Part shown: positions 1 to 59,633 of the stretch, piece by piece
How the letters are laid out: every line of letters starts with the position of its first letter
Position numbering within the stretch: the stretch's first letter is position 1
DNA from: a virus
Taxonomy: Duplodnaviria > Caudoviricetes
Direction: 5' to 3' (one strand)
IMG/VR virus record: IMGVR_UViG_3300032318_000568
Location: 1 to 59,633 of that record
Length of the DNA stretch: 59,633 bases
Translations under genes and position numbers: made by a program
The notes under the pieces: model-generated
Databases searched by the model: none
What the model was told of the DNA's origin: nothing
Seen by the model: the letters and a program-made list of their open reading frames with translations, nothing else

Positions 1-1317
1 ATGAGACGTAGAGCAATTCGTATATTTCCTGATGGGCAAAAAGTTGCTCTCTACTGGGCAGACAAGATTAACAAGTTCATAACTGTTCCTTTCGAAAGCA
101 TTGGTATTAGTGAAGAGACACAATTAGATGAAATTTCAGTGTCTACTGCACAGCGTGTATATGCTCAAAGATATGCACAACCTACTGATGATGAAGTTGA
201 AAAAGAAGTTAGAGATTCTAAAGCACAAAGAACTCTCAGAAGAATAAAAAGCAAATACGGTAAAACAGCACAAGTTCGTGCTATTGCTATGGGCAAAAAA
301 GCTGAAAAAGAGAGAGAAGCTGGAGAAGGAACTTTTTCTAGGATTAGTCAGGCTGCTGGTGGCGGCATAACAGGTGTTACTGCTGGTGCGGCTGGTATGT
401 TAGGTGTTGGCATTAATAAACTTGCTCGTTCTGGTGCTAGAAAAGTATTATTCAAAAGAAAACTTGAAGAAAAAAGAAGTATGCAAGAAGGGTCAGCCGC
501 TGATGCAGCCGATATTGGTGCAGAAATTTTAGTTCCTTATTATGGTGCAGCCAAAAAACTTAAGTCTGGTGATTATAAAGGTGCCGCTGTAGATGCAGCC
601 ATTGATACAGGTCTAATAGGACTTGGTGCATTAACAGGCGGTGCAGGTTATATAGCTGGTAAAGCGGCTAAGGCTGGTATTAAAGGTGCTAAACTTGCAA
701 CTAAAACGGCAAAGACTGGTGCAAAACCTGCTTCTGTTGTAGCAAAAAAAGAAACCGAAACTTCATTTCAAACAGCGATGAAGAGAACTGCCCGAAGTGC
801 CGCTGAAAAAGCCGCAATGAGAAGGCAAAAAATAGATAAACTGTTGAATAAAAAAGGACCTTCAAGAAAAGGTAGAGGAAAAGCCGCAGCCGCTGGTGCA
901 GCCGCTGGTGCAGGTGCAGGAGGAATAGCTTCTTTGATGGGTGGTGCTCCGAGCGCGGGTAGCAGTAGTTCACCTGCACCTAGAACAGATTTCAATAGAC
1001 AGAAATATGATGTTGACAGAAACGTATCTGTAAATAATCCATATTCTGCATATAGAGAAAGAAAGTTTGCACAGAGCGCAGTTGCGCCTGTATCTGAAAA
1101 CGCTCTTTTCCAAAAGTTGAAAACAATATCGGAAAGCAATGAGACATACACTCATATGTTTGAAGATGGTTCTGTATATGTTACCCCTACTCTAGCAAAC
1201 AGATTGCTTGAGACATATTCGAAATTGAATATGAAAAATAAAGTTTCGATAAGGGAAATGATAAATAAAGATAAAAGTAGTTTCATTAAAGTTGCTAATT
1301 TCTCAGTAGGAAAATAA
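1..1317 (+). CDS. Probable internal head / prohead-associated protein (likely 5'-truncated by window edge)
   Basis: Upstream of prohead core genes; Ala/Gly/Lys-rich segments separated by (L/V/M)xE motifs (QLDE, KLEE, VSE) resembling gp21 cleavage sites. Confidence 0.5.
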   Translation: MRRRAIRIFPDGQKVALYWADKINKFITVPFESIGISEETQLDEISVSTAQRVYAQRYAQPTDDEVEKEVRDSKAQRTLRRIKSKYGKTAQVRAIAMGKKAEKEREAGEGTFSRISQAAGGGITGVTAGAAGMLGVGINKLARSGARKVLFKRKLEEKRSMQEGSAADAADIGAEILVPYYGAAKKLKSGDYKGAAVDAAIDTGLIGLGALTGGAGYIAGKAAKAGIKGAKLATKTAKTGAKPASVVAKKETETSFQTAMKRTARSAAEKAAMRRQKIDKLLNKKGPSRKGRGKAAAAGAAAGAGAGGIASLMGGAPSAGSSSSPAPRTDFNRQKYDVDRNVSVNNPYSAYRERKFAQSAVAPVSENALFQKLKTISESNETYTHMFEDGSVYVTPTLANRLLETYSKLNMKNKVSIREMINKDKSSFIKVANFSVGK

Positions 1318-1326
1318 GGTAGAACG

Positions 1327-1833
1327 ATGCCAAATATCATAAGAGAACATAAAATAATTGATAATCAAAAGAGAGCATTGATAAAGTATGTTTTCTTGTA
1401 TGTTGATACCGCACAAGCTAACACTGTTTTGGTCGACGTATCAAATCTTGGATATGCTCTTAATGCAAATGGTAAGATTATGTCTTCCAATGTTCATCCT
1501 AAACCAACATATAGAACTAAAGTTAAGCGCATTTTCGGGACAGCAAAATCTTCAGGTTATGTAAAGCTACAGTGGCATGGCGATTCAAACTCAGAGATTG
1601 TAACATTTAACACAGGTTCATTCGATTATAATTTTGAAAGCATGGGTGATGTTGCAACAATAGGAAATCCTGAAGCTAACAGCACAGGTGACATTTTGTT
1701 AACAACATCTGGAGCCGCATCAGGCGATGTATTCACACTATTCGTTGATTTAAGAAAAGACAATCAAGACTATGACTCAGGGCAGTCAGCAGACCCTGTA
1801 GCATTCAATCAAGGACCAGCGTTATTCACATGA
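1327..1833 (+). CDS. Hypothetical protein, probably virion-associated
   Basis: 168-aa beta-rich ORF with SD (AAGG) inside the head module. Confidence 0.5.
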   Translation: MPNIIREHKIIDNQKRALIKYVFLYVDTAQANTVLVDVSNLGYALNANGKIMSSNVHPKPTYRTKVKRIFGTAKSSGYVKLQWHGDSNSEIVTFNTGSFDYNFESMGDVATIGNPEANSTGDILLTTSGAASGDVFTLFVDLRKDNQDYDSGQSADPVAFNQGPALFT

Positions 1834-3854
1834 GCGATTTAATTAACAAACTTTTCAATAAGAATTATGATGATGCTAAATCTCTATTTGAAGAGAAAAT
1901 GTCATCTATTGTGGAAAAGAAAAAAGTTGAAAACAAGAAAGTTATTGGCGCTAAACTTGAACAGTTAACAATGACTCGTAAAGCATTTGATGGAAATACG
2001 GGTGCAAGAGCAGAAAAGCTATATCGTGGTGTAATAGAAGAAAAAGGACCTGGTCTATGGGCAAACATTCGTGCTAAAAAAGCTAGAGGCGAACGTATGA
2101 GAAAACCTGGTGAAGAAGGTGCACCCACAGAAGAACAAATCAAAAAAGCAAGAAATGAAGAAGTAGAACTTGAAGAAAAGTATGGTAAAGGTTATGTATC
2201 GGCTGCTTCTAAGATTGAAAGAGCTATGAAGAAGAGAGGTGTTCAACCAAATTCGAGCGACAAGTATCGCAAAGAAATGGAACGACTCGATGCTCAGTAT
2301 AAAGAGTTACAAGCAAAAGATAAGAAGATTGATGAAGATTCTAATGATAGATTGAAAGCACATTCAGATTTAACAGGTAAGTTTGGTGGTATAGAAATTA
2401 ATTCACCGCTCATCGGAACAAAATATGGTTTTCCAACAAGATCGGGCGATCAAGGTTTTGCTAAGTTTAAAAAAGATTTAGACATTAAAGATACTACATC
2501 ATCTACGCCGACTGTACCAAGTCAACCATCATTTAACAAAAACAAACCTGAAACTGGTGCAGATGTTAAAACAAGTTTTCTAGACAAGTTTAAAATAGCC
2601 AGACAAAAAGCTCTTGATAATGCAGGTGTAACATCTCAAACATATAAAGATTTAGGTACATCACTTAAAACTGCTGGCCAAAGTATGACGGATGTTGCCA
2701 GAGATTTAGTTCAAGGTAAACCATATAATGCGGCAGCAAGCGGATTTACCGGTTTATCTAAAACAATAAAAAGTGTATTGGGTAATAAAGATGCTGAAAC
2801 CGCTTTTGATAAACTTCCATTAAATTTAGGAACTTTAGCTAAACACGCTTCCGGTGTTGGTGGTGGAATTAAAGATGTTAAAAAATTTGACACCGACCAA
2901 CAGAACATAATTCTCAATGTTGGTGCAAATGCACGAGATAGGGCAGGTGGTAAATTAAAACCAGATAAGCAATATTTTCAAACTGGTTATCCAGATTATA
3001 AAGATATGGCTCCAGGAGATGTAGGTTATGGACAACAAAATGATTTATCTACAATGGCCAAAAATACTCAGAATAAAGGTTATCAAGTAAAGGCAACTCT
3101 TGGTGCTTTTGGAGTTAAACCTCTGCCAAGCGGTAAAGTTGAAGTTAAAGACATATATGATTTCAATGGAAAAACTAAAAAAGCTGGATTACAGAAAGAT
3201 ATTGATTCAGGTAAAGCTGGCGCTTATGCTACTATTAGAAATCAAGTTGGTGAAAAAGGTGATCTACAATATTCTAAAGATGACGAAAGACAGAAAACAA
3301 GTTTTGTTATACCTAAAGATGTAGTTGCAAAAAATCCTAATTGGCAAAATTATAACTTTTCTGCTTTACAGCCTGCTAGACCTATTACACCAACACCTAG
3401 CACAGCATATAAAGCAGTATCAGAACCTAAAGCTATGACACAAGCAACACCAAAAACTGTATCTGCACAACCTAAACCAAGATCAGAAATTGGCAAACAG
3501 TTTGATGCGGCATATGCTGATGCTAAGAAGCTATCAAAAACATCAGGTCAAAAAACATTCTCATTTAAAGGTAAAGATTATGCATTGAATGAAGATGTTG
3601 AGCTAGATGAAGCCCGTATAAATATAATTAAAGCTAGAATCCGTGGTGGTAAAGTTCAACGCCGTAAGAAAGTTTCAAACGTTCCTGGCATGACACTGAG
3701 AAGCGGCAGACTTATAAGAATGTCTCCAGCAGAGAGACGCCGTCGTAGATTAGGTCAAAAGCGCGGTAAGATTAAAAGAAGAATGAAACTAGGAAGAACA
3801 CTCGTTAAGCGTCAGCGTTCACTTAGAAAAAGACAGTCATTAGGATTAAAGTAA
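1830..3854 (+). CDS. Prohead core protein: gp67-like N-terminus and gp68-like C-terminus around a large insert
   Basis: N-term MSDLINKLFNKNYDDAKSLFEEKM; Arg/Lys-rich C-term ARIRGGKVQRRKK...RQRSLRKRQSLGLK; immediately precedes gp21. Confidence 0.7.
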   Translation: MSDLINKLFNKNYDDAKSLFEEKMSSIVEKKKVENKKVIGAKLEQLTMTRKAFDGNTGARAEKLYRGVIEEKGPGLWANIRAKKARGERMRKPGEEGAPTEEQIKKARNEEVELEEKYGKGYVSAASKIERAMKKRGVQPNSSDKYRKEMERLDAQYKELQAKDKKIDEDSNDRLKAHSDLTGKFGGIEINSPLIGTKYGFPTRSGDQGFAKFKKDLDIKDTTSSTPTVPSQPSFNKNKPETGADVKTSFLDKFKIARQKALDNAGVTSQTYKDLGTSLKTAGQSMTDVARDLVQGKPYNAAASGFTGLSKTIKSVLGNKDAETAFDKLPLNLGTLAKHASGVGGGIKDVKKFDTDQQNIILNVGANARDRAGGKLKPDKQYFQTGYPDYKDMAPGDVGYGQQNDLSTMAKNTQNKGYQVKATLGAFGVKPLPSGKVEVKDIYDFNGKTKKAGLQKDIDSGKAGAYATIRNQVGEKGDLQYSKDDERQKTSFVIPKDVVAKNPNWQNYNFSALQPARPITPTPSTAYKAVSEPKAMTQATPKTVSAQPKPRSEIGKQFDAAYADAKKLSKTSGQKTFSFKGKDYALNEDVELDEARINIIKARIRGGKVQRRKKVSNVPGMTLRSGRLIRMSPAERRRRRLGQKRGKIKRRMKLGRTLVKRQRSLRKRQSLGLK

Positions 3855-3855
3855 G

Positions 3856-4500
3856 ATGAAACTCATCACAGAAGAAATTACAGAAGTCAAATACCTTACA
3901 GAAGGTACAGGTGCAGATAAGAAATACTTCATCGAAGGTATCTTTATGCAAGCTGAAAAACAGAATCGCAACGGTCGTGTCTATCCTAAACAGGTAGTTG
4001 ACCGTGAAGTTGCTAGATATAATACGAACTATATCAAGCAGAATAGAGCGTTCGGTGAACTTGGACATCCAGATTCACCAACTATCAATCTTGACCGTGT
4101 ATCACACATGATTAAGAGTCTTTACCCAGATGGTAATAACTATGTCGGTAAAGCACAAATATTAGATACTCCAAATGGTAAAATTGTGAAAAGTCTTTTA
4201 GATGCAGGTGCAAATTTAGGAGTTTCTTGTAGAGGCGTAGGGTCTCTTAAGCCATATAACGGCTATCAACAAGTTCAAGATGACTACCATCTTGCTACAG
4301 CGGCAGACATTGTAGCAGATCCGTCAGCACCAGATGCTTTTGTCCGTGGTATTCACGAAGGTAAAGAATGGATTCTTGCCAACGGAAACTGGACGGCAAT
4401 TGATTACGAGAGAGCAAAGAAACAACTAAATGAAGCTCATCGTAGAGATTACGAAGATGTTGCACTAAAAGTGTTTCAAAATTTTATCTCAAAATTATAA
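3856..4500 (+). CDS. gp21: Prohead core protease
   Basis: MKLITE, IEGIFMQAE..NRNGRVY, GELGHP, GVSCRGVGSL, DIVADPSAPDAFV motifs. Confidence 0.97.
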   Translation: MKLITEEITEVKYLTEGTGADKKYFIEGIFMQAEKQNRNGRVYPKQVVDREVARYNTNYIKQNRAFGELGHPDSPTINLDRVSHMIKSLYPDGNNYVGKAQILDTPNGKIVKSLLDAGANLGVSCRGVGSLKPYNGYQQVQDDYHLATAADIVADPSAPDAFVRGIHEGKEWILANGNWTAIDYERAKKQLNEAHRRDYEDVALKVFQNFISKL

Positions 4501-4504
4501 TTTA

Positions 4505-4512
4505 TATAAATA
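4505..4512 (+). promoter_or_regulatory. T4-type late promoter
   Basis: Exact TATAAATA upstream of gp22. Confidence 0.85.
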
Positions 4513-4537
4513 TTTCAAGAAAAAGGAGTATTCTAAT

Positions 4538-5809
4538 ATGGGTAAGTCTCTAACCGAAACAGCAAAAGCGATTCTGATGAAAGAGTCTAACGACGCTACA
4601 CCAGACCGCGATGCTACATCAACAACTGTGAATAAGGCAACACTTCGCCCTAATTCAAAAGCTGTTGAAGGGCAAATTGTAAATCCAGGTGCTATGTCAA
4701 CACCAGGAAATCAAGCACAAGATTTAGGTCCAGCTTTAACTAAGATGGGCGATGTTCCTCCTTCAGCTAAAGCATCTGGCGCTACTAAGAAGGACGTTTC
4801 GCCTTCTTCTCAGTCACGTAAGGGTGCAACACCTGCTGAGACAGTAAAAAAGCAAGCAGAAGTTATGGAAGAAGATATGGAACAAGATGATTCAGCACTA
4901 GTTGCAGAAGCCGAAGAATTTGATGAAGAAATTGAAATCTCAGAAGAACTTGAAGCATTCATTGACCAAATGGTTGCTGAAGGTTATTCAGAAGATGAAA
5001 TTGCACAAGCTATCGATGAAAACTTCGAAGTTATCGAAGAAGGTATTGAAGAAGATGCAATGGAAGGTTATGAAGTCGATATGTCAGAAGATGTTGAGGC
5101 ACTTCTACAAGGCGAAGAACTTTCAGAAGAATTTAAAGAAAAAGCAAAGACAATCTTCGAAGCAGCCGTAAAAGCTAAAGTTGAACAAGAACTAGCGGCT
5201 ATTGAAGAAGCCTATGCTGAAACACTTGAGGAAGAAGTTGCACAGATTCAAGAACAGCTTTCTTCAAATGTAGATGACTATCTTAACTATGTTGTTGAGC
5301 AGTGGGTTGCAGAAAATGAAGTTGCAATCGAAGCTGGTCTCCGCACAGAATTAACAGAAGAGTTCATCTCTGGCCTTCGCACACTAGTCGCAGAACACTA
5401 TATCGACATTCCTGAAGATAAAGTTTCTGTAATCGAAGAACTTGGAGATAAAGTTTCTGAGCTTGAAAATAAACTTAACGAAGAAATTGAGCGTAACGTT
5501 ACACTCAATAAGATGCTATCCGAAAGTCGCAGAGTTGAAGTATTCAACAATTCTGTGGACGGTCTAACAGCAACACAAGCTGAAAAGCTAAGGTCGCTTG
5601 CTGAAGGTGTTGAGTATTCAAGTGATGAAGAATTTGCTACCAAAGTTAAGACATTGCGCGAAAATTATTTCCCAACAACAGCAGTCAAGAAGGACAATGT
5701 TCTTGATAAAGCTGAGTCATCTATGGATGGCAAGGGAATGATTTCTGAAAATCTGCAAGGTCCAATGGCAGCTTATGTAAGAACACTAGGTAAATCTCTT
5801 CCTAAGTAA
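4538..5809 (+). CDS. gp22: Prohead core scaffold protein
   Basis: Highly acidic; EEFKEKAKTIFEAAV, VDDYLNYVVEQW motifs; between gp21 and gp23. Confidence 0.95.
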   Translation: MGKSLTETAKAILMKESNDATPDRDATSTTVNKATLRPNSKAVEGQIVNPGAMSTPGNQAQDLGPALTKMGDVPPSAKASGATKKDVSPSSQSRKGATPAETVKKQAEVMEEDMEQDDSALVAEAEEFDEEIEISEELEAFIDQMVAEGYSEDEIAQAIDENFEVIEEGIEEDAMEGYEVDMSEDVEALLQGEELSEEFKEKAKTIFEAAVKAKVEQELAAIEEAYAETLEEEVAQIQEQLSSNVDDYLNYVVEQWVAENEVAIEAGLRTELTEEFISGLRTLVAEHYIDIPEDKVSVIEELGDKVSELENKLNEEIERNVTLNKMLSESRRVEVFNNSVDGLTATQAEKLRSLAEGVEYSSDEEFATKVKTLRENYFPTTAVKKDNVLDKAESSMDGKGMISENLQGPMAAYVRTLGKSLPK

Positions 5810-5817
5810 AAGAAATA

Positions 5818-5825
5818 TATAAATA
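5818..5825 (+). promoter_or_regulatory. T4-type late promoter
   Basis: Exact TATAAATA upstream of gp23. Confidence 0.88.
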
Positions 5826-5856
5826 GTAATACATTCTTTAAAGGAGAATAAAAAAA

Positions 5857-7182
5857 ATGTATTTATCAGAACAGTTAGAAAACAAGTGGTCACCAGTTCT
5901 CGACCACGACGGTCTTAACAAGATTAAAGATCCATATCGCCGTGCTGTCACAGCGATGGTTCTTGAGAACCAAGAAAAGGCGATGGCAGAAGAAAGCCGT
6001 CAGCTTAACGAATCTGCACCGACAAATAACTACGGTGGCGGTAACATTGCGTCATACGACCCAATTCTTATCTCTCTCGTTCGTCGTGCGCTTCCTAATC
6101 TGATTGCTTATGATATCTGCGGCGTTCAGCCAATGACAGGTCCAACAGGACTTATCTTCGCAATGCGTTCTAAGTATAGCTCACAGGGCGGTACAGAAGC
6201 TCTGTTCAATGAAGCTAATACAGGCTTCGCATCAACAAACGCAGCCGGTGCTAACGGTAACGTTTCTGGTTCATTGACAAATACAAACCCTGTATTCGCT
6301 CTTTCTGATGCAACAACATACGGTGTTGGCGCAGGTATGACAACTGCTCGTGCAGAAGCTCTTGGCGACGATTCAGGTAATGCTTTCGCTGAAATGGCTT
6401 TCTCAATTGAGAAAGTAACTGTTACAGCACGTTCACGCGCTCTGAAAGCAGAATACACAATGGAACTTGCACAGGATCTTAAGGCTGTTCACGGTCTTGA
6501 TGCTGAGACAGAACTTGCAAATATTCTGTCAACAGAAATCCTTGCAGAAATCAATCGTGAAGTTGTTCGCTCAATCTATCGCACAGCTACAGCTGGCGCA
6601 CAGTATGGTGTTACAACAGCTGGTACATTTGACCTTGACACAGACTCAAACGGTCGTTGGTCAGTTGAAAAGTTCAAGGGTCTAGTATTCCAGATTGAAC
6701 GTGAAGCTAATGCTATCGCTCGTGCTACACGTCGCGGTAAGGGTAACGTTCTGATTGTTTCATCAGACGTTGCATCTGCTCTCGCAATGGCTGGCGTTCT
6801 TGACTATACACCAGCACTTCAAGCTAACCTCAATGTTGATGATACTGGCAACACATTTGCTGGTACACTTCATGGTCGTGTAAAAGTTTACATCGATCCA
6901 TACTTCGGTGGTTCAGCTAATGGTGACGAACTTGTAACTGTTGGTTATAAGGGTACATCACCATACGATGCAGGTATCTTCTACTGCCCATACGTTCCAC
7001 TACAGATGGTTCGTGCAATCGGTCAAGATACATTCCAGCCAAAGATTGGCTTTAAGACACGTTACGGCATGGTTGCAAATCCATTCGCAACTACAGCAGG
7101 TGACGGTGTTGTTGGTAATCGTGATAATGCCGCACAGCGCAATATCTACTACCGTATCTTCCGCGTTCGCAATCTTATGTGA
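5857..7182 (+). CDS. gp23: Major capsid protein
   Basis: KWSPVL, CGVQPMTGPTGLIFAMR, ARSRALKAEYTMELAQDLKAVHGLDAE, FQPKIGFKTRYG. Confidence 0.99.
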   Translation: MYLSEQLENKWSPVLDHDGLNKIKDPYRRAVTAMVLENQEKAMAEESRQLNESAPTNNYGGGNIASYDPILISLVRRALPNLIAYDICGVQPMTGPTGLIFAMRSKYSSQGGTEALFNEANTGFASTNAAGANGNVSGSLTNTNPVFALSDATTYGVGAGMTTARAEALGDDSGNAFAEMAFSIEKVTVTARSRALKAEYTMELAQDLKAVHGLDAETELANILSTEILAEINREVVRSIYRTATAGAQYGVTTAGTFDLDTDSNGRWSVEKFKGLVFQIEREANAIARATRRGKGNVLIVSSDVASALAMAGVLDYTPALQANLNVDDTGNTFAGTLHGRVKVYIDPYFGGSANGDELVTVGYKGTSPYDAGIFYCPYVPLQMVRAIGQDTFQPKIGFKTRYGMVANPFATTAGDGVVGNRDNAAQRNIYYRIFRVRNLM

Positions 7183-7211
7183 TAATAAGAATAAGAAACT
7201 GATACAGAACT

Positions 7212-7240
7212 GGGCGGGGGAAACCTCGCCCTTTTTGTTT
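7212..7240 (+). terminator. Intrinsic terminator after gp23
   Basis: GGGCGGGG-GAAA-CCTCGCCC stem-loop followed by TTTTTGTTT. Confidence 0.9.
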
Positions 7241-7241
7241 A

Positions 7242-7249
7242 TATAAATA
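7242..7249 (+). promoter_or_regulatory. T4-type late promoter
   Basis: Exact TATAAATA upstream of gp3-like gene. Confidence 0.85.
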
Positions 7250-7267
7250 TAATGCAAGGAGATACTA

Positions 7268-7777
7268 ATGGCTATTAATACAGATTTGATACAGATTCCG
7301 GACAATACAAGTTTTCTTCAGACAACGAAGTTCAGCTTTGTCATACCGAATCTTCCATTTGCCAAATACTTTTGTCAGACGGTAACATTGCCTAGCATCT
7401 CAACATCAGAAGCACTTGTCTCTACGCCTTTCTCAGACACATATAGACACGGTGATAAACTTGTATTCGACCCCTTTACAATAACATTCTTAGTCGATGA
7501 GGACTTGAGAGTGTGGGAAGAAACATATATCTGGCTCTGCACATTGACAAATCCAAGACAGTTCAAAGAGTTCGCACCACGTTTCAAAGAAAAGTATTAT
7601 GATGGTATATTGACAATCAATAACAATGCAAACATTCCTAATCTTCGTATAAAGTTCCGCAATTGTCATCCCACATCATTAGGAACTATTCAATTCGCAA
7701 CAACAGATAATGCAGACATCACACCTGTTTGCGACCTAACTATTCGATATGACATCTTTGAAATTGAAAGATTGTGA
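7268..7777 (+). CDS. gp3: Tail completion / tube terminator protein
   Basis: FCQTVTLPSI, GDKLVFDPFTITFLVDEDL..W motifs; gp23-gp3-uvsY-uvsW synteny. Confidence 0.88.
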   Translation: MAINTDLIQIPDNTSFLQTTKFSFVIPNLPFAKYFCQTVTLPSISTSEALVSTPFSDTYRHGDKLVFDPFTITFLVDEDLRVWEETYIWLCTLTNPRQFKEFAPRFKEKYYDGILTINNNANIPNLRIKFRNCHPTSLGTIQFATTDNADITPVCDLTIRYDIFEIERL

Positions 7778-7806
7778 TTGACTTTTTCATAACTTTCTGC
7801 TATCAT
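7778..7806 (+). promoter_or_regulatory. Sigma70-type promoter for uvsY-uvsW
   Basis: TTGACT-N17-TATCAT. Confidence 0.7.
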
Positions 7807-7837
7807 CTAATACATTTAAACTGATTCGGAGTTTGTT

Positions 7838-8287
7838 ATGAAACCGCCAGTAAATATTGACGCTCTTATGGAAGAGTGGTCAAAAGATGCACCTATTGAT
7901 GAAACTGAACCTAGTCGTGAACTTGCTAAAATTCCAAATCTACATTCAAAATATCTACGTATAATGACACACCACAATCTTGTCGTTAAAAAACTTATGT
8001 ATGAATATCATAAGATGCGTAAGATTAAGTGGGAATACTACAATGGTGATTTGAACAATCCAGAAGATTTAGAACACTATGGACTTGACCCAAATCCAAA
8101 GAAGATACTTCGCGCAGATATACCTACATATCTAGACTCAGACAAAGAACTTAATGATATCCTTCTCAAGAAAGTCATACACGAAGAAATCGTTGAGTTC
8201 TGTAAGACTGTCCTAAAAGAGATAAATAATCGCACATGGCAGTTAAGAACTATAGCAGATTGGGAAAGATTTGTAGGTGGGAATTGA
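7838..8287 (+). CDS. uvsY: Recombination mediator
   Basis: IPNLHSKYL, KWEYYNG, INNRTWQLR..DWERF. Confidence 0.92.
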   Translation: MKPPVNIDALMEEWSKDAPIDETEPSRELAKIPNLHSKYLRIMTHHNLVVKKLMYEYHKMRKIKWEYYNGDLNNPEDLEHYGLDPNPKKILRADIPTYLDSDKELNDILLKKVIHEEIVEFCKTVLKEINNRTWQLRTIADWERFVGGN

Positions 8288-9746
8288 TTTAGAACTTAAA
8301 AACATAAATGAAGTATATGTGAAGATTGATTGTGATGAGGGAATAGCACATGAACTCCGCGACAACTTCACATTTATGGTACCAGGCTATCAATTTACTC
8401 CTGCATATAAAGCAAGAATGTGGGATGGTAAAATAAGACTGTTTGATATTCGCTCAAAACAAATCTATCGTGGACTTATACCTCAGATAGAAGAGTTTTG
8501 TCACTCGCGCAAATACAAGTTTTCTTATGAAAACTACACGAACGAGTATTCAATCTCAGAAGCAAACGACTTCATTAAAGAACTGGATGTCAAATATGAT
8601 CCACGAGATTATCAAGTTACAGCATTCACACAAGCCGTTAGAAAAAAACGAGCATTACTCTTATCACCAACAGCCAGTGGAAAATCTCTTATTATTTATC
8701 TTCTGGTTCGTTATTTTCTTGATAGTGGTTGTGTCAGAGGTCTCATTATTGTTCCTACAGTAAATCTTGTTCAACAGTTAACTTCCGACTTCAAAGACTA
8801 TTCTGAAAAGAACGGATTTGATGTTGATGGTGTTGTGCATAACATCTATGCTGGTAAAGATAAATCTTCTGATAAGCAAATCATAATATCTACATGGCAA
8901 TCAATCTACGAACAAGATAAAAGTTTCTTCAAAGACTTTGACTTCGTTATTGGTGATGAAGCGCATCTATTCAAAGCAAAATCTCTCATGACAATTATGG
9001 AGTCACTTGTCAATGCAAAGTATCGTATTGGTTTGACAGGTACACTTGACGGCACAAAGACACATAAGTTGGTACTAGAAGGTCTTTTTGGTCCTGTTTA
9101 CAAAGTTACATCAACAAAAGAATTGATGGATGCAGGGCATGTTTCTGATTTCAGCATCAAGTGTTTACTATTGCGTCATGCTGAAAGCGTATGTCAAGCG
9201 GCTAAAAAGTTTAAGTATGCTGACGAAATTGAATACCTTGTTTTGAATGAAACAAGAAACAAATTCATTCGTAACTTAGCTTTATCATTGAAAGGTAATA
9301 CACTTATTCTTTATCAATATGTTGATAAGCACGGAAAGATACTTCACGACCTTATTTCTAAACAAGTCGATAATCGTAAAGTATTTTTTATATATGGCGG
9401 AACAGATGCGGATATTAGAGAAGATGTTCGTAAAATTGTGGAGACAGAAAAAGATGCAATCATCATTGCCTCGTATGGTACGTTTTCAACTGGTGTTAAC
9501 ATTAGGAATCTACATAATGTTATCTTTGCTTCTCCTTCTAAGTCTCGTGTGAGAAATCTACAATCTATCGGTCGCTCACTTCGTAAAGGTGATAACAAAG
9601 AAAGTGCAACACTATATGACATAGCAGATGATATGAGATATAAAGGGCATGAAAATTTCACGCTTAAACACTTCGCTGAAAGACTAAGAATCTATGGTGA
9701 AGAGAAGTTCAAATTTAAAATTTACAAGATAGAGTTGAAATCATGA
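8277..9746 (+). CDS. uvsW: SF2 DNA helicase
   Basis: WDGKIRLF, PRDYQ, SPTASGKS, DEAH, LQSIGRSLR. Confidence 0.97.
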   Translation: MGIDLELKNINEVYVKIDCDEGIAHELRDNFTFMVPGYQFTPAYKARMWDGKIRLFDIRSKQIYRGLIPQIEEFCHSRKYKFSYENYTNEYSISEANDFIKELDVKYDPRDYQVTAFTQAVRKKRALLLSPTASGKSLIIYLLVRYFLDSGCVRGLIIVPTVNLVQQLTSDFKDYSEKNGFDVDGVVHNIYAGKDKSSDKQIIISTWQSIYEQDKSFFKDFDFVIGDEAHLFKAKSLMTIMESLVNAKYRIGLTGTLDGTKTHKLVLEGLFGPVYKVTSTKELMDAGHVSDFSIKCLLLRHAESVCQAAKKFKYADEIEYLVLNETRNKFIRNLALSLKGNTLILYQYVDKHGKILHDLISKQVDNRKVFFIYGGTDADIREDVRKIVETEKDAIIIASYGTFSTGVNIRNLHNVIFASPSKSRVRNLQSIGRSLRKGDNKESATLYDIADDMRYKGHENFTLKHFAERLRIYGEEKFKFKIYKIELKS

Positions 9747-10201
9747 AAGAAGAGAACGAAGGTACCGTAAAATTTCTTAGACTAAATACAGGTGAAGATA
9801 TTATCGCATATACTCTTCACGTTAAGAAAGATGATTTTGAAGATGAGCATTATCTTGTAGATATGCCTTTAAAGATTGTCTATTCGACAAACGAAGATAG
9901 GAATATGCTTCTTTCGATATCTCTTATGCAATGGGTATTTACAAAAATATCGGATAACGAAGAGTTTAAACTTTCAGCTAAAGATGTTCTATTGTGTTCA
10001 AATGCATCATCTCACATGACCGACTTCTATTACGAAACCATTCATGAAATAGAACTGATGAAAGAAAAAGTTGATGAGATGAAAAAGAAGTTTCCATCAA
10101 ATGAAGTTGATGAATCCATGGACTATATGGATGAGAATGAAGGTCTTGAGATGTTACAAGATTTGTTGGAAATGACTAAGAACAAAAAGATTCTGCACTA
10201 A
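9743..10201 (+). CDS. Conserved hypothetical protein (possible Sm-like fold)
   Basis: KFLRLNTGEDII N-terminus typical of the ORF after uvsW in T4-like phages. Confidence 0.55.
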   Translation: MKEENEGTVKFLRLNTGEDIIAYTLHVKKDDFEDEHYLVDMPLKIVYSTNEDRNMLLSISLMQWVFTKISDNEEFKLSAKDVLLCSNASSHMTDFYYETIHEIELMKEKVDEMKKKFPSNEVDESMDYMDENEGLEMLQDLLEMTKNKKILH

Positions 10202-10211
10202 GGAGATTACA

Positions 10212-10481
10212 ATGGCTAAGAATCAAACAGTTGTAGAGATTGATGAAGATGATTTTGATTTCGGTTTCACAGCAGTTGGTGAAGATGAAATTGTCAATAC
10301 CGAACTAGTGTCGGAATCAGAAGATTTAAAGAAAAGACTTCATTCTGTGGAAAAGATGATTCTGCCTCTTCTTCAAAATCTAATGAAGAACCCAGAGAAA
10401 GAGATGATTAAATGGCCTAATCGTAAAGAGATTATAGAAAAACAGATTACTAAGTTATTATCATTAACAAGAACTAATTAA
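10212..10481 (+). CDS. Conserved hypothetical protein
   Basis: Strong SD AGGAG; DFDFGFTAV and ILPLLQNLMKNPEKEMIKWPNR. Confidence 0.7.
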   Translation: MAKNQTVVEIDEDDFDFGFTAVGEDEIVNTELVSESEDLKKRLHSVEKMILPLLQNLMKNPEKEMIKWPNRKEIIEKQITKLLSLTRTN

Positions 10482-10503
10482 TCATTCACGGCGGTACATA
10501 CCG

Positions 10504-10532
10504 TTTATACTACATTGTCAACCCTTTGTCAA
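10504..10532 (-). promoter_or_regulatory. Leftward (antisense) sigma70-type promoter
   Basis: Minus strand reads TTGACA-N17-TATAAA, with a second TTGACA inside the spacer. Confidence 0.6.
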
Positions 10533-10544
10533 GAGAAAAATTGC

Positions 10545-11171
10545 ATGAACAATAAAAATGTTACACCCAAGAAAAGTAGACCACACTATGTTGATAACAA
10601 GAAGTTCTATGAGGAAATTGTAAAGTATAAAGAAGCTGTGGCTAAAGCAAGGGAAGAAGGGCAACAAGAACCAAGACTATCAAACTATATTGGTGAATGT
10701 ATTTACAAGATTGCGGAAAAACTTTCATATAAGCCCTGCTTTATGAACTACTCTTTCCGAGAAGAAATGGTTGACGATGGCATAGAAAACTGTATAATGT
10801 ATTTTAAAGATTTTGATCCGAACAAAACGCAGAATCCATTTGCTTATTTCACTCAGGTGATATATTATGCTTTCTTGAGACGCATCGCTAAGGAAGAAAG
10901 AAACAGGTATACAACATATAAGTATTTCCAAGAAACAATGATTAACCCTGGACTTGCTGAGATATCGATTGATGATTCAGGTTCAAGTTCAGGAAGTGAT
11001 TATGATAACTTTATTCCTAAGAAGATGTATGATAATATAAATGACTTTATGGAAAAGTTTGAACGTAAAGAAGCTGAGAAGAAACAGAAGCGAAAAGAAC
11101 TAAAAGGTTTACAGAAATTTTATGAGGATGAAGCAAATGAAGGAGAATCTAAATCTGCCATTGCAGGTTGA
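10545..11171 (+). CDS. gp55: Late transcription sigma factor
   Basis: HYVDNKKF, YIGECIYKIA, NYSFREEMVDDGIENC, NPFAYFTQVIYYAFLRRI. Confidence 0.97.
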   Translation: MNNKNVTPKKSRPHYVDNKKFYEEIVKYKEAVAKAREEGQQEPRLSNYIGECIYKIAEKLSYKPCFMNYSFREEMVDDGIENCIMYFKDFDPNKTQNPFAYFTQVIYYAFLRRIAKEERNRYTTYKYFQETMINPGLAEISIDDSGSSSGSDYDNFIPKKMYDNINDFMEKFERKEAEKKQKRKELKGLQKFYEDEANEGESKSAIAG

Positions 11172-11331
11172 ACACCTGATTAAGAATATGCTTGATAAGA
11201 CTCAAGGAGAACATGTTCGAAACAATTACAGACAAACACTAGATGGCATCTCTGTCGCTATTCAGAAAGCTATTCGGCAATATGATACTACATATGATGC
11301 ACAGTATAATTTGAAACGCAAAGGTAGATAA
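11137..11331 (+). CDS. Hypothetical protein
   Basis: Short ORF with SD bridging gp55 and gp47; stop overlaps gp47 start. Confidence 0.6.
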
Positions 11332-12407
11332 TGAAGATTGCCCTTATAACCGATACGCACTGGGGAGTCAGAAATGACTCTCCGGTTTTTCATGACCATT
11401 TCAAGAAATCATTAGAACAGTTTTGGAAATCAGTTGAAGAACAGAATGTAAGAGCAATCATTCATCTCGGTGATTTGTTTGACCGTCGTAAGTATGTGAA
11501 CTTCAACACGGCAAAACGTTGTCGTGAGGATTTTCTTGAAGTCATCGAAGCTAAAAAGATTCCTACTTGTATCATTGCAGGTAATCATGATGAGTTTTAT
11601 AAGAACACACATGAAGTGAATGCACTTGATGAACTTGTGACAAACAAATACAAATACATCAAAACATTCACAAAGCCTGAACTTGTTGATATTGATGGAA
11701 CATTAATACAACTTCTACCATGGATTACGGAGACTAATCATGAAGATTCAATGGATGCAATCAAAAACACAAGAGCAGACATTCTCATGGGGCATTTGGA
11801 ACTCAATGGTTTCGAAATGTTTAGAGGAACCGTTTCAGACCATGGTATGGATGCTACGCTCTTCGATAGGTTTGATTTTGTTTTCTCTGGTCACTATCAT
11901 CACAAGTCTAGTAATGGTAACATCCACTACCTTGGCGCTTTTGCTGAATATACTTGGTCTGATTATAATGATCCCCGTGGCTTTCATATATTTGATACTG
12001 CAACTCGTCGATTGGATTTTATTCGGAATGAAAACAAAATCTTCCAAATAATTCACTATGATGATGTTAAAGATAAAGACATTTTAAACACAATCAAAGA
12101 AATGGATTTATCAAAATATGAGAATACATACACACGCATTGTAGTTGCTAACAAAACTAATCCTTATGCGTTTGATATGCTATTTGATAAGCTATATAAA
12201 GTATCGCCTCTTGATATTTCTATCGTAGAAGATATTTCAGCTTTTGTTGAGAATGACCCTGAGTCGGAAGTAGACCAAGCGGAAGATACTCCTACAATCT
12301 TAGACAAATACATTTCAGGCTTGACATTGAACGTAGATAGTGATAAGATGAAAAAATATATGCGAAGTGTTTATTCGGAAGCATTGCAGTTGGAGACTAT
12401 CGATTGA
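11331..12407 (+). CDS. gp47: Recombination nuclease subunit (Mre11/SbcD-like)
   Basis: DTHWG, HLGDLFD, GNHD, GHLEL, SGHYHH metallophosphoesterase motifs. Confidence 0.96.
12321..12349 (+). promoter_or_regulatory. Internal sigma70-type promoter upstream of gp46
   Basis: TTGACA-N17-TAAGAT within gp47 3' end. Confidence 0.55.
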
Positions 12408-12631
12408 AAATCATTCATATTAACCGTAACATCATTCAGCAAAACGCAAAGCACAACAGACAAGAACCTGTTGTGCGTTTTGAGGAAAATGGCAAAGTTA
12501 CATATTGCATGGAAGTCGATATTAAGGGTCCGTCTCGTATGGTATATCGTCCAGATAAACCACGCCCATGTGGTGCTAAACTCTGGATTGAAACAGATGC
12601 AGATGTTGAATTGATTGGTGTGAAAGATTAA
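12404..12631 (+). CDS. Conserved hypothetical protein
   Basis: IHINRNII...[17 protein letters not shown]; coupled to both neighbours. Confidence 0.7.
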
Positions 12632-14346
12632 TGATTAATTTTAAAGTGGTACGTTGGAAGAACTTTCTTTCGACAGGAAACATATTTACGGAAGTCCAGC
12701 TTAACAAAACAGCTAACACTCTTATTGTAGGCGAGAATGGTGCGGGTAAATCCACTATTCTTGATGCGATTACGTTTGCTCTTTTTGGTAAAGCATTTCG
12801 TAAAATCAACAAGCCTGCGCTTGTCAATTCAGTTAACGAAAAGAACTGTCTCGTTGAAATAGAGTTCGAGACTAATGGTAAATCATATAAGATTGTTCGA
12901 GGTATCAAACCGAATGTGTTTGAAATCTATATGAACGACACAATGATTAATCAAGACTCAGCGTCTAAAGACTATCAAGAATATCTTGAGTCAACAATCA
13001 TCAAGATGAACTATAAGTCTTTCACTCAGATTGTCATTCTCGGTTCAGCATCGTTTACACCGTTTATGCAGTTATCAACAAATGACCGCAGAACTGTCAT
13101 CGAAGATTTGCTCGACATTCAAATATTTTCGACAATGAATGTTATCGTAAAGCAGAAGTTGCAATCCAATAAAGAACAGCTTGAACGCAATCGTATCGAG
13201 ATTACAGCTAAGGAAGATAACAAAGTCTATATCGAAAAGACTTTGGCTAGTCTGAAAACAAACAATGATGAAAAGTTACGTGAACTTGAGCAACAGAAAG
13301 AATACTACAACGAAGAGAAAAAGAAACTTCTTACTCGTGTAGAGACTATTGCCAAAGAACGCGATGAACTTATAACAAAGATTGCTGATTTATCGGAACT
13401 ACGTAAGCAACATACAGACTTTGTTAAGTTGCAAGCTAAACGTGATTCTGATATGAAAAGGTGTGATAAAGAAAAAGATTTCTATAATCATTCAGATAAC
13501 TGTCCAACTTGTAAGCAGAAGATTGATGAGTCTTTCAAAACTCAGCGTATCAAAGATTTGAGTATTGAGATTGATGCCACACTCAAACATTTGGCTCTTG
13601 ATGATGTAACTATATCGACACTTGTCGATTCCATATCAAACATGGAAAACTTAGCAAAAAAGATTGATAGCATCACATCTGAAATCAAGACAAGCAAGAA
13701 TACCATGATGCATTTTGTTTCTATGATTAATGAAACGGAAGATGCTATTGATAAACTATTGCACTCCGATAAACTTATCAATGATAGCAAAGAAGAATTG
13801 GTCAATGTCACACAAGACTTGATAACATTGAATTACAGAAAAGAAGAATTGCTGAACGAACGTCAGTATATTGAAACAGCTTTGGTTCTTCTCAAAGATG
13901 GTGGTATCAAGACTAAGATTATCAAGCAATATCTTCCAATCATCAATAAACTCATAAACAAGTATCTGTCTCAGATGGGTTTCTTTGTTAACTTCAATAT
14001 CAATGAACAGTTTGAAGAAACAATCAAGAGTCGTTACCGTGATGAGTTTTCTTATCAGAACTTCTCAGAGGGTGAGAAGATGCGTATTGACTTAGCTTTG
14101 TTGTTTACATGGCGAGCAATTGCAAAGATGCGTAACTCTGTCAATACCAATCTGCTTCTTCTAGATGAAGTGTTTGATGGTTCACTTGATATGAATGGAA
14201 CAGATGAGTTTCTCAAGATTATGTGGAGTATGTTGTCTGATACAAATACGTTCGTCATCTCACATAAGACTGACCAGTTAACGGACAGATTCCAAAGAAC
14301 TCTACGATTTGAGAAGCACAAAAACTTTAGTCGTATTGTTACTTGA
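12631..14346 (+). CDS. gp46: Recombination ATPase subunit (Rad50/SbcC-like)
   Basis: Walker A GENGAGKS, CPTC zinc hook, FSEGEK signature, LLLDEVFD Walker B. Confidence 0.97.
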   Translation: MINFKVVRWKNFLSTGNIFTEVQLNKTANTLIVGENGAGKSTILDAITFALFGKAFRKINKPALVNSVNEKNCLVEIEFETNGKSYKIVRGIKPNVFEIYMNDTMINQDSASKDYQEYLESTIIKMNYKSFTQIVILGSASFTPFMQLSTNDRRTVIEDLLDIQIFSTMNVIVKQKLQSNKEQLERNRIEITAKEDNKVYIEKTLASLKTNNDEKLRELEQQKEYYNEEKKKLLTRVETIAKERDELITKIADLSELRKQHTDFVKLQAKRDSDMKRCDKEKDFYNHSDNCPTCKQKIDESFKTQRIKDLSIEIDATLKHLALDDVTISTLVDSISNMENLAKKIDSITSEIKTSKNTMMHFVSMINETEDAIDKLLHSDKLINDSKEELVNVTQDLITLNYRKEELLNERQYIETALVLLKDGGIKTKIIKQYLPIINKLINKYLSQMGFFVNFNINEQFEETIKSRYRDEFSYQNFSEGEKMRIDLALLFTWRAIAKMRNSVNTNLLLLDEVFDGSLDMNGTDEFLKIMWSMLSDTNTFVISHKTDQLTDRFQRTLRFEKHKNFSRIVT

Positions 14347-14371
14347 CATTTGAAATTATCCTATATATAAT
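14343..14371 (+). promoter_or_regulatory. Consensus sigma70 promoter
   Basis: TTGACA-N17-TATAAT in front of the three-gene glycosyltransferase unit. Confidence 0.85.
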
Positions 14372-14397
14372 ATAGCATTTTGTTATTGGAGATAAGC

Positions 14398-14745
14398 ATG
14401 TCTAAAGAAGTAAAAGAATCCTCTGAATATGATAACTTCCTGAATAGAAAAGAAGAAGTTGATAAACCGAACGACTTGTCGGGTTTGTTGGGTATCGAAG
14501 GCGATGATGCTAATGATAAAGAAAAACTTTGGGTCGGTATGCCAGAGTTTGTTCAGAAAGATAATCCTACATACAAAACAATCTATCTTCATTTTCGAAA
14601 CAAAGAAGATTTCGACGAGTTCCGTAATAAGTATAAGGTTGTTATGGATGATGAGCAAACTATCTCTGACAAGACTAAGAGCATGTGGTACCCTCATCTT
14701 GCTAAAGACGAGAACAGTTTGAAGCGTTGGTTCGAAGAAGAATGA
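14398..14745 (+). CDS. Small partner protein of GREB1/TAGT-like glycosyltransferases
   Basis: WVGMPEF...IYLHFRNKEDFDEF...KTKSMWYP; first gene of a coupled unit. Confidence 0.6.
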   Translation: MSKEVKESSEYDNFLNRKEEVDKPNDLSGLLGIEGDDANDKEKLWVGMPEFVQKDNPTYKTIYLHFRNKEDFDEFRNKYKVVMDDEQTISDKTKSMWYPHLAKDENSLKRWFEEE

Positions 14746-15635
14746 TTGAAAAGATATTTATTCCTACAGTTCATAGAGTCGATAATCAAATTACATACAA
14801 CAATCTTCCTGATTCACTCAAGAAGAAAGTTGTTATGGTTGTTCAAGCATGGGAACAATCTCAGTATCAATATGACTGTGAATATCTTGTGTTGCCTGAT
14901 ACAGCCGAATATCATTTCAGTGATTACTATTGCTTGCCAAAAACACGCCGTTTCATATACGAAGCTGGCAAGAACATGAAGTATTGTATCTTTGATGATG
15001 ATATACAATTCGGCAGAAGAAACATGAAGTATTTTGGTGCACCATCTAATATGGAAACGTCGAAGCGTTTTTGTAATGATGATGATATCAATGAGATGTT
15101 CAGTCTTTTTGATGAATGGTTAGATATTCCTAATGTTACAGTGTGTGGTTGTTCTCAAGTCGAGAATCCGCCCTCTGGTGGACTTGAACAAGTTTCATTT
15201 GATAAAGTTGCAAGTTTCCGTAGTAATGCATCTATGACTTCTGCATATTGGATAAATGGAAACAACTTCAAGAATATTCTTGACGATTTAGATTTGACTT
15301 CTGTCAGAGTTGGTGAAGATGTTTGTTTTCTACTCAGTCTCTTGACAAGAGGATATAGTAATAGAGTATCGAATGAGTTTGTGACATTCAATCATAGCAA
15401 TAACAAAAAGATGAAATCTACAGTTTGGGACCAACAAACATATGAACAGACTTTAAAAGACCATAAACATCTTGAAAAATTATTTCCTGGCATATATACT
15501 ATTCTTTATGATAAAGATGGAAATAGAATGAAAGGTGGCTATCGTGACTTTGGTAAAAGCAAGATAGAGTGGAGCAAAGCATATAAAACGTCAAAGAAGA
15601 GTGATACAAGTTTAGAAGGTTTTTTCAATGACTAA
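14742..15635 (+). CDS. GT-A fold glycosyltransferase, GREB1/TET-associated (TAGT)-like
   Basis: IFIPTVHR, FDDD metal motif, GED motif, C-terminal WSKAY. Confidence 0.65.
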   Translation: MIEKIFIPTVHRVDNQITYNNLPDSLKKKVVMVVQAWEQSQYQYDCEYLVLPDTAEYHFSDYYCLPKTRRFIYEAGKNMKYCIFDDDIQFGRRNMKYFGAPSNMETSKRFCNDDDINEMFSLFDEWLDIPNVTVCGCSQVENPPSGGLEQVSFDKVASFRSNASMTSAYWINGNNFKNILDDLDLTSVRVGEDVCFLLSLLTRGYSNRVSNEFVTFNHSNNKKMKSTVWDQQTYEQTLKDHKHLEKLFPGIYTILYDKDGNRMKGGYRDFGKSKIEWSKAYKTSKKSDTSLEGFFND

Positions 15636-16602
15636 TCCTACACATCCAGTTTATATTATTTCAAAGGGTCGTTATGATTCCATGTTGACTTCTCGTTCTC
15701 TTGCAAGAATGAAAGTTCCACATTATATTGCTATCGAACCACAAGAAGAACAAGAGTATGAAAAAGCATTAGATACTTTTGATATTCGAAAGTATGTCAC
15801 ACTTCTAATTGCACCATTCTCAAATCATGGTGATGGTCCTGGTCGTGCAAGAAACTGGTGTTGGGACCATGCAATATCAATCGGTGCAGAAAAGCACTGG
15901 GTATGTGATGACAACATTCAAGACTTCTATCGTCTCCATAAAAATCAACGCATTCGTGTAGAGTCTGGTGTCATATTCAAAATGGCAGAAGATTTTGTTG
16001 ATAGATTTGAAAATGTTCCAATATCTGGATTTCAATATCGTTTCTTCATTGCACCGAATCAAAGCTATCCGCCATTCACAGTCAATACTCGAATCTATTC
16101 AACGCTTCTAATCTCTAATGATTGTAAGCATCGCTGGCGTGGAAGATACAATGAAGATACTGATATCTGTCTCCGTGTTTTGAAAGATGGTGATTGCACA
16201 ATTCAGTTCAATGCATTTCTTCAAGGCAAAGCAGCTACACAAACTGTTAAGGGTGGTAACACAGCAGAGTTCTATCACGCAGAAGGTGTTCTTGATAAGG
16301 AACAGTGGAGAGACGGTATGTTGAATCCTACTGGTACAATCAATAAGTCTCAGATGCTTGTTGATATGCATCCTGACGTAGCGAAAACTGTTTGGCGATA
16401 TGGGCGTTGGCATCATTATGTCGATTATCTTCCTTTCCAGAAATCAGAACATAAACTGAATCCTGAACAGTTGAAAATCCGCAGAAACATTGGACTGGGT
16501 CCAGATGACAATGTGTTGAGATTGAAGCCCGATGTGGACCTATCAAAATTCCCTAAGGTCAACAATTATGGACTGGTTCTTAAGAAACTTGAGAAAGTAT
16601 AA
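15628..16602 (+). CDS. GT-A fold glycosyltransferase, GREB1/TET-associated (TAGT)-like
   Basis: PVYIISKGR, ARNWCWDH, WVCDDNI, WRGRYNEDTD, KGGNT, RWHHYVDY. Confidence 0.75.
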   Translation: MTNPTHPVYIISKGRYDSMLTSRSLARMKVPHYIAIEPQEEQEYEKALDTFDIRKYVTLLIAPFSNHGDGPGRARNWCWDHAISIGAEKHWVCDDNIQDFYRLHKNQRIRVESGVIFKMAEDFVDRFENVPISGFQYRFFIAPNQSYPPFTVNTRIYSTLLISNDCKHRWRGRYNEDTDICLRVLKDGDCTIQFNAFLQGKAATQTVKGGNTAEFYHAEGVLDKEQWRDGMLNPTGTINKSQMLVDMHPDVAKTVWRYGRWHHYVDYLPFQKSEHKLNPEQLKIRRNIGLGPDDNVLRLKPDVDLSKFPKVNNYGLVLKKLEKV

Positions 16603-16620
16603 GACTAAATTCTTATGAGT

Positions 16621-16687
16621 TATGCGGTAATTGCATAGCAGGTATACCATATTAGCTGTTGTATTCAATGAAAAATCCATGTAGGAT
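16621..16687 (+). promoter_or_regulatory. Promoter with upstream ATGC-N7-GCAT dyad (copy 1)
   Basis: TATGC-N7-GCATAG-N20-TTGTAT-N17-TAGGAT; same geometry at 50467. Confidence 0.7.
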
Positions 16688-16712
16688 ATACCTATAATTG
16701 ATGGGGTTACCT

Positions 16713-18899
16713 ATGGAAAATATTCAACAATCTAAGTCTCAATTAGCCAAGTTGTTGGCTGTTGAAAATATTACTGTCCAGCATCAAGCTGGTGCTAAGA
16801 CAGCCTGGTTCGATGTTAAGAACCGTGTTCTCTGTTTGCCTGTCTGGCGTGAAATGTCTAACGACCTCTATGACATGCTTGTGGTGCATGAAGTTGGGCA
16901 CGCCCTTGATACGCCAGCAGATGGTTGGCTTGATGCCATTAAAGATATCGCAAAGCGCACCAATGGTAGTGAAGCCAAAATCAAAGGCTTCCTTAATGTG
17001 ATTGAAGATGCTCGCATTGACAAACGCCAGAAGCGTCGTTTTCCTGGTGCAAAGCGTAACTACATTGCAGGTTACAAAGACCTGATTGAACGTGATTTCT
17101 TTGGCACGGCTCACCGCGATGTGAATGCCATGGCTTTCATTGACCGCTTGAATATCTATTTCAAGGGCGGTGCAATGCTTGGCATCAAGTTTTCAGCCGA
17201 AGAATTGCCGATGCTCAAGGCTGTTGAGAATGCAGAGACTTTTGCCGAAGTTATTGAATTGACCGAACAAATCTACGGTTGGTCAAAAGCTAAAAAGCAA
17301 GAAGAGCAAGAAATTGGGGACATGCACAATATGTCCGATGAAGGTGACGGCGACGAAACTGAAAATGTTTCGAAGGCTTCGAAGTCACAAGATGATACTG
17401 ATGATGAAGCCGAAATGTCGGAATCTGAGGCTGATGAAAGTGAAGCCGATGATACTGATGGTTCTGGTGAAGGCGATGCACAAAACGATGATGACGCAGA
17501 TGGTGCTGGTGATGGCGCCGACATGCAAGATGATGATGGTGATAATGTTGGTGATGATACCGATGATGAACCAGAATCCTTGACTGAAAAAGCGTGGGAC
17601 AAAAAACAAGAAGAATTGGTTCAAGACAACGATACCGATTATATCTATCTTTCTGTTCCGACTTTCGACAAGTCAAAGTTTGTTGATGATTACAAAAAAG
17701 TTCTGGCTGAACAGAAATATTTCATACATGATGACCGCATGAAATATTACAATGATTTCGTGTCTTTCAAATCTTCTGAAAACAACACCATCTCATACAT
17801 GGTGAAAGAATTTGAAATGCGTAAATCGGCTGATGAGTACCAGCGTACCTCTGTGGCTAAGACTGGTGTGATTGATACCAACAAGCTCCATTCATACAAG
17901 TTCAATGATGATATCTTCCGTCGCATGGCAACAGTTGCGGCTGGTAAAAATCATGGCTTCGTTATGTTCCTTGACTGGTCTGGTTCAATGCATGCCAATC
18001 TCAAGAACACAATCAAGCAGGTTCTATCGCTCGTTTGGTTCTGCAAGCGAATCCAAGTGCCGTTTGAAGTGTATGCATTCCGCACCGCTCAAGACCGTGA
18101 GTATAATGAACTTGAACATGCGGCTAGCAAAAATGCTGGCGAGTTGTATGTTCAACCTTTCAAACTTCGTAACTTCTTGTCCTCGCGTATGAAGTTGCAA
18201 GAATTGAATGATGCAATGCTTAATCTCTGGATGGCAGGCAATCACCGTGTTGCTGGTTGTGACTATCTAAATTCTACTCCGCTCAATCAGGCTATCATGG
18301 TTGCACCTGATGTTATCAATGAGTTTAAGGCTCGCAACAAATTGCAGGTTGTCAATACCATCTTCTTGACAGACGGCGAGTCAGACCCTGTTTCTGGTTA
18401 TGCTAAGCCTGATGGTATTCATAATGATACCAAAAATAAAAAGTTTATCCTTCAAGATAAAAAGACAAAGAAGAATTATGAATTGGCTTTAGAATACAAA
18501 CATGCCACATACTTCGGCAATGTTCACCGTAAAAAGTTTACAGTCACTTTGCTCAAGATGTTGAAAGAACAAACTGGTTGCAACCTTATCGGTTTCTACA
18601 TTCATGGTTCGAACTTTCGTGCCGCATACAATGAGTTTTTCGGTTACTCTACAACCGAACAACATAAAGATGAAGCGTCCAAAATGTGGCGTGAAGATGG
18701 TTTCATTTCTGTCACAAGCGAAGGGTATGATGAATACTATATTCTGAATACCAAAAACTTGAACATCGTAACCGAAAAGTTACAAATCGATAACACGATG
18801 ACCAAGGGTAAACTTGCTAAGGAATTTATGAAGTTTTCCACAAACAAGTCGGTAAATCGTGTGCTCCTTCAACGGTTTGTCAAGAAAATTGCCGCTTGA
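16713..18899 (+). CDS. CobT-like protein: zincin peptidase domain, acidic linker, vWA domain
   Basis: HEVGH (HExxH), NVIEDARI, Asp/Glu-rich linker, MIDAS DWSGS, LTDGE. Confidence 0.85.
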   Translation: MENIQQSKSQLAKLLAVENITVQHQAGAKTAWFDVKNRVLCLPVWREMSNDLYDMLVVHEVGHALDTPADGWLDAIKDIAKRTNGSEAKIKGFLNVIEDARIDKRQKRRFPGAKRNYIAGYKDLIERDFFGTAHRDVNAMAFIDRLNIYFKGGAMLGIKFSAEELPMLKAVENAETFAEVIELTEQIYGWSKAKKQEEQEIGDMHNMSDEGDGDETENVSKASKSQDDTDDEAEMSESEADESEADDTDGSGEGDAQNDDDADGAGDGADMQDDDGDNVGDDTDDEPESLTEKAWDKKQEELVQDNDTDYIYLSVPTFDKSKFVDDYKKVLAEQKYFIHDDRMKYYNDFVSFKSSENNTISYMVKEFEMRKSADEYQRTSVAKTGVIDTNKLHSYKFNDDIFRRMATVAAGKNHGFVMFLDWSGSMHANLKNTIKQVLSLVWFCKRIQVPFEVYAFRTAQDREYNELEHAASKNAGELYVQPFKLRNFLSSRMKLQELNDAMLNLWMAGNHRVAGCDYLNSTPLNQAIMVAPDVINEFKARNKLQVVNTIFLTDGESDPVSGYAKPDGIHNDTKNKKFILQDKKTKKNYELALEYKHATYFGNVHRKKFTVTLLKMLKEQTGCNLIGFYIHGSNFRAAYNEFFGYSTTEQHKDEASKMWREDGFISVTSEGYDEYYILNTKNLNIVTEKLQIDNTMTKGKLAKEFMKFSTNKSVNRVLLQRFVKKIAA

Positions 18900-18924
18900 C
18901 AAACCAATCATTCCGTGGTATACT
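18896..18924 (+). promoter_or_regulatory. Sigma70 promoter
   Basis: TTGACA-N17-TATACT with extended -10 TG. Confidence 0.8.
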
Positions 18925-18953
18925 TCTTATATAAAGTGAGAAAGGAAATCGTT

Positions 18954-20120
18954 ATGAAGTCCGTTGATAAGACCCCGTTCCTCAATGCCATTGCTACCGA
19001 ACTTGGTGACGTTACGACAGTGACTCGCAAGCAAGTTTTCGATATCATGGCAAAGTATGGTCTTAAAGATCCGTTGTGGTTGACCAAGAACGATTCGGTT
19101 CGTATTGGTCGAGGTCTCTACTCCCTTGAAAATCTTCCTACCGTGAAAGCAGAAAAAGTAATGCCTGTTGTGAAGCGTGTTGTCGCGCCTGTTGAGTCTC
19201 GTGTTGATATGTCTGTCGGCGTGATTGGCGCTTCTGATAATATCAACCTTGTGCCGAACAAAGCGACTGGTTATGTCCCGTTCGGTCACTTTGCCGATAT
19301 TCGTTCCATCGTCAAGTCGAATCGTTTTTATCCGACTTATGTAACTGGTCTTTCTGGTAACGGCAAGACCATGATGATTGAACAGATTTGCGCTCAAGAA
19401 AAGCGTGAACTTGTCCGCGCTAACATTACCCGTGAGACTGATGAAGATGATTTGATTGGCGGTTTCCGTTTGATTGACGGCAAGACTGTTTGGCAGAATG
19501 GTCCTGTTGTGATTGCAATGGAACGTGGCGCAATTCTTCTTCTTGATGAAGTCGACCTTGGTGATGCTAAGTTGATGTGCTTACAGCCTGTCCTTGAAGG
19601 CAAGCCTATCTATCTCAAGAAGATTAACAAGGTTGTTACGCCAGCCGCTGGCTTCAATGTGATGGCTACTGCAAATACTAAGGGTAAAGGTTCTGATGAT
19701 GGTCGCTTCATTGGCACCAACGTGATGAACGAAGCCTTTCTTGAGCGTTTCTCAATCACGTTTGAACAAGAATATCCTTCTGCAAAAACCGAAGCTAAGA
19801 TTGTGGCCAATGTTCTTGCTGAAAATGGCATCAATGATAATGACTTTGTTGAAAAGCTGGTTACGTGGGCAGAAGTTATCCGCAAGTCCTTCTATGAAGG
19901 TGCTGTGAGTGACATTATTTCCACTCGCCGTCTTGTTCACATTGCAGAAGCGTTCGGTATCTTCGGGCAAAATCGTGAGAAAGCAATTCGTCTTTGCTTG
20001 AACCGCTTCGATGTTGATACCAAGAACTCCTTCATGGACCTCTACATGAAGTTGGACGAAACTGTATCGCCGAAAGCTGATGAGCCTAAGGTAGATGAAA
20101 AACAAGAAGTATCGTTCTAA
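18954..20120 (+). CDS. cobS: MoxR/CobS-like AAA+ ATPase
   Basis: GLSGNGKT, ETDEDDLIGGFRL, LLLDEVD, ATANTKGKGSDDGRFIGT, NEAFLERF, ISTRRLVHI. Confidence 0.92.
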   Translation: MKSVDKTPFLNAIATELGDVTTVTRKQVFDIMAKYGLKDPLWLTKNDSVRIGRGLYSLENLPTVKAEKVMPVVKRVVAPVESRVDMSVGVIGASDNINLVPNKATGYVPFGHFADIRSIVKSNRFYPTYVTGLSGNGKTMMIEQICAQEKRELVRANITRETDEDDLIGGFRLIDGKTVWQNGPVVIAMERGAILLLDEVDLGDAKLMCLQPVLEGKPIYLKKINKVVTPAAGFNVMATANTKGKGSDDGRFIGTNVMNEAFLERFSITFEQEYPSAKTEAKIVANVLAENGINDNDFVEKLVTWAEVIRKSFYEGAVSDIISTRRLVHIAEAFGIFGQNREKAIRLCLNRFDVDTKNSFMDLYMKLDETVSPKADEPKVDEKQEVSF

Positions 20121-20126
20121 TACTTC

Positions 20127-20155
20127 TTGACAAGAGATTCTTCCTCTTGTATAAT
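20127..20155 (+). promoter_or_regulatory. Consensus sigma70 promoter with overlapping palindrome
   Basis: TTGACA-N17-TATAAT; ACAAGAG-N7-CTCTTGT spans the spacer. Confidence 0.85.
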
Positions 20156-20232
20156 ACAGAGATGATGGTAAAGAGACCATATCGTCATCTCTGAAAACTT
20201 TGATGGTCTTTATTATTATGGAGTGAACATAA

Positions 20233-20442
20233 ATGTCTCAGATGAATCGTATTGCTACCGTTCTTGCTAAGAACACGAATGGTGCAGGAGTCACAGTTGC
20301 TCAGATTGCTAAACTGGCTCGTGTTTCTAAGGATACTGTTTATAAGCGCGTTTCTGATTTGCGCGGCGAAGGCTATAACATCTATAGCAACTATCGCACC
20401 GTAAAAGGTGAACGCAAGCTGTTCTATCGTATGGCTGGCTAA
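20233..20442 (+). CDS. Small winged-HTH DNA-binding protein
   Basis: VTVAQIAKLARVSKDTVYKRVSDLRGEGYNI...KLFYRM. Confidence 0.75.
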   Translation: MSQMNRIATVLAKNTNGAGVTVAQIAKLARVSKDTVYKRVSDLRGEGYNIYSNYRTVKGERKLFYRMAG

Positions 20443-20473
20443 TATTTTTCAGAGACCATTGAGTCTCTCACTT

Positions 20474-20507
20474 TGGGACGCTATATACAAGTAGCGTCCC
20501 ATTTATT
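20474..20507 (+). terminator. Stem-loop / probable terminator after HTH gene
   Basis: TGGGACGCTA-N8-TAGCGTCCCA then TTTATT. Confidence 0.6.
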
Positions 20508-20527
20508 ATATGTAAGGAGTGAAATAT

Positions 20528-21325
20528 ATGGAACTATCTATTTCTGTTGAACAATTGCGAAAGTATAAAGTTTTCATTGCAACACCAATGTATGGCGGTA
20601 ATGCAAATGGACTCTATGTCAAATCAATTCTCGACCTTCAAGGTTTGCTAACACATTATGGAATTGAAAGTCGCTTTTCATTCCTGTTTAATGAATCTCT
20701 TATTACTCGTGCAAGAAATTATTTGGTTGATGAGTTTCTTCGTTCTGAAAACTTCACACATCTTTTGTTTATCGACAGTGACATCCACTTCGATCCTAAC
20801 GATGTTCTTGCAATGCTTGCACTTGATAAAGAAATCATTGGTGGACCGTATCCAAAGAAGTCGATTAATTGGAACAATGTAGCGGCTGCATTGAAAGCAA
20901 AGCCTGATACGAATCCTGGTGAACTTGATAAAGTTACTGGCGATTATGTTTTCAATCCTGTTCCTGGCACGAAACAATTCAAAGTGACAGAACCGCTTGA
21001 AGTTATGGAAATTGGCACAGGCTTCATGATGATTAAGCGTGAAGTGTTTGACAAATTCAAAGAAGAATATCCACATCTTCGTTATAAGCCAGACCATGCA
21101 GGGCAAGCAAACTTCGATGGCTCTCGTTATATTCATGCATACTTCGATACTGTTATCGATCCAGAATCTCATCGTTATCTTTCAGAAGATTATATGTTCT
21201 GTCAGTATTGGAGAGCAGTTGGCGGTAAAGTTTGGTTGTGTCCATGGATGAAAACTCAACATGTTGGCACATATGCTTTCACTGGCGATATGAGTAAGAT
21301 TGCAGAACTAACAGGAAAACTGTAA
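20528..21325 (+). CDS. Conserved phage GT-A fold nucleotide-sugar transferase-like protein
   Basis: FIATPMYGG, ESLITRARN, LFIDSDI, GTGFMMIKR, YLSEDYMFC. Confidence 0.7.
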   Translation: MELSISVEQLRKYKVFIATPMYGGNANGLYVKSILDLQGLLTHYGIESRFSFLFNESLITRARNYLVDEFLRSENFTHLLFIDSDIHFDPNDVLAMLALDKEIIGGPYPKKSINWNNVAAALKAKPDTNPGELDKVTGDYVFNPVPGTKQFKVTEPLEVMEIGTGFMMIKREVFDKFKEEYPHLRYKPDHAGQANFDGSRYIHAYFDTVIDPESHRYLSEDYMFCQYWRAVGGKVWLCPWMKTQHVGTYAFTGDMSKIAELTGKL

Positions 21326-21966
21326 TGATAATCGGCCTTCTTGGATTTATTGGTTCAGGTAAAGGCACTGTAGCGGATATTCTAGTCAGCAAGGGATTCA
21401 AAAAAGAGTCCTTTGCTGATCCCGTTAAAGATGCTGTATCAGCAATCTTTGGTTGGGATCGCGCTTTACTTGAGGGTGACACAAAAGAAAGCAGAGACTT
21501 TCGTGAAGCAAAAGATGAATGGTGGTCACAGAAAACAGCAATGCATATTACGCCTCGTGCAATGTTGCAGATAATGGGAACAGAAGCAGGGCGTGACACA
21601 TTTCATCCTGACTTGTGGATTCTATCTCTTGAACAGCGTCTAAAGAAAAACAAACACACTGTCATAGCAGATGTTCGTTTTCCAAATGAATGTGAGTCTA
21701 TTCGTAAGATGGGTGGTTTCATTGTTCAAGTATCAAGAGGTTCTAATCCTGAATGGTATGATGTTGCAAGACGAGCCAATCTGGAAAAGAATACTGATTT
21801 GATGGTAGATTATCCTATTCATTATTCAGAATGGGCATGGATTGGACAACAGACTGATTATGTTATATCTAATAACGGAAGTTTAGATATGTTGAATGCT
21901 GATGTAAAACACCTCTTGAAAATTTTTGTAGGTACTGATATAATGAAATCTAATGAGTGGAAATAA
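21325..21966 (+). CDS. gp1: Deoxynucleoside monophosphate kinase
   Basis: GFIGSGKGT P-loop, SFADPVKD, TPRAMLQIMGTE, DVRFPNE, HYSE. Confidence 0.92.
   Translation: MIIGLLGFIGSGKGTVADILVSKGFKKESFADPVKDAVSAIFGWDRALLEGDTKESRDFREAKDEWWSQKTAMHITPRAMLQIMGTEAGRDTFHPDLWILSLEQRLKKNKHTVIADVRFPNECESIRKMGGFIVQVSRGSNPEWYDVARRANLEKNTDLMVDYPIHYSEWAWIGQQTDYVISNNGSLDMLNADVKHLLKIFVGTDIMKSNEWK
21916..21944 (+). promoter_or_regulatory. Sigma70-type promoter for gp45
   Basis: TTGAAA-N17-TATAAT. Confidence 0.65.
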
Positions 21967-21980
21967 GGAGTCCATATATT

Positions 21981-22634
21981 ATGAAACTTAGCGAAAACAC
22001 ACTTTCAGTCTTGAAGAACTTTGCTTCAATCAATTCAGGCATTGTTTTGAAGAAGGGTAAAGTTCAAAAGACAATCTCTCCAGATAAAGTTATTCTTGCA
22101 GAAGTGACGCTTGATGATGATATCTCTTCTGATTTTGGTATCTATGATTTGCCACAGTTTCTTGGAACTGTTTCTACAATCGGTGCACCAGATATTGAGT
22201 TTGCAGATAATCGTGCAATTATGAGTGATGGTTCAATCAAGCTGAACTATTATTCTTGCTCACCTACGCTCATCACAGCTCCACCTGATAAAGAACTTGA
22301 GATGAAATCTGTTGATGTTCAGTTTACATTAACATCAGCCAATATGCAGAAGTTGTTGCGTCTAGCCGCAATGAACGAGATGACAAATCTTACTGTTGTC
22401 GGTAAGAGTGGTAAACTTCTTGTTAAGGTTCATGTCAAAGAAAACGATACTTCCAATTTTGCAACATTGGAAATCGGTGAACATGCAGGACCAGATTTTG
22501 AGAAATCATTCAAGACAGATAATCTCAAGATGATTCCTGATGACTATGATGTAAGCATCAGCTTTGTTGGCTTTGCATTATTCGCAAGCAAGAATCGTAA
22601 ACTCAAGTATTTCATCGCACTGGAGTCGAAGTAA
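21981..22634 (+). CDS. gp45: Sliding clamp
   Basis: MKLSENTLSVLKNFASINSG, FGIYDL.QFL, NLKMIPDDYDV, YFIALE. Confidence 0.95.
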   Translation: MKLSENTLSVLKNFASINSGIVLKKGKVQKTISPDKVILAEVTLDDDISSDFGIYDLPQFLGTVSTIGAPDIEFADNRAIMSDGSIKLNYYSCSPTLITAPPDKELEMKSVDVQFTLTSANMQKLLRLAAMNEMTNLTVVGKSGKLLVKVHVKENDTSNFATLEIGEHAGPDFEKSFKTDNLKMIPDDYDVSISFVGFALFASKNRKLKYFIALESK

Positions 22635-22936
22635 TGTCTACTATTGGTCACAATAAACCTTTTGTAAGTCCACATTCTCTTGCACCAGAAGAGAAGAGAA
22701 AGTTGAGAGGTGTAATGGCTTCTCTCAATGATAGCATGACTCGTGTTGCATCTGAACGCGAATTTCAGAAGGAATCTATCAACACAATCTCAGAAGAACT
22801 TGGTCTTGATAAGAAGCTCATTCGTCGCATGGCTAAAGTTTATTACAAAGCAAACTTTAATGAAGAAGTTGAACAAGATAAAAACTTTGAGGACTTCTAT
22901 GCTAATGTGATTAAAGCACCTATTAATGACAACTGA
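22634..22936 (+). CDS. dsbA: T4 DsbA-like dsDNA-binding protein
   Basis: SMTRVASEREFQK...KKLIRRMAKVYYKANF pattern. Confidence 0.75.
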   Translation: MSTIGHNKPFVSPHSLAPEEKRKLRGVMASLNDSMTRVASEREFQKESINTISEELGLDKKLIRRMAKVYYKANFNEEVEQDKNFEDFYANVIKAPINDN

Positions 22937-23138
22937 TAGAATATCAGACAAAAGAATAAAACAACTTGACAAAGCCATCAATAACATTATAATGTTTTGT
23001 GACAGTCAAGAAGAAATTCTTGTGTTTGCCGTCCTTATGGCCGTAAGGGCTAGAGAAATACATTCTAGTCTTTACGGCAAAGAGGCTGCTAGAGAAATGC
23101 TTATGCAAGTTTCGAAGGGATTAGACCGTGAGCGATGA
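22926..23138 (+). CDS. Hypothetical protein
   Basis: Overlaps both neighbours in operon; contains TTGACA-N16-TATAAT. Confidence 0.55.
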   Translation: MTTDRISDKRIKQLDKAINNIIMFCDSQEEILVFAVLMAVRAREIHSSLYGKEAAREMLMQVSKGLDRER

Positions 23139-24066
23139 ATTTTTGTGGGTAGAACGATATCGCCCTCATGCAATTGATGATTGTATTCTTCCAGAAAGAA
23201 CGAAGCGTGTCTTTCAACAATATGTTGATGGTGAAGCTATTCCTAATCTTATGTTGACTGGCTCTGCTGGTGTTGGCAAGACAACTGTAGCCAGAGCAAT
23301 GTGTGAACAGATTGGTATCAATCATCTTTATATCAACGCATCTCTTGAGCGTGGCATCGATACTCTACGCACAAAGATATCTGGTTATGCATCAACCATT
23401 TCATTGACTGGTGGGCGTAAAGTCATCATCATGGACGAAGCTGATTATCTTACACCAGAAGCACAAGCGGCTATGCGTGGTATGATTGAACAGTTTTCTA
23501 ATAACTGCACATTCATTTTCACATGTAACTTCAAGTCTCGTTTGATTGATGCTATTCATTCTCGTTGTTCCGTCATCGACTTCACACTTGTCGGTGATGA
23601 GAAGAAAGAAATGGCAGCCATGTTCTTCAAGCGTATTCAGTTTATTCTGGATAGCGAGAATGTAACATACGATAAGGCTGTTGTTGCAAAGATTGTTCAG
23701 AAGTATTTTCCAGATTATCGTAGAACTCTTGGTGAACTCCAAAGATTCAGTCAATTCGGTTCTATCGACACAAATCTTCTATCAGAAGTTTCTGATGTGA
23801 GAAAGATTGGTGAACTTGTCACAGCATTGCGTGAAAAAGATTTCGGCTCTATGCGTAAGTGGGTCATCAATAATTCCGATATTGATACAAATAAGATTTA
23901 TCGGAAAATATATGACAGTCTGAATGACTTCTTCAAAGCAGAGAGTATCCCACAAGCTGTGGTAACATTGGCCAAATATCAGTATCAATCTGCATTTGTG
24001 GCTGACCAGGAAATCAATCTTGTTGCTTGTTTGACAGAATTAATGGTAGAGTGTGAATATGCTTAA
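23128..24066 (+). CDS. gp44: Clamp loader large subunit
   Basis: LWVERYRP, GSAGVGKTT, IIMDEAD, IHSRC, FPDYRR, DQEINLVACLTE. Confidence 0.97.
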   Translation: MSDEFLWVERYRPHAIDDCILPERTKRVFQQYVDGEAIPNLMLTGSAGVGKTTVARAMCEQIGINHLYINASLERGIDTLRTKISGYASTISLTGGRKVIIMDEADYLTPEAQAAMRGMIEQFSNNCTFIFTCNFKSRLIDAIHSRCSVIDFTLVGDEKKEMAAMFFKRIQFILDSENVTYDKAVVAKIVQKYFPDYRRTLGELQRFSQFGSIDTNLLSEVSDVRKIGELVTALREKDFGSMRKWVINNSDIDTNKIYRKIYDSLNDFFKAESIPQAVVTLAKYQYQSAFVADQEINLVACLTELMVECEYA

Positions 24067-24547
24067 TCTTTATGGTGAAGAGATATCAGAAAGTGGTTAT
24101 GTAAAAGGTAACTATGGAACCAATCAAAAAAAATCAGGCGATGCTTTTGAAAATTTAATGACTAATACACTAAGACAAAAGTATCCAGATAAGTTTATAG
24201 CAACTCAACATAAAATTTTAGGTTCTGAAATTCGTTCCAAGAAAACAAAAAAACTTAGAAAAAAACGTTATAAGGTTGACATTCTTTTTAACTATGATAC
24301 AGTTATATCAGCAAAAAACCAAAGCACAGGCGGAACTACTGAACAAAAAATTATGTATGAACTCTATGCTATTGAAGATATGTTTGAAACCAATCCACAT
24401 TTAAAACATGCGTATATAGTTTATGCAGGCGAAGGTTTCAAAATTTTCGATGAAGAGTTTGCATGGATTCCTGCATTTAAAAGAGCAATAGAACGTTTAC
24501 CGTGGATAAAGATAATGTCTTATGACGATTTTATGAAAGAGATATAA
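24059..24547 (+). CDS. PD-(D/E)XK-fold nuclease, restriction-endonuclease-like
   Basis: SGDAFE...KVDIL...ISAKNQSTGGTTEQKI; coupled to downstream methylase. Confidence 0.6.
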   Translation: MLNLYGEEISESGYVKGNYGTNQKKSGDAFENLMTNTLRQKYPDKFIATQHKILGSEIRSKKTKKLRKKRYKVDILFNYDTVISAKNQSTGGTTEQKIMYELYAIEDMFETNPHLKHAYIVYAGEGFKIFDEEFAWIPAFKRAIERLPWIKIMSYDDFMKEI

Positions 24548-25389
24548 TGCAAAGTTCTCCACTAAAGTGGGTCGGCGGTAAATATTCAATTCTTGAACAG
24601 ATTCTTCCTCAACTTAAAACAAAGAAAAGATTCGTAGAACCTTTCATGGGTTCTTGTGTCGTTTCGTTAAACGTTGAAGCGCACGAATACATTTTAAATG
24701 ACTACAATCCAGATCTGGTAAACTTTTTTACGCATGTCATGAATAGACCGAATGATATTATATCTTATGTGAAACCATCTTTTGAGGATATGACTTCGAA
24801 AAAGTATTATGACACAAGAGATGCTTTCAATGCATCAGATAAAAAATCATTCGAACGTGCTTGTATGTTTCTTATTTTGAATAAGTTTGCTTTTAATGGT
24901 GTTTGTAGATACAATAGATATGGAATGTTCAATGTTCCGTATTCATATAAAACAAGCATCGGTATACCAAATCTTATAGATTTCAATCATAAGTTTAGTA
25001 ACAAGACTATGAACTTTTATAATCTTGACTTTTCAGACGCTCTATTGTATAAAGACCTAGAAGAATGCGATTTGGTATATTTCGATCCACCATACTTGCC
25101 TTCCGACGATTTCGATACAACATTTTCAGATTATACTGGTGATGGATTTACATTTGAACAGCATGTGAAGATAGTAGAACTCTCAAAAGATTTGAGAGAT
25201 AGGGATATAAAATGTGTTGTATCGAATCATGACACAAAACTGATAAGAGAGTTATATAAAGATTCCGATTCAATATTGACTATTCCTACGAGAAGAAACA
25301 TCTCTTCTAAAAAAGAGAAGAGAAAAGTTATTAATGAAGTTTTGGTTGTTTATGGCAAACTTGAAGAAAAGAATGTGTTGTTTCAATGA
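24547..25389 (+). CDS. dam: Dam-family N6-adenine DNA methyltransferase
   Basis: PLKWVGGK, FVEPFMGS, FNGVCRYN..G.FNVP, YFDPPY, VSNH. Confidence 0.93.
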   Translation: MQSSPLKWVGGKYSILEQILPQLKTKKRFVEPFMGSCVVSLNVEAHEYILNDYNPDLVNFFTHVMNRPNDIISYVKPSFEDMTSKKYYDTRDAFNASDKKSFERACMFLILNKFAFNGVCRYNRYGMFNVPYSYKTSIGIPNLIDFNHKFSNKTMNFYNLDFSDALLYKDLEECDLVYFDPPYLPSDDFDTTFSDYTGDGFTFEQHVKIVELSKDLRDRDIKCVVSNHDTKLIRELYKDSDSILTIPTRRNISSKKEKRKVINEVLVVYGKLEEKNVLFQ

Positions 25390-25799
25390 CTGACCTATTC
25401 AAAGATATCATACCCTCTATTCTCCAGACAAAGAAGAATGTTCTGGATAATGAGAAAGATTACAATCCATTCATCGTTAATAAAGCCCTGTCTTTTCATT
25501 ATGACTGTATTCTTCATGCAAATCAGATGAACTTGATTCCAAACACGGATTCCATCATGCAATACCAGTATTTACTAAATAGCATTAGGCCGTGGAAGAG
25601 ACCATTTCAAAAGTGGTTAAAGCCAGAAAAGGTCGAAAACCTAGAGTGCATAAAAGAGTTCTATGGCTATTCAAACGACAAAGCCAGGGCGGCGCTGGAG
25701 GTTCTAAGCGACGAACAAATTGATAGTATTAAGAAGAATTTAAATAAAGGTGGTTTGAATGGTAAATCTAAACGAACTGGTGGAGGTGAAGCTATCTAA
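25386..25799 (+). CDS. gp62: Clamp loader small subunit
   Basis: YNPFIVNKALS, ANQMN, QYQYLLNSIR, IKEFYGYSNDKA. Confidence 0.93.
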   Translation: MTDLFKDIIPSILQTKKNVLDNEKDYNPFIVNKALSFHYDCILHANQMNLIPNTDSIMQYQYLLNSIRPWKRPFQKWLKPEKVENLECIKEFYGYSNDKARAALEVLSDEQIDSIKKNLNKGGLNGKSKRTGGGEAI

Positions 25800-26163
25800 C
25801 GAAGATGATTTCCTTAAAATTAGAGAAACACTATCCCGTATAGGAATAGCCTCCAAGAAAGACAAGACGCTTTATCAATCTTGTCATATCCTACACAAAC
25901 AAGGTAGATACTACATAGTCCACTTTAAAGAACTGTTTCTTCTGGACGGTAAGAAATCCGACTTTTCCGAAGAAGATAAAGCTCGTCGTAATACAATCGC
26001 AAATCTCTTACATGAATGGGAACTTCTAGACCTCGTAGATGAGGATAAGACGAATGACCCTGTATTGCCAATCAATATGATTAAGATTATTGCATATAAA
26101 GAAAAGAATGATTGGACCCTTATAACTAAATATAACATAGGCAAGAAACGCAAGGAAGTCTAA
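25759..26163 (+). CDS. regA: Translational repressor
   Basis: DDFLKIRETLSRIGIAS, LYQSCHILHKQGRYYIVHFKELF, KYNIG. Confidence 0.98.
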   Translation: MVNLNELVEVKLSNEDDFLKIRETLSRIGIASKKDKTLYQSCHILHKQGRYYIVHFKELFLLDGKKSDFSEEDKARRNTIANLLHEWELLDLVDEDKTNDPVLPINMIKIIAYKEKNDWTLITKYNIGKKRKEV

Positions 26164-27464
26164 TGGCTCAGTTTCGTAAAGATACGCACAATTACTTACC
26201 AGACGGCAAAACAATATTTGAAGTTATGATGCTGGCTGACCAGTATGGTAATCTTGTGGGGCCAGCTAATCCTTCAGGCATGTCTGTTGATGCGTTTGGT
26301 AGAGCCAGAGTAACAACGCCATTCACACTATTTGATTCATCACACAGATATAGAGATAATGGTCTTTGGGTTCAGTCTAATACAAACAATACCACAATCA
26401 CATTTTCAGCTAACGAAGGCTTGATGAACTTAGCTATCGGTACAGCAAACAACGATGAAATCATCCGCGAAACAACAAAAGTATTCTCTTATCAGCCAGG
26501 TAAATCTCTACAGATATTGAATACGTTTGTTATGTCTCCAGCTAAAGCCAATCTCAGACAAAGAGTTGGTTATTATGGTGCTGACAACGGTATCTATCTT
26601 GAGCAAGACGGAACAAACATTTACTTCGTTGAAAGAAGCTATGTTACAGGTGCAGTATCAGAAACAAGAGTTGCAAAAGCTGATTGGAACCTAGACCCTC
26701 TAGATGGTACTGGTCCATCTCTGATGACGCTTGATCTGACAAAGGCTCAGATTTTCTTTACAGACATCGAGTGGCTAGGTTTAGGTACAGTTAGATGCGG
26801 CTTTGTGATTGATGGTAGACTTATTCATTGCCATTCTTTCCATCACGCAAACTATATCACTTCAACATACATGACAACGGCATCTCTACCTTTGAGATAC
26901 GAAATCAAAAATACCGGTGCAACAACAAGTAATAGCTGGTTGAAACAAGTATGTTCATCTGTCATCTCTGAAGGTGGTTACGAACTCAGAGGCACACAAA
27001 GTTCTGTTGCAACTAATATTGCCACACCTAGAGATTTGACTGTTGCCAATACTGATTATCCAGTCATATCACTACGACTCAAATCTGCTAGACACGATGC
27101 TATTGTTATTCCTACAGCCATATCACTTTTGGGTATAGGCAATAACGGTAGATTCCTCTACAAGGTTGTAAGTAATGGCACATTAGGAAGCCCATCATGG
27201 CAATCAGGCGGAACTGATTCTGCTGTTGAGTATGATTTTGCAGCCAGTAATATTTCTGGTGGCAAAGTCGTAGCTTCAGGATTCTTGACATCAACAACAC
27301 AGTCTGCACAGGTTATTGATATTCTAAAAGAAGCACTATTCAAGTTCCAGTTAGAAAGAAACGACTTTACTGGAAACTCTTACCCATTAACTGTAACTGT
27401 ATCTAGCGTTAACGCTGGCGATGATGTTCTAGCTTCTATGGATTGGGAAGAAATCTCAAGATAA
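26163..27464 (+). CDS. Conserved beta-rich phage protein, possibly virion structural
   Basis: DAFGRARV..PFTLFDS, YQPGKS, DIEWLGLG.VRCGF, YMTTASLPLRYEI. Confidence 0.6.
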   Translation: MAQFRKDTHNYLPDGKTIFEVMMLADQYGNLVGPANPSGMSVDAFGRARVTTPFTLFDSSHRYRDNGLWVQSNTNNTTITFSANEGLMNLAIGTANNDEIIRETTKVFSYQPGKSLQILNTFVMSPAKANLRQRVGYYGADNGIYLEQDGTNIYFVERSYVTGAVSETRVAKADWNLDPLDGTGPSLMTLDLTKAQIFFTDIEWLGLGTVRCGFVIDGRLIHCHSFHHANYITSTYMTTASLPLRYEIKNTGATTSNSWLKQVCSSVISEGGYELRGTQSSVATNIATPRDLTVANTDYPVISLRLKSARHDAIVIPTAISLLGIGNNGRFLYKVVSNGTLGSPSWQSGGTDSAVEYDFAASNISGGKVVASGFLTSTTQSAQVIDILKEALFKFQLERNDFTGNSYPLTVTVSSVNAGDDVLASMDWEEISR

Positions 27465-27490
27465 TACATATATTATGATAGGAGTTTATT

Positions 27491-28105
27491 ATGAATGAAT
27501 TGAAGGTTTATCGCATACACTCATCGGTCATTTTACCGAAGTTTGCAACAAGTCAATCAGCTTGTTTTGATGTATCTTTCTGTCGTGCAGGTAAGGGTGA
27601 CTACAGTGGTTATAATTCTTACAACGCACCTTTCACACGCAATATCAACACAGATAAAATCATTTTAATGCCTGGAGATAGAGTTATGGTTCCAACCGGA
27701 CTCATACTCGACATACCAGAAGGATATTCTGTCCGTGTTCATGCTAGGTCAGGTCTTTCATTGAAGCAGGGTCTCATACTTGCTAACTCGGAAGGCGTAA
27801 TCGATTCTGATTATATACAAGAGTTGTTCGTTCTTCTCACAAACATTTCAGAAAATTCACATGTCATTCATAATGGCGATAGAATTGCTCAGGCTGAATT
27901 GGTCAAGCAAGAAGAATATAAAATTGTTGAAACCGTAACTAAACCATATGCAAAGACTAATCGTATAGGTGGTATGGGTTCGACTGGTGTAGGAACTATT
28001 ACCATCAGAACTTCCGATGTTAATGCAATCAAAGAAACGCCAACACTAGAAATATCTGAAAAAAGAGGGCGTGGTCGACCAAAAAAAGTTGACATTTCAG
28101 CCTAA
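27491..28105 (+). CDS. dut: Trimeric dUTPase with C-terminal AT-hook-like tail
   Basis: SACFD, RSGLS, GVIDSDY, GDRIAQ, RIGGMGSTG motifs. Confidence 0.95.
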   Translation: MNELKVYRIHSSVILPKFATSQSACFDVSFCRAGKGDYSGYNSYNAPFTRNINTDKIILMPGDRVMVPTGLILDIPEGYSVRVHARSGLSLKQGLILANSEGVIDSDYIQELFVLLTNISENSHVIHNGDRIAQAELVKQEEYKIVETVTKPYAKTNRIGGMGSTGVGTITIRTSDVNAIKETPTLEISEKRGRGRPKKVDISA

Positions 28106-28123
28106 ATGTATTATATATACTAT

Positions 28124-28198
28124 CGCGGGGTAGAGAAGTAGCATCTCGTTTGGCTCATACCCAGAAGATCGGCGGTGCAATTCCGTCCTCCGCAACCA
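28124..28198 (+). tRNA. tRNA-Met(CAT), initiator-like
   Basis: Cloverleaf, C1:A72 mismatch, anticodon loop CTCATAC, encoded CCA; TTGACA-N17-TATATA promoter at 28089-28117. Confidence 0.85.
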
Positions 28199-28200
28199 AC

Positions 28201-28262
28201 GTCTCGCCTAATGGGAGACTATCTTCAACAATCTAACTTGCTTAATAGGAGTTATGCATATG
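28201..28262 (+). promoter_or_regulatory. ROSE-like RNA thermometer in hsp20 leader
   Basis: TAACTTGCT-TAAT-AGGAGTTA hairpin: UUGCU pairs with SD AGGA with bulged G; upstream hairpin 28201-28219. Confidence 0.65.
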
Positions 28263-28775
28263 ACAAACGATTTATTCGATCCATTCTCTTTTGCTAAACA
28301 AATCAATACAACTGTTGGATTTGAACCAATGCTTAAGCGTCTTAAAGACTTAGGCGAAACACTTCCAAAAGTTCCAACTTATCCTCCATATAATATTCGT
28401 AAAGTAGATGATAACAAGTATGTTATCGAACTTGCTGTTGCTGGTTTCGGCAAGCAAGATATTGAACTTGAACTCCAAGATGGTGTATTGACAATCAAGG
28501 GTCAAACATCAGCTAACAATGAAGCTACTGAATTTCTGTTTAAAGGAATTGCAGATAGATCCTTCACTCGTCAATTCACATTGGCCGATACAGTAGAAGT
28601 TAAGAATGCAGACATGCTTAATGGTATGCTTCGCATTTGGCTTGAGCGTTTTATTCCTGAAGAAAAGAAGCCGAAGAAGATTGACATTGCCGAAGCTGGT
28701 GAAAAAGCTGTAGAAAAATCATACGGCGAAAAACTACACGACACAAAACAATTTTTAACGGAAACAGGAAAATAA
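28260..28775 (+). CDS. hsp20: Small heat-shock protein (Hsp20/IbpA family)
   Basis: YPPYNI, IELAVAGF, FKGIADRSFTRQFTLAD, A.MLNGMLRI, IPEEKKPKKI; alternative start 28254. Confidence 0.96.
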   Translation: MTNDLFDPFSFAKQINTTVGFEPMLKRLKDLGETLPKVPTYPPYNIRKVDDNKYVIELAVAGFGKQDIELELQDGVLTIKGQTSANNEATEFLFKGIADRSFTRQFTLADTVEVKNADMLNGMLRIWLERFIPEEKKPKKIDIAEAGEKAVEKSYGEKLHDTKQFLTETGK

Positions 28776-28780
28776 CAATT

Positions 28781-28939
28781 ATGGTAAGATTTTTAAGCAA
28801 CATCTTAGACTCATGGTCTAAGTGGAGAAAATATACACGCACTGTAAAAGAACTTTATGCAATGACTGATAGAGACTTGGCTGATATGGGTATCGCCCGT
28901 GGTGATATTCCTTATGTTGCAAAACATGGTAACAGATAA
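28781..28939 (+). CDS. DUF1127 (YjiS-like) small protein, not in ORF track
   Basis: Translates MVRFLSNILDSWSKWRKYTRTVKELYAMTDRDLADMGIARGDIPYVAKHGNR; matches EL..xxDRxLxDxGI.R.DI signature; SD AGGA. Confidence 0.85.
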   Translation: MVRFLSNILDSWSKWRKYTRTVKELYAMTDRDLADMGIARGDIPYVAKHGNR

Positions 28940-28992
28940 TGTGGCCATATACAGATGATGAACTAGTCTTTATCAACACAGGTTGTAAATAA
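28939..28992 (+). CDS. Possible 17-aa microprotein MWPYTDDELVFINTGCK
   Basis: TAATG stop/start overlap with DUF1127 gene; ends just before terminator. Confidence 0.4.
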   Translation: MWPYTDDELVFINTGCK

Positions 28993-28996
28993 TAAC

Positions 28997-29025
28997 GAGA
29001 GGGGAGAAATCCCCTCTTGACTTTT
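28997..29025 (+). terminator. Terminator overlapping next promoter
   Basis: GAGAGGGGA-GAAA-TCCCCTCTT then GACTTTT; TTGACT-N16-TATAAT begins at 29017. Confidence 0.75.
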
Positions 29026-29072
29026 ATGGTGTAACATATATAATTGTATGATTATGTTCTTGTGAGGATTAC

Positions 29073-29798
29073 ATGAAACTTCGTATTGAAAAATCAGTTA
29101 CCATTATTACACCAACTATTGGTTCTGAAAAACTAATGGATGCTGTAAGTAGTGTAGAAAATCAAACCTATTCAAACATAAAACATCTTATTGTTGTTGA
29201 TGGTCCGCAATATGAAGGTAGAACTAGCGAAGTAACATCTAATAGCAAAAGACAGATTATAGTAACACCAGAAAATACTGGTGCGAATGGCTTCTATGGG
29301 CATCGCATCTATGCCGCATATCCACACCTAATCAATTCCGATTATATCTTCTTTCTTGATGAAGATAACTGGTATGCACCAAATCATATTGAAACACTTG
29401 TTGAGACACTAGAGCAAGGTAATAATTTTGCCTATTCTCTCCGTAAAATCTATACACCTCAAAAACAATTCTTGTGTTATGACAATTGTGAAAGTCTTGG
29501 TAAATGGCCTATCTATTTCACACACAATGATCCTCAGTATCTAATCGATACATCATCGTTTGCCTTCAGAACAGATTTCTTGGTTCAGACATCACATCTC
29601 TGGCATTCTGGTTGGGGCGGTGACCGTCGTTACTTCTATTCTGTTAAAGATAATGCGAAGTATGATACAAACGGTAAGCATACACTTTGCTATCGATTAG
29701 AAGGCAACAACAACTCGGTAACAGAAGAATTTTTCATACAAGGCAATGAACTGCAAAAGAAACATTACAACAACCAATTTCCATGGATTAAACAATGA
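29073..29798 (+). CDS. GT2-family glycosyltransferase
   Basis: VTIITPT, VENQTY, IVVDG, FFLDEDNW. Confidence 0.85.
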   Translation: MKLRIEKSVTIITPTIGSEKLMDAVSSVENQTYSNIKHLIVVDGPQYEGRTSEVTSNSKRQIIVTPENTGANGFYGHRIYAAYPHLINSDYIFFLDEDNWYAPNHIETLVETLEQGNNFAYSLRKIYTPQKQFLCYDNCESLGKWPIYFTHNDPQYLIDTSSFAFRTDFLVQTSHLWHSGWGGDRRYFYSVKDNAKYDTNGKHTLCYRLEGNNNSVTEEFFIQGNELQKKHYNNQFPWIKQ

Positions 29799-30547
29799 GT
29801 GAAGTAGACTTAACAAAAATTGCATATCTTATCAGAGATGTTCCAGAATATAAATCACTAAAAGATAGTGAAGGTATCAGATTCATTGGTGCATGTCTCC
29901 AAAATCTCAAAGAAACAAACTCTCAAAACTTTCAGGACGTATGGGCTTTATTTGAAAGCGGTTATCGTGTTGGCGGATACTTTGTTGAGTTCGGTGCAAC
30001 AAACGGTAAAGATGGAAGCAATACACTTCTACTAGAAAAGAATTATGGTTGGACAGGTATTCTATCAGAACCTAATCCTGCATGTCATGGAGATTTAGAA
30101 AAGAATAGACCCAATACTATCATATCAAAAAAGTGTGTCTTTGATAAGAGCGGTGATTATATCGGCTTTATTATTGCAGAAGAAGCTGACCTTTCAACAA
30201 TCAGCGGTTTCGGTAACGATGATGAACATGCTGAAAAGAGAAAGAATGGAAAAGAAATCTTTGTTGAAACAACAACTCTCTTTGATTTGCTAAAGGATTA
30301 TCAGTCACCATTCTTCGTTGATTATCTTTCCATCGATACAGAAGGAAGTGAATATGATATTCTGAAAACTTTCTTTGATGTTAAGGATAATCCATACGAA
30401 ATCTATAACATCACTGTAGAACATAACTACAATACAGAATATCGTCAGAAACTATATGACTTGTTAACTCGAAACGGATATCACAGAAAGTTTACCGAGT
30501 TCTCAAGATGGGATGATTTTTATACAAAGGCAAAACCAAATGACTGA
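29795..30547 (+). CDS. FkbM-family methyltransferase
   Basis: SQNFQD, FVEFGATNG, SNTLLLE, DYLSIDTEGSE, ITVEHN. Confidence 0.88.
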   Translation: MSEVDLTKIAYLIRDVPEYKSLKDSEGIRFIGACLQNLKETNSQNFQDVWALFESGYRVGGYFVEFGATNGKDGSNTLLLEKNYGWTGILSEPNPACHGDLEKNRPNTIISKKCVFDKSGDYIGFIIAEEADLSTISGFGNDDEHAEKRKNGKEIFVETTTLFDLLKDYQSPFFVDYLSIDTEGSEYDILKTFFDVKDNPYEIYNITVEHNYNTEYRQKLYDLLTRNGYHRKFTEFSRWDDFYTKAKPND

Positions 30548-31451
30548 TTTGATTATTGGTGCAGTAACGAAATACTCATATGATAAGATTGAACCATGGG
30601 TCAACTCAATTGAGAAGTCTGGCTTTACAGGCAAGAAGGCTTTAATCGTATATGATATGGAAGCTGATGTAGCCAAGAAGCTAATTGATAAAGACTTCAC
30701 ACTATTTGGATTCAACAAAGATTCGGAAGGCAACTTCTCATACAAAACAGACTTTAGTATCATGGTTGAAAGATTCATTCATGCATGGTATTTCATATCA
30801 AAAATCGAAGATAAGATTGATAATGTTATTTGGACAGATGTGAGAGATGTTGTCTTTCAGACCAATCCTAGTGAGTGGTTAAAGAGAAACATGTATACCG
30901 TAAAACATAAGATTGTCGTCGGTTCAGAGAACTTTAAATACAAAGACGAACCTTGGGGCAAAAACAATCTTATGTTGAGTTTTGGTCCAATGTTGTATGA
31001 GACAATCAAAGAGAATGCTATCAACTGTGCTGGTGTTATTGCAGGTGAGAAACAAGCAGTCATTGATTTGTTTCTAAACATCTTTATGTTGTGTAGAGGT
31101 TCTTCACCAGAGATTCCAGGTGGCGGTGGTCCAGACCAGGCTGCGTTGAACATTTTGCTTTCGCTTGAACCATATAAGAGCATAACAAAGTTCTGCACAA
31201 CCGATGAAAGTTGGGTAGTTCATGCTGGTACAACTATGCCAGCAATTCTTTGTGGTAAAGGTGCTATCGGTGAAGAGTACATGCGTAATCCATCATCACT
31301 AAATAGCTTTGAAAAGAATATGATTGGTAATGACCCTGTGCTTAATGGCGATGTTGTCGTAAATGGTTTCGGCGAACCATATGCAATACTTCATCAATAC
31401 GATAGAGTCAATCAATGGGCATCAATAATCGACAAGAAACATAGAGGGTGA
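30540..31451 (+). CDS. Putative GT-A fold glycosyltransferase
   Basis: TDVRDVVFQTNP, NCAGVIAG, DQAALN, LHQYDR. Confidence 0.65.
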   Translation: MTDLIIGAVTKYSYDKIEPWVNSIEKSGFTGKKALIVYDMEADVAKKLIDKDFTLFGFNKDSEGNFSYKTDFSIMVERFIHAWYFISKIEDKIDNVIWTDVRDVVFQTNPSEWLKRNMYTVKHKIVVGSENFKYKDEPWGKNNLMLSFGPMLYETIKENAINCAGVIAGEKQAVIDLFLNIFMLCRGSSPEIPGGGGPDQAALNILLSLEPYKSITKFCTTDESWVVHAGTTMPAILCGKGAIGEEYMRNPSSLNSFEKNMIGNDPVLNGDVVVNGFGEPYAILHQYDRVNQWASIIDKKHRG

Positions 31452-31452
31452 T

Positions 31453-32052
31453 ATGGCAATCATTTATAATGACGAAGATTTTATGACAGTTAAACAGGTC
31501 GCTCAAGAAGTTGGATGGCCACTTGAATACACAACAACGAAAGGTTTAGTGCCTTACATCAATCGAATCAGAAGTGAAGATTTGAAAGGCATTGAAATTG
31601 GAACTGGTCGTGGCGAAGGTTCTTATCTTCTTCTTGAGAAATGTTCGAAGTTAAACAAACTATACACAATCGATCCGTTCAAAGAATATATGGACTGGGT
31701 TGGTGTCATCGAACAGAAGTATCAAGAAAAATTTGAAGAGATTGCTAAAACAAATCTTTCTGAGTTTGGTAGTAGAGCAGAACTTGTAAAAAAATCATCT
31801 GATGATGCAGTCTCAATGTTTGAAGATAACAGCATGGACTTCATCTTTATTGATGGTAACCATAGTGCAGAACAAGTTAAAAAAGATTGTGACAACTATT
31901 ATCCTAAACTAAAAGTTGGTGGAATCTTTGCGGTTCATGATACTAATCTCAATATGGTCAGAGAAGGGCTTAAGAGATTCAGAGATGAAAAGAAAGTTCG
32001 TATTCCTATTCAGTTGATTGGTCCTAGCATTTCGTTCTGGTATAAAGTATGA
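31453..32052 (+). CDS. Class I SAM methyltransferase (Methyltransf_24-like)
   Basis: GIEIG..GEG, DFIFIDGNHS, LKVGGIFAVHD. Confidence 0.85.
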   Translation: MAIIYNDEDFMTVKQVAQEVGWPLEYTTTKGLVPYINRIRSEDLKGIEIGTGRGEGSYLLLEKCSKLNKLYTIDPFKEYMDWVGVIEQKYQEKFEEIAKTNLSEFGSRAELVKKSSDDAVSMFEDNSMDFIFIDGNHSAEQVKKDCDNYYPKLKVGGIFAVHDTNLNMVREGLKRFRDEKKVRIPIQLIGPSISFWYKV

Positions 32053-32924
32053 AGAAGTTAAAACTTGGCTTTGCTGATACATATGATAATGCGAAGAAGT
32101 TTTTCACTGACGTTCTGAGTAGAAAATATGATGTGGTCAGAGATGATGAGAATCCTGACTATCTCATATTTGGAGATTCAAACTTTGGCGAAACACATTA
32201 TCGCTACAAGAAAGCAAAGAAGATTTTCTTTACTGGTGAGAATGTTCGACCAATATATCACACATATGACCATGCAATAACGTTTGACCATGAAAACAGT
32301 TCAAAACATTATCGTTTACCTCTCTATGTTCTTGAGATGTGGGCAATAACACAAGATACACCAGAATTGACAAAAGACTTTCATTATCTTGCGAATAAAA
32401 GAATCGATGCTGAAAGAGAATGGGATTCTAAAAATAGATTCTGTTCATATGTTCAGAGTAATCCAAATTGTGCGCCGAGAACAAAGTTTGTAGAATTTTT
32501 AATACAAGAAAATTCTGTTGATAGTGGCGGACCACATTTAAACACTATGGGTCGAGTCATACCTCGTGACAGAAAATTGAAGATAGATTTCTTCAACGGA
32601 AGTAAGTTTGGTATTGCATTTGAAAATGGTTCATATCCCGGCTATGTAACTGAGAAGTTGCTTGACAGTTATTATGCAAATACGATTCCTGTTTATTGGG
32701 GTTCTTCTACAGTAGCAAGAGATTTTAATCCTGAATCGTTCATTGATGCGTCACAATTTAGAAACTTCTCTGAGTTGTTAACATACATGAGAGAGCTTGC
32801 TAAAAACAAGAATGCTTATCTTGACATGCTGACACGACCTGCATTCAATAATAACATACCCAATGAATGGACCAATCTCAATTCATTTCTTAATTGGTTC
32901 GACACTTTCGTTTATGAGGGCTAA
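32049..32924 (+). CDS. GT10 alpha-1,3/4-fucosyltransferase-like
   Basis: KIFFTGENVRP, FCSYVQSN, KFGIAFENGSYPGYVTEKL, IPVYWG. Confidence 0.88.
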   Translation: MKKLKLGFADTYDNAKKFFTDVLSRKYDVVRDDENPDYLIFGDSNFGETHYRYKKAKKIFFTGENVRPIYHTYDHAITFDHENSSKHYRLPLYVLEMWAITQDTPELTKDFHYLANKRIDAEREWDSKNRFCSYVQSNPNCAPRTKFVEFLIQENSVDSGGPHLNTMGRVIPRDRKLKIDFFNGSKFGIAFENGSYPGYVTEKLLDSYYANTIPVYWGSSTVARDFNPESFIDASQFRNFSELLTYMRELAKNKNAYLDMLTRPAFNNNIPNEWTNLNSFLNWFDTFVYEG

Positions 32925-33860
32925 ATGTCTAAACTTCTTTATGTGGTACATCGCTACGTGCCGTTTCCTGGCGGCTCTGAATACTACGTTCGTGATATGG
33001 CAGAGGAAAGTCTTGCTCGCGGGCATGATGTAACAGTTCTTGCACATGAACATAAGGGTGACCAGAACGGCGTAAAAGTCACTAATGATTATAACATACT
33101 CGCACAAAATTGGGATTTGATTATCGTTCATGGTGGTGATGTTATTTCACAGAATATCGTTCACTACAATGCGTTTAATTTAAAGTCTCCTGTCGTCTAT
33201 ATGCTCATCAAACCTAGTGAGTCTGATATTTGTTTGAATGGAATGAAGCATCATCGTTTCATTGCATATTCGACTTCTATGGACATTGAACATATCAAGA
33301 AGCATGGTTATCTTTCTAAGGCTCGTCGTGTTCGTCATGGTATTGTTCCCGATAGCACAATTGTTCCTGCATTACCATATGATAAAACATTTTATGTTTC
33401 TGCGGGCGGTTTCTATTCACACAAAGCTATGATTCCTTTAGCAGAAGCATGGGAACGTTCAAACATAAAGAATGAACTTCATCTCTATGGATACGGTGAA
33501 GGTCCTATGCCAAAAGAAACAGACCGTGTTAAAGTCTTTTTTGGTAAATCAAAACCAGATGTGATGATTGCTATTAACAATGCAAAAGCATACATCATGA
33601 ACTCATATGAAGAGGGTTTCGGTCTTGTTTTGCTTGAAGCCATGATGAATCATACACCATGGTTTGCTCGAAACATTGCTGGTGCAAAAGATATGGCTGA
33701 ATATGGATATACATATGAGACAGAAGAACAATTGATGTATTACCTAGAAACAATGGATACATTAGACGCAAAAGTTCAAAGTGCGTATAACTATACCATG
33801 ACTAATCATACAATCAAACAAACCGTAAATGATATTGAAGATATATTGAGAGAAGTCTAA
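32925..33860 (+). CDS. GT4-family glycosyltransferase
   Basis: PGGSEYY, RGHDVTV, SYEEGFGLVLLEAM. Confidence 0.88.
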   Translation: MSKLLYVVHRYVPFPGGSEYYVRDMAEESLARGHDVTVLAHEHKGDQNGVKVTNDYNILAQNWDLIIVHGGDVISQNIVHYNAFNLKSPVVYMLIKPSESDICLNGMKHHRFIAYSTSMDIEHIKKHGYLSKARRVRHGIVPDSTIVPALPYDKTFYVSAGGFYSHKAMIPLAEAWERSNIKNELHLYGYGEGPMPKETDRVKVFFGKSKPDVMIAINNAKAYIMNSYEEGFGLVLLEAMMNHTPWFARNIAGAKDMAEYGYTYETEEQLMYYLETMDTLDAKVQSAYNYTMTNHTIKQTVNDIEDILREV

Positions 33861-34654
33861 TGAATGTTTCTTTTGGCATTTGTTTATCAAGTGATTATAA
33901 CGTCAACTGGGTTCAGAGCTTAGTCAACAGCATCAAGAGTCAAGAGTTCGGTGATGCGGAATATGAAATTATTTTTATAGGTCAGAACAAAGGTGATATC
34001 GATGTTACTGGCGTTATGAATGTCATGTTCGTCGATTTTGATGAAAGCGTGAAGAGAGCGTGGATTACTCGCAAAAAGAATTTGCTTGCAAAATACTCCA
34101 GATATGATATAGTCTGCATACTTCATGACTATTACTTTTTAGGAAATAATTGGTATAGTGGTCTCAAATACTATAACTCTAAAACTCCTAATTGGAATGT
34201 GTTGTCTAATCGAGTTCATAGATTTGAAGGAGACAGACATGCTGATTGGGTTGTGAATCAGAAGTATATGGATCAGGTGTTACAAAAACATCCTGAACTT
34301 GGTAAAGAACTTATGGATATTGCTCCAAAAGAAAACAATGGTCCAAGATGGGTTTGTGCATTACCATACTCTGAATCAGAATTGAGTCACATACAGTATA
34401 TCAGCGGTGGCTATATACTAACAAGAAAGAAAATTATTGAAGAAATTCCTTTCGATGAAAAGTATGGTTGGGGTGAAGCAGCCGAAGATATTATTTGGAG
34501 TGAAGAAGTTATTGATAATGGTTATAGATTCAATTTCAATCCATTCTCAGATGTTTTCCTTCAGAAGCCAGCCAAATGGCTTGTATATCAGATGAATGAT
34601 AAATGTGTGAACTATTTGAAGGAGATGTTTCCTGATGACGACAGAATACAATAA
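33860..34654 (+). CDS. Putative GT-A fold glycosyltransferase
   Basis: WITRKKN, ILHDY, PFDEKYGWGEAAEDIIWS. Confidence 0.65.
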   Translation: MNVSFGICLSSDYNVNWVQSLVNSIKSQEFGDAEYEIIFIGQNKGDIDVTGVMNVMFVDFDESVKRAWITRKKNLLAKYSRYDIVCILHDYYFLGNNWYSGLKYYNSKTPNWNVLSNRVHRFEGDRHADWVVNQKYMDQVLQKHPELGKELMDIAPKENNGPRWVCALPYSESELSHIQYISGGYILTRKKIIEEIPFDEKYGWGEAAEDIIWSEEVIDNGYRFNFNPFSDVFLQKPAKWLVYQMNDKCVNYLKEMFPDDDRIQ

Positions 34655-36023
34655 GCTGGTCATATTTGACCTTGATGGTGTTTTGATTGATAGTAGAGAA
34701 CTACACTATCAAGCATTGAATGATGCTTTACATGATATTGGTGAACAGTATGTCATCTCTCGTGAAGAGCATCTCAGCACTTATGATGGACTACCAACAA
34801 AGTCAAAGATGAAGTTGCTTTCAGAGCAGAAAAATCTTCCTGCATCTTTTCACGATAAAGTTTGGAAAGCAAAACAGAGTGCAACCATCATTCGCATCAA
34901 TCAATTAAAGAAAGATGTAAAGTTAGTTGAAATCTGTATCAGTCTGAGAATGTCTGGTTATAAGATTGCCGTTGCATCTAACAGTATTCGTGAAACTGTT
35001 AAAGTCACACTACTTCGTCTTGGTATTATGGACTATGTTGATTACTATCAAACGAATGAAGATGTGAAGCGTTCTAAGCCATATCCAGAAATGTATTGGA
35101 ATTGCATGAATGCTGTTAACGCTATTCCATCAACAACAATCATTGTAGAAGATAGTCACATCGGTCGTCAGGGTGCAATCGATAGTGGTGCAAAATTATT
35201 TCCTGTAGAAAACACACATGAAGTAACATGGGAAAGAATAAAGATGGCTATGGATGAAATTGAAGGTAAATCTAAAAAGAAGATTCCGTGGAGAGACAAG
35301 AAACTGAATGTCTTGATTCCTATGGCAGGTGCAGGTTCTCGCTTCTCTCAAGCAGGTTATACTTTTCCAAAACCATTGATTGAAGTTCGTGGTAAACCAA
35401 TGATTCAGACTGTTGTAGACAATCTGAATATGGAAGCAAACTATATATTCATAGTGCAGAAAGAACACTATGAGAAATACAATCTTAAGTATCTTCTCAA
35501 TCTGATTGCGCCAAATTGTAAAATAGTTCAGGTTGATGGCTTGACAGAAGGTGCAGCCTGCACTACACTTCTTGCTAAAGAGTTTATTAATAATGAGGAA
35601 CCTCTCGTTATGGCAAACTCTGACCAATTCGTAGAATGGAACTCTAATGAAGTCATGTATGCTTTCAACGCTGACTCTATTGACGGCGGCATTTTGACAT
35701 TCAAAGCTACACATCCTAAGTGGTCATATGCAAAACTAGATGCTAATGGTTTTGTATCCGAAGTTGCAGAAAAGAAAGTTATTTCCGATAATGCAACAGT
35801 TGGTGTGTATTTCTGGAAACATGGTTCAGATTATGTTAAGTATGCTGAACAGATGATTGCAAAGAACATTCGTGTTAATAACGAGTTCTATGTTTGCCCA
35901 GTTTTCAATGAAGCTATTGCAGACGGTAAAAAAATTCGTGTGAAAGAAATCTCAAAGATGTGGGGTATCGGCACACCAGAAGATTTAAATTATTTCTTAG
36001 ATAACTATAAGGGTGAAGTATGA
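34635..36023 (+). CDS. HAD phosphatase fused to sugar nucleotidyltransferase
   Basis: FDLDGVL, KP.PEMY, VEDS; then IPMAGAGSRF..GY..PKPLI, GAACT, NSDQ, GTPEDL. Confidence 0.9.
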   Translation: MTTEYNKLVIFDLDGVLIDSRELHYQALNDALHDIGEQYVISREEHLSTYDGLPTKSKMKLLSEQKNLPASFHDKVWKAKQSATIIRINQLKKDVKLVEICISLRMSGYKIAVASNSIRETVKVTLLRLGIMDYVDYYQTNEDVKRSKPYPEMYWNCMNAVNAIPSTTIIVEDSHIGRQGAIDSGAKLFPVENTHEVTWERIKMAMDEIEGKSKKKIPWRDKKLNVLIPMAGAGSRFSQAGYTFPKPLIEVRGKPMIQTVVDNLNMEANYIFIVQKEHYEKYNLKYLLNLIAPNCKIVQVDGLTEGAACTTLLAKEFINNEEPLVMANSDQFVEWNSNEVMYAFNADSIDGGILTFKATHPKWSYAKLDANGFVSEVAEKKVISDNATVGVYFWKHGSDYVKYAEQMIAKNIRVNNEFYVCPVFNEAIADGKKIRVKEISKMWGIGTPEDLNYFLDNYKGEV

Positions 36024-36838
36024 AAAACTTTAAAGATAATATGAAAGTAGTTGATGGTTATGCATATCATCTCTACACAAAGAATGACTATACTGACCAG
36101 ATGATTGCTTATGCACAAATGGCTAAGCGTTTTATGAACAAGCCAATGCGTTCGCCTCTTGATATCGTAGGCAACTATGAATGGCATGAAGAGTTTCCAT
36201 ACGAAGAAGGTTTGTTCTTTGACAACGATGGTAAACCACTTGTAGATTTTAGCGAAGCTGTTGTTGCAGATTTCGGATGTGGTCCAGGTCGTATGGTCAA
36301 TCGTGCAAGAAAGCTATTCAAGCAGACTGATGGTATCGATATCTCAGAATATGCAATTGAGTATGCAAGACAGACATATGATGGATCGACATTCTATGTT
36401 TCATCTGGTATCGATGTTGGTGGCGCACCAGAAAATACATATGACATTATTTACTCAACAATTGCTGTTCAACACATTCCTTGTAAAACAATTCGTGAGA
36501 ACATCTTCAAGGGCATTCATAATATCTTGAAGCCTGGCGGTCATATGTCCATTCAAGTTGCATATCATCCTACACTAACTGCTGGTGTTTGGAGCCATGA
36601 TACAGAACACGCTTCTTATGATAGTGATTTCTGGAATGCAAAAGCTACAAACGGGCATGCTGATATGGTCATCAATCAAAATGATTTACCGACATTGAAA
36701 TCAGACCTCGAAAAGATTTTCTCTGATGTTCAATTTAAGTTTATTAACGTTGACCAAAAGTATGCAAATCTTAACGGTCAGTATCACGCACCTTATTGGG
36801 CACAAGACTGGTTGTTTATTCATGCTCGCAAGAATTGA
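36020..36838 (+). CDS. Class I SAM methyltransferase
   Basis: DFGCGPGR, GIDIS, YDIIYSTIAVQHI, LKPGG. Confidence 0.88.
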   Translation: MKNFKDNMKVVDGYAYHLYTKNDYTDQMIAYAQMAKRFMNKPMRSPLDIVGNYEWHEEFPYEEGLFFDNDGKPLVDFSEAVVADFGCGPGRMVNRARKLFKQTDGIDISEYAIEYARQTYDGSTFYVSSGIDVGGAPENTYDIIYSTIAVQHIPCKTIRENIFKGIHNILKPGGHMSIQVAYHPTLTAGVWSHDTEHASYDSDFWNAKATNGHADMVINQNDLPTLKSDLEKIFSDVQFKFINVDQKYANLNGQYHAPYWAQDWLFIHARKN

Positions 36839-37427
36839 AGTAGGAACAAACACAGGTTCACATACATTAGGTTTGGATAAGGAAGATTGTTTATTATTTA
36901 CATTCGAACCTTCTCCGCCTTTGTATGCTGAATGTGTAGATAAGTTTCGTGACCATTCTAGAATTATAGTTCTTCCATTTGCTATAGATGTTCACAACGA
37001 TGTTAAAGATTTCAATGTAGCTTTGCAAGGTGATAAAGGATTTGGTTCTCTTTATGAATGGCATTCTGATTTGCAAAATACAGAAGCAGGTAAACATCCA
37101 TTATTTCAAGTACCTTTTGCATATAAACAAAGAGTGTTGACAATTCGACTAGATACTTTTATGAATAATTGGAATATCGATACTGTCGATTATCTTCATA
37201 TTGACGCACAAGGTAACGATTTCAACGTAATCAAATCTTTAGGCAATCGAATTAAAGATGTGAAAGAAGGGCAATGCGAATGCACATGGAATACTCCTTA
37301 CTATGATGGTGCAGATAACTTTCATGAAGATGTAAGAAAGTATCTAGAAGAAGTCGGCGGATTCAAAGTAGAAACTTTATATGAACATGCCGGTCAAACA
37401 GAAATCGATTTAAGATTCTATAGGTGA
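36822..37427 (+). CDS. FkbM-family methyltransferase
   Basis: IEVGTNTG, FEP, TIRLDTF, DYLHIDAQGND; start taken at MLARIEVG. Confidence 0.8.
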   Translation: MLARIEVGTNTGSHTLGLDKEDCLLFTFEPSPPLYAECVDKFRDHSRIIVLPFAIDVHNDVKDFNVALQGDKGFGSLYEWHSDLQNTEAGKHPLFQVPFAYKQRVLTIRLDTFMNNWNIDTVDYLHIDAQGNDFNVIKSLGNRIKDVKEGQCECTWNTPYYDGADNFHEDVRKYLEEVGGFKVETLYEHAGQTEIDLRFYR

Positions 37428-37430
37428 TAT

Positions 37431-38222
37431 ATGCAAGTTTGGATTTTAACATTTAATAGACCGAGCGCACTCAATCGTCTCATTCAACATTTTGGTGAAC
37501 AGGGTTATAAGTCAAACATCTTTAGTAATCATCCAGAATTACAATTGACAAAAGAAAACTATGAGAACTATGTTGATAGAGTCGTGGTAAACGCACTCAA
37601 TTCATCAGAGAGTAATAGTTGGTGCGCTCGGTCATGGAATACGATTCTTATGAAAGCATTCGATGAAGATGATGAAGCTATTCTGATTCAGGATGATACT
37701 GACATTGCACCAAACTTTGGTTCTTGGTTTGAAGAACAGAAGCAGAAGTATGACTTCATGTGGGGACCTGCTGGTGACCAATGGCACTTTATTCGTAAAG
37801 ATGTGTTGAAGAAAGTTGGCTGGTGGGATGAAAGATATATCGGTTGTTATTGTGGTGATGCTGAATATGTCAAGCGTGTCTATCATACATGGGATAAAGA
37901 CAGAATCTCTGTAGAAGATTCCCACAATTGGGGATTCAGACACAATGTATCTGGTATCAGTGAGCATATCATCACAACTTGGGATTCGAAGGTAACAGCA
38001 AATCCTGGTTATGAGAATCAACACTGGGAATTTGAACGTATCAACAAATGTAATCCGACACTCGCACATAGTCAAAAACATTTTCTTGACAAATGGGGTG
38101 TTTTGCTAGATAATAATAGTCCAGTAATCGATAGTTGGAATAGACAGTTATCGGAAATCGATTGGTATCCTTGGTTCAGCAAAAAGCACGGATTTACAGC
38201 ATATGAAGATAATCAGTCATAG
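37431..38222 (+). CDS. Putative GT2-like glycosyltransferase
   Basis: ILTFNRP, ARSWN, IQDD, KKVGWWDERY. Confidence 0.7.
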   Translation: MQVWILTFNRPSALNRLIQHFGEQGYKSNIFSNHPELQLTKENYENYVDRVVVNALNSSESNSWCARSWNTILMKAFDEDDEAILIQDDTDIAPNFGSWFEEQKQKYDFMWGPAGDQWHFIRKDVLKKVGWWDERYIGCYCGDAEYVKRVYHTWDKDRISVEDSHNWGFRHNVSGISEHIITTWDSKVTANPGYENQHWEFERINKCNPTLAHSQKHFLDKWGVLLDNNSPVIDSWNRQLSEIDWYPWFSKKHGFTAYEDNQS

Positions 38223-38709
38223 AGGTAATCTTACAGGTCCTAATCCTGAAAGAGAGAATACCGTAGAAGCAATTGAAGAAGCACTCAAGTTAGGATTTCC
38301 TGTTGAGTTTGACATTTGGTATAATGAAGGAAAGTATTGGCTTGGACATGATAAGCCTCAGTATGAAACCAATGTCGAAAAGTTCTTTGATTGGTCTGAG
38401 ATGAATGACATCTATATACACTGTAAGAACGTGTTGGCTTTACAGATGCTTATGAAAGATAGTGTGTATCATGATCCAAAAATACATTCTTTCTTTCATG
38501 ATATAGATGATTGTATTATGTTGGATAACTTTAACATTTGGGTTCATCCTAAAGCTGTTGAGAGTATAGACCAAACTGTGGCAGAAGATTGCATTGCTGT
38601 TTTGCCAAAAAGAAAAACAGTTGAAGTCAATTTCATCGACAACATTGATTTACAAAAATGGTATGGTATTTGCACAGACTATCCAGTAGATGTGAGGAAT
38701 AGTTTATGA
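38203..38709 (+). CDS. GDPD/PLC-like phosphodiesterase-fold protein
   Basis: IISHRGN, EN, VEFDIW, LGHD, IHCKN, GICTDY. Confidence 0.8.
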   Translation: MKIISHRGNLTGPNPERENTVEAIEEALKLGFPVEFDIWYNEGKYWLGHDKPQYETNVEKFFDWSEMNDIYIHCKNVLALQMLMKDSVYHDPKIHSFFHDIDDCIMLDNFNIWVHPKAVESIDQTVAEDCIAVLPKRKTVEVNFIDNIDLQKWYGICTDYPVDVRNSL

Positions 38710-39944
38710 GTTTCGTTACAGTTGTAGGAGCAGGCGGGCATGTTGGACTCCCTTTTTCTTTGGTTGTTGCTAATAGTGGTCATTTCGTTTTTGGTTTGGA
38801 TGTCAACACGCAAGTTCTAGAGCAACTTCGCAAAGGTTTTCTTCCTTATATCGAAGAACATGGGCAATCATATCTTGATAATGCTTTGAAAGACGATACG
38901 ATACAGTTCACAAATGACACGACCTGTATTTCAGAAAGTAATGTTGTAGCCATTATGATTGGTACACCAGTCGATTCTGAAAACAATCCTCGTCTAGATG
39001 ATATTCTACACTTTGTCGAATACACTCTTTGTGATGAGATGGTTAGTGGTACAACAATCATCCTTCGTAGCACTGTTGCACCAGGAACAACAGAAGTTAT
39101 CAAGAAGCTAATTGAAAAAACTCGTGACTGGAAAGAAGGTAAAGATTTTTATCTTGTCTTTGCTCCTGAACGTGTAGCACAAGGTGTTGGTATCACTGAA
39201 AGTAGTAAGTTTCCACAGTTGATTGGTGCATTCTCTGATAAGTCATATCAGATGGCTAAAGACTTTTTTGATACGTTTGTTTATGAATGCATTCAGCTTA
39301 CACCACGTGAAGCTGAAATGGCGAAGCTGATGACAAACATGTATCGCTATGTTAACTTTGCTTTGGCTAATGAGTTCTATATGATTGGCACCGATCAGGG
39401 TGTTGATGTTCATAAGATTATTCGTGCTGCCAACAAAGATTATCCTCGTTTGAATATTCCATTGCCAGGACCTAATGTTGGTGGTCCTTGTTTGTTCAAA
39501 GACGGTAAGTTCTTGTTGTCTGATGTTCCATATGCTGATTTGATTCAGACTTCGTTTCTTATCAATGAAGGTATGCCTGAATATATGTTCAAGCAAATTC
39601 TTTCTCTTAATCCAACAGTTAGCAAGATTGCAATCATGGGCGCAACATTCAAAGCTAATTGTGATGATGAGAGAAACAGTTTGAGTTTCAAGTTTGCCAA
39701 AATTTGTAAGAGACATGGTATTGAATATTCATTCTTCGATCCATACATCAAACATCCAGATAATGTGTGGCCTACAAATGATATAGATAGTTATGATGCA
39801 TATGTTATCATGACACCACACTCAGTCTTTCATAAATTCTTTGAGACATATATGAATAGAATTGAGGGTGGAACAGTTATCGCAGATGCATGGAAGTTTT
39901 TAGATAGAAGTAAAGATACAAGAAGTGGAATATATCTAGTATGA
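38706..39944 (+). CDS. UDP-glucose/GDP-mannose family nucleotide-sugar dehydrogenase
   Basis: GAGGHVGLP, RSTVAPGTT, PER, AEMAKL, GGPCL.KD, FKANCDD.RNS. Confidence 0.93.
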   Translation: MSFVTVVGAGGHVGLPFSLVVANSGHFVFGLDVNTQVLEQLRKGFLPYIEEHGQSYLDNALKDDTIQFTNDTTCISESNVVAIMIGTPVDSENNPRLDDILHFVEYTLCDEMVSGTTIILRSTVAPGTTEVIKKLIEKTRDWKEGKDFYLVFAPERVAQGVGITESSKFPQLIGAFSDKSYQMAKDFFDTFVYECIQLTPREAEMAKLMTNMYRYVNFALANEFYMIGTDQGVDVHKIIRAANKDYPRLNIPLPGPNVGGPCLFKDGKFLLSDVPYADLIQTSFLINEGMPEYMFKQILSLNPTVSKIAIMGATFKANCDDERNSLSFKFAKICKRHGIEYSFFDPYIKHPDNVWPTNDIDSYDAYVIMTPHSVFHKFFETYMNRIEGGTVIADAWKFLDRSKDTRSGIYLV

Positions 39945-40921
39945 AAAGAGTTCTCGTTACAGGTTCAGAAGGCAGTCTGATGCAATCAGTTATTCCTAAA
40001 CTGATTGCTAAAGGGCATAACGTAAGTGGTGTAGACAATCTTGTGAGATATGGTAAAAGACCTGGTCATGCACAAGGATACACATTCTATAAAGGTGATT
40101 TGTCAGACTACTCTTATGTCTTAGGCCTTTTTGATAAGATAAGACCACATTATGTTATTCAAGCCGCAGCCAGAATTTATGGTGTTGGTGGTTTCAATGC
40201 ACATTGCGCTGATATTCTCGGTAATGACGTTGCCTTGCATTCTAATATTTTAAAGGCTTCTGTTGAGAATAAAGTTCAACGTGTTGTTTACATTTCATCA
40301 AGTATGGTATATGAAACTTGTTATCAGGGGTTAGATGAGGCTGTTCAAGAGTTTCAGCCTGATACATCGATTGTTCCTTACACAGACTATGGACTATCTA
40401 AGTTGGTTGGTGAAAGATTATCGAAGTCTTATCAGAGACAGTACGGTCTAGACTATACAATCTGGCGCCCATTTAATATCATCACACCATATGAAAAAGT
40501 CACAACAGAAGAGATTGGTGTGTCTCATGTGTTTGCAGATTTCATCAAGAACATTGTAGAGAAGAAGATGAATCCTTTACCTATCATTGGTAACGGTGAA
40601 CAGATTCGATGCTTCACATGGATTGATGAAGTTGCTAGTGCCATTGCTGATTATTCTTTCAGAGATAGCACAAAAAATGATATATATAATCTAGGTAACC
40701 CAGAACCTGTCTCAATGAAGGAACTGGCTAATCTGATATATAAAGTTGCTGTTGAAATGAAAGTTCTACCAGAGGGTAAACTTAATTTTGAAACAGTAGC
40801 AGAATACCAAGACGATGTTCGTATTCGACTACCTGATGTGACGAAGGCTAAAAATCTAGGTTGGGAAGCGAAACAAAAAGTTGAAGAAAGCATACGGGAA
40901 TGTCTAGCTCATTTTGCGTAA
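39941..40921 (+). CDS. NAD-dependent epimerase/dehydratase
   Basis: VLVTGSEG, ISSSMVY, YGLSK, RPFN, GNGEQIRCFTWI. Confidence 0.92.
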   Translation: MKRVLVTGSEGSLMQSVIPKLIAKGHNVSGVDNLVRYGKRPGHAQGYTFYKGDLSDYSYVLGLFDKIRPHYVIQAAARIYGVGGFNAHCADILGNDVALHSNILKASVENKVQRVVYISSSMVYETCYQGLDEAVQEFQPDTSIVPYTDYGLSKLVGERLSKSYQRQYGLDYTIWRPFNIITPYEKVTTEEIGVSHVFADFIKNIVEKKMNPLPIIGNGEQIRCFTWIDEVASAIADYSFRDSTKNDIYNLGNPEPVSMKELANLIYKVAVEMKVLPEGKLNFETVAEYQDDVRIRLPDVTKAKNLGWEAKQKVEESIRECLAHFA

Positions 40922-41115
40922 GTATATGTGAGTATGAAGATTATAATGCAGAACCAAAAGTATGTAAAGGTTGCGGAAGAACATCAGAAGAAATTACAGA
41001 GTGGTTCTACGCATCAGAAGAGCGTAAGCGTGAAATCGTTAAATCGATTCGTAAACGCAATAAAGAACGTAAGTCAGTGAAAAGTTTAACAAGTGAAAAG
41101 GAGACTAAACAATGA
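40900..41115 (+). CDS. DUF1289-like Cys-rich small protein
   Basis: S.CVSIC...CKGCGRT.EEI.EW pattern. Confidence 0.75.
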   Translation: MSSSFCVSICEYEDYNAEPKVCKGCGRTSEEITEWFYASEERKREIVKSIRKRNKERKSVKSLTSEKETKQ

Positions 41116-41285
41116 GCATATTAACTAAGTTTTTGGATTGGGTATATGGAACTACACCTTCTAAGCCAGAAACAAACAAAGTTTCAACTGTAGTTAAAAC
41201 TGCAACACCAGTTAGTAAAGCAAAGAAGCCTACTGCTAAAAAGACTACTAATAGAAAGAAGTCTGCGCCAAAGACTAAGAGGTGA
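41112..41285 (+). CDS. Small basic protein (57 aa), not in ORF track
   Basis: SD AAGGAG; MSILTKFLDWVYG followed by Lys/Thr/Pro-rich tail. Confidence 0.6.
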   Translation: MSILTKFLDWVYGTTPSKPETNKVSTVVKTATPVSKAKKPTAKKTTNRKKSAPKTKR

Positions 41286-41424
41286 AAACTTTCTTGATTA
41301 CGGGAGCCAGTGGTTACATTGGCTCCCACGCAACTTATCAACTAAAGAAAACATATCCAAAAATGTCTTGCAATTCCAACCAAAGCATGATATAGTATCT
41401 GTAGTTGAATCGATGAAGGACTAA
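41282..41424 (+). pseudogene. galE: Internally deleted GalE-like epimerase remnant
   Basis: Frame A MKTFLITGASGYIGSHATYQLKKTYP (GxxGxxG); second frame KNVLQFQPKHDIVSVVESMKD* resembles an epimerase C-terminus. Confidence 0.7.
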
Positions 41425-41432
41425 ATACAAAC

Positions 41433-41506
41433 GCGGGTATGGTATAAAGATTGTGCCTCAGGTTTCCAACCTGATGATATCGGTTTGAGTCCGATTGCCC
41501 GCTCCA
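41433..41506 (+). tRNA. tRNA-Gly(TCC)
   Basis: Cloverleaf, TCAGG-TTTCCAA-CCTGA, 3' TCCA. Confidence 0.85.
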
Positions 41507-41522
41507 ATCTTTGAGGTATATT

Positions 41523-41756
41523 ATGAATACGATTTGGGTTCTAATACTTGTCATTCTTAATGCTGACGGCAAAGTTTACACACAGTTAAGTTTTCCACAA
41601 AAGCCAGAATACAACACTGAAAAAAGCTGTAATGAAAACGGGCAACTAATTGCCAACAAAGCGCAGATGGAAATTGGCACAACAAACGGTAAAGTATTTT
41701 TCTATTGCGATGGTGTTCCTCGTTCAGAAATCACAAAGTCTCTTTTCGGAGCTTAA
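41523..41756 (+). CDS. Hypothetical secreted/membrane protein
   Basis: SD GAGG; hydrophobic N-terminus; two Cys. Confidence 0.6.
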
Positions 41757-41758
41757 TC

Positions 41759-42217
41759 ATGAAGTATATTAAAAAAGCTATTCCAGTTGATGCATGGCAG
41801 ATTGATTTGCTTGAATTGCAACATCAGGGTAACTATCCTGATTGGGTTCATAATGCAATGCAACCTGAATATAAGATTTTTCCCGACATTCATAAGAAGC
41901 ACATCACAATCAAAACTCTCGAAGGTCACATGATAGGCCACGAGGGTGACTATCTCATCAAGGGTGTTAAGGGTGAATTGTATCCTTGCAGAAAAGATAT
42001 CTTTGAAGAAACTTATGAAGCGTATGAAGAGAAACCTATTCATTGGAAAGGTGGCAAAATTGAAACTATTCGTGTAGTTGAAAACGAAGATGGTTCTGCT
42101 AACATCATCATGGACATGGATGAAGATGTGAAACAGTTCTTTGCCGCAGAAGGTGTGAAAAGAGTTCTTCGTGATGCTGTTGAAAATCTAGCAGAAAAAG
42201 AAGGCATAAAAATATGA
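41759..42217 (+). CDS. Conserved phage protein (PGDYG-like N-terminal domain)
   Basis: IKTLEG.M...[24 protein letters not shown]. Confidence 0.7.
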
Positions 42218-42897
42218 AAGTCTATCTTGGGCCATATCCAAACTGGTGGAATGTTGCACGTTTTCAAAATTGGTACTTGAAGAAACTTCATGGCACCGAA
42301 TACGGTTGGGAAGTTGACGAGAAAGATTACACTCGTCTCGACAAAGTGGTTGATAAAGCACTTGATGGTTGGCAGTTTGTTTTGAATAACACTGTCAACA
42401 AATTTGGTCAGAAGCGTAAAGAAAAGATTGTTATTCATAACTATGATACATGGTCAATGGATAATACTCTTGCGCTCATCATTCTTCCTATGCTTAAGCA
42501 GTTGAAAGAAGATAAGCATGGTGCACCGCTTGTTGATGATAAAGATGTTCCAAAAGAACTTCGCTCAACATCTGCACCTAAAAAGAAGAATGAATGGGAT
42601 ACAGATGATAATCACTTCAAGCGTTGGGATTGGGTAATCAATGAAATGATTTGGGCGTTTGAGCAGAAAGTTGATCCTGATGAAGGCCGCTCAAACTATT
42701 ATGACCCATATAAGCCAAATGAAAAAATTACTTATGTATATACAGTTGAACATAAAACAAAAGAAGAAGAAGAAAACTATAAAGAGTTTTATCGCAATAT
42801 GGGTAAATTCAACAGAACTAAATACAAGAAATACATGGAACGCAAGCAGAAAGCATTTATGCTTTTCGGCAAATATTTTGAGGCATTGTGGGACTAA
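42214..42897 (+). CDS. Conserved hypothetical protein
   Basis: [47 protein letters not shown]. Confidence 0.75.
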
Positions 42898-43292
42898 TGG
42901 AAAGAGACACAGAAGATTATATCATGCAACTTGAAAAAAGATTAGTCTTACTTGAAGGGCGTGTAGCCATGCTTGAAGCGAGACTTGCTGGTGTGACTCC
43001 TGTACCTACTAGACCTGTTACACCAACATTGCAACAGAATTGCCCCGTATGCGGTGTAACATTCATCGACTCTCTCGGCAGACTTATTCCATTAGGTTAT
43101 GCATGTGGTCGTCTAAATTGTCCAACGACTGCAAAAGTTACAGGATTAAAAAACTACGAAACTGTATGGGCTGATAATACAACACCCGATTTAGAACCAC
43201 ATTTGAAATCAATTGATATTCAATGGAATATCGGTGGTAGCACAACATCATACACTTGGGATCCTATTAAGCAGGGTAATAATAAGATATGA
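42897..43292 (+). CDS. Hypothetical protein
   Basis: Coiled-coil N-terminus, CxxC...CxxxxC. Confidence 0.55.
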   Translation: MERDTEDYIMQLEKRLVLLEGRVAMLEARLAGVTPVPTRPVTPTLQQNCPVCGVTFIDSLGRLIPLGYACGRLNCPTTAKVTGLKNYETVWADNTTPDLEPHLKSIDIQWNIGGSTTSYTWDPIKQGNNKI

Positions 43293-43564
43293 TACAGTGT
43301 AATACCTGTAAAAAAGAATACACCGCTATATGGGAAGTATTTGAAGGCAGTAAAACTCAAGCCTTCGGTTGTGCATCTGAAATATATAGTATAGAAGGCG
43401 ACCACTATCTTGTTGGTCATTACGGTTCTAGAGTGGCTGATATGCGTAGATACTTCGTTAGAGATGATGCCTATTTTTCCCTCGGTATCATTTGTGATGA
43501 ATGTATTACTAAATTGAACAATGAGGGAAAATTAGATTTGATTGAAGATGGAGTTTGGTCGTGA
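43289..43564 (+). CDS. Hypothetical Zn-finger-like protein
   Basis: CNTC...CDEC; coupled ORF. Confidence 0.6.
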   Translation: MIQCNTCKKEYTAIWEVFEGSKTQAFGCASEIYSIEGDHYLVGHYGSRVADMRRYFVRDDAYFSLGIICDECITKLNNEGKLDLIEDGVWS

Positions 43565-43749
43565 AAGTTATCAAGACTGAATTGAAACAACGAGCATTCG
43601 ATAGCAAGTGGCAACTTCTTGGTTTGATTATGGACCACGATAATGCTTACACATACACCACAGAAAGTGGTGCAAAGGTCTCTCTCGTTCCTGAGAAGTG
43701 GATTACTTTAGGCGTTTATGATTATCTCATGGAGATTGAAGATGACTGA
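43561..43749 (+). CDS. Hypothetical protein
   Basis: SD GGAG before GTG; fills operon. Confidence 0.5.
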   Translation: MKVIKTELKQRAFDSKWQLLGLIMDHDNAYTYTTESGAKVSLVPEKWITLGVYDYLMEIEDD

Positions 43750-44056
43750 TAACATTCATATTTTGAAACTTGTCACTGGCGAAGAAATTCTCGCTGAGAT
43801 TGTGTCAAGTGTAATTGGTGGTGATATCATCATCAAGAATCCTGTTCGCATTGTTGTAATACCTAATAAATTAGATCCTAAGACACCTAATGTTGGGTTT
43901 GCTCCATGGATGGAATTTTCTGTTCAGAAGAATATCACGATTGACAGCAGACATATCATTGCAAAAGCTGAACCAATCAAAGAGTTCATTGAACAATACA
44001 ATATGATGTTCTCAAATATTGTTGTGCCTCAGAACAAACTTATTTTACCATCGTAA
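43742..44056 (+). CDS. Conserved hypothetical protein (possible Sm-like fold) upstream of polymerase
   Basis: ILKLVTGEEILA, IKNP, GFAPW, YNMMFS.IVVP. Confidence 0.7.
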   Translation: MTDNIHILKLVTGEEILAEIVSSVIGGDIIIKNPVRIVVIPNKLDPKTPNVGFAPWMEFSVQKNITIDSRHIIAKAEPIKEFIEQYNMMFSNIVVPQNKLILPS

Positions 44057-44121
44057 ATCTTATTTACTTTCTCTCATAGTTGTGCTATTATGTATTTCCA
44101 ATCAAACAGTAGGTATGGAAA

Positions 44122-46686
44122 TTGTCCGCATTTTATACAAACGTCCAAGTTTATGGTTCAAGAATTTTGTATCGTGGTATTGCAGGCGGCTACATGACAG
44201 GCACACACGAGAAGAAAAGAATAGATTATAATCCAACTCTGTATGTAAACTCTAAGAAGCCAACAAACTTCACAACAATTCATGGCGAGTATGTTTCTGA
44301 GATTAAACCAGGAAACATCAAAGATACTAGAGATTTTGTTAATCAATACGAAGGCGTAGAAGGTTTCAATATCTATGGTAATCTTCGCCATGAATACAGT
44401 TTCATATCTGAAAACTTTTCAGATGATATCGATTGGGACATTACAAAAATCAATGTTGCAAACATCGATATCGAAGTTGGTAGCGAGAATGGTTTTCCTG
44501 AACCAGACCGTGCAGATGAACCTATCACAGCTATCACTGTAAAGACTCGTAAGGGTTTTACAGTGTTTGGTTGTGGCATATTTCAAAACGACAGAAACGA
44601 TGTGACTTATTATAAGTGTCGTGATGAGATAGACCTCATCAAGAGATTTATTGATGAATGGTCTGGCAATAGCAATTATCCAGATATCATTACAGGTTGG
44701 AACGTAAAACTTTTCGATATTCCATATCTTGTCAATCGCATCACAAAACTTCTTGGCGAACAAGAAGCGAAGAGACTTTCGCCTTGGGGTGTTATCAATG
44801 AACGTAATGTCAATCTTGATATGGGGCGTCAGTTCAAAACATATAATCTACTTGGTATTTCGATGCTAGATTATATCGACCTATACAAAAAGTATGCACC
44901 AGAAGGCAAGTCTCAAGAATCATATAAACTCGACAGCATCGGTGCGGCTGAAGGTGTTGGACGTAAGCTGTCATATGATGAACACGAAAATCTGCACCAG
45001 TTGTATAAACTCGATTATCAGAAGTTTATTGAGTATAACATTCGTGACGTTGAACTTGTTGAATTTCTAGATGATAAACTTAAGCTGATTGAATTGGTTC
45101 TTACTCTTGCATATGACAGCAAGACAAACTATGAAGATGCTTTCACACAGGTTCGCATGTGGGATATTCTTATCTTCAATGAACTTAAGAAACGCAATAT
45201 CGTAATTCCTCAAAACAGCAAGAACAGAAAAGACAGTATGTTTGAGGGCGCATTTGTCAAAGACCCTCTTATTGGTATGCATAACTGGGTTGCATCATTT
45301 GACTTGAACTCTCTGTATCCACATTTGATTATGCAATACAACATTTCACCTGAAACTTTCTTGGAACCAGAAAACTATGACGATACTCACAATTCTATTA
45401 TCCATAATCGGGTCTCTGTTGATAGCTTACTTGCTAGGCGGAATGATTTATCGGGGCTGAAAGACCACACACTGACACCAAACGGGCAGTTCTTCTCTAC
45501 AAAGAAACAGGGCTTTCTTCCTAAAATGATGGAAGATATGTATAATGACCGTTCTGCATATAAGAAGAAAGCGATTGCAGCCAAGAAAGAACTTGAAACT
45601 GAAACAGATCCAGATAAGAGATTTGAGATTGAAAAACGTATTTCACGATATAACAACCTTCAACTCGCTAAGAAAGTTTGTTTGAACTCAGCTTACGGTG
45701 CTTTGGGTAATGAGTTCTTTCGTTTCTTTGATATTCGTCATGCAACAGCAATCACAACAGCCGGTCAGTTATCCATTCGTTGGATTGAAAAACACATGAA
45801 CGAGTATCTAAATAAGATACTGAAAACTGAAAACGAGGATTACGTAATTGCGTGTGATACTGATTCGATGTACCTTACTCTTGATAAACTGGTCAACAAG
45901 ACTATTGTTGCTCAGAATCCCGATGCTGACACAAAACAAATTATCGCCTACCTTGACAAGGTCTGTGAGCATAAGTTGCAACAAGTTATTGACGAAAGTT
46001 ACCAATCTCTTGCTGGATATGTTAATGCTTTTACTCAAAAAATGATAATGAAGCGTGAAGCCTTGGCTGACAAAGCAATTTGGACAGCTAAGAAACGCTA
46101 TATCATGAACGTGTATAATAACGAAGGTGTTGAGTATGCAAAACCAAAAATTAAAGTTATGGGTCTTGAAATGGTCAAATCATCAACACCCGCGGCTTGT
46201 CGCATCAAACTTAAAGAGTCTATCGATGTTATCTTTAACGGAATGGAAGCCGATGTTATCAAGTTCATCGACGACTTTCGTGTAGAGTTCTCACAACTTC
46301 CAGCAGAAGAAATCTCGTTCCCTCGTGGTGTGAATGGGCTAGATAAGTTTGGAGATTCTAAAACTGTTTTTGGTAAAGGCACACCTATTCATGTGAGAGG
46401 TGCTTTGCTCTATAACAATCTTCTCAAGATGAAGAAACTTTCAAAGAAATATCAAGCTATCAAAGAAGGTGAGAAGATTAAGTTTTTGTATCTCAAAGAG
46501 CCTAATACAATTCAATCGAACATCATATCTTTTCCAAACGCTTTGCCAAAAGAGTTTGATTTGCACCAATACATCGACCATAATACACAATTCGACAAAT
46601 CGTTTCTAGAACCGTTGAAAATCATTCTTGATAGTATTGGTTGGAAAACAGAACATGTAAATTCACTGGAATCTTTTTTCTCGTAA
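44122..46686 (+). CDS. gp43: Family B DNA polymerase
   Basis: DIEV exonuclease, GWN..FDIPY, SFDLNSLYPH, K...NSAYG, ACDTDS, KKRY. Confidence 0.99.
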   Translation: MSAFYTNVQVYGSRILYRGIAGGYMTGTHEKKRIDYNPTLYVNSKKPTNFTTIHGEYVSEIKPGNIKDTRDFVNQYEGVEGFNIYGNLRHEYSFISENFSDDIDWDITKINVANIDIEVGSENGFPEPDRADEPITAITVKTRKGFTVFGCGIFQNDRNDVTYYKCRDEIDLIKRFIDEWSGNSNYPDIITGWNVKLFDIPYLVNRITKLLGEQEAKRLSPWGVINERNVNLDMGRQFKTYNLLGISMLDYIDLYKKYAPEGKSQESYKLDSIGAAEGVGRKLSYDEHENLHQLYKLDYQKFIEYNIRDVELVEFLDDKLKLIELVLTLAYDSKTNYEDAFTQVRMWDILIFNELKKRNIVIPQNSKNRKDSMFEGAFVKDPLIGMHNWVASFDLNSLYPHLIMQYNISPETFLEPENYDDTHNSIIHNRVSVDSLLARRNDLSGLKDHTLTPNGQFFSTKKQGFLPKMMEDMYNDRSAYKKKAIAAKKELETETDPDKRFEIEKRISRYNNLQLAKKVCLNSAYGALGNEFFRFFDIRHATAITTAGQLSIRWIEKHMNEYLNKILKTENEDYVIACDTDSMYLTLDKLVNKTIVAQNPDADTKQIIAYLDKVCEHKLQQVIDESYQSLAGYVNAFTQKMIMKREALADKAIWTAKKRYIMNVYNNEGVEYAKPKIKVMGLEMVKSSTPAACRIKLKESIDVIFNGMEADVIKFIDDFRVEFSQLPAEEISFPRGVNGLDKFGDSKTVFGKGTPIHVRGALLYNNLLKMKKLSKKYQAIKEGEKIKFLYLKEPNTIQSNIISFPNALPKEFDLHQYIDHNTQFDKSFLEPLKIILDSIGWKTEHVNSLESFFS

Positions 46687-46740
46687 CATATATACTCATG
46701 CCAAGGAGATTCTTGGTAATCACATAATAAGGAGAATCTT

Positions 46741-47799
46741 ATGTCTAATATGTTTAATAATCTGTTGAAGGAAACAGGTAATGAATACGCAGGAATTGTT
46801 GAGGACGGTATTGAAGCTGGTGACGTTACGGGCTTTATTGGTACCGGTTCTTATTCTCTCAATGCTCTGCTTAGTGGTAGCATCTACGGCGGTATACCTG
46901 CAAATAAAGTCACAGCACTTGCAGGTGAGCCAAGCACAGGTAAAACCTTCTACGCAATCAATATCGTCAGACAATTCCTCAGAGACAACGCAAACGGATT
47001 TGTGTTCTACTTCGAATCCGAATCAGCAATCTCGAAACAAATGCTTACAGACAGGGACGTTGATACAAAGCGAGTGGCTATTGTCCCTGTTGCTACTATA
47101 CAAGAATTTCGCACACAAGCAGTAAAAATTCTTGACAAATATCTTGAGGGTAAAGATGATAGACCTCCAATGATGTTTGTTCTTGATTCTCTCGGCAATC
47201 TTTCAACCGATAAAGAAATGGCAGATATTGCGGATGGTAAAGATACCCGTGATATGACACGAGCGCAATTAGTTCGTGGTGCATTTCGTGTTCTCACTCT
47301 TAAACTTGGTAAAGCTAAAGTTCCTCTCATTGTAACCAATCACGTTTATGATGTTGTTGGCGCATATGTTCCTACAAAGAAGATGGGTGGCGGTTCTGGG
47401 CTTGAATATGCCGCATCAACAATTCTGTTTCTTTCAAAGAAGAAAGACAAGCAACTTGATGATGATGATGGGCGCACAGGTGCAGTCATTACAGCACATA
47501 CCAAGAAAGCTCGTCTGACAATCGAAGATAAGAAAGTTGAAACATGGTTGAACTATGCAGAAGGTCTAGACCAATATTATGGTTTGTTAGATTTGGCTGA
47601 GAAGTTCGGCATCATCAAGAAAGTCTCTACTCGTTATGAATTTCCTACTGGTGAAAAAGCCTTTGAGAGTCAAATCAAGAAAACACCTGAAAAGTATTTC
47701 ACTCAAGATGTTCTTGATGCCATTGACGAAGCGTGTAAGAAAGAATTTCTCTACGGTAAATCAAATGTAGCAGATGAAGAAGTGGAGGATGAAGAATGA
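46741..47799 (+). CDS. uvsX: RecA-like recombinase
   Basis: [34 protein letters not shown]. Confidence 0.97.
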
Positions 47800-48116
47800 T
47801 TTTAGGTGAAGATTTTAAATTTCGTGATGACATGAAAGAAGATACGGTACCCATCGAAATGTTGACAGGACCGTATAAAGGCGTTATACTAAGATACACT
47901 ACAGTTGCTATTCAGGAACAAGAAAACGGTTCTGCTAAACTGAAATTTGATTATGAGTTATATGAAACTGGCGAACACACTATGGTCGGTCTCAGAAAAG
48001 ATGAACGATTTCAGCAACACGCCGGTCTTATATTGAATGCAATGATACTTGAATCTATAGAGGCACCTGATAATGAACTTAGAAAAGACGATCCTGAAGA
48101 ATTTGTTGAAGAATGA
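47796..48116 (+). CDS. gp40: Head vertex assembly chaperone gp40-like
   Basis: Position between uvsX and gp41; [10 protein letters not shown]...LKFDYE. Confidence 0.6.
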
Positions 48117-49467
48117 AAACTTTGTTCGCAAAGTTCTTCCCTTTCTAAAGGATGAGTATTTCACATCAGAAGAAGATAGAGTCCTGTACCGCGAGGTGCG
48201 GGACTTTATTCTCAAATACAATAAACCACCCACATTCGATGCACTTGAAATCGAAGTCGATAATCTTGCAATTAAAGATGACCAAATAAAAGTCATCAAG
48301 CAAACAATCACAGACTTAAAGAATGATAATGTAGATACCAACATCGATTGGCTTACTGACAACACTGAAAAGTTCTGTCAAGAGAAAGCCATCTATCATG
48401 CCATCATGAAATCTATTGAAGTGATGAATGATAAGAATAATACTGGTGGTCTGACAAAGGGTGCTATTCCAAAGTTATTGTCCGATGCACTATCTGTATC
48501 ATTTGACCCAAATGTTGGGCATGACTATCTTGAACAGTATGAAGATAGATATGAGTATTATCACAGAGTTCAAGAAAAGATTCCATTTGATTTGAAATTC
48601 TTTAATAAGATTACAAACAATGGTCTACCTAAAAAGACACTGAACATCGCTCTTGCTGGCACTGGTGTCGGTAAGTCTTTGTTCATGTGTCATATGGCAG
48701 CCGCTTGTCTCAATCAAGGCAAGAATGTTTTGTATATAACTCTTGAATTAGCCGAAGAAGAAGTTGCAAAGCGTATCGATGCCAATCTTATGAACATTAC
48801 ATTTGATGACTTGATGCAATTGCCTAAGATGATGTATGAAAAGAAAGCAGAAACAATCAAATCTAAGACTAATGGCAAACTGATTATCAAAGAATATCCT
48901 ACTGCTGGTGCATCTGCAATCCACTTCAAATCTTTGTTGAATGAATTGAGTTTGAAGAGGTCATTCAAGCCAGATATTATCTTTATCGATTATCTGAATA
49001 TCTGTATGTCATCTCGTGTGAAACAGGGCGGTTCTGTTAATTCATATACCTATATCAAATCTATTGCAGAAGAACTTCGTGGTTTGGCAGTTGAGTTTGA
49101 AGTGCCACTTGTTTCTGCTACACAGACAACAAGAAGTGGTTATTCTAACTCAGATGTTGATTTGACAGATACATCTGAATCGTTTGGTTTGCCTGCAACA
49201 GCCGACTTTATGTTTGCTTTGATATCGACCGAACAACTTGAAGATTTGGGTCAGCTTATGATTAAACAGTTGAAGAATCGTTATAATGATCCGACAACAA
49301 ACAAAAGATTTGTTATTGGTATTGATAGAGCAAAGATGAAGTTATTTGATGTTGAACAATCAGCACAGGATGATTTGATTGATAGTGGGCAACCATCACA
49401 GATAAAACCAATGAACGGTTTCAATAAAAGTAAAACAGATAAGTTCAAACAATTGAAGGTGTCGTGA
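48073..49467 (+). CDS. gp41: Replicative DNA helicase
   Basis: LAGTGVGKS, IIKEYPT, IDYLNIC, AEELRGLAVE, SESFGLPATAD, KQLKNRY. Confidence 0.98.
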   Translation: MNLEKTILKNLLKNENFVRKVLPFLKDEYFTSEEDRVLYREVRDFILKYNKPPTFDALEIEVDNLAIKDDQIKVIKQTITDLKNDNVDTNIDWLTDNTEKFCQEKAIYHAIMKSIEVMNDKNNTGGLTKGAIPKLLSDALSVSFDPNVGHDYLEQYEDRYEYYHRVQEKIPFDLKFFNKITNNGLPKKTLNIALAGTGVGKSLFMCHMAAACLNQGKNVLYITLELAEEEVAKRIDANLMNITFDDLMQLPKMMYEKKAETIKSKTNGKLIIKEYPTAGASAIHFKSLLNELSLKRSFKPDIIFIDYLNICMSSRVKQGGSVNSYTYIKSIAEELRGLAVEFEVPLVSATQTTRSGYSNSDVDLTDTSESFGLPATADFMFALISTEQLEDLGQLMIKQLKNRYNDPTTNKRFVIGIDRAKMKLFDVEQSAQDDLIDSGQPSQIKPMNGFNKSKTDKFKQLKVS

Positions 49468-49679
49468 TGAAAACATATTGCTATCATGAATATTCAGAAG
49501 AAACAAACTATAATATTGTTACAGAAAAAACTGAAAAAGAAATATTTGATGATTATTGGAACCACTGGTATGCAAGAATGATTACCAAATATGGTGAAGG
49601 CGACGAATTGATTACCGAGCAAAATTGTATTTACGATTGGTGCGTGACTCATGGTGCATGGGAGAAAAAGAATGCTTGA
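49464..49679 (+). CDS. Hypothetical protein
   Basis: Coupled ORF; CIYDWCVTHGAW. Confidence 0.6.
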   Translation: MMKTYCYHEYSEETNYNIVTEKTEKEIFDDYWNHWYARMITKYGEGDELITEQNCIYDWCVTHGAWEKKNA

Positions 49680-50184
49680 AGTTTTTGAGAAACATTTAGC
49701 AGACATTGAAATATCCAAGAGATTTGAAAAGGCTAAAACAAAAGAAGAAAAGATTGCAGCCTGCACAAAGTATCTTGAAGATAATGATTTTGAAGTTAGA
49801 ATAAGAGGGCAATACACACATTCTAATCCGGCTGAAAATGTTTATGGTAAGATTAGTGCTGGTGGATTATCTAATCATGGAACATTAACAATAGATGCGA
49901 ATGTTATGCACAACCTTGTTATTGGCGGAATTTCTGGTACTACCATAGTTGACAATACATCGAAGATTGAATATCTAACAGCCAAAAAAAGAGTAACACA
50001 AGAAGAAATAGAAGATGTAAAAGATCCTTTAGATTTTAATTCACGAATTATTGAGGACCTAAGAGAATCAATTAAGAAAGAATTGGATTATAAGATGCGA
50101 AATAATCCAAAGTGTGTAATCAAAGATAAAGACTATTTGACTGGTGACGTTCTATATGCAATCAAAATTGGAGTTGTTCAATGA
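49672..50184 (+). CDS. Hypothetical protein
   Basis: SD GGAG; coupled ORF. Confidence 0.6.
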   Translation: MLEVFEKHLADIEISKRFEKAKTKEEKIAACTKYLEDNDFEVRIRGQYTHSNPAENVYGKISAGGLSNHGTLTIDANVMHNLVIGGISGTTIVDNTSKIEYLTAKKRVTQEEIEDVKDPLDFNSRIIEDLRESIKKELDYKMRNNPKCVIKDKDYLTGDVLYAIKIGVVQ

Positions 50185-50426
50185 AGTATTCTTACATGGC
50201 TATTCAAACAGAAGATAATGATTTTCGTTGGGTGGTTCACGAAACGTCAACTGACCAGATTATCGATACATTCATATTCGAAGATGAAGCACAAGAGTAT
50301 TGTGAGTTCTTGGAAGAGGGTGGTGCGTTTAATGGATTTACGCCTGCATTCATGCTCAATAAAGTTGAGATACCAATGGACATTAATGATATGTTTCAGT
50401 TTGAAATAGCAACTGACTTAGCGTAA
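50181..50426 (+). CDS. Conserved hypothetical protein
   Basis: LEEGGAFNGFTPAFML. Confidence 0.65.
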   Translation: MKYSYMAIQTEDNDFRWVVHETSTDQIIDTFIFEDEAQEYCEFLEEGGAFNGFTPAFMLNKVEIPMDINDMFQFEIATDLA

Positions 50427-50466
50427 GATTTCAATCACATCTATAAGACTATATTCTCGTGGTGCA

Positions 50467-50532
50467 ATGCATTCCGCGCATAGGTGGGTTGCGAAAAAAA
50501 CTCTTGTAATCCGTACCTACCTATACTATATT
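50467..50532 (+). promoter_or_regulatory. Promoter with upstream ATGC-N7-GCAT dyad (copy 2)
   Basis: ATGC-N7-GCATAG-N20-TTGTAA-N17-TATATT. Confidence 0.7.
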
Positions 50533-50562
50533 ATATGTATAGAGAAGAGAGGAATGATTACG

Positions 50563-50727
50563 ATGCGTAAAGAAGATTGGGGTTTCAAAGATTACATTGA
50601 GCAGTTATATGCCCTCAGTGAAATTATAGAAGTTCCTGGTATTCAAGAGGCTCGTGAAGTCTTAATCAAGGAACTTTTTCAGAAGTTTCCTGTTGAATGT
50701 GAAGCACTCGGTCTGAAAGGTAAGTAA
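50563..50727 (+). CDS. Small hypothetical (early-type) protein
   Basis: SD GAGG; first ORF after promoter. Confidence 0.6.
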   Translation: MRKEDWGFKDYIEQLYALSEIIEVPGIQEAREVLIKELFQKFPVECEALGLKGK

Positions 50728-50728
50728 T

Positions 50729-50866
50729 ATGGTCTTTACTGGTCAACCCAATTATGTTCGTCGTAAGTTGCGCGATTTACAAGGTCGTGGTTATGTGATT
50801 GTTCGTTCGCATAAGCACCCTGATGGGTCTGAAACATTCGTTATGGAATACGTAGGGAGAAAGTAA
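50729..50866 (+). CDS. Small hypothetical protein (45 aa), not in ORF track
   Basis: MVFTGQPNYVRRKLRDLQGRGYVIV...; 1-nt gaps to both neighbours. Confidence 0.6.
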   Translation: MVFTGQPNYVRRKLRDLQGRGYVIVRSHKHPDGSETFVMEYVGRK

Positions 50867-50867
50867 T

Positions 50868-51089
50868 ATGACGGTCGCTGAACAGCAGATGTATGGTATG
50901 TCGGTTGATGATATACAAAATCAGTTTGATTGGATGATACGTGGAATGGGTCATGCAATGACCGCAGTATCGGTCTTGTCAGATGCTCAAGAAGTTATGG
51001 CACGTGATCCTGAACGGGCACGTAAGTTTGTCAATATAGCCAAGTTCATTATGATTGAACAGATGAAACAACAGCAGAAGGCTGCATAA
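50868..51089 (+). CDS. Small hypothetical protein
   Basis: SD GGAG; VSVLSDAQE...ARKFVNIAKF. Confidence 0.65.
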   Translation: MTVAEQQMYGMSVDDIQNQFDWMIRGMGHAMTAVSVLSDAQEVMARDPERARKFVNIAKFIMIEQMKQQQKAA

Positions 51090-51090
51090 T

Positions 51091-51246
51091 ATGACATACA
51101 ATCAAATCAGTGACGCTCTAATTTTTCTAGAGAAAAACTGGTGTGTGGCATGTGAAAATAAAGAATATGGTTTGGCAGATGCTCTTTGGGAAAAGATAGT
51201 CAAACTTAGTAATATTCTGTATGAGATTGAGGAAAATATTAAATGA
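51091..51246 (+). CDS. Small hypothetical protein (51 aa), not in ORF track
   Basis: 1-nt gap upstream, ATGA overlap downstream. Confidence 0.5.
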   Translation: MTYNQISDALIFLEKNWCVACENKEYGLADALWEKIVKLSNILYEIEENIK

Positions 51247-51380
51247 ACGGTGTAATAGCATCTATTGTCGTTATCGTAATGTCGGCCCTCATCCTATTTG
51301 CCCTTCGGGATGATGGCAGTATGCAAGAATGTATGAAGGTTTATTCAGAGGCGACTTGTTACCACACTTTGGCACGCTAA
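51243..51380 (+). CDS. Small membrane protein (45 aa), not in ORF track
   Basis: SD GAGG; MNGVIASIVVIVMSALILFAL then two Cys. Confidence 0.55.
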   Translation: MNGVIASIVVIVMSALILFALRDDGSMQECMKVYSEATCYHTLAR

Positions 51381-51426
51381 ATATATGTGGTGAACTATTC
51401 GCTTATGGAAACAGAAGGAATAGCAC

Positions 51427-51912
51427 ATGAAGATTAGCGTTCGCGGTCAAAACGAAAAGTTGACAAAAGCAGAAATCAGAGACTATATAGAGTTTCTGTC
51501 CGATATGCTTATGTCACCCCGTCTCGTCAAGTTGCTAAAGATTAATATCAAGTGTGCGCCTTTGAAAAAAGTCAAGGGCTTCTGCATGTCCGTTGATGAT
51601 GGATATAATGTAAAACCTCGTGAGTTTCTGATTGAGTTGGACACAAAGCAGTCAAAGGCCAGCCAGTTGAAAACACTAGCTCACGAAATGGTGCATGTTA
51701 AGCAATATGCAAAGGGTGAGTTGGCTGATTTGAGCCGTCAAAATAAAGTCAGGTTCAATGAAAAGAAGTATAGCGCCAACAGCTTCTATTGGCTTCAACC
51801 ATGGGAAATCGAAGCGTATGGTTACGAATACGGCCTTTATCGTATGTATCGTGGCATCAAGAATTGGAAGCAGAATAAAAAGAAGTTTGCAGAAAAATAT
51901 ATTCTGTCTTGA
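51427..51912 (+). CDS. Putative zinc metallopeptidase
   Basis: TLAHEMVHVKQY (HExxH) and PWEIEAY. Confidence 0.75.
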   Translation: MKISVRGQNEKLTKAEIRDYIEFLSDMLMSPRLVKLLKINIKCAPLKKVKGFCMSVDDGYNVKPREFLIELDTKQSKASQLKTLAHEMVHVKQYAKGELADLSRQNKVRFNEKKYSANSFYWLQPWEIEAYGYEYGLYRMYRGIKNWKQNKKKFAEKYILS

Positions 51913-51957
51913 CAAATTGCCTGTTTGAGTATAATATATAGATAATGTCAGTGAGGT

Positions 51958-52173
51958 ATGATTATGCAGGATAAAGTCAGTTTAGTTCTCAATATCTTTT
52001 GGTATGCGAGTGTCGCATTCTTCATATATTTGGTTTTCTCATCGCTCTATGCCGCTGGTGTAGAATATGAGCGATTAGCAGGTCTTAAGGAAGTGTGTGA
52101 GGTGCAAGGTGGTCAGTTTTTTGCTGGTCAGTATGGTACTCATGTTTGCTTTCCTGAAAAGATGTTCAAGTAA
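51958..52173 (+). CDS. Small membrane protein
   Basis: One hydrophobic helix then C...GG...C. Confidence 0.55.
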   Translation: MIMQDKVSLVLNIFWYASVAFFIYLVFSSLYAAGVEYERLAGLKEVCEVQGGQFFAGQYGTHVCFPEKMFK

Positions 52174-52250
52174 GGTCTCATAGTTCAACTGGATAGAGCA
52201 TCCGCCTTCTAAGCGGGTTGTTGCAGGTTCGAATCCTGCTGAGACCGCCA
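52174..52250 (+). tRNA. tRNA-Arg(TCT)
   Basis: Cloverleaf, loop CTTCTAA, GTTCGAATC, CCA. Confidence 0.95.
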
Positions 52251-52333
52251 GTCCCCTTGGCGTAATAGGTAGCCGCGACGGGCTTAAAACTCGTTTCTTC
52301 GGAGTGCCAGTTCGAGTCTGGCAGGGGACACCA
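52251..52333 (+). tRNA. tRNA-Leu(TAA)
   Basis: Loop CTTAAAA, variable arm, CCA; abuts previous tRNA with no spacer. Confidence 0.92.
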
Positions 52334-52339
52334 AGTTTC

Positions 52340-52415
52340 GGAGGTGTAGCCAAGTGGTTAAGGCCCGCCGCTCATAACGGTGTTACCGCAGGTTCGAATC
52401 CTGCCGCCTCTACCA
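52340..52415 (+). tRNA. tRNA with CAT anticodon (Met or Ile2)
   Basis: Loop CTCATAA, GTTCGAATC, CCA. Confidence 0.9.
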
Positions 52416-52427
52416 AAACTGGAGTAT

Positions 52428-52976
52428 ATGATGTTTCGTATTCTGCTTGTGTTGTCTCTATTGATGACATATGGATATGTTAGATTGAATATGCTTAACA
52501 ATCAGAAATCATTTTCTGATTATGACTTGGTAGAAATATATGCATTAGGTATTATCATGCCTATCATTGCATATCCTTTTCTACCAGAAGTTGCTAAAGA
52601 ACATATAGGACTGATGACAGCAAATGGTAAAAATCAAATCGGCAACGGTAGTTTTTTTCTCAATTCAAAAGTTGTTAGTTCCGCTGTAAAACAATCTTGT
52701 TCGACAGGTAGCAATATAAAGTTAAAATGGACGCTTGACAAATATCAATTGAATAACTATACTGAGGCCAGAGTTGCTTTGGCATTAAATGATGGGACAG
52801 TGACTTGCACGAATAATAAACCCACTATAACAATCAATGTTGATTATCCTAAAAAAGCCAGAGCGGTCTTGTTGAGATATAGAAATATACCTGTTCTTGA
52901 AGTTGAAGAAGGTTTGTTTAATATCTTGGAAGAAAAAGGCTGGTATAAACCTTACAAATATATCTACGAGTTATAA
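52428..52976 (+). CDS. Hypothetical membrane protein
   Basis: SD GGAG; two hydrophobic segments near N-terminus. Confidence 0.6.
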   Translation: MMFRILLVLSLLMTYGYVRLNMLNNQKSFSDYDLVEIYALGIIMPIIAYPFLPEVAKEHIGLMTANGKNQIGNGSFFLNSKVVSSAVKQSCSTGSNIKLKWTLDKYQLNNYTEARVALALNDGTVTCTNNKPTITINVDYPKKARAVLLRYRNIPVLEVEEGLFNILEEKGWYKPYKYIYEL

Positions 52977-52977
52977 A

Positions 52978-53307
52978 ATGTCCGATTGGGGAAGTGAAGT
53001 TGAGAAAGAACGTAAGCGGAGAATATCCATTTCTCTTTATGCTTATGCTTATGAATATGAAAACGATAGTCTTGTTGATGATGCGACCTTTGATGAGTTA
53101 TCACGACAGATTAATCCGAATATGAAAACTGGACACGATGTATTAGATAAGTTCTTTGCAGAAGAGTTCGAACCCGACACAGGTATGTGGATACGAAAGC
53201 ATCCTGACTTACACGGTGTAAAGTTTCTATATGAAGCATACAGAACAGGGCAGTGGTTGAAATATACATTGAAAAAAATATCTAAACCACTTGACAATTC
53301 CCGATGA
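52978..53307 (+). CDS. Stand-alone protein resembling the N-terminal helical domain of NAD-dependent DNA ligase
   Basis: YAYAYEYENDSLVDDATFDELS resembles the YY..D.P.I.DAEYD.L pattern. Confidence 0.5.
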   Translation: MSDWGSEVEKERKRRISISLYAYAYEYENDSLVDDATFDELSRQINPNMKTGHDVLDKFFAEEFEPDTGMWIRKHPDLHGVKFLYEAYRTGQWLKYTLKKISKPLDNSR

Positions 53308-53321
53308 ATGTGTTATAAATA
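53291..53321 (+). promoter_or_regulatory. Overlapping sigma70 and T4-late promoter for leader/tRNA transcript
   Basis: TTGACA-N17-TATAAA(TA): the -10 box is also an exact TATAAATA. Confidence 0.85.
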
Positions 53322-53344
53322 GAATACAATAAAGAGGAAAACAA

Positions 53345-53437
53345 ATGACGACTTCGTGCCTTTATAATATTAGTGAGCCTAAAACACAACGTCACCCATC
53401 ATGGGCGGGCGATGTGTGGGGTTTTGTGACGATGTAA
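53345..53437 (+). CDS. Putative attenuator leader peptide MTTSCLYNISEPKTQRHPSWAGDVWGFVTM
   Basis: SD GAGG; 30 codons covering all 20 amino acids; 3' end overlaps antiterminator arm. Confidence 0.8.
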   Translation: MTTSCLYNISEPKTQRHPSWAGDVWGFVTM

Positions 53438-53469
53438 CACGAAGTTACATTTTAAGTTTACAAAACCTC
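53418..53469 (+). promoter_or_regulatory. Antiterminator hairpin
   Basis: GGGGTTTTGTGA (53418-53429) pairs with TTACAAAACCTC (53458-53469), enclosing GATGTAAC/GTTACATT. Confidence 0.75.
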
Positions 53470-53496
53470 GAAGCGAAAGTTTCGGGGTTTCTTTTT
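53463..53496 (+). terminator. Intrinsic terminator (attenuator) before tRNA array
   Basis: AAACCTCGAAGC-GAAA-GTTTCGGGGTTT then CTTTTT. Confidence 0.88.
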
Positions 53497-53524
53497 GGCT
53501 GATTGACATTGTTGGTTCCTTATT

Positions 53525-53601
<77 letters not shown>

Positions 53602-53604
53602 AGT

Positions 53605-53703
53605 TAAGATAAGACGGTAGTGATATGCGAAATCACAAGAACATTCCGGTAATCGCATGCCGGCATTAAGTATCTCACATAAATCTGAGAGCGTCTTATC
53701 TTA
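53605..53703 (+). ncRNA. Unassigned structured RNA, four-way junction with kissing loops
   Basis: 12-bp closing stem; three hairpins; loops ATGCGA and TCGCAT are complementary. Confidence 0.65.
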
Positions 53704-53710
53704 TTAGTTC

Positions 53711-53785
53711 GGGCCTTTGATGATAGTGGTAGCATGTCGCCCTTGCACGGCGAAAGCCAGAGTTCGATTCTCTGAAGGTCCACCA
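53711..53785 (+). tRNA. tRNA-Ala(TGC)
   Basis: G3:U70 pair, loop CTTGCAC, CCA. Confidence 0.93.
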
Positions 53786-53792
53786 AGTGTGA

Positions 53793-53875
53793 TTGTAGGT
53801 GACTCGTTGTGGAACCTTCAAAGAATTTTTGAGTTGATGGGTTGTAGGTGACCTGAGTGCGCTAGGGAACCTTCA
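53793..53875 (+). repeat. Tandem bipartite motif TTGTAGGTGAC...GGAACCTTCA, two copies
   Basis: 53793-53803 / 53811-53820 and 53842-53852 / 53866-53875. Confidence 0.75.
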
Positions 53876-53885
53876 CTAATTCAAT

Positions 53886-53970
53886 GTGAATGTGACCCGA
53901 GTGGCAAAGGGTAGGGGCTGTAAACCCCTCGTCTATGACTTCGTAGGTTCGAGTCCTACCGTTCACACCA
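53886..53970 (+). tRNA. tRNA-Tyr(GTA)
   Basis: Loop CTGTAAA, variable arm, CCA. Confidence 0.93.
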
Positions 53971-53977
53971 TTTTTAT

Positions 53978-54051
53978 TGTCCTATAGCTCAATGGGAGAG
54001 CAATCGCCTGATAAGCGGTAGACCTTGGATCGTAACCAAGTAGGACAACCA
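53978..54051 (+). tRNA. tRNA-Ile(GAT)
   Basis: Loop CTGATAA, CCA; atypical T-loop ATCGTAA. Confidence 0.85.
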
Positions 54052-54070
54052 GAAAAAATACTCTTTCGAT

Positions 54071-54078
54071 TATAAATA
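54071..54078 (+). promoter_or_regulatory. T4-type late promoter
   Basis: TATAAATA before HNH gene. Confidence 0.75.
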
Positions 54079-54108
54079 GGTGATAACCGATAATCTAAGG
54101 AGTAAAGA

Positions 54109-54438
54109 ATGCCTAATTATGAAAGAATAAAAGAATGGCGCAAAAACACAAAAATCAAACTCGTTGAAGGATTTGGTTCAAAGTGTGCTTGTTGTGGTAT
54201 AGAAGATGATGCTATCATCTATGATTTTCATCATCTAGAAGGAAAAGATTTTGGAATAGCATCTAAAATAACAAAATGGGAAAAATTGGTAGCCGAAGCA
54301 AAAAAATGCGTGTTACTATGTTCTCATTGTCACAGAAAAGTTCATTTCCGCAATTTGGAAATTACAAATCCAGTACCATTCAATGAAGATTTAATTCAAC
54401 ACCAAAAAAATAACAGGCACGGTTTTATTTCAAAATAA
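54109..54438 (+). CDS. Free-standing HNH endonuclease
   Basis: CACCG...YDFHHL...KCVLLCSHCHRKVH. Confidence 0.85.
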   Translation: MPNYERIKEWRKNTKIKLVEGFGSKCACCGIEDDAIIYDFHHLEGKDFGIASKITKWEKLVAEAKKCVLLCSHCHRKVHFRNLEITNPVPFNEDLIQHQKNNRHGFISK

Positions 54439-54453
54439 TGCCAACCATTTTAT

Positions 54454-54528
54454 TGGGGAATCGTCTAACAGGTAGGACATCTGACTTTGACTCAGCGAAC
54501 GGTGGTTCGAATCCATCTTCCCCAGCCA
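54454..54528 (+). tRNA. tRNA-Gln(TTG)
   Basis: U1:A72, loop CTTTGAC, GCCA end. Confidence 0.93.
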
Positions 54529-54532
54529 ATAT

Positions 54533-54608
54533 GGACCCATAGCTCAATAGGTAGAGCAAGCGGCTTTTAACCGAGAGGTTACAGGTTCAAATCCTGTTGG
54601 GTCTACCA
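54533..54608 (+). tRNA. tRNA-Lys(TTT)
   Basis: Loop CTTTTAA, CCA; anticodon stem has two mismatches. Confidence 0.88.
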
Positions 54609-54625
54609 ATTTATGGAGAAGCGAA

Positions 54626-55075
54626 ATGAATGATAGTTTTAAAGAAGTCCTTGATGCACTAAGAGAAGCATATGCAGAAGCAGATAAAGAAATGAAACAG
54701 TTAGCAGATGAATGTCCTAATGATGTAAAGATTGCTGTTACTGCATGGGCTATCAAACATATTGTCGACCATGCACAAGAAGGTGGTTCTTTTCGCACAT
54801 TGATTTATGACCGTTTTGGTTTTGGGCCAGAAGCATATGTACCACTTTATTCTGCTGGCGGTATGACTATCACAAATGAATTTGATATTGAACAAATGGA
54901 TGAAGTTAAGCGTATCGTAAAAGAAAATAAAATTGAAGCATTGAAAAAAGTTCTTTCTATGTGTGATGAACCCGAATGTTTCAATCAAGTTTCTTGTGGT
55001 TGGCCCACAGAAGATGGTGGTTATCGTAATACATGCAGCCATCATTATCATGGAAGATTAGTTAAGGACCGTTAG
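54626..55075 (+). CDS. Hypothetical protein
   Basis: SD GGAG; GGSFRTLIYDRFGFGPEAY, C-terminal Cys/His cluster. Confidence 0.7.
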   Translation: MNDSFKEVLDALREAYAEADKEMKQLADECPNDVKIAVTAWAIKHIVDHAQEGGSFRTLIYDRFGFGPEAYVPLYSAGGMTITNEFDIEQMDEVKRIVKENKIEALKKVLSMCDEPECFNQVSCGWPTEDGGYRNTCSHHYHGRLVKDR

Positions 55076-55141
55076 CTCAGTTGGTAGAGCAGGAGACTCT
55101 TAATCTCTTTGTCGGGGGTTCGAATCCCTCAGACGGTACCA
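55066..55141 (+). tRNA. tRNA-Lys(CTT) with aberrant acceptor stem
   Basis: Canonical D, anticodon (CTCTTAA) and T arms; acceptor pairs only 5 bp after a 2-nt bulge. Confidence 0.65.
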
Positions 55142-55156
55142 AATAAATAGAAAACT

Positions 55157-55230
55157 ATCAGTGTGGTGTAACGGTAGCACAAAGGTCTCCAAAACCTTTT
55201 GTCTGGGTTCGAATCCTAGCACTGATGCCA
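55157..55230 (+). tRNA. tRNA-Trp(CCA)
   Basis: Loop CTCCAAA, GCCA end. Confidence 0.93.
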
Positions 55231-55302
55231 TGAAATGAAGATATTTGTAAAGTTGAAATAAAAAGACTTGACAAATATGCGAATAAGTAGTAATATATAA
55301 AC

Positions 55303-55383
55303 ATGATGAGAAAGCGTCCTTCGGTATCATTCGCTCACTTTTTATACCCTAGGCTAATAGAGCATTGCTCCGCTTCTCATCAT
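55303..55383 (+). ncRNA. Unassigned structured RNA
   Basis: ATGATGAGAA(A)GCG / CGCTTCTCATCAT closing stem just after TTGACA-N17-TAATAT (55268-55296). Confidence 0.5.
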
Positions 55384-55393
55384 ACGAAATTAT

Positions 55394-55468
55394 TCCGTGG
55401 TGGCGCAGTGGTAGCGCAGTTGACTGTTAATCAATTGGTCGCTGGTTCGAATCCAGCCCACGGAGCCA
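55394..55468 (+). tRNA. tRNA-Asn(GTT)
   Basis: Loop CTGTTAA, GCCA end. Confidence 0.95.
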
Positions 55469-55536
55469 ATATATGATTCTCACGCCTCTCGTAGAAGCGC
55501 AACAGAGAATCGTAACATCGTTGAAAATTTGTAAAT

Positions 55537-55544
55537 TATAAATA
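55537..55544 (+). promoter_or_regulatory. T4-type late promoter
   Basis: TATAAATA before second HNH gene. Confidence 0.75.
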
Positions 55545-55575
55545 GAAGTATATGTAGTTTACAAAAGAGTTTATA

Positions 55576-56271
55576 ATGGATTATAAAAAGCACTATGAAT
55601 TATTGGTCATAAGAGCCAAATTTAGAAATATATCTGAGTATGCTGAGTCGCATCATATCATACCAAGATGTTTAGGTGGTGACGATAGTTCTGATAATTT
55701 AGTTGATTTAACACCTGAAGAACATTATTTGGCCCATCAGTTATTGGTCAAAATGTATCCAGACAATAAAAAACTGATACATGCGGCAATGATGATGATT
55801 CCTAAAAGACCGTCAAATAAACTATATGGATGGTTGAGAAGAAAGTTTTCGGCCATGCGAAGTGAGGATCAAAAAAATATAAATCTTGGTTCTAGATGGA
55901 TACATAATAAAGACTTAAAGAAGAATAAGAAAATAAAAAAAATCGAATCTTTACCTGAAGGTTGGAAAGAAGGTCGAATACAAAATTTTGAATTGTATAA
56001 TGTGAAATGTAAAACTTGCGGTTCAACTTTTGAAAGAAAAAAATTAGAGATATACTGTTCTGATATATGTAAAAAGAATGATAAGAATGGAAACATAAAA
56101 AAGATTGATGAAAATCTTGAAGATATGATTATATATTATCAGAATATCAAATCTATAGACAAGACACTGAAACATTTTGGTTTAGTAGGAGTTAGAGCTG
56201 GTAATGGTTACTTTTCCAGAATACTGAAAGAGAGAAACATTCCTGTTCGAAAAAGAAGAAATAGCATTTAG
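55576..56271 (+). CDS. Free-standing HNH homing endonuclease (T4 Mob-like)
   Basis: ESHHIIPRCLGGDDSSDNLVDLTPEEHYLAHQLL; PEGWKEGR; CxxC...CxxxC. Confidence 0.9.
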   Translation: MDYKKHYELLVIRAKFRNISEYAESHHIIPRCLGGDDSSDNLVDLTPEEHYLAHQLLVKMYPDNKKLIHAAMMMIPKRPSNKLYGWLRRKFSAMRSEDQKNINLGSRWIHNKDLKKNKKIKKIESLPEGWKEGRIQNFELYNVKCKTCGSTFERKKLEIYCSDICKKNDKNGNIKKIDENLEDMIIYYQNIKSIDKTLKHFGLVGVRAGNGYFSRILKERNIPVRKRRNSI

Positions 56272-56353
56272 CTGGATTGGCACAGTGGCGACTGCACCGC
56301 TTTTGTAAGGCGGGATACAAACATCGGGAGTTCGAGTCTCTCATCCAGCACCA
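56271..56353 (+). tRNA. tRNA-Thr(TGT) with long variable region
   Basis: G1-C72/C2-G71, loop TTTGTAA, 12-nt variable arm, CCA. Confidence 0.8.
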
Positions 56354-56359
56354 GTTTAT

Positions 56360-56443
56360 GGAGGTATGCGAGCAAGGTGCTCAAAGGCTCTTGAAAAGCC
56401 TGCCACCGCAAGGTTGATGGTTCGATTCCTTGTACCTCCGCCA
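56360..56443 (+). tRNA. tRNA-Ser(TGA)
   Basis: Loop CTTGAAA, variable arm, GCCA; weak T stem. Confidence 0.8.
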
Positions 56444-56447
56444 ATTT

Positions 56448-56522
56448 GCCCAAGTAGTTCATTGATAGAACGAATGTCTCATAAGCATTAGGTAGATGGT
56501 TTGATTCCATCCTTGGGCACCA
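56448..56522 (+). tRNA. tRNA with CAT anticodon (Met)
   Basis: Loop CTCATAA, CCA. Confidence 0.85.
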
Positions 56523-56529
56523 TACAGAT

Positions 56530-56537
56530 TATAAATA
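56530..56537 (+). promoter_or_regulatory. T4-type late promoter
   Basis: TATAAATA 5 nt before the ATG at 56543. Confidence 0.65.
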
Positions 56538-56542
56538 CATGC

Positions 56543-57292
56543 ATGAAGCAATATAAAACAGTATTCATATCAGACGTTCATTTAGGAACAAAAATGTCTC
56601 AGGCCAATTTATTGCTTGAGTTTCTAAAATCATTTGAATGTGAAAAACTGTATCTTGTTGGTGATATCATAGACGGCTGGTCACTCGGTCGTTCTTTTTA
56701 TTGGCCTCAAGACCATAATGATGTAATACAAAAGTTTCTACGCCGCGCCCGTAAAAATACTCGTGTCATTTATATTCCAGGCAATCACGATGAATTTTTA
56801 CGAGCATTCGGTGAACACCAATTTGGGAATGTCGAATTACTTAGAAACGACACCCACATTGGTGTTGACGGCAAAAAATATATCGTCATGCATGGGGACG
56901 AGTTTGATGCCGTCATTAATAATATAAAATGGCTCAGCCATCTTGGTGCATGGGCATATGATGTGTCAATAAGTCTCAACATAATCGTATCAAAGATAAG
57001 GTCTTGGTTTGGACTACCTTACTGGTCAGTCAGTGCATGGTTAAAGTATAAAGTCAAAGAAGCAGTTAACTTTATAGGCAACTATGAACAAAATCTATCA
57101 GCTTATGCTAAATCTAAAGAGGCGAATGGAATTATTTGTGGTCATATACATCATGCCAATATACGCAAGATTGATGATGTGGTTTATATGAATTGTGGTG
57201 ATTGGGTTGAATCTTGCACCGCACTAGTAGAACATCTAGACGGTACATGGGAAATAATAGTATGGAAAAACCAACAAAACTCTGCATCGTAA
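56543..57292 (+). CDS. PlcP-like phospholipase C / LpxH-family metallophosphoesterase
   Basis: FISDVHLG, LVGDIIDGW, PGNHDE, HGDEFD, CGHIHH, YMNCGDWVESCTALVE. Confidence 0.85.
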   Translation: MKQYKTVFISDVHLGTKMSQANLLLEFLKSFECEKLYLVGDIIDGWSLGRSFYWPQDHNDVIQKFLRRARKNTRVIYIPGNHDEFLRAFGEHQFGNVELLRNDTHIGVDGKKYIVMHGDEFDAVINNIKWLSHLGAWAYDVSISLNIIVSKIRSWFGLPYWSVSAWLKYKVKEAVNFIGNYEQNLSAYAKSKEANGIICGHIHHANIRKIDDVVYMNCGDWVESCTALVEHLDGTWEIIVWKNQQNSAS

Positions 57293-58278
57293 CAGATGCA
57301 TGGTTTCCTCAAATTAATGGTGTAGTAACAACTCTTGATAATATTGTCAAGCAAGCCAAAATCGATGGTTGGGAAGTTCTTGTTATACACCCATTGCTCT
57401 TCAAAACAATATCAGCACCAAAATATCCAGAAATCTTTCTTGCAATACCTTTTGGTATGATTAAGATGATTCGTGATTTTAATCCAGACCATCTTCATGT
57501 TGCGACAGAAGGACCACTCGGTCTGTTAGCAAGAATAGCATTCAGAAAAGAAGTTTATACAACTGCATATCATACTCAGTGGGATGATATTGCAAAAGAT
57601 ATATTACATATTCCAAAATGGATAACAAGAGCATATGTTCGTTGGTTTCACGAGCATGGTCAAGTTATGGTTACAACAAAATCTATTGCAGATTATCTAA
57701 TCAAGATTGGTGTTAAAGCAGAGATAAAATATCTGTCTCGTGGTGTAAATGTGGAAAAGATAATCGACCATAATACACATATCAAAAGAAGTGACAAACC
57801 TGTTCTGCTATCTGTTGGTCGAGTGTCGAAAGAAAAAAATCTTGAAGCATTCTGTGAGTTAGACCATACAAAGTTTGATTTGGTTCTTGTTGGTGATGGG
57901 CCAATACTAGAAGATTTGAAAAAGAAATATCCGCATGTAAGATTTACAGGTGCATTACATGGGCAGAAGTTAGCAAAAGAGTATCATAAAGCAGATTGTT
58001 TTGTCTTTACAAGCAGAAAAGATACATATGGTCTTGTCATCATAGAAGCGTTATGCAACGGAACTCCTGTAGCCGCTTATCCTGTTCAAGGTCCAATAGA
58101 TATCATTGATGATAATTTTGGTGCTGTGGATGACAACATATATAAAGCTATACAGAAAGCACTCTTGACAGACCGTGAAAAGTGCGCTAGTATAGCCAAA
58201 GATAAATTCAACTGGCGTTCGGTTTGGAAACAATTCAAGTCTAATCTTGTTGATTATGCGGAGGTAGCTCAGTGGTAG
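57262..58278 (+). CDS. GT4 glycosyltransferase, Agt-like glycolipid synthase
   Basis: IVTDAWFPQINGVVTTL, HVATEGPLG, AYHT, VGRVSKEKNL, DTYGLVIIEALCNGTPVAAYPVQGP. Confidence 0.85.
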   Translation: MEKPTKLCIVTDAWFPQINGVVTTLDNIVKQAKIDGWEVLVIHPLLFKTISAPKYPEIFLAIPFGMIKMIRDFNPDHLHVATEGPLGLLARIAFRKEVYTTAYHTQWDDIAKDILHIPKWITRAYVRWFHEHGQVMVTTKSIADYLIKIGVKAEIKYLSRGVNVEKIIDHNTHIKRSDKPVLLSVGRVSKEKNLEAFCELDHTKFDLVLVGDGPILEDLKKKYPHVRFTGALHGQKLAKEYHKADCFVFTSRKDTYGLVIIEALCNGTPVAAYPVQGPIDIIDDNFGAVDDNIYKAIQKALLTDREKCASIAKDKFNWRSVWKQFKSNLVDYAEVAQW

Positions 58279-58332
58279 AGTCCTTGCTTGCCAAGCAAGT
58301 TGTCGTGGGTTCGAATCCCATCTTCCGCTCCA
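58258..58332 (+). tRNA. tRNA-Gly(GCC)
   Basis: Loop TTGCCAA, TCCA end. Confidence 0.95.
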
Positions 58333-58339
58333 GTAATAC

Positions 58340-58415
58340 GGGCGATTAGCACAGCGGTAGTTGCTCCTGCTTTACACGCAGGATGTCGGGAGTTCGAATC
58401 TCTCATCGCCTACCA
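58340..58415 (+). tRNA. tRNA-Val(TAC)
   Basis: Loop TTTACAC, CCA. Confidence 0.93.
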
Positions 58416-58420
58416 ATATT

Positions 58421-58497
58421 GCGCTGGTGATGGAATTGGTATACATATTAGTCTTAGAAACTAAGTTTTGGGAGTTCGAGTCTCCCCTAGCGCACCA
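58421..58497 (+). tRNA. tRNA-Leu(TAG) with short variable loop
   Basis: Loop CTTAGAA, 5-nt variable region, CCA. Confidence 0.88.
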
Positions 58498-58518
58498 TTT
58501 ATTATGAGGAAACTAACA

Positions 58519-58944
58519 ATGAAAAATAAGATTATAGGCTTCACATGTTCTACATTCGATTTGTTCCATGCAGGGCATGTTGCAATGTTAGAAGAAGCCA
58601 AGAATCAATGCGATTGGTTGATTGTAGGTATTCAAACGGATCCTTCAATTGACCGTCCAGATAAAAACAAACCTGTGCAAAATATCATTGAAAGACAGTT
58701 ACAGGTTCGTGCATGTAAGTATGTTGATGAGATTATAATATATAATACTGAAGGTGAACTATTTGATTTGCTTTGTATGTTGCCGATAGACATTCGTATC
58801 TTAGGTGCTGAATACAAAGACAAGCCATTTACAGGGCATCATCTAAAAAGTATGGAATATTATTTCAACAAACGTGACCATGGTTATAGTTCCTCAGAAT
58901 TACGAAAGCGCATTGAACATGCAAAGAAAAAAGATAGACCTTGA
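58519..58944 (+). CDS. TagD-like cytidylyltransferase
   Basis: FDLFHAGH (HxGH), KNKPVQ..IER, KYVDE, YSSSELR. Confidence 0.9.
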   Translation: MKNKIIGFTCSTFDLFHAGHVAMLEEAKNQCDWLIVGIQTDPSIDRPDKNKPVQNIIERQLQVRACKYVDEIIIYNTEGELFDLLCMLPIDIRILGAEYKDKPFTGHHLKSMEYYFNKRDHGYSSSELRKRIEHAKKKDRP

Positions 58945-59404
58945 TGAAGTCAAATCATTCATTCAATCTCAATCCCCATCAACTCGAATCTATATCGGCG
59001 GCGACTCGGAACGCCTCTGTATTGATGGCGTATGGCATGCTGATTATACCAATGTCGTTGTTGTCCACATTGATGGTAACCGCGGCTGTCGCGTCTTTGG
59101 CGAAGTGATACGTGAAAGAGACTATGACCAGCAAAAAGATAAGCCTCGTATGCGACTGATGAATGAAGTGATGAAAACTGCACAACTCTATCTAGATTTA
59201 GCTGATGTTCTTGAAGATAGAGAAGTAGAAATCCATCTTGATATTAATCCAAATCAAAAGCATGGTTCATCTTGTGTAATACAGGAAGCAACTGGTTATA
59301 TTCGTGGTATGTGTAATGTTGTGCCTATGGTCAAGCCAGATGCATGGGCAGCTTCGTATTGTGCAGACAGATTAAAAGATATTATCTCAAGGAGAGTAGC
59401 ATGA
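58919..59404 (+). CDS. RNase H-like YkuK/DUF458 protein
   Basis: IYIGGDS, RLMNEV, EIHLDIN, KPDAWAASYCAD. Confidence 0.85.
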   Translation: MQRKKIDLDEVKSFIQSQSPSTRIYIGGDSERLCIDGVWHADYTNVVVVHIDGNRGCRVFGEVIRERDYDQQKDKPRMRLMNEVMKTAQLYLDLADVLEDREVEIHLDINPNQKHGSSCVIQEATGYIRGMCNVVPMVKPDAWAASYCADRLKDIISRRVA

Positions 59405-59633
59405 ACTTATTAATCACATTATTTAATAGATGGACAGCATGGCTTCGAAAAGATTCGAGACTTGTCATTCGTAACAATCCAGATTGGCCAGATTCAACAA
59501 TCTATAGTGTTCGTATGGCAACACCAGATCCGCAGACTAAGACTTCATCGACAATCGACAAGAATACAGATGTAAGAAACTTCCCAGAATTGACTGGTGC
59601 TGATGATGTTAGCTTTAGCCTTGACTGGCTTCA
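59401..59633 (+). CDS. Hypothetical protein, runs off window end
   Basis: SD AGGAG, ATGA overlap, open to the end. Confidence 0.6.
   Translation, partial: MNLLITLFNRWTAWLRKDSRLVIRNNPDWPDSTIYSVRMATPDPQTKTSSTIDKNTDVRNFPELTGADDVSFSLDWL

Follow-up and report, generated by a model that had tools for sequence, protein, structure and literature searches.

A probable ribosome-operated attenuator ahead of tRNA genes in uncultured T4-like phages

Why phages carry large sets of tRNA genes, and how the expression of these sets is timed, are open questions. Phage tRNAs have been tied to escape from defences that cleave tRNAs (PMC11464382, PMC11555353). In the stretch of phage DNA analyzed here (the window, 59,633 nt), 15 tRNA genes at 53525-58497 lie downstream of a short leader, and three further tRNA genes lie upstream of it (52174-52415). 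What does this leader do to the transcription of the genes that follow it?

The leader and its relatives

We refer to the leader of the window, and to its phage, as W, and to relatives by handles such as L125, L128, L131, L207, and L143. The locus in W has the following parts.

53291 to 53321, + strand: leader promoter of the sigma70 type, with -35 TTGACA (53291-53296), a 17-nt spacer, and -10 TATAAA (53314-53319)
53311-53312, + strand: TG in the promoter spacer, read from the sequence
53314-53321, + strand: T4-type late motif TATAAATA, overlapping the -10, read from the sequence
53334 to 53337, + strand: Shine-Dalgarno (SD) core GAGG, 7 nt upstream of the ATG
53345 to 53437, + strand: leader ORF, MTTSCLYNISEPKTQRHPSWAGDVWGFVTM, 30 codons and TAA, from ORF translation, with homologs in 17 distinct sequences
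53384-53417, + strand: hairpin P1 with the apex CCCA-UCA-UGGG, present in the MFE structure and recovered by RNAalifold
53375 to 53424, + strand: outer pairs of P1 (53375-80 with 53419-24) in the MFE structure, the "protector" or 1:2 pairing, which binds the start of region 2
53417 to 53429, + strand: region 2, the 5' strand of the antiterminator, formed by ORF codons 25-29, 6-18 nt upstream of the stop codon
53431 to 53451, + strand: apical hairpin of the antiterminator, whose 5' arm (53431-53438) contains the stop codon (53435-53437)
53458 to 53470, + strand: region 3, the 3' strand of the antiterminator, of which 53463-53470 doubles as the start of the terminator 5' arm
53463 to 53496, + strand: intrinsic terminator, with a 12-pair stem (53463-74 with 53479-90), a GAAA loop (53475-78), and a T tract (53491-96)
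53498 to 53513, + strand: conserved single-copy element 3' of the leader, from sequence comparison of leader-bearing phages
53525 to 54051, + strand: first tRNA block after the terminator, Pro-tgg, Ala-tgc, Tyr-gta, and Ile-gat

The promoter, SD core, 30-codon ORF, terminator, competing pairing, and 15 tRNA genes named by the initial annotation of this DNA are all seen in the sequence, and the further protector hairpin that it placed near 53381-53425 is present in the MFE structure as P1 extended by its outer pairs. The combination of TTGACA, a 17-nt spacer, and TATAAATA occurs once in the window against an expectation of 0.02. By itself the late motif occurs eight times, always on the + strand, and in six of the eight occurrences a listed ORF starts 26-39 nt downstream of it, the distance being 31 nt for the leader; the motif and the bases 3' of it are retained among leader homologs. 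An SD-type core lies at -18 to -5 of 30 of the 57 long ORFs in the window, versus 8% of random positions, and in both its SD core and its distance from the late promoter W is similar to other genes of the window. Regions 2 and 3 can form 13 pairs, including G-U pairs, which enclose the stop-codon hairpin.

Homologous leaders were found via the helicase neighborhood, through searches with two sequence patterns, and with a covariance model; their 17 distinct sequences belong to six lineages (W, L125, L128, the L131 group, the L207 group, and L143). Each adjoins or falls inside a tRNA array, and the phages that bear them are a clade of uncultured T4-like phages. A cultured relative is not known, and the helicases that come nearest are 62-65% identical. 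All leaders keep an ORF of 25-36 codons, the position of its stop codon within a hairpin's 5' arm, the antiterminator helix, and a spacing of 23-27 nt between the stop codon and the terminator arm (17 of 17). The element at 53498-53513 is present (with up to two mismatches) in one copy per leader-bearing phage, always 3' of the leader. The check proposed with the initial annotation, for short ORFs and covarying hairpins upstream of the tRNA arrays of related phages, was positive in that all six lineages have them, with compensatory changes.

Other searches returned little. With the W region as query, DNA searches for near and for distant relatives in the phage collection gave tRNA matches only, a DNA search with the L212 leader gave one weak, short match in a Prevotella phage (24% of the query, E 2e-3), and the exact W terminator sequence was absent from the viral contigs searched. 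tRNA genes were near none of the 11 loci homologous to the upstream gene (52978-53307) and near none of the five closest homologs of a 149-residue protein encoded at 54626-55075. No leader homolog was detectable in L123, a relative of 174 kb that carries 25 tRNA genes, and covariance model R1 had no match there. Among the pattern matches, 14 of 28 in viral loci were unrelated GC-rich coding DNA, 22 of 32 in metagenome loci were unrelated, and two of the three L143-motif loci were chance matches. Weak matches to model R1 in L043, L034, L085, L008, L009, L199, and L151 were not accepted, the one in L043 being an ordinary terminator that closes a protein gene. Among 1,394 terminators covered by a loose generic scan, 39 others (2.8%) combine a short ORF with a competing pairing, which means that chance alone can produce the bare layout; these 39 matches look spurious and add no new lineage, and L156, which was read, sits within a coding frame.

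Competing helices and the terminating ribosome

Judged from sequence, the anatomy of the element is that of a ribosome-operated (trp-type) attenuator. Six lineages preserve its ORF, stop-codon hairpin, antiterminator, and terminator, with compensatory changes, which upholds the architecture first suggested for W. We think it fairly likely that the element is indeed a ribosome-operated transcription attenuator that heads the tRNA gene block and is conserved in this clade. The sigma70-type and late-type promoter would start an RNA carrying the ORF of 25-36 codons, whose final codons (region 2) can pair with the 5' arm of the terminator (region 3) to give a long antiterminator hairpin with the stop codon at its tip. 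Were a ribosome to reach the stop codon while the polymerase is still at the terminator, it would cover region 2 and melt the tip hairpin, and with region 2 covered the terminator would form and transcription would stop about 30 nt before tRNA-Pro. Were the ribosome late, stalled, or absent, the antiterminator would form first and the polymerase would continue into the tRNA genes.

Both helices show covariation. In the antiterminator helix, 6 of 13 pairs are changed on both sides, a score reached by 0 of 500 shuffles, and slid controls gave 0-2 double-sided changes. In the terminator, likewise, both partners have changed in 6 of 13 pairs, a score matched by 0 of 500 shuffles, and 95.5% of cells are paired. 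Columns 58-66 of alignment A4 are used by antiterminator and terminator alike, and the two helices are thus mutually exclusive. The stop codon lies in the 5' arm of the antiterminator apical hairpin in 16 of the 16 sequences folded, and in L143 as well, as assessed from per-sequence folds instead of pair counts because the MAFFT alignments are structurally inconsistent in this region. Because relatives keep the switch through matching base changes, it probably ties transcription of the tRNA genes to how well ribosomes work. The spacing points the same way. Region 2 ends up to 10 nt upstream of the stop codon (it touches the stop codon in L143), and in 17 of 17 sequences a ribosome at the end of the ORF would be expected to cover the antiterminator strand and not the terminator.

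The computed folds are consistent with the proposal that the antiterminator is masked by a ribosome that has finished and stays available when the ribosome is late or stalled. The antiterminator fold was adopted by 11 of 11 transcripts truncated upstream of region 4, with P(antiterminator) at 0.79-1.0 in the cut transcripts of 17 of 17 sequences. In full transcripts, 10 of 11 MFE structures had the terminator together with the 1:2 pairing, which is weak and rich in G-U, and L224 had the antiterminator instead; L143 showed both folds (full versus cut transcript), with the 1:2 pairing in its full-length MFE structure. When ribosome masks were applied to W, an A site at codons 8-17 (except codon 12) gave P(antiterminator) of 0.5-0.8, and one at codon 18 through the stop codon, or no ribosome at all, gave P(terminator) of 0.8-0.9; L143 behaved as W did, for codons 19-29. 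In L125, L128, and L207 the terminator is favored at equilibrium under every ribosome mask (P at least 0.8), so the switch in these leaders must be kinetic. Counts of upstream pairings of the terminator arm did not discriminate native from shuffled sequences (shuffles matched or exceeded native in 0.3-36%), and in that test the energies alone stood out (z -2.05 to -3.45).

Reach of the proposed control and other readings of the locus

The control need not extend over the whole array. In W the terminator is 29 nt from tRNA-Pro and in L143 it is 12 nt from it, with no promoter-like site between in either case. The interior of the W array holds promoter-like sites (55268 and 58165) and late-promoter motifs (54071, 55537, and 56530), and the initial claim that the leader governs all 15 tRNAs was therefore overstated. 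Of 10 relatives examined, 9 have a second promoter-like site about 45 nt past the terminator (TTGACT, TTGAAA, or TTGCAA, then about 17 nt and a TATATT-like box; two of the nine were flagged by script and the others read by eye). Since a promoter-like site follows the terminator, read-through in these relatives would only add to an independent promoter.

An alternative is that the locus is an independent unit, a small late gene or a stable small RNA. Promoter, ORF, and terminator would then yield a transcript of about 165 nt with an activity of its own, be it that of a peptide, of an sRNA, or of the two together, and the alternative pairing would serve folding, stability, or translation control and not read-through. 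The promoter-like site right past the terminator in most relatives fits such a unit, as do a strong terminator that is favored at equilibrium without a ribosome in every lineage (P 0.72-0.98), an RNA that is structured well beyond chance (z = -4.72 in W), and a late-promoter distance that matches ordinary genes. There is a precedent in rnTrpL and peTrpL, which are attenuator-derived and have functions of their own (PMC7968998). However, this alternative gives no reason for compensatory changes to maintain a helix incompatible with the terminator, or for the stop codon always to lie where a terminating ribosome would cover that helix and not the terminator, and it sits poorly with the short, promoter-free distances to tRNA-Pro in W and L143. 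Nor is there a sign of amino-acid-level selection: variable sites fall on the three codon positions as 8:6:8 (L131 group) and 2:1:3 (L207 group), so that for want of a third-position excess the leader peptide is not under visible selection, a pattern that also fits non-coding RNA. We regard this alternative as unlikely. A nascent-peptide arrest motif (PSWAG) is likewise not favored; it is missing from L128 and L143, and the DNA at that place is that of the P1 apex.

A further possibility is that the terminator/antiterminator choice is controlled by a factor or ligand, through protein or RNA binding, and that the ORF is incidental. The lack of third-position bias agrees with this, as do the conservation of the P1 apex in four of the six lineages, the conserved single-copy element downstream, and the lack of an SD in several lineages (read by eye, it is clear in W and L125 only, and in L128 the ATG is 4 nt past the late-promoter motif). 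However, in each of the 17 sequences the ORF starts after the late-promoter motif and stays open to a stop codon within the hairpin arm, although only 7-48% of shuffled ORFs are stop-free (fractions for the six lineages of 0.245, 0.374, 0.088, 0.326, 0.478, and 0.071; product ~9e-5). The start and stop positions are conserved, and length differences inside the ORF (L131 and L207 groups) come in threes, being 3 nt, with 1-nt differences in loops past the stop codon. Comparison of the W and L131 leaders with the Rfam families, among them the T-box, gave no match at E up to 1. Control by a factor or ligand thus appears quite improbable.

In its strong form, the proposal of the initial annotation is a sensor for every amino acid, with a leader selected to contain each of them, such that loss of any one tRNA, through anticodon nucleases for instance, would induce the array. 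The description of the ORF in that annotation is borne out by translation, with 20 distinct residues in 30 codons, a set that is complete once residue 27 is reached. Of the 30 codons, 26 are distinct, with the first 24 all different and the first repeat at codon 25. The exact probability of all 20 in 30 equal draws is 0.0013, and against stop-free shuffles of its own nucleotides the W ORF has P = 0.0017. The all-20 stretch is unique in the window (4 overlapping windows among 35,236 stop-free 30-residue windows; 1 of 269 ORFs of 25-35 codons). It is nevertheless unremarkable window-wide, because 70% of dinucleotide shuffles of the window (n = 60) contain at least one all-20 stretch of 30 residues; 20% contain one of 27 residues. 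The homologous leaders have 14-18 distinct residues. Against a composition-matched null, L125 (18 in 25 codons) has P 0.033, L128 (18 in 30) P 0.061, and L131 P 0.147, and L207 (14 of 27, P 0.89) and L143 (16 of 36, P 0.70) are ordinary; Fisher's method, applied by hand to these values without that of W, the leader chosen for the trait, gives about 0.07. Expected diversity is already lifted to 15-16 by the balanced base composition that goes with a structured RNA. Only W stands out, the all-20 content is not conserved among the homologs, and the all-20 composition is most likely incidental and peculiar to the W phage. A leader designed to sense all amino acids is therefore very improbable, despite the content of W, L125, and L128, the absence of a conserved codon run or of a tandem codon common to the lineages, and a hand count by which the 15 downstream tRNAs, able to read 26 of 61 codons, can decode 19 of the 29 codons of the W leader. 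For the attenuator that we favor, overall decoding speed is the most likely signal, and not one amino acid, because any slow codon delays the ribosome and there is no codon run.

Relation to known systems and implications

Leader-peptide attenuators control enterobacterial amino-acid operons (trpL, hisL, pheL [PMC3082878], leuL, thrL, and the multivalent ilvGMEDA). The phage leader shares with them a promoter-proximal short ORF, an intrinsic terminator, and an antiterminator that has a strand in common with the terminator, and by analogy a ribosome at the stop codon would block the antiterminator; a weaker upstream 1:2 pairing may be a further common trait. Unlike them, the phage leader lacks a codon run for a single amino acid, the genes under control would be phage tRNA genes, the antiterminator hairpin contains the stop codon, the promoter doubles as a phage late promoter, and the nascent RNA without a ribosome is predicted to favor the antiterminator instead of the 1:2 pairing.

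T-box riboswitches (Rfam RF00230) bind uncharged tRNA directly and need no ORF. The phage leader would resemble them in linking the choice between terminator and antiterminator to tRNA status, but it has an ORF and no Rfam match at E up to 1. Ribosome-stalling leaders that sense translation inhibitors precede resistance genes, as in the Term-seq class and in tet(M) of Tn916, bmrCD, and vmlR. Related work is given in PMC12421871. In these leaders too, a short ORF without amino-acid specificity is present, and general slowing of ribosomes would, by analogy, select between terminator and antiterminator. Theirs control bacterial resistance or rescue genes, whereas here the supply of phage tRNAs would be controlled.

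The nearest published case is the trn operon of Anabaena sp. PCC 7120, a long accessory tRNA array that is reported to be silent until translation is impaired and whose transcription rises when translation falters (PMC8421152; PMC10272220). As described there, it differs in being controlled at the promoter, through direct repeats bound by the repressor TrcR, and the main text of PMC8421152 has no occurrence of attenuat-, leader, or terminator. A literature search found no account of leader-peptide control of phage tRNA genes.

A more tentative idea, which we consider possible but doubtful, is that the leader is a gauge of decoding speed that raises phage tRNA transcription on demand, and that this logic may recur in several unrelated phage groups. 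Ribosome slowing of any cause, be it decay of host tRNAs during infection, starvation, or tRNA-cleaving defence nucleases, would let transcription run on, in particular from the late promoter, and a trp-type attenuator without codon specificity would thereby close a feedback loop between translation and tRNA supply. The leader element, at about 200 nt, is small, portable, and suited to reporter constructs, although the phages are uncultured. If the attenuator is real, it would be the first case of classic leader-peptide control acting on tRNA genes instead of amino-acid or synthetase genes, and would work without specificity for a single amino acid.

The leader and its phage

The window belongs to a T4-like phage. 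The DNA polymerase it encodes is ~52% identical to cyanomyophage and Methylophilales phage enzymes, and its gp41-type helicase is 62-65% identical to the helicases of these phages, the closest cultured matches found. The completeness of the 59,633-base viral contig is estimated at 33%. ARAGORN called 20 tRNA genes, with 15 behind the leader (53525-58497) and three just ahead of it (52174-52415). The promoter, Shine-Dalgarno sequence, ORF, terminator, competing pairing and downstream tRNA genes described in the initial annotation are all present, the leader features being as follows.

53291-53321, plus strand: sigma70 promoter, a good match (TTGACA at 53291-53296, 17-nt spacer, TATAAATA at 53314-53321, TG extension)
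7 nt ahead of the leader ATG, plus strand: Shine-Dalgarno core GAGG
53345-53437, plus strand: leader ORF encoding a 30-residue peptide in which every one of the 20 amino acids occurs; 26 codons are distinct and the earliest repeat is codon 25
53417-53429 (region 2) with 53458-53470 (region 3), plus strand: antiterminator pairing in predicted folds
53463-53490, plus strand: terminator of 12 pairs with a GAAA loop, then a T tract

At 53314-53321, TATAAATA doubles as a T4-type late motif and part of the sigma70 promoter, and the combined pattern occurs once in the window versus 0.02 expected. The motif alone occurs eight times (4.1 expected over both strands), 26-39 nt ahead of a listed ORF start in six cases and 31 nt ahead of the ATG in the leader; all eight copies are on the plus (coding) strand, consistent with late promoters of the T4 type in this clade. 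A comparable Shine-Dalgarno core precedes 30 of the 57 long ORFs in the window versus 8% of random positions.

The tRNA array also holds HNH and homing-endonuclease genes (54109-54438 and 55576-56271), each with TATAAATA 38-39 nt ahead of its start. The tRNA-Pro and tRNA-Ala genes are separated by a 109-nt spacer (53602-53710) that is framed by a long inverted repeat and resembles a structured RNA, and a two-part motif lies in direct repeat between tRNA-Ala and tRNA-Tyr (53786-53885).

Homologous leaders and a proposed RNA switch

Neighborhoods of homologs of the genes flanking the window's leader (W, also used for its lineage) yielded no homologous leaders, and the route to these was the helicase encoded 3.8 kb upstream. 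The 80 helicase loci include eight with 71-78% identity to the window helicase. Three of the eight extend as far as a tRNA array (L125, L128 and L131), and within the array each has a promoter, short ORF and terminator homologous to those of W. Used as a query in viral and metagenome loci, the conserved hairpin-apex pattern matched true copies in 14 of 28 and 10 of 32 loci, respectively, bringing the distinct full-length leader sequences to 16. A covariance model of the leader 3' half identified L143, a sixth and much more divergent lineage with a 36-codon ORF and a terminator 12 nt ahead of a tRNA series that runs Pro, Asn, Arg, His. The short ORFs and covarying hairpins anticipated upstream of tRNA arrays in related phages were found; the distinct leaders, W included, number 17.

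Synteny is kept in the main group, where a few tRNA genes (Arg-tct, Leu-taa, Met, often Ile-tat and Leu-caa) are followed by the leader and then the main array from tRNA-Asn. Just upstream of the leader, several relatives have a tRNA of unusual length (91-92 nt) that is called as Ile, its tat anticodon at position 31 (L131 14555-14646, L128 10452-10542, L212 4973-5064). A tRNA with an ambiguous two-base anticodon was called at L212 1470-1551.

For 10 of the 11 sequences folded, as for L143, the minimum free energy (MFE) structure of the full transcript contains the terminator, a small stop-codon hairpin and region 2 paired upstream around P1, a hairpin within the ORF (53384-53417); the exception is L224, in which the antiterminator is the MFE structure even at full length. 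When the transcript is cut ahead of the terminator 3' arm, the MFE structure in all 11 sequences and L143 is a long antiterminator, formed by region 2 (the final ORF codons) and region 3 (bases immediately ahead of and within the terminator 5' arm), with the stop-codon hairpin at the tip; the probability of the antiterminator in cut transcripts is 0.79-1.0 in 17 of 17 sequences. Covariation was scored on a 12-sequence alignment with 500 shuffles and slid-helix controls. Both sides have changed in 6 of 13 antiterminator pairs, with 81% of cells paired and a covariation score reached by none of the 500 shuffles (slid controls, 0-2 such pairs), and in 6 of 13 terminator pairs, with 95.5% of cells paired. 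The antiterminator portion outside the terminator stem differs among W, L125, L128 and the L131/L207 groups and is complementary in each, so the terminator by itself does not account for the helix. Spacing is tight: in all 17 sequences, the terminator arm follows the stop codon by 23-27 nt, and the gap between the end of region 2 and the stop codon is at most 10 nt. The attenuator reading is well supported by this comparative structure, from which we infer that the leader would function as one.

The ORF is open in all 17 sequences (25-36 codons), starting after the late-promoter motif and stopping within the hairpin arm, and when one representative ORF per lineage (six in all) is shuffled, only 7-48% of the shuffles lack a stop codon (product ~9e-5). 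In the L131 and L207 groups, length differences inside the ORF are of 3 nt and 1-nt differences fall in hairpin or terminator loops beyond the stop codon. Counting against the ORF, a clear Shine-Dalgarno sequence is found in W and L125 only, and variable sites are divided about equally among the three codon positions (8:6:8 in the L131 group, 2:1:3 in the L207 group). An evenly varying peptide is expected for a leader whose translation, rather than product, matters, but a non-coding RNA would show the same.

Ribosome stalling was modeled by equilibrium folding with a 30-nt footprint. With the A site at codons 8-17 of W (except codon 12), the antiterminator has a probability of 0.5-0.8; from codon 18 through the stop codon, and likewise with no ribosome, the terminator has 0.8-0.9. 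These predicted folds fit the idea that stalling would permit read-through in W, in L143 (codons 19-29) and, over a narrow range, in L131 (codons 7-9), but not at equilibrium in L125, L128 and L207, where the terminator stays at 0.8 or higher under masks and any switch would therefore have to be kinetic. In a kinetic version, the antiterminator would form first unless region 2 carries a ribosome.

Amino acid diversity of the predicted leader peptide

The all-20 content is unusual when judged for the W ORF alone. Thirty equal draws include all 20 amino acids with P = 0.0013, and no case occurred in 20,000 windows sampled from the window's own proteins. The leader is the sole all-20 stretch of the window: of 35,236 stop-free 30-residue windows, four qualify, and these overlap. 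As a whole-window find it is not remarkable, since 70% of dinucleotide shuffles (n = 60) hold at least one 30-residue stretch of this kind.

Residue diversity of leader ORFs by lineage (distinct residues/length; P against stop-free shuffles of own nucleotides)
W: 20/30; 0.0017
L125: 18/25; 0.033
L128: 18/30; 0.061
L131 group: 15-18/26-28; 0.147
L207 group: 14-16/27; 0.89
L143: 16/36; 0.70

Relatives' leaders thus have 14-18 distinct residues. Compared with real-protein windows, diversity is high in four lineages (P < 5e-5, 0.0016, 0.020 and 0.028) and ordinary in two, L207 and L143 (0.60 and 0.51). Leaving out W, which was chosen for the all-20 trait, the other five combined by hand with Fisher's method give P ~0.07, which is not significant. 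The pan-amino-acid design proposed in the initial annotation is not supported. Much of the diversity is accounted for by base composition, which is balanced in a structured RNA. No tandem codon is common to different lineages among the leader ORFs compared. By hand counts under strict wobble, taken without a gene-wide background, the 15 tRNAs downstream of the W leader, which together cover 26 of the 61 codons, can read 19 of its 29 codons; for L207, 24 downstream tRNAs covering 40 of the 61 can read 22 of the 26 leader codons.

Comparison with known systems and proposed scope of control

No Rfam family matched the leader at E up to 1 (W and L131), and our literature searches turned up no description of phage tRNA genes controlled by a leader peptide. 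The nearest published tRNA-gene case is the Anabaena trn array, which is induced under translational stress via the repressor TrcR at the promoter and not by attenuation (PMC8421152, PMC10272220). The leader matches trp/his-type attenuators in every structural feature testable here but lacks their regulatory codon run. Some leaders ahead of antibiotic-resistance genes sense general ribosome slowing, and the phage leader would work more like those.

Every leader has one copy of a conserved ~25-nt element on its downstream side, and no other copy at two or fewer mismatches was found among the loci examined. It directly follows the terminator in W and L128; in the others it comes after a second promoter-like site, in some cases together with a small ORF. 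Between the element and tRNA-Asn, L131 (~15100-15321) and L125 (~17020-17244) share ~200 nt of conserved, apparently structured sequence that includes a piece resembling a tRNA T arm and was not called by ARAGORN or Rfam. A small conserved hairpin and an A-rich stretch separate the terminator from the second promoter-like site in 9 of 10 relatives and are absent in W and L128.

53498-53513: conserved element in the window (L131, 15075-15099; L125, from 16993; L207, from 3136)
55268 and 58165: promoter-like sites within the W array, ahead of tRNA-Asn and tRNA-Gly
54071, 55537 and 56530: late motifs within the W array
+43 in L125 and L227, ~+50 in L131, L212, L216 and L226: hairpin/A-rich/second-promoter segment past the terminator

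No promoter-like site lies in the 29 nt between the W terminator and tRNA-Pro, so the first block (Pro, Ala, Tyr, Ile) would depend on read-through from the leader or earlier promoters. A second promoter-like site lies ~45 nt past the terminator in 9 of 10 relatives (a regular expression flagged L125 and L227 only; TTGAAA/TTGCAA versions were judged by eye), and L128 instead has one ~216 nt downstream. With these sites and those inside the W array, the proposed control of the whole array is not upheld. The second promoter-like site in most relatives indicates that the leader would gate one input to the tRNA array, perhaps that from the late promoter.

What the first reader, a model, noticed from the sequence alone, without database searches (positions are those of the whole stretch)
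53605..53703. Unassigned four-way-junction RNA with kissing loops inside the tRNA array
Seen: closing stem TAAGATAAGACG/CGTCTTATCTTA; hairpins GTGAT/ATCAC, CCGGT/GCCGG and TCTCA/TGAGA; loop 1 ATGCGA (53625-53630) is exactly complementary to loop 2 TCGCAT (53653-53658). It sits between tRNA-Pro and tRNA-Ala, so processing would release it. Inference: a stable phage small RNA such as a tRNA mimic, decoy or ribozyme.
Basis: partly seen in the sequence, partly recalled or inferred. Interest (0 to 1): 0.7.

Follow-up and report, generated by a model that had tools for sequence, protein, structure and literature searches.

The report
New kissing-loop RNA in phage tRNA array
The 99-base stretch between two tRNA genes of this T4-like phage is a real copy of a rare folded RNA that matched no catalogued family, whose four stems and two mutually pairing loops are kept by evolution, but what it does is still unknown.

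Summary
Window 53605-53703 folds as described: a 12-bp closing stem, three hairpins, and 6-nt complementary loops.

It is more than a chance fold. A covariance model built from it, together with motif scans, found 11 further distinct homologues in uncultured phage and metagenome contigs.
- 11 of the 12 lie among co-oriented tRNA genes.
- 10 of the 12 start 2-7 nt after a CCA end.

On the 12-sequence alignment, 90.6% of cells pair, against 34-48% when partners are slid. 21 of 36 pairs change on both sides.

The loop-loop pairing is UGCGA:UCGCA in 10 of 12 sequences. It is fully swapped to AGGGC:GCCCU in one, and weakened to 4 bp in one.

No Rfam 15 family, GenBank phage or T4 rnaC/rnaD matches.

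Best reading: a small RNA clamped shut at its ends, co-transcribed with the tRNAs and released by tRNA processing, which acts through a rigid conserved core. The function is inferred, not shown.

tRNA mimicry is not supported. A ribozyme role is untested.

Earlier notes from this scan describe similar kissing-loop RNAs in other phage tRNA arrays. None matched this family by sequence.

The parts
53525..53601 (+). tRNA-Pro(UGG) with encoded CCA. It is the upstream neighbour; the element's closing stem starts 3 nt after its CCA.
   Evidence: ARAGORN; Rfam tRNA 65.5 bits
53605..53616 (+). P1 5' strand. P1 is the closing stem, 12 bp here and 8-14 bp across the family.
   Evidence: 10 of 12 P1 pairs change on both sides
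53617..53619 (+). Junction GUA between P1 and H1, invariant in 12 of 12 sequences.
   Evidence: alignment A5
53620..53636 (+). Hairpin H1: stem 53620-24 with 53632-36, loop 53625-31 carrying UGCGA.
   Evidence: all 5 H1 pairs change on both sides
53626..53630 (+). Loop-1 half of the kissing helix (UGCGA). It pairs with 53653-53657.
   Evidence: swapped to AGGGC:GCCCU in L205
53637..53645 (+). J12 linker AAGAACAUU. GAA at 53639-41 is one strand of a possible sarcin-ricin-type module. A53643 and U53644 can pair with U53666 and A53665.
   Evidence: motif sequences read in passages of PMC1865062; the 3D form is inferred
53646..53663 (+). Hairpin H2: 6-bp stem with a 6-nt loop.
   Evidence: 3 of 6 pairs change on both sides
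53653..53657 (+). Loop-2 half of the kissing helix (UCGCA).
53664..53672 (+). J23 linker CAUUAAGUA, invariant in 12 of 12. AGUA lies at 53669-72.
   Evidence: the invariance is partly forced by the search patterns used
53673..53690 (+). Hairpin H3: a 5-bp base, minimal here. In relatives its tip is expanded by up to about 45 nt.
   Evidence: 3 of 5 pairs change on both sides
53691..53691 (+). Single unpaired G between H3 and P1. It is a purine (G or A) in all 12 sequences.
53692..53703 (+). P1 3' strand.
53711..53785 (+). tRNA-Ala(UGC), the downstream neighbour, 7 nt after P1. Cleavage at its 5' end would set the element's 3' side.
   Evidence: ARAGORN; Rfam 53.6 bits; the processing step is inferred

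Best explanation
The element is one copy of a rare, phage-borne family of about 100-140-nt structured RNAs that occupy a 'tRNA slot' in the tRNA arrays of T4-like uncultured phages.

Shown here:
- A four-way junction. It has a closing stem P1, a hairpin H1, a hairpin H2 probably lengthened by 2-3 pairs into invariant linkers, and a variable-length H3.
- The H1 loop pairs with the H2 loop.
- The RNA is read on the same strand as the tRNAs.

Inferred:
- It is transcribed with the neighbouring tRNAs.
- Host tRNA-processing nucleases cut it free: an endonuclease or exonucleases just after the upstream CCA, and RNase P at the 5' end of the next tRNA.
- It survives as a discrete small RNA because P1 seals both ends.
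- It then acts in trans through its rigid, sequence-invariant core. The linkers carry the AGUA/GAA signature of a sarcin-ricin-type docking module. The most likely role is a binding platform: a decoy, sponge or cofactor for a host or phage RNA-handling or defence protein.

The target is unknown.
For: Fold:
- MFE equals the described fold, z -4.2, 0 of 200 shuffles.
- The 8 other homologues folded (the first 9 members; the 3 found later were not folded) all keep the closing stem. 2 of them, L166 and L205, also give a closed four-way junction. z ranges from -1.2 to -4.4.

Family:
- A single-sequence model found L130 at 62.5 bits among 80 loci.
- Motif scans plus model searches raised this to 12 distinct sequences.

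Covariation on A5:
- 90.6% of 426 cells pair, against 34-48% when partners are slid.
- 21 of 36 pairs change on both sides.
- 0 of 500 shuffles reach the observed value on any of the 5 measures.

Strand:
- 14 G.U cells would be A.C mismatches on the other strand.
- The 11 members that lie in tRNA arrays are all co-oriented with the tRNAs (a truncated tRNA in L200).

Kissing helix:
- UGCGA:UCGCA in 10 of 12.
- L205 has AGGGC:GCCCU instead (p 0.007-0.022).
- L189 has a sixth G-C pair where the window has A-U.

Slot:
- 10 of 12 start 2-7 nt after a CCA end belonging to different tRNAs: Pro, Trp, and an unannotated CAU tRNA-like gene.
- That spacing is the same as tRNA-tRNA spacing in this array, 0-16 nt.

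Linkers:
- AGUA is present in 12 of 12. The opposite strand is GAA in 11 of 12 and AAA in one.
- Both combinations are sarcin-ricin sequences listed in passages of PMC1865062.

Precedent: T4 makes two small stable RNAs of unknown role from its tRNA region (record annotation; passages of PMC3014915 and PMC9697503).
Against: - No expression or end-mapping data exist.
- No partner protein is identified, and no gene is consistently adjacent.
- The closest relatives by helicase identity (72-77%; L004, L007, L010) lack the element. That includes a 110-kb record. So it is dispensable.
- Two members (L350, L205) follow ORFs rather than tRNAs.
- 6 of 12 are followed at once by a TTGAC[AT]-N17-TAnnnT promoter-like site. 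This fits a cis role at the end of a transcription unit equally well.
- Invariance of the linkers is partly forced by the search patterns.
- The alignment was fitted to the model.
- Several members are close relatives, so there are fewer independent events than cells.
- The kissing covariation rests on one full swap and one flanking pair. L166 carries an uncompensated loop-2 change that leaves 4 bp.
Confidence: 0.6

Rival explanations
1. Self-associating RNA. The H1 loop of one molecule pairs with the H2 loop of another ('hand in hand'), giving dimers or closed rings.
For: - Covariation cannot tell pairing in cis from pairing in trans.
- If the linkers extend H2, then the H1 arm (3-6 bp) and the H2 arm (about 13 stacked layers) are very unequal, so the loops may not meet within one molecule. 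The support for an extended H2 is A-U and U-A invariant, U.C becoming G-C in 2 of 12, and the AGUA/GAA signature. The conclusion about reach is inference.
- In ROOL and GOLLD, which are phage-linked RNAs, kissing loops first found by covariation proved to be intermolecular bridges. GOLLD is cited there as occurring in tRNA arrays (passages and reference list of PMC12286853).
Against: No structural or biophysical data. The helical extension of H2 is not shown. A bend in the linkers would allow a cis contact.
Confidence: 0.15
2. Cis-acting module at the end of a tRNA sub-operon. A stable 3' structure would protect or define the end of the last tRNA's transcript, or insulate it from the next promoter.
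For: - 6 of 12 are followed within a few nt by a consensus-like sigma-70 promoter with a 17-nt spacer.
- 10 of 12 sit 2-7 nt after a CCA end.
- E. coli proline tRNAs get their 3' ends from one RNase E cut that removes the downstream structure (abstract seen in the listing of PMC5291269).
Against: - A plain hairpin would do this job. It does not explain the invariant junction, the kissing loops or the four arms.
- There is no U-tract terminator.
- In the window and in L361 the next tRNA follows after 7-10 nt with no promoter.
- L350 lies between two ORFs.
Confidence: 0.15
3. A new self-cleaving ribozyme that cuts at its own 5' edge and so releases the upstream tRNA 3' end, a functional analogue of theta ribozymes.
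For: - Small size, an invariant core and a pseudoknot.
- It starts 2-7 nt after a tRNA CCA in 10 of 12.
- Theta ribozymes set the precedent for ribozymes placed just 3' of phage tRNAs (passages of PMC10879173).
Against: - It hits no ribozyme family in Rfam.
- The spacing equals ordinary tRNA-tRNA spacing in the array.
- The upstream tRNAs encode CCA, whereas only 4.5% of theta-associated tRNAs do. By general knowledge of this chemistry, such a cut would leave a cyclic phosphate on the CCA end.
- L350 and L205 follow ORFs.
Confidence: 0.06
4. A degenerate tRNA or tRNA mimic.
For: - Cloverleaf-like order of arms.
- 'UA-G' after the closing stem resembles tRNA positions 8-10 (recalled numbering).
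- It occupies a tRNA slot.
Against: - No tRNA-model hit at E<=10 and no ARAGORN call.
- The closing stem is 8-14 bp rather than 7.
- The linkers are 9 nt where tRNA has 1 and 4-5.
- There is no T-loop.
- The middle hairpin has a 6-nt loop.
- There is no 3' CCA.
- The tertiary contact joins arms 1 and 2 rather than arms 1 and 3 (direct reading).
Confidence: 0.03
5. A chance fold, or a DNA-level inverted repeat with no RNA role.
For: Two other perfect 12-13-nt inverted repeats occur in the window by chance.
Against: - Twelve homologues with compensatory changes in four stems.
- G.U pairs are specific to one strand.
Confidence: 0.01

Closest known systems
Bacteriophage T4 RNAC and RNAD (species 1 and 2 small stable RNAs, NC_000866 70908-71171)
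   Same: Small non-tRNA RNAs encoded in the tRNA cluster of a T4-type phage, on the tRNA strand, with unknown function (record annotation; passages of PMC3014915 and PMC9697503).
   Different: - No homology: model R2 finds nothing in the T4 tRNA region.
- rnaC is 139 nt and folds with a tRNA-like T-arm hairpin. rnaD (119 nt) has no significant fold (z -0.8).
- The present family is a four-way junction with kissing loops.
Theta (minimal HDV-like) ribozymes of gut phages
   Same: Phage RNA modules placed directly 3' of tRNA genes and proposed to process the tRNA 3' trailer (passages of PMC10879173).
   Different: - They have a nested double-pseudoknot fold, whereas here one stem encloses everything.
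- Their tRNAs mostly lack an encoded CCA.
- No HDV-type Rfam hit.
- Catalysis is untested here.
GOLLD and ROOL RNAs
   Same: Phage-associated orphan RNAs. GOLLD occurs in tRNA arrays. Covarying kissing loops turned out to hold copies together (passages of PMC12286853).
   Different: - By recalled sizes, roughly four to eight times larger.
- No Rfam match to either.
- Oligomerisation of the present RNA is only a possibility.
phi29-family packaging RNA (pRNA)
   Same: A phage RNA of similar size with two loops complementary to each other that covary. In pRNA they pair between molecules (recalled knowledge).
   Different: - Not in tRNA arrays.
- Belongs to small podoviruses and serves DNA packaging.
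- No Rfam hit of any family on the element.
Sarcin-ricin (bulged-G, loop E) module
   Same: The two invariant linkers carry AGUA opposite GAA (AAA in one member), in antiparallel order. These are the sequences listed for this module (passages of PMC1865062; alignment).
   Different: It is a building block rather than an RNA family. Its non-Watson-Crick pairs cannot be tested here.

Membership tests
tRNA (Rfam RF00005; ARAGORN) | Detected by the tRNA covariance model or ARAGORN | tested here: not met
   No hit on 53602-53710 at E<=10, while the neighbouring tRNAs score 48-73 bits. ARAGORN calls the neighbours only.
tRNA (Rfam RF00005; ARAGORN) | 7-bp acceptor stem, 7-nt anticodon loop, T-loop, 3' discriminator plus CCA | tested here: not met
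   Direct reading: 8-14-bp closing stem, 6-nt middle loop, variable third arm, no CCA after P1.
HDV-like and theta ribozymes | Nested double pseudoknot with the cleavage site at the 5' end of P1 | tested here: not met
   The topology differs, with P1 enclosing three hairpins. No Rfam hit of any family on the element.
HDV-like and theta ribozymes | Self-cleavage | not testable with these tools
   Needs an in vitro transcript assay.
Any other family of Rfam 15 (4227 models; from recall these include hammerhead, twister, twister-sister, pistol, hatchet, pRNA, GOLLD, ROOL and YrlA) | cmscan match | tested here: not met
   - No match overlaps the element at E<=10 in the window.
- None in L200, L205, L192 or L166.
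- Weak YrlA hits there lie on tRNAs.
T4 rnaC / rnaD | Sequence or structure homology | tested here: not met
   R2 finds no hit in NC_000866 68500-74500. The folds differ.
Sarcin-ricin module (as a part of the RNA) | AGUA or GGUA opposite GAA or AAA on antiparallel strands | tested here: met
   AGUA in 12 of 12. GAA in 11 of 12, AAA in L130.
Sarcin-ricin module (as a part of the RNA) | Bulged G, trans U.A, sheared A.G geometry | not testable with these tools
   Needs probing or a solved structure.
The new family itself (this report) | P1, H1, H2 and H3 kept by compensatory change | tested here: met
   21 of 36 pairs change on both sides. 0 of 500 shuffles reach the observed values.
The new family itself (this report) | H1-loop to H2-loop pairing kept by compensatory change | tested here: inconclusive
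   - Invariant in 10 of 12.
- One full swap (L205, p 0.007-0.022).
- One flanking-pair swap (L189 against the window).
- One uncompensated loss (L166).

The most novel reading that the evidence does not exclude
The RNA is a new class of small self-cleaving ribozyme that cuts at its own 5' edge, a few nucleotides after the CCA of the preceding tRNA. That would give these phages a nuclease-independent way of freeing tRNA 3' ends: a different fold doing the job proposed for theta ribozymes.
Probability: 0.06. Interest if true: 0.9.

Novelty: new variant of a known kind. Interest (0 to 1): 0.58.

Why it matters
Phage tRNA clusters have been known since T4 to hold small stable RNAs whose purpose has never been found.

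This family adds a well-defined member with several useful properties:
- a compact fold supported by covariation;
- an invariant core;
- a covarying loop-loop contact;
- a minimal 99-nt version suitable for probing, crystallography or cryo-EM.

Earlier notes from this scan report other, unrelated kissing-loop RNAs in phage tRNA arrays. If these hold up, tRNA arrays may be a general home for a class of phage RNAs. Such RNAs could be decoys for host tRNA-directed defences, processing aids or self-assembling particles. This small example would be a tractable entry point.

Tried and rejected
Searches that found no further members:
- Exact or near-exact search for the two hairpins in IMG/VR: 0 hits.
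- blastn and nhmmer of the element against 80 helicase-anchored loci: only noise.
- 160 loci anchored on two neighbouring proteins: 1 true hit, L130.
- R2 on all 162 loci plus the T4 tRNA region: nothing new.
- Pattern CGGTAG..TGCGAA..ACATTCC: 20 stretches, 4 known and 16 chance.
- Pattern CGGTAG..GARAACATTCC: 104 stretches, 80 listed and 24 never seen. Of the 76 new loci, none was convincing. Two were marginal at 16.9 and 15.2 bits, the latter inside coding sequence.
- Bacterial and archaeal genome scan: 21 stretches, 0 hit by the model. Many lie in a conserved coding stretch that I read by eye as IMP dehydrogenase; that name is recalled, not tested.
- Metagenome scan: 8 of 24 stretches are true members.
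- GenBank phages: only the tRNA-Pro part matched. The element alone gave only chance hits at E 3-4 in coding genes.

Readings rejected:
- tRNA, HDV-like ribozyme, T4 rnaC/rnaD and every other Rfam family, rejected as membership (see Membership tests).
- The minus-strand reading, because of the strand-specific G.U pairs.

Not attempted: a gene co-occurrence test for a protein partner. The records are 6-67% complete fragments that barely overlap.

Literature (six answered searches): no paper describing this family was found. A catalogue of 8,495 candidate structured RNAs from IMG/VR exists (PMC10690425, passages read).

Full report
**What the window is.**
- The window is a 59.6-kb IMG/VR virus record, estimated about one third complete.
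- It has T4-type genes: a Gp23 capsid protein, a scaffold protein, UvsW, a family-B DNA polymerase and a DnaB-type helicase.
- It carries 20 tRNA genes, all on the + strand, 18 of them between 52174 and 58497.
- Homing-endonuclease genes lie among them.

**The observation.**
- RNAfold returns exactly this four-way junction as both MFE and centroid: -30.8 kcal/mol, z -4.2, 0 of 200 shuffles.
- tRNA-Pro ends 3 nt before the closing stem, and tRNA-Ala starts 7 nt after it.
- The 12-bp stem alone is not remarkable. Two other perfect 12-13-nt inverted repeats within 150 nt occur in coding parts of the window.
- The 6-nt complementarity of the two loops has p about 0.0014 on loop shuffling.
- No Rfam 15 family touches the element even at E<=10.

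**Finding relatives.**
- Sequence searches of GenBank phages matched only the tRNA-Pro part or gave chance hits.
- I fetched 160 loci from IMG/VR around relatives of two neighbouring proteins.
- I built a covariance model (R1) from the single sequence and its fold.
- R1 found one clear hit, L130, at 62.5 bits. It lies between tRNA-Trp and tRNA-Ala.
- Strings shared by the two copies were used as scan patterns:

| Scan | Stretches returned | New loci model-searched | New true members |
|---|---|---|---|
| Four viral scans (checked) | 2, 5, 20 and 104 (80 of the last listed) | 2 + 3 + 16 + 76 = 97 | L164, L166, L167 |
| One viral scan (checked) | 32 | 29 | L355, L350, L361 |
| Metagenome scan (checked) | 24 | 24 | 8 of 24 stretches (2 repeat L130 and L164; 2 are identical) |
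| Bacterial/archaeal genome scan (checked) | 21 | 21 | 0 |

- The set is 12 distinct sequences from 14 non-duplicate contigs.
- Each of the four records that could be scanned whole holds one copy. A fifth, the 110-kb record of a closer relative, holds none.
- The three closest relatives by helicase identity (72-77%) lack the element, so it is an accessory element.

**The fold is under selection.**
- On the 12-row alignment A5, 90.6% of 426 cells form standard pairs. With partners slid by 1-3 columns the figure is 34-48%.
- 21 of 36 pairs change on both sides.
- 0 of 500 shuffles reach the observed value on any of the five measures.

| Helix | Pairs changing on both sides |
|---|---|
| P1 | 10 of 12 |
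| H1 | 5 of 5 |
| H2 | 3 of 6 |
| H3 | 3 of 5 |

- Fourteen cells are G.U, which would be mismatches on the other strand.
- The members that lie among tRNAs are all co-oriented with them. The RNA is therefore read in the tRNA sense.
- H3 is minimal in the window. In relatives its tip grows by up to about 45 nt.

**Caveats on the covariation.**
- The alignment was fitted to the model.
- Several rows are close relatives.
- Three of the four invariant linker strings were required by one or another scan pattern. The two reciprocal scans did show that each half of the linkers is conserved whenever the other half is present. They also uncovered a U-to-G change in two members.

**The loop-loop contact.**
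- Ten of 12 sequences have UGCGA in loop 1 and UCGCA in loop 2.
- L205, the most divergent member, has AGGGC and GCCCU instead. This is a complete compensatory swap, with p 0.007-0.022 depending on how the loop is delimited.
- L189 has a sixth G-C pair where the window has A-U.
- L166 has an uncompensated change that leaves 4 bp.
- The pairing is therefore conserved and has limited but real covariation.
- It cannot be nested with H1 and H2, both of which covary, so it is a pseudoknot.
- In three members the pseudoknot-blind MFE uses it as an ordinary helix instead.

**The linkers.**
- Between H1 and H2 lies RAGAAC-AU(U/G). Between H2 and H3 lies CAU-UAAGUA.
- A-U and U-A next to H2 are invariant. 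The next position is U.C in 10 sequences and G-C in 2. This suggests that H2 continues into the linkers.
- The remaining nucleotides place AGUA opposite GAA (AAA in L130). These are two of the four sequences derived for the sarcin-ricin module (passages of PMC1865062).
- This is a sequence signature only; the geometry is inferred.
- If the H2 arm really is that long, the short H1 arm may not reach its loop within one molecule. That keeps an intermolecular contact open.

**Context.**
- Ten of 12 start 2-7 nt after a CCA end:
  - tRNA-Pro in the window;
  - tRNA-Trp in six;
  - a 5'-truncated tRNA-Trp in L200;
  - an unannotated tRNA-like gene with a CAU anticodon loop in L361;
  - a 54-nt hairpin ending in CCA in L164.
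- This spacing equals ordinary tRNA-tRNA spacing in the window (0-16 nt). The element sits in a tRNA slot.
- L350 lies between two small ORFs.
- L205 is on a GC-rich 1.3-kb contig without tRNAs.
- Six of 12 are followed at once by TTGAC[AT]-N17-TAnnnT. The window has no such site.

**How it most likely works.**
- Shown: a conserved, sense-strand, four-armed RNA with a loop-loop pseudoknot.
- Inferred from established tRNA processing: it is transcribed with its neighbours. It is freed by cuts after the upstream CCA and by RNase P at the next tRNA. For E. coli proline tRNAs the cut after CCA is a single RNase E cut (abstract in the listing of PMC5291269). P1 then protects it.
- Inferred from the invariant core: it acts through a fixed three-dimensional surface, most likely by binding a protein.
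- Rivals: self-assembly through the loops; a cis role at the end of a tRNA transcription unit; a new ribozyme; a tRNA mimic. Only the last is largely excluded.

**Comparison with known RNAs.**
- The nearest in kind are T4 RNAC and RNAD, small RNAs from the T4 tRNA region with unknown roles. They are not homologous and fold differently.
- Theta ribozymes share the position 3' of phage tRNAs. They have an HDV-type fold and follow tRNAs without an encoded CCA.
- GOLLD and ROOL share the phage and tRNA-array niche and have covarying kissing loops that proved intermolecular. They are far larger.
- I found no paper describing this family in six answered searches.
- A catalogue of 8,495 candidate RNAs from IMG/VR (PMC10690425) may list it, but its supplements were closed.
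- Earlier notes from this scan describe similar kissing-loop RNAs in other phage tRNA arrays, including a four-armed one after a tRNA-Pro. Look-ups by sequence found no match to this family, so whether any is related is unknown.

**Verdict.** A real, new, rare RNA family of a known general kind: orphan small RNAs of phage tRNA clusters. The architecture is well supported. The function is unknown.

Noticed in passing
window 53786-53885; also L007 10410-10445: The spacer between tRNA-Ala and tRNA-Tyr holds two copies of a short hairpin motif (GTAGGTGAC ... GGAACCTTCA). A third copy lies in the tRNA array of a related contig, so this is probably another small conserved RNA module.
   Followed up: partly
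L010 17868-17945; L007 13730-13810; L024 5557-5635; L361 315-238 (minus strand): tRNA-sized genes with an acceptor-like stem, a CTCATAA anticodon-type loop and a 3' CCA, which ARAGORN does not call. They look like non-canonical tRNA(CAU) genes of these phage arrays.
   Followed up: no
L164 9840-9893: A 54-nt hairpin with an 8-bp stem, followed by A and then CCA, sits between tRNA-Trp and the element. It may be a minihelix or the remnant of a tRNA.
   Followed up: no
L200 1665-1789: A terminator-like hairpin with a T run is joined directly to a tRNA-Trp that lacks its 5' acceptor strand (Rfam model positions 8-63 only), downstream of tail-fibre-like ORFs. This looks like a recombination junction that kept the tRNA 3' part plus the element.
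   Followed up: partly
L187, L192, L130, L233 (= L166), L189, L355: the first 30 nt after the element: A near-consensus sigma-70-type promoter (TTGAC[AT], 17-nt spacer, TAnnnT) starts within about 3 nt of the end of the closing stem in 6 of 12 members. In three of them (L233, L355, L187) it drives a small conserved ORF that begins MAK/MAR.
   Followed up: partly
window 53314-53490: A TATAAATA motif (T4 late-promoter consensus, recalled) at 53314-53321 precedes a 30-codon ORF with a strong ribosome-binding site (53346-53438). A clear intrinsic terminator follows at 53463-53490, just upstream of tRNA-Pro. No sigma-70-like promoter was found between that terminator and tRNA-Pro.
   Followed up: no
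L130 and L189, tip of H3: The long H3 versions share an inner hairpin (CCGC/GCGG against CCGA/UCGG, with an A-rich loop). L166, L355 and L130 have a symmetric AUAG/AUAG internal loop. These are optional sub-domains with their own covariation.
   Followed up: no
L233 1423-2031: ARAGORN reports a 'tmRNA*' that spans several ordinary tRNA genes. This is almost certainly a false call.
   Followed up: no
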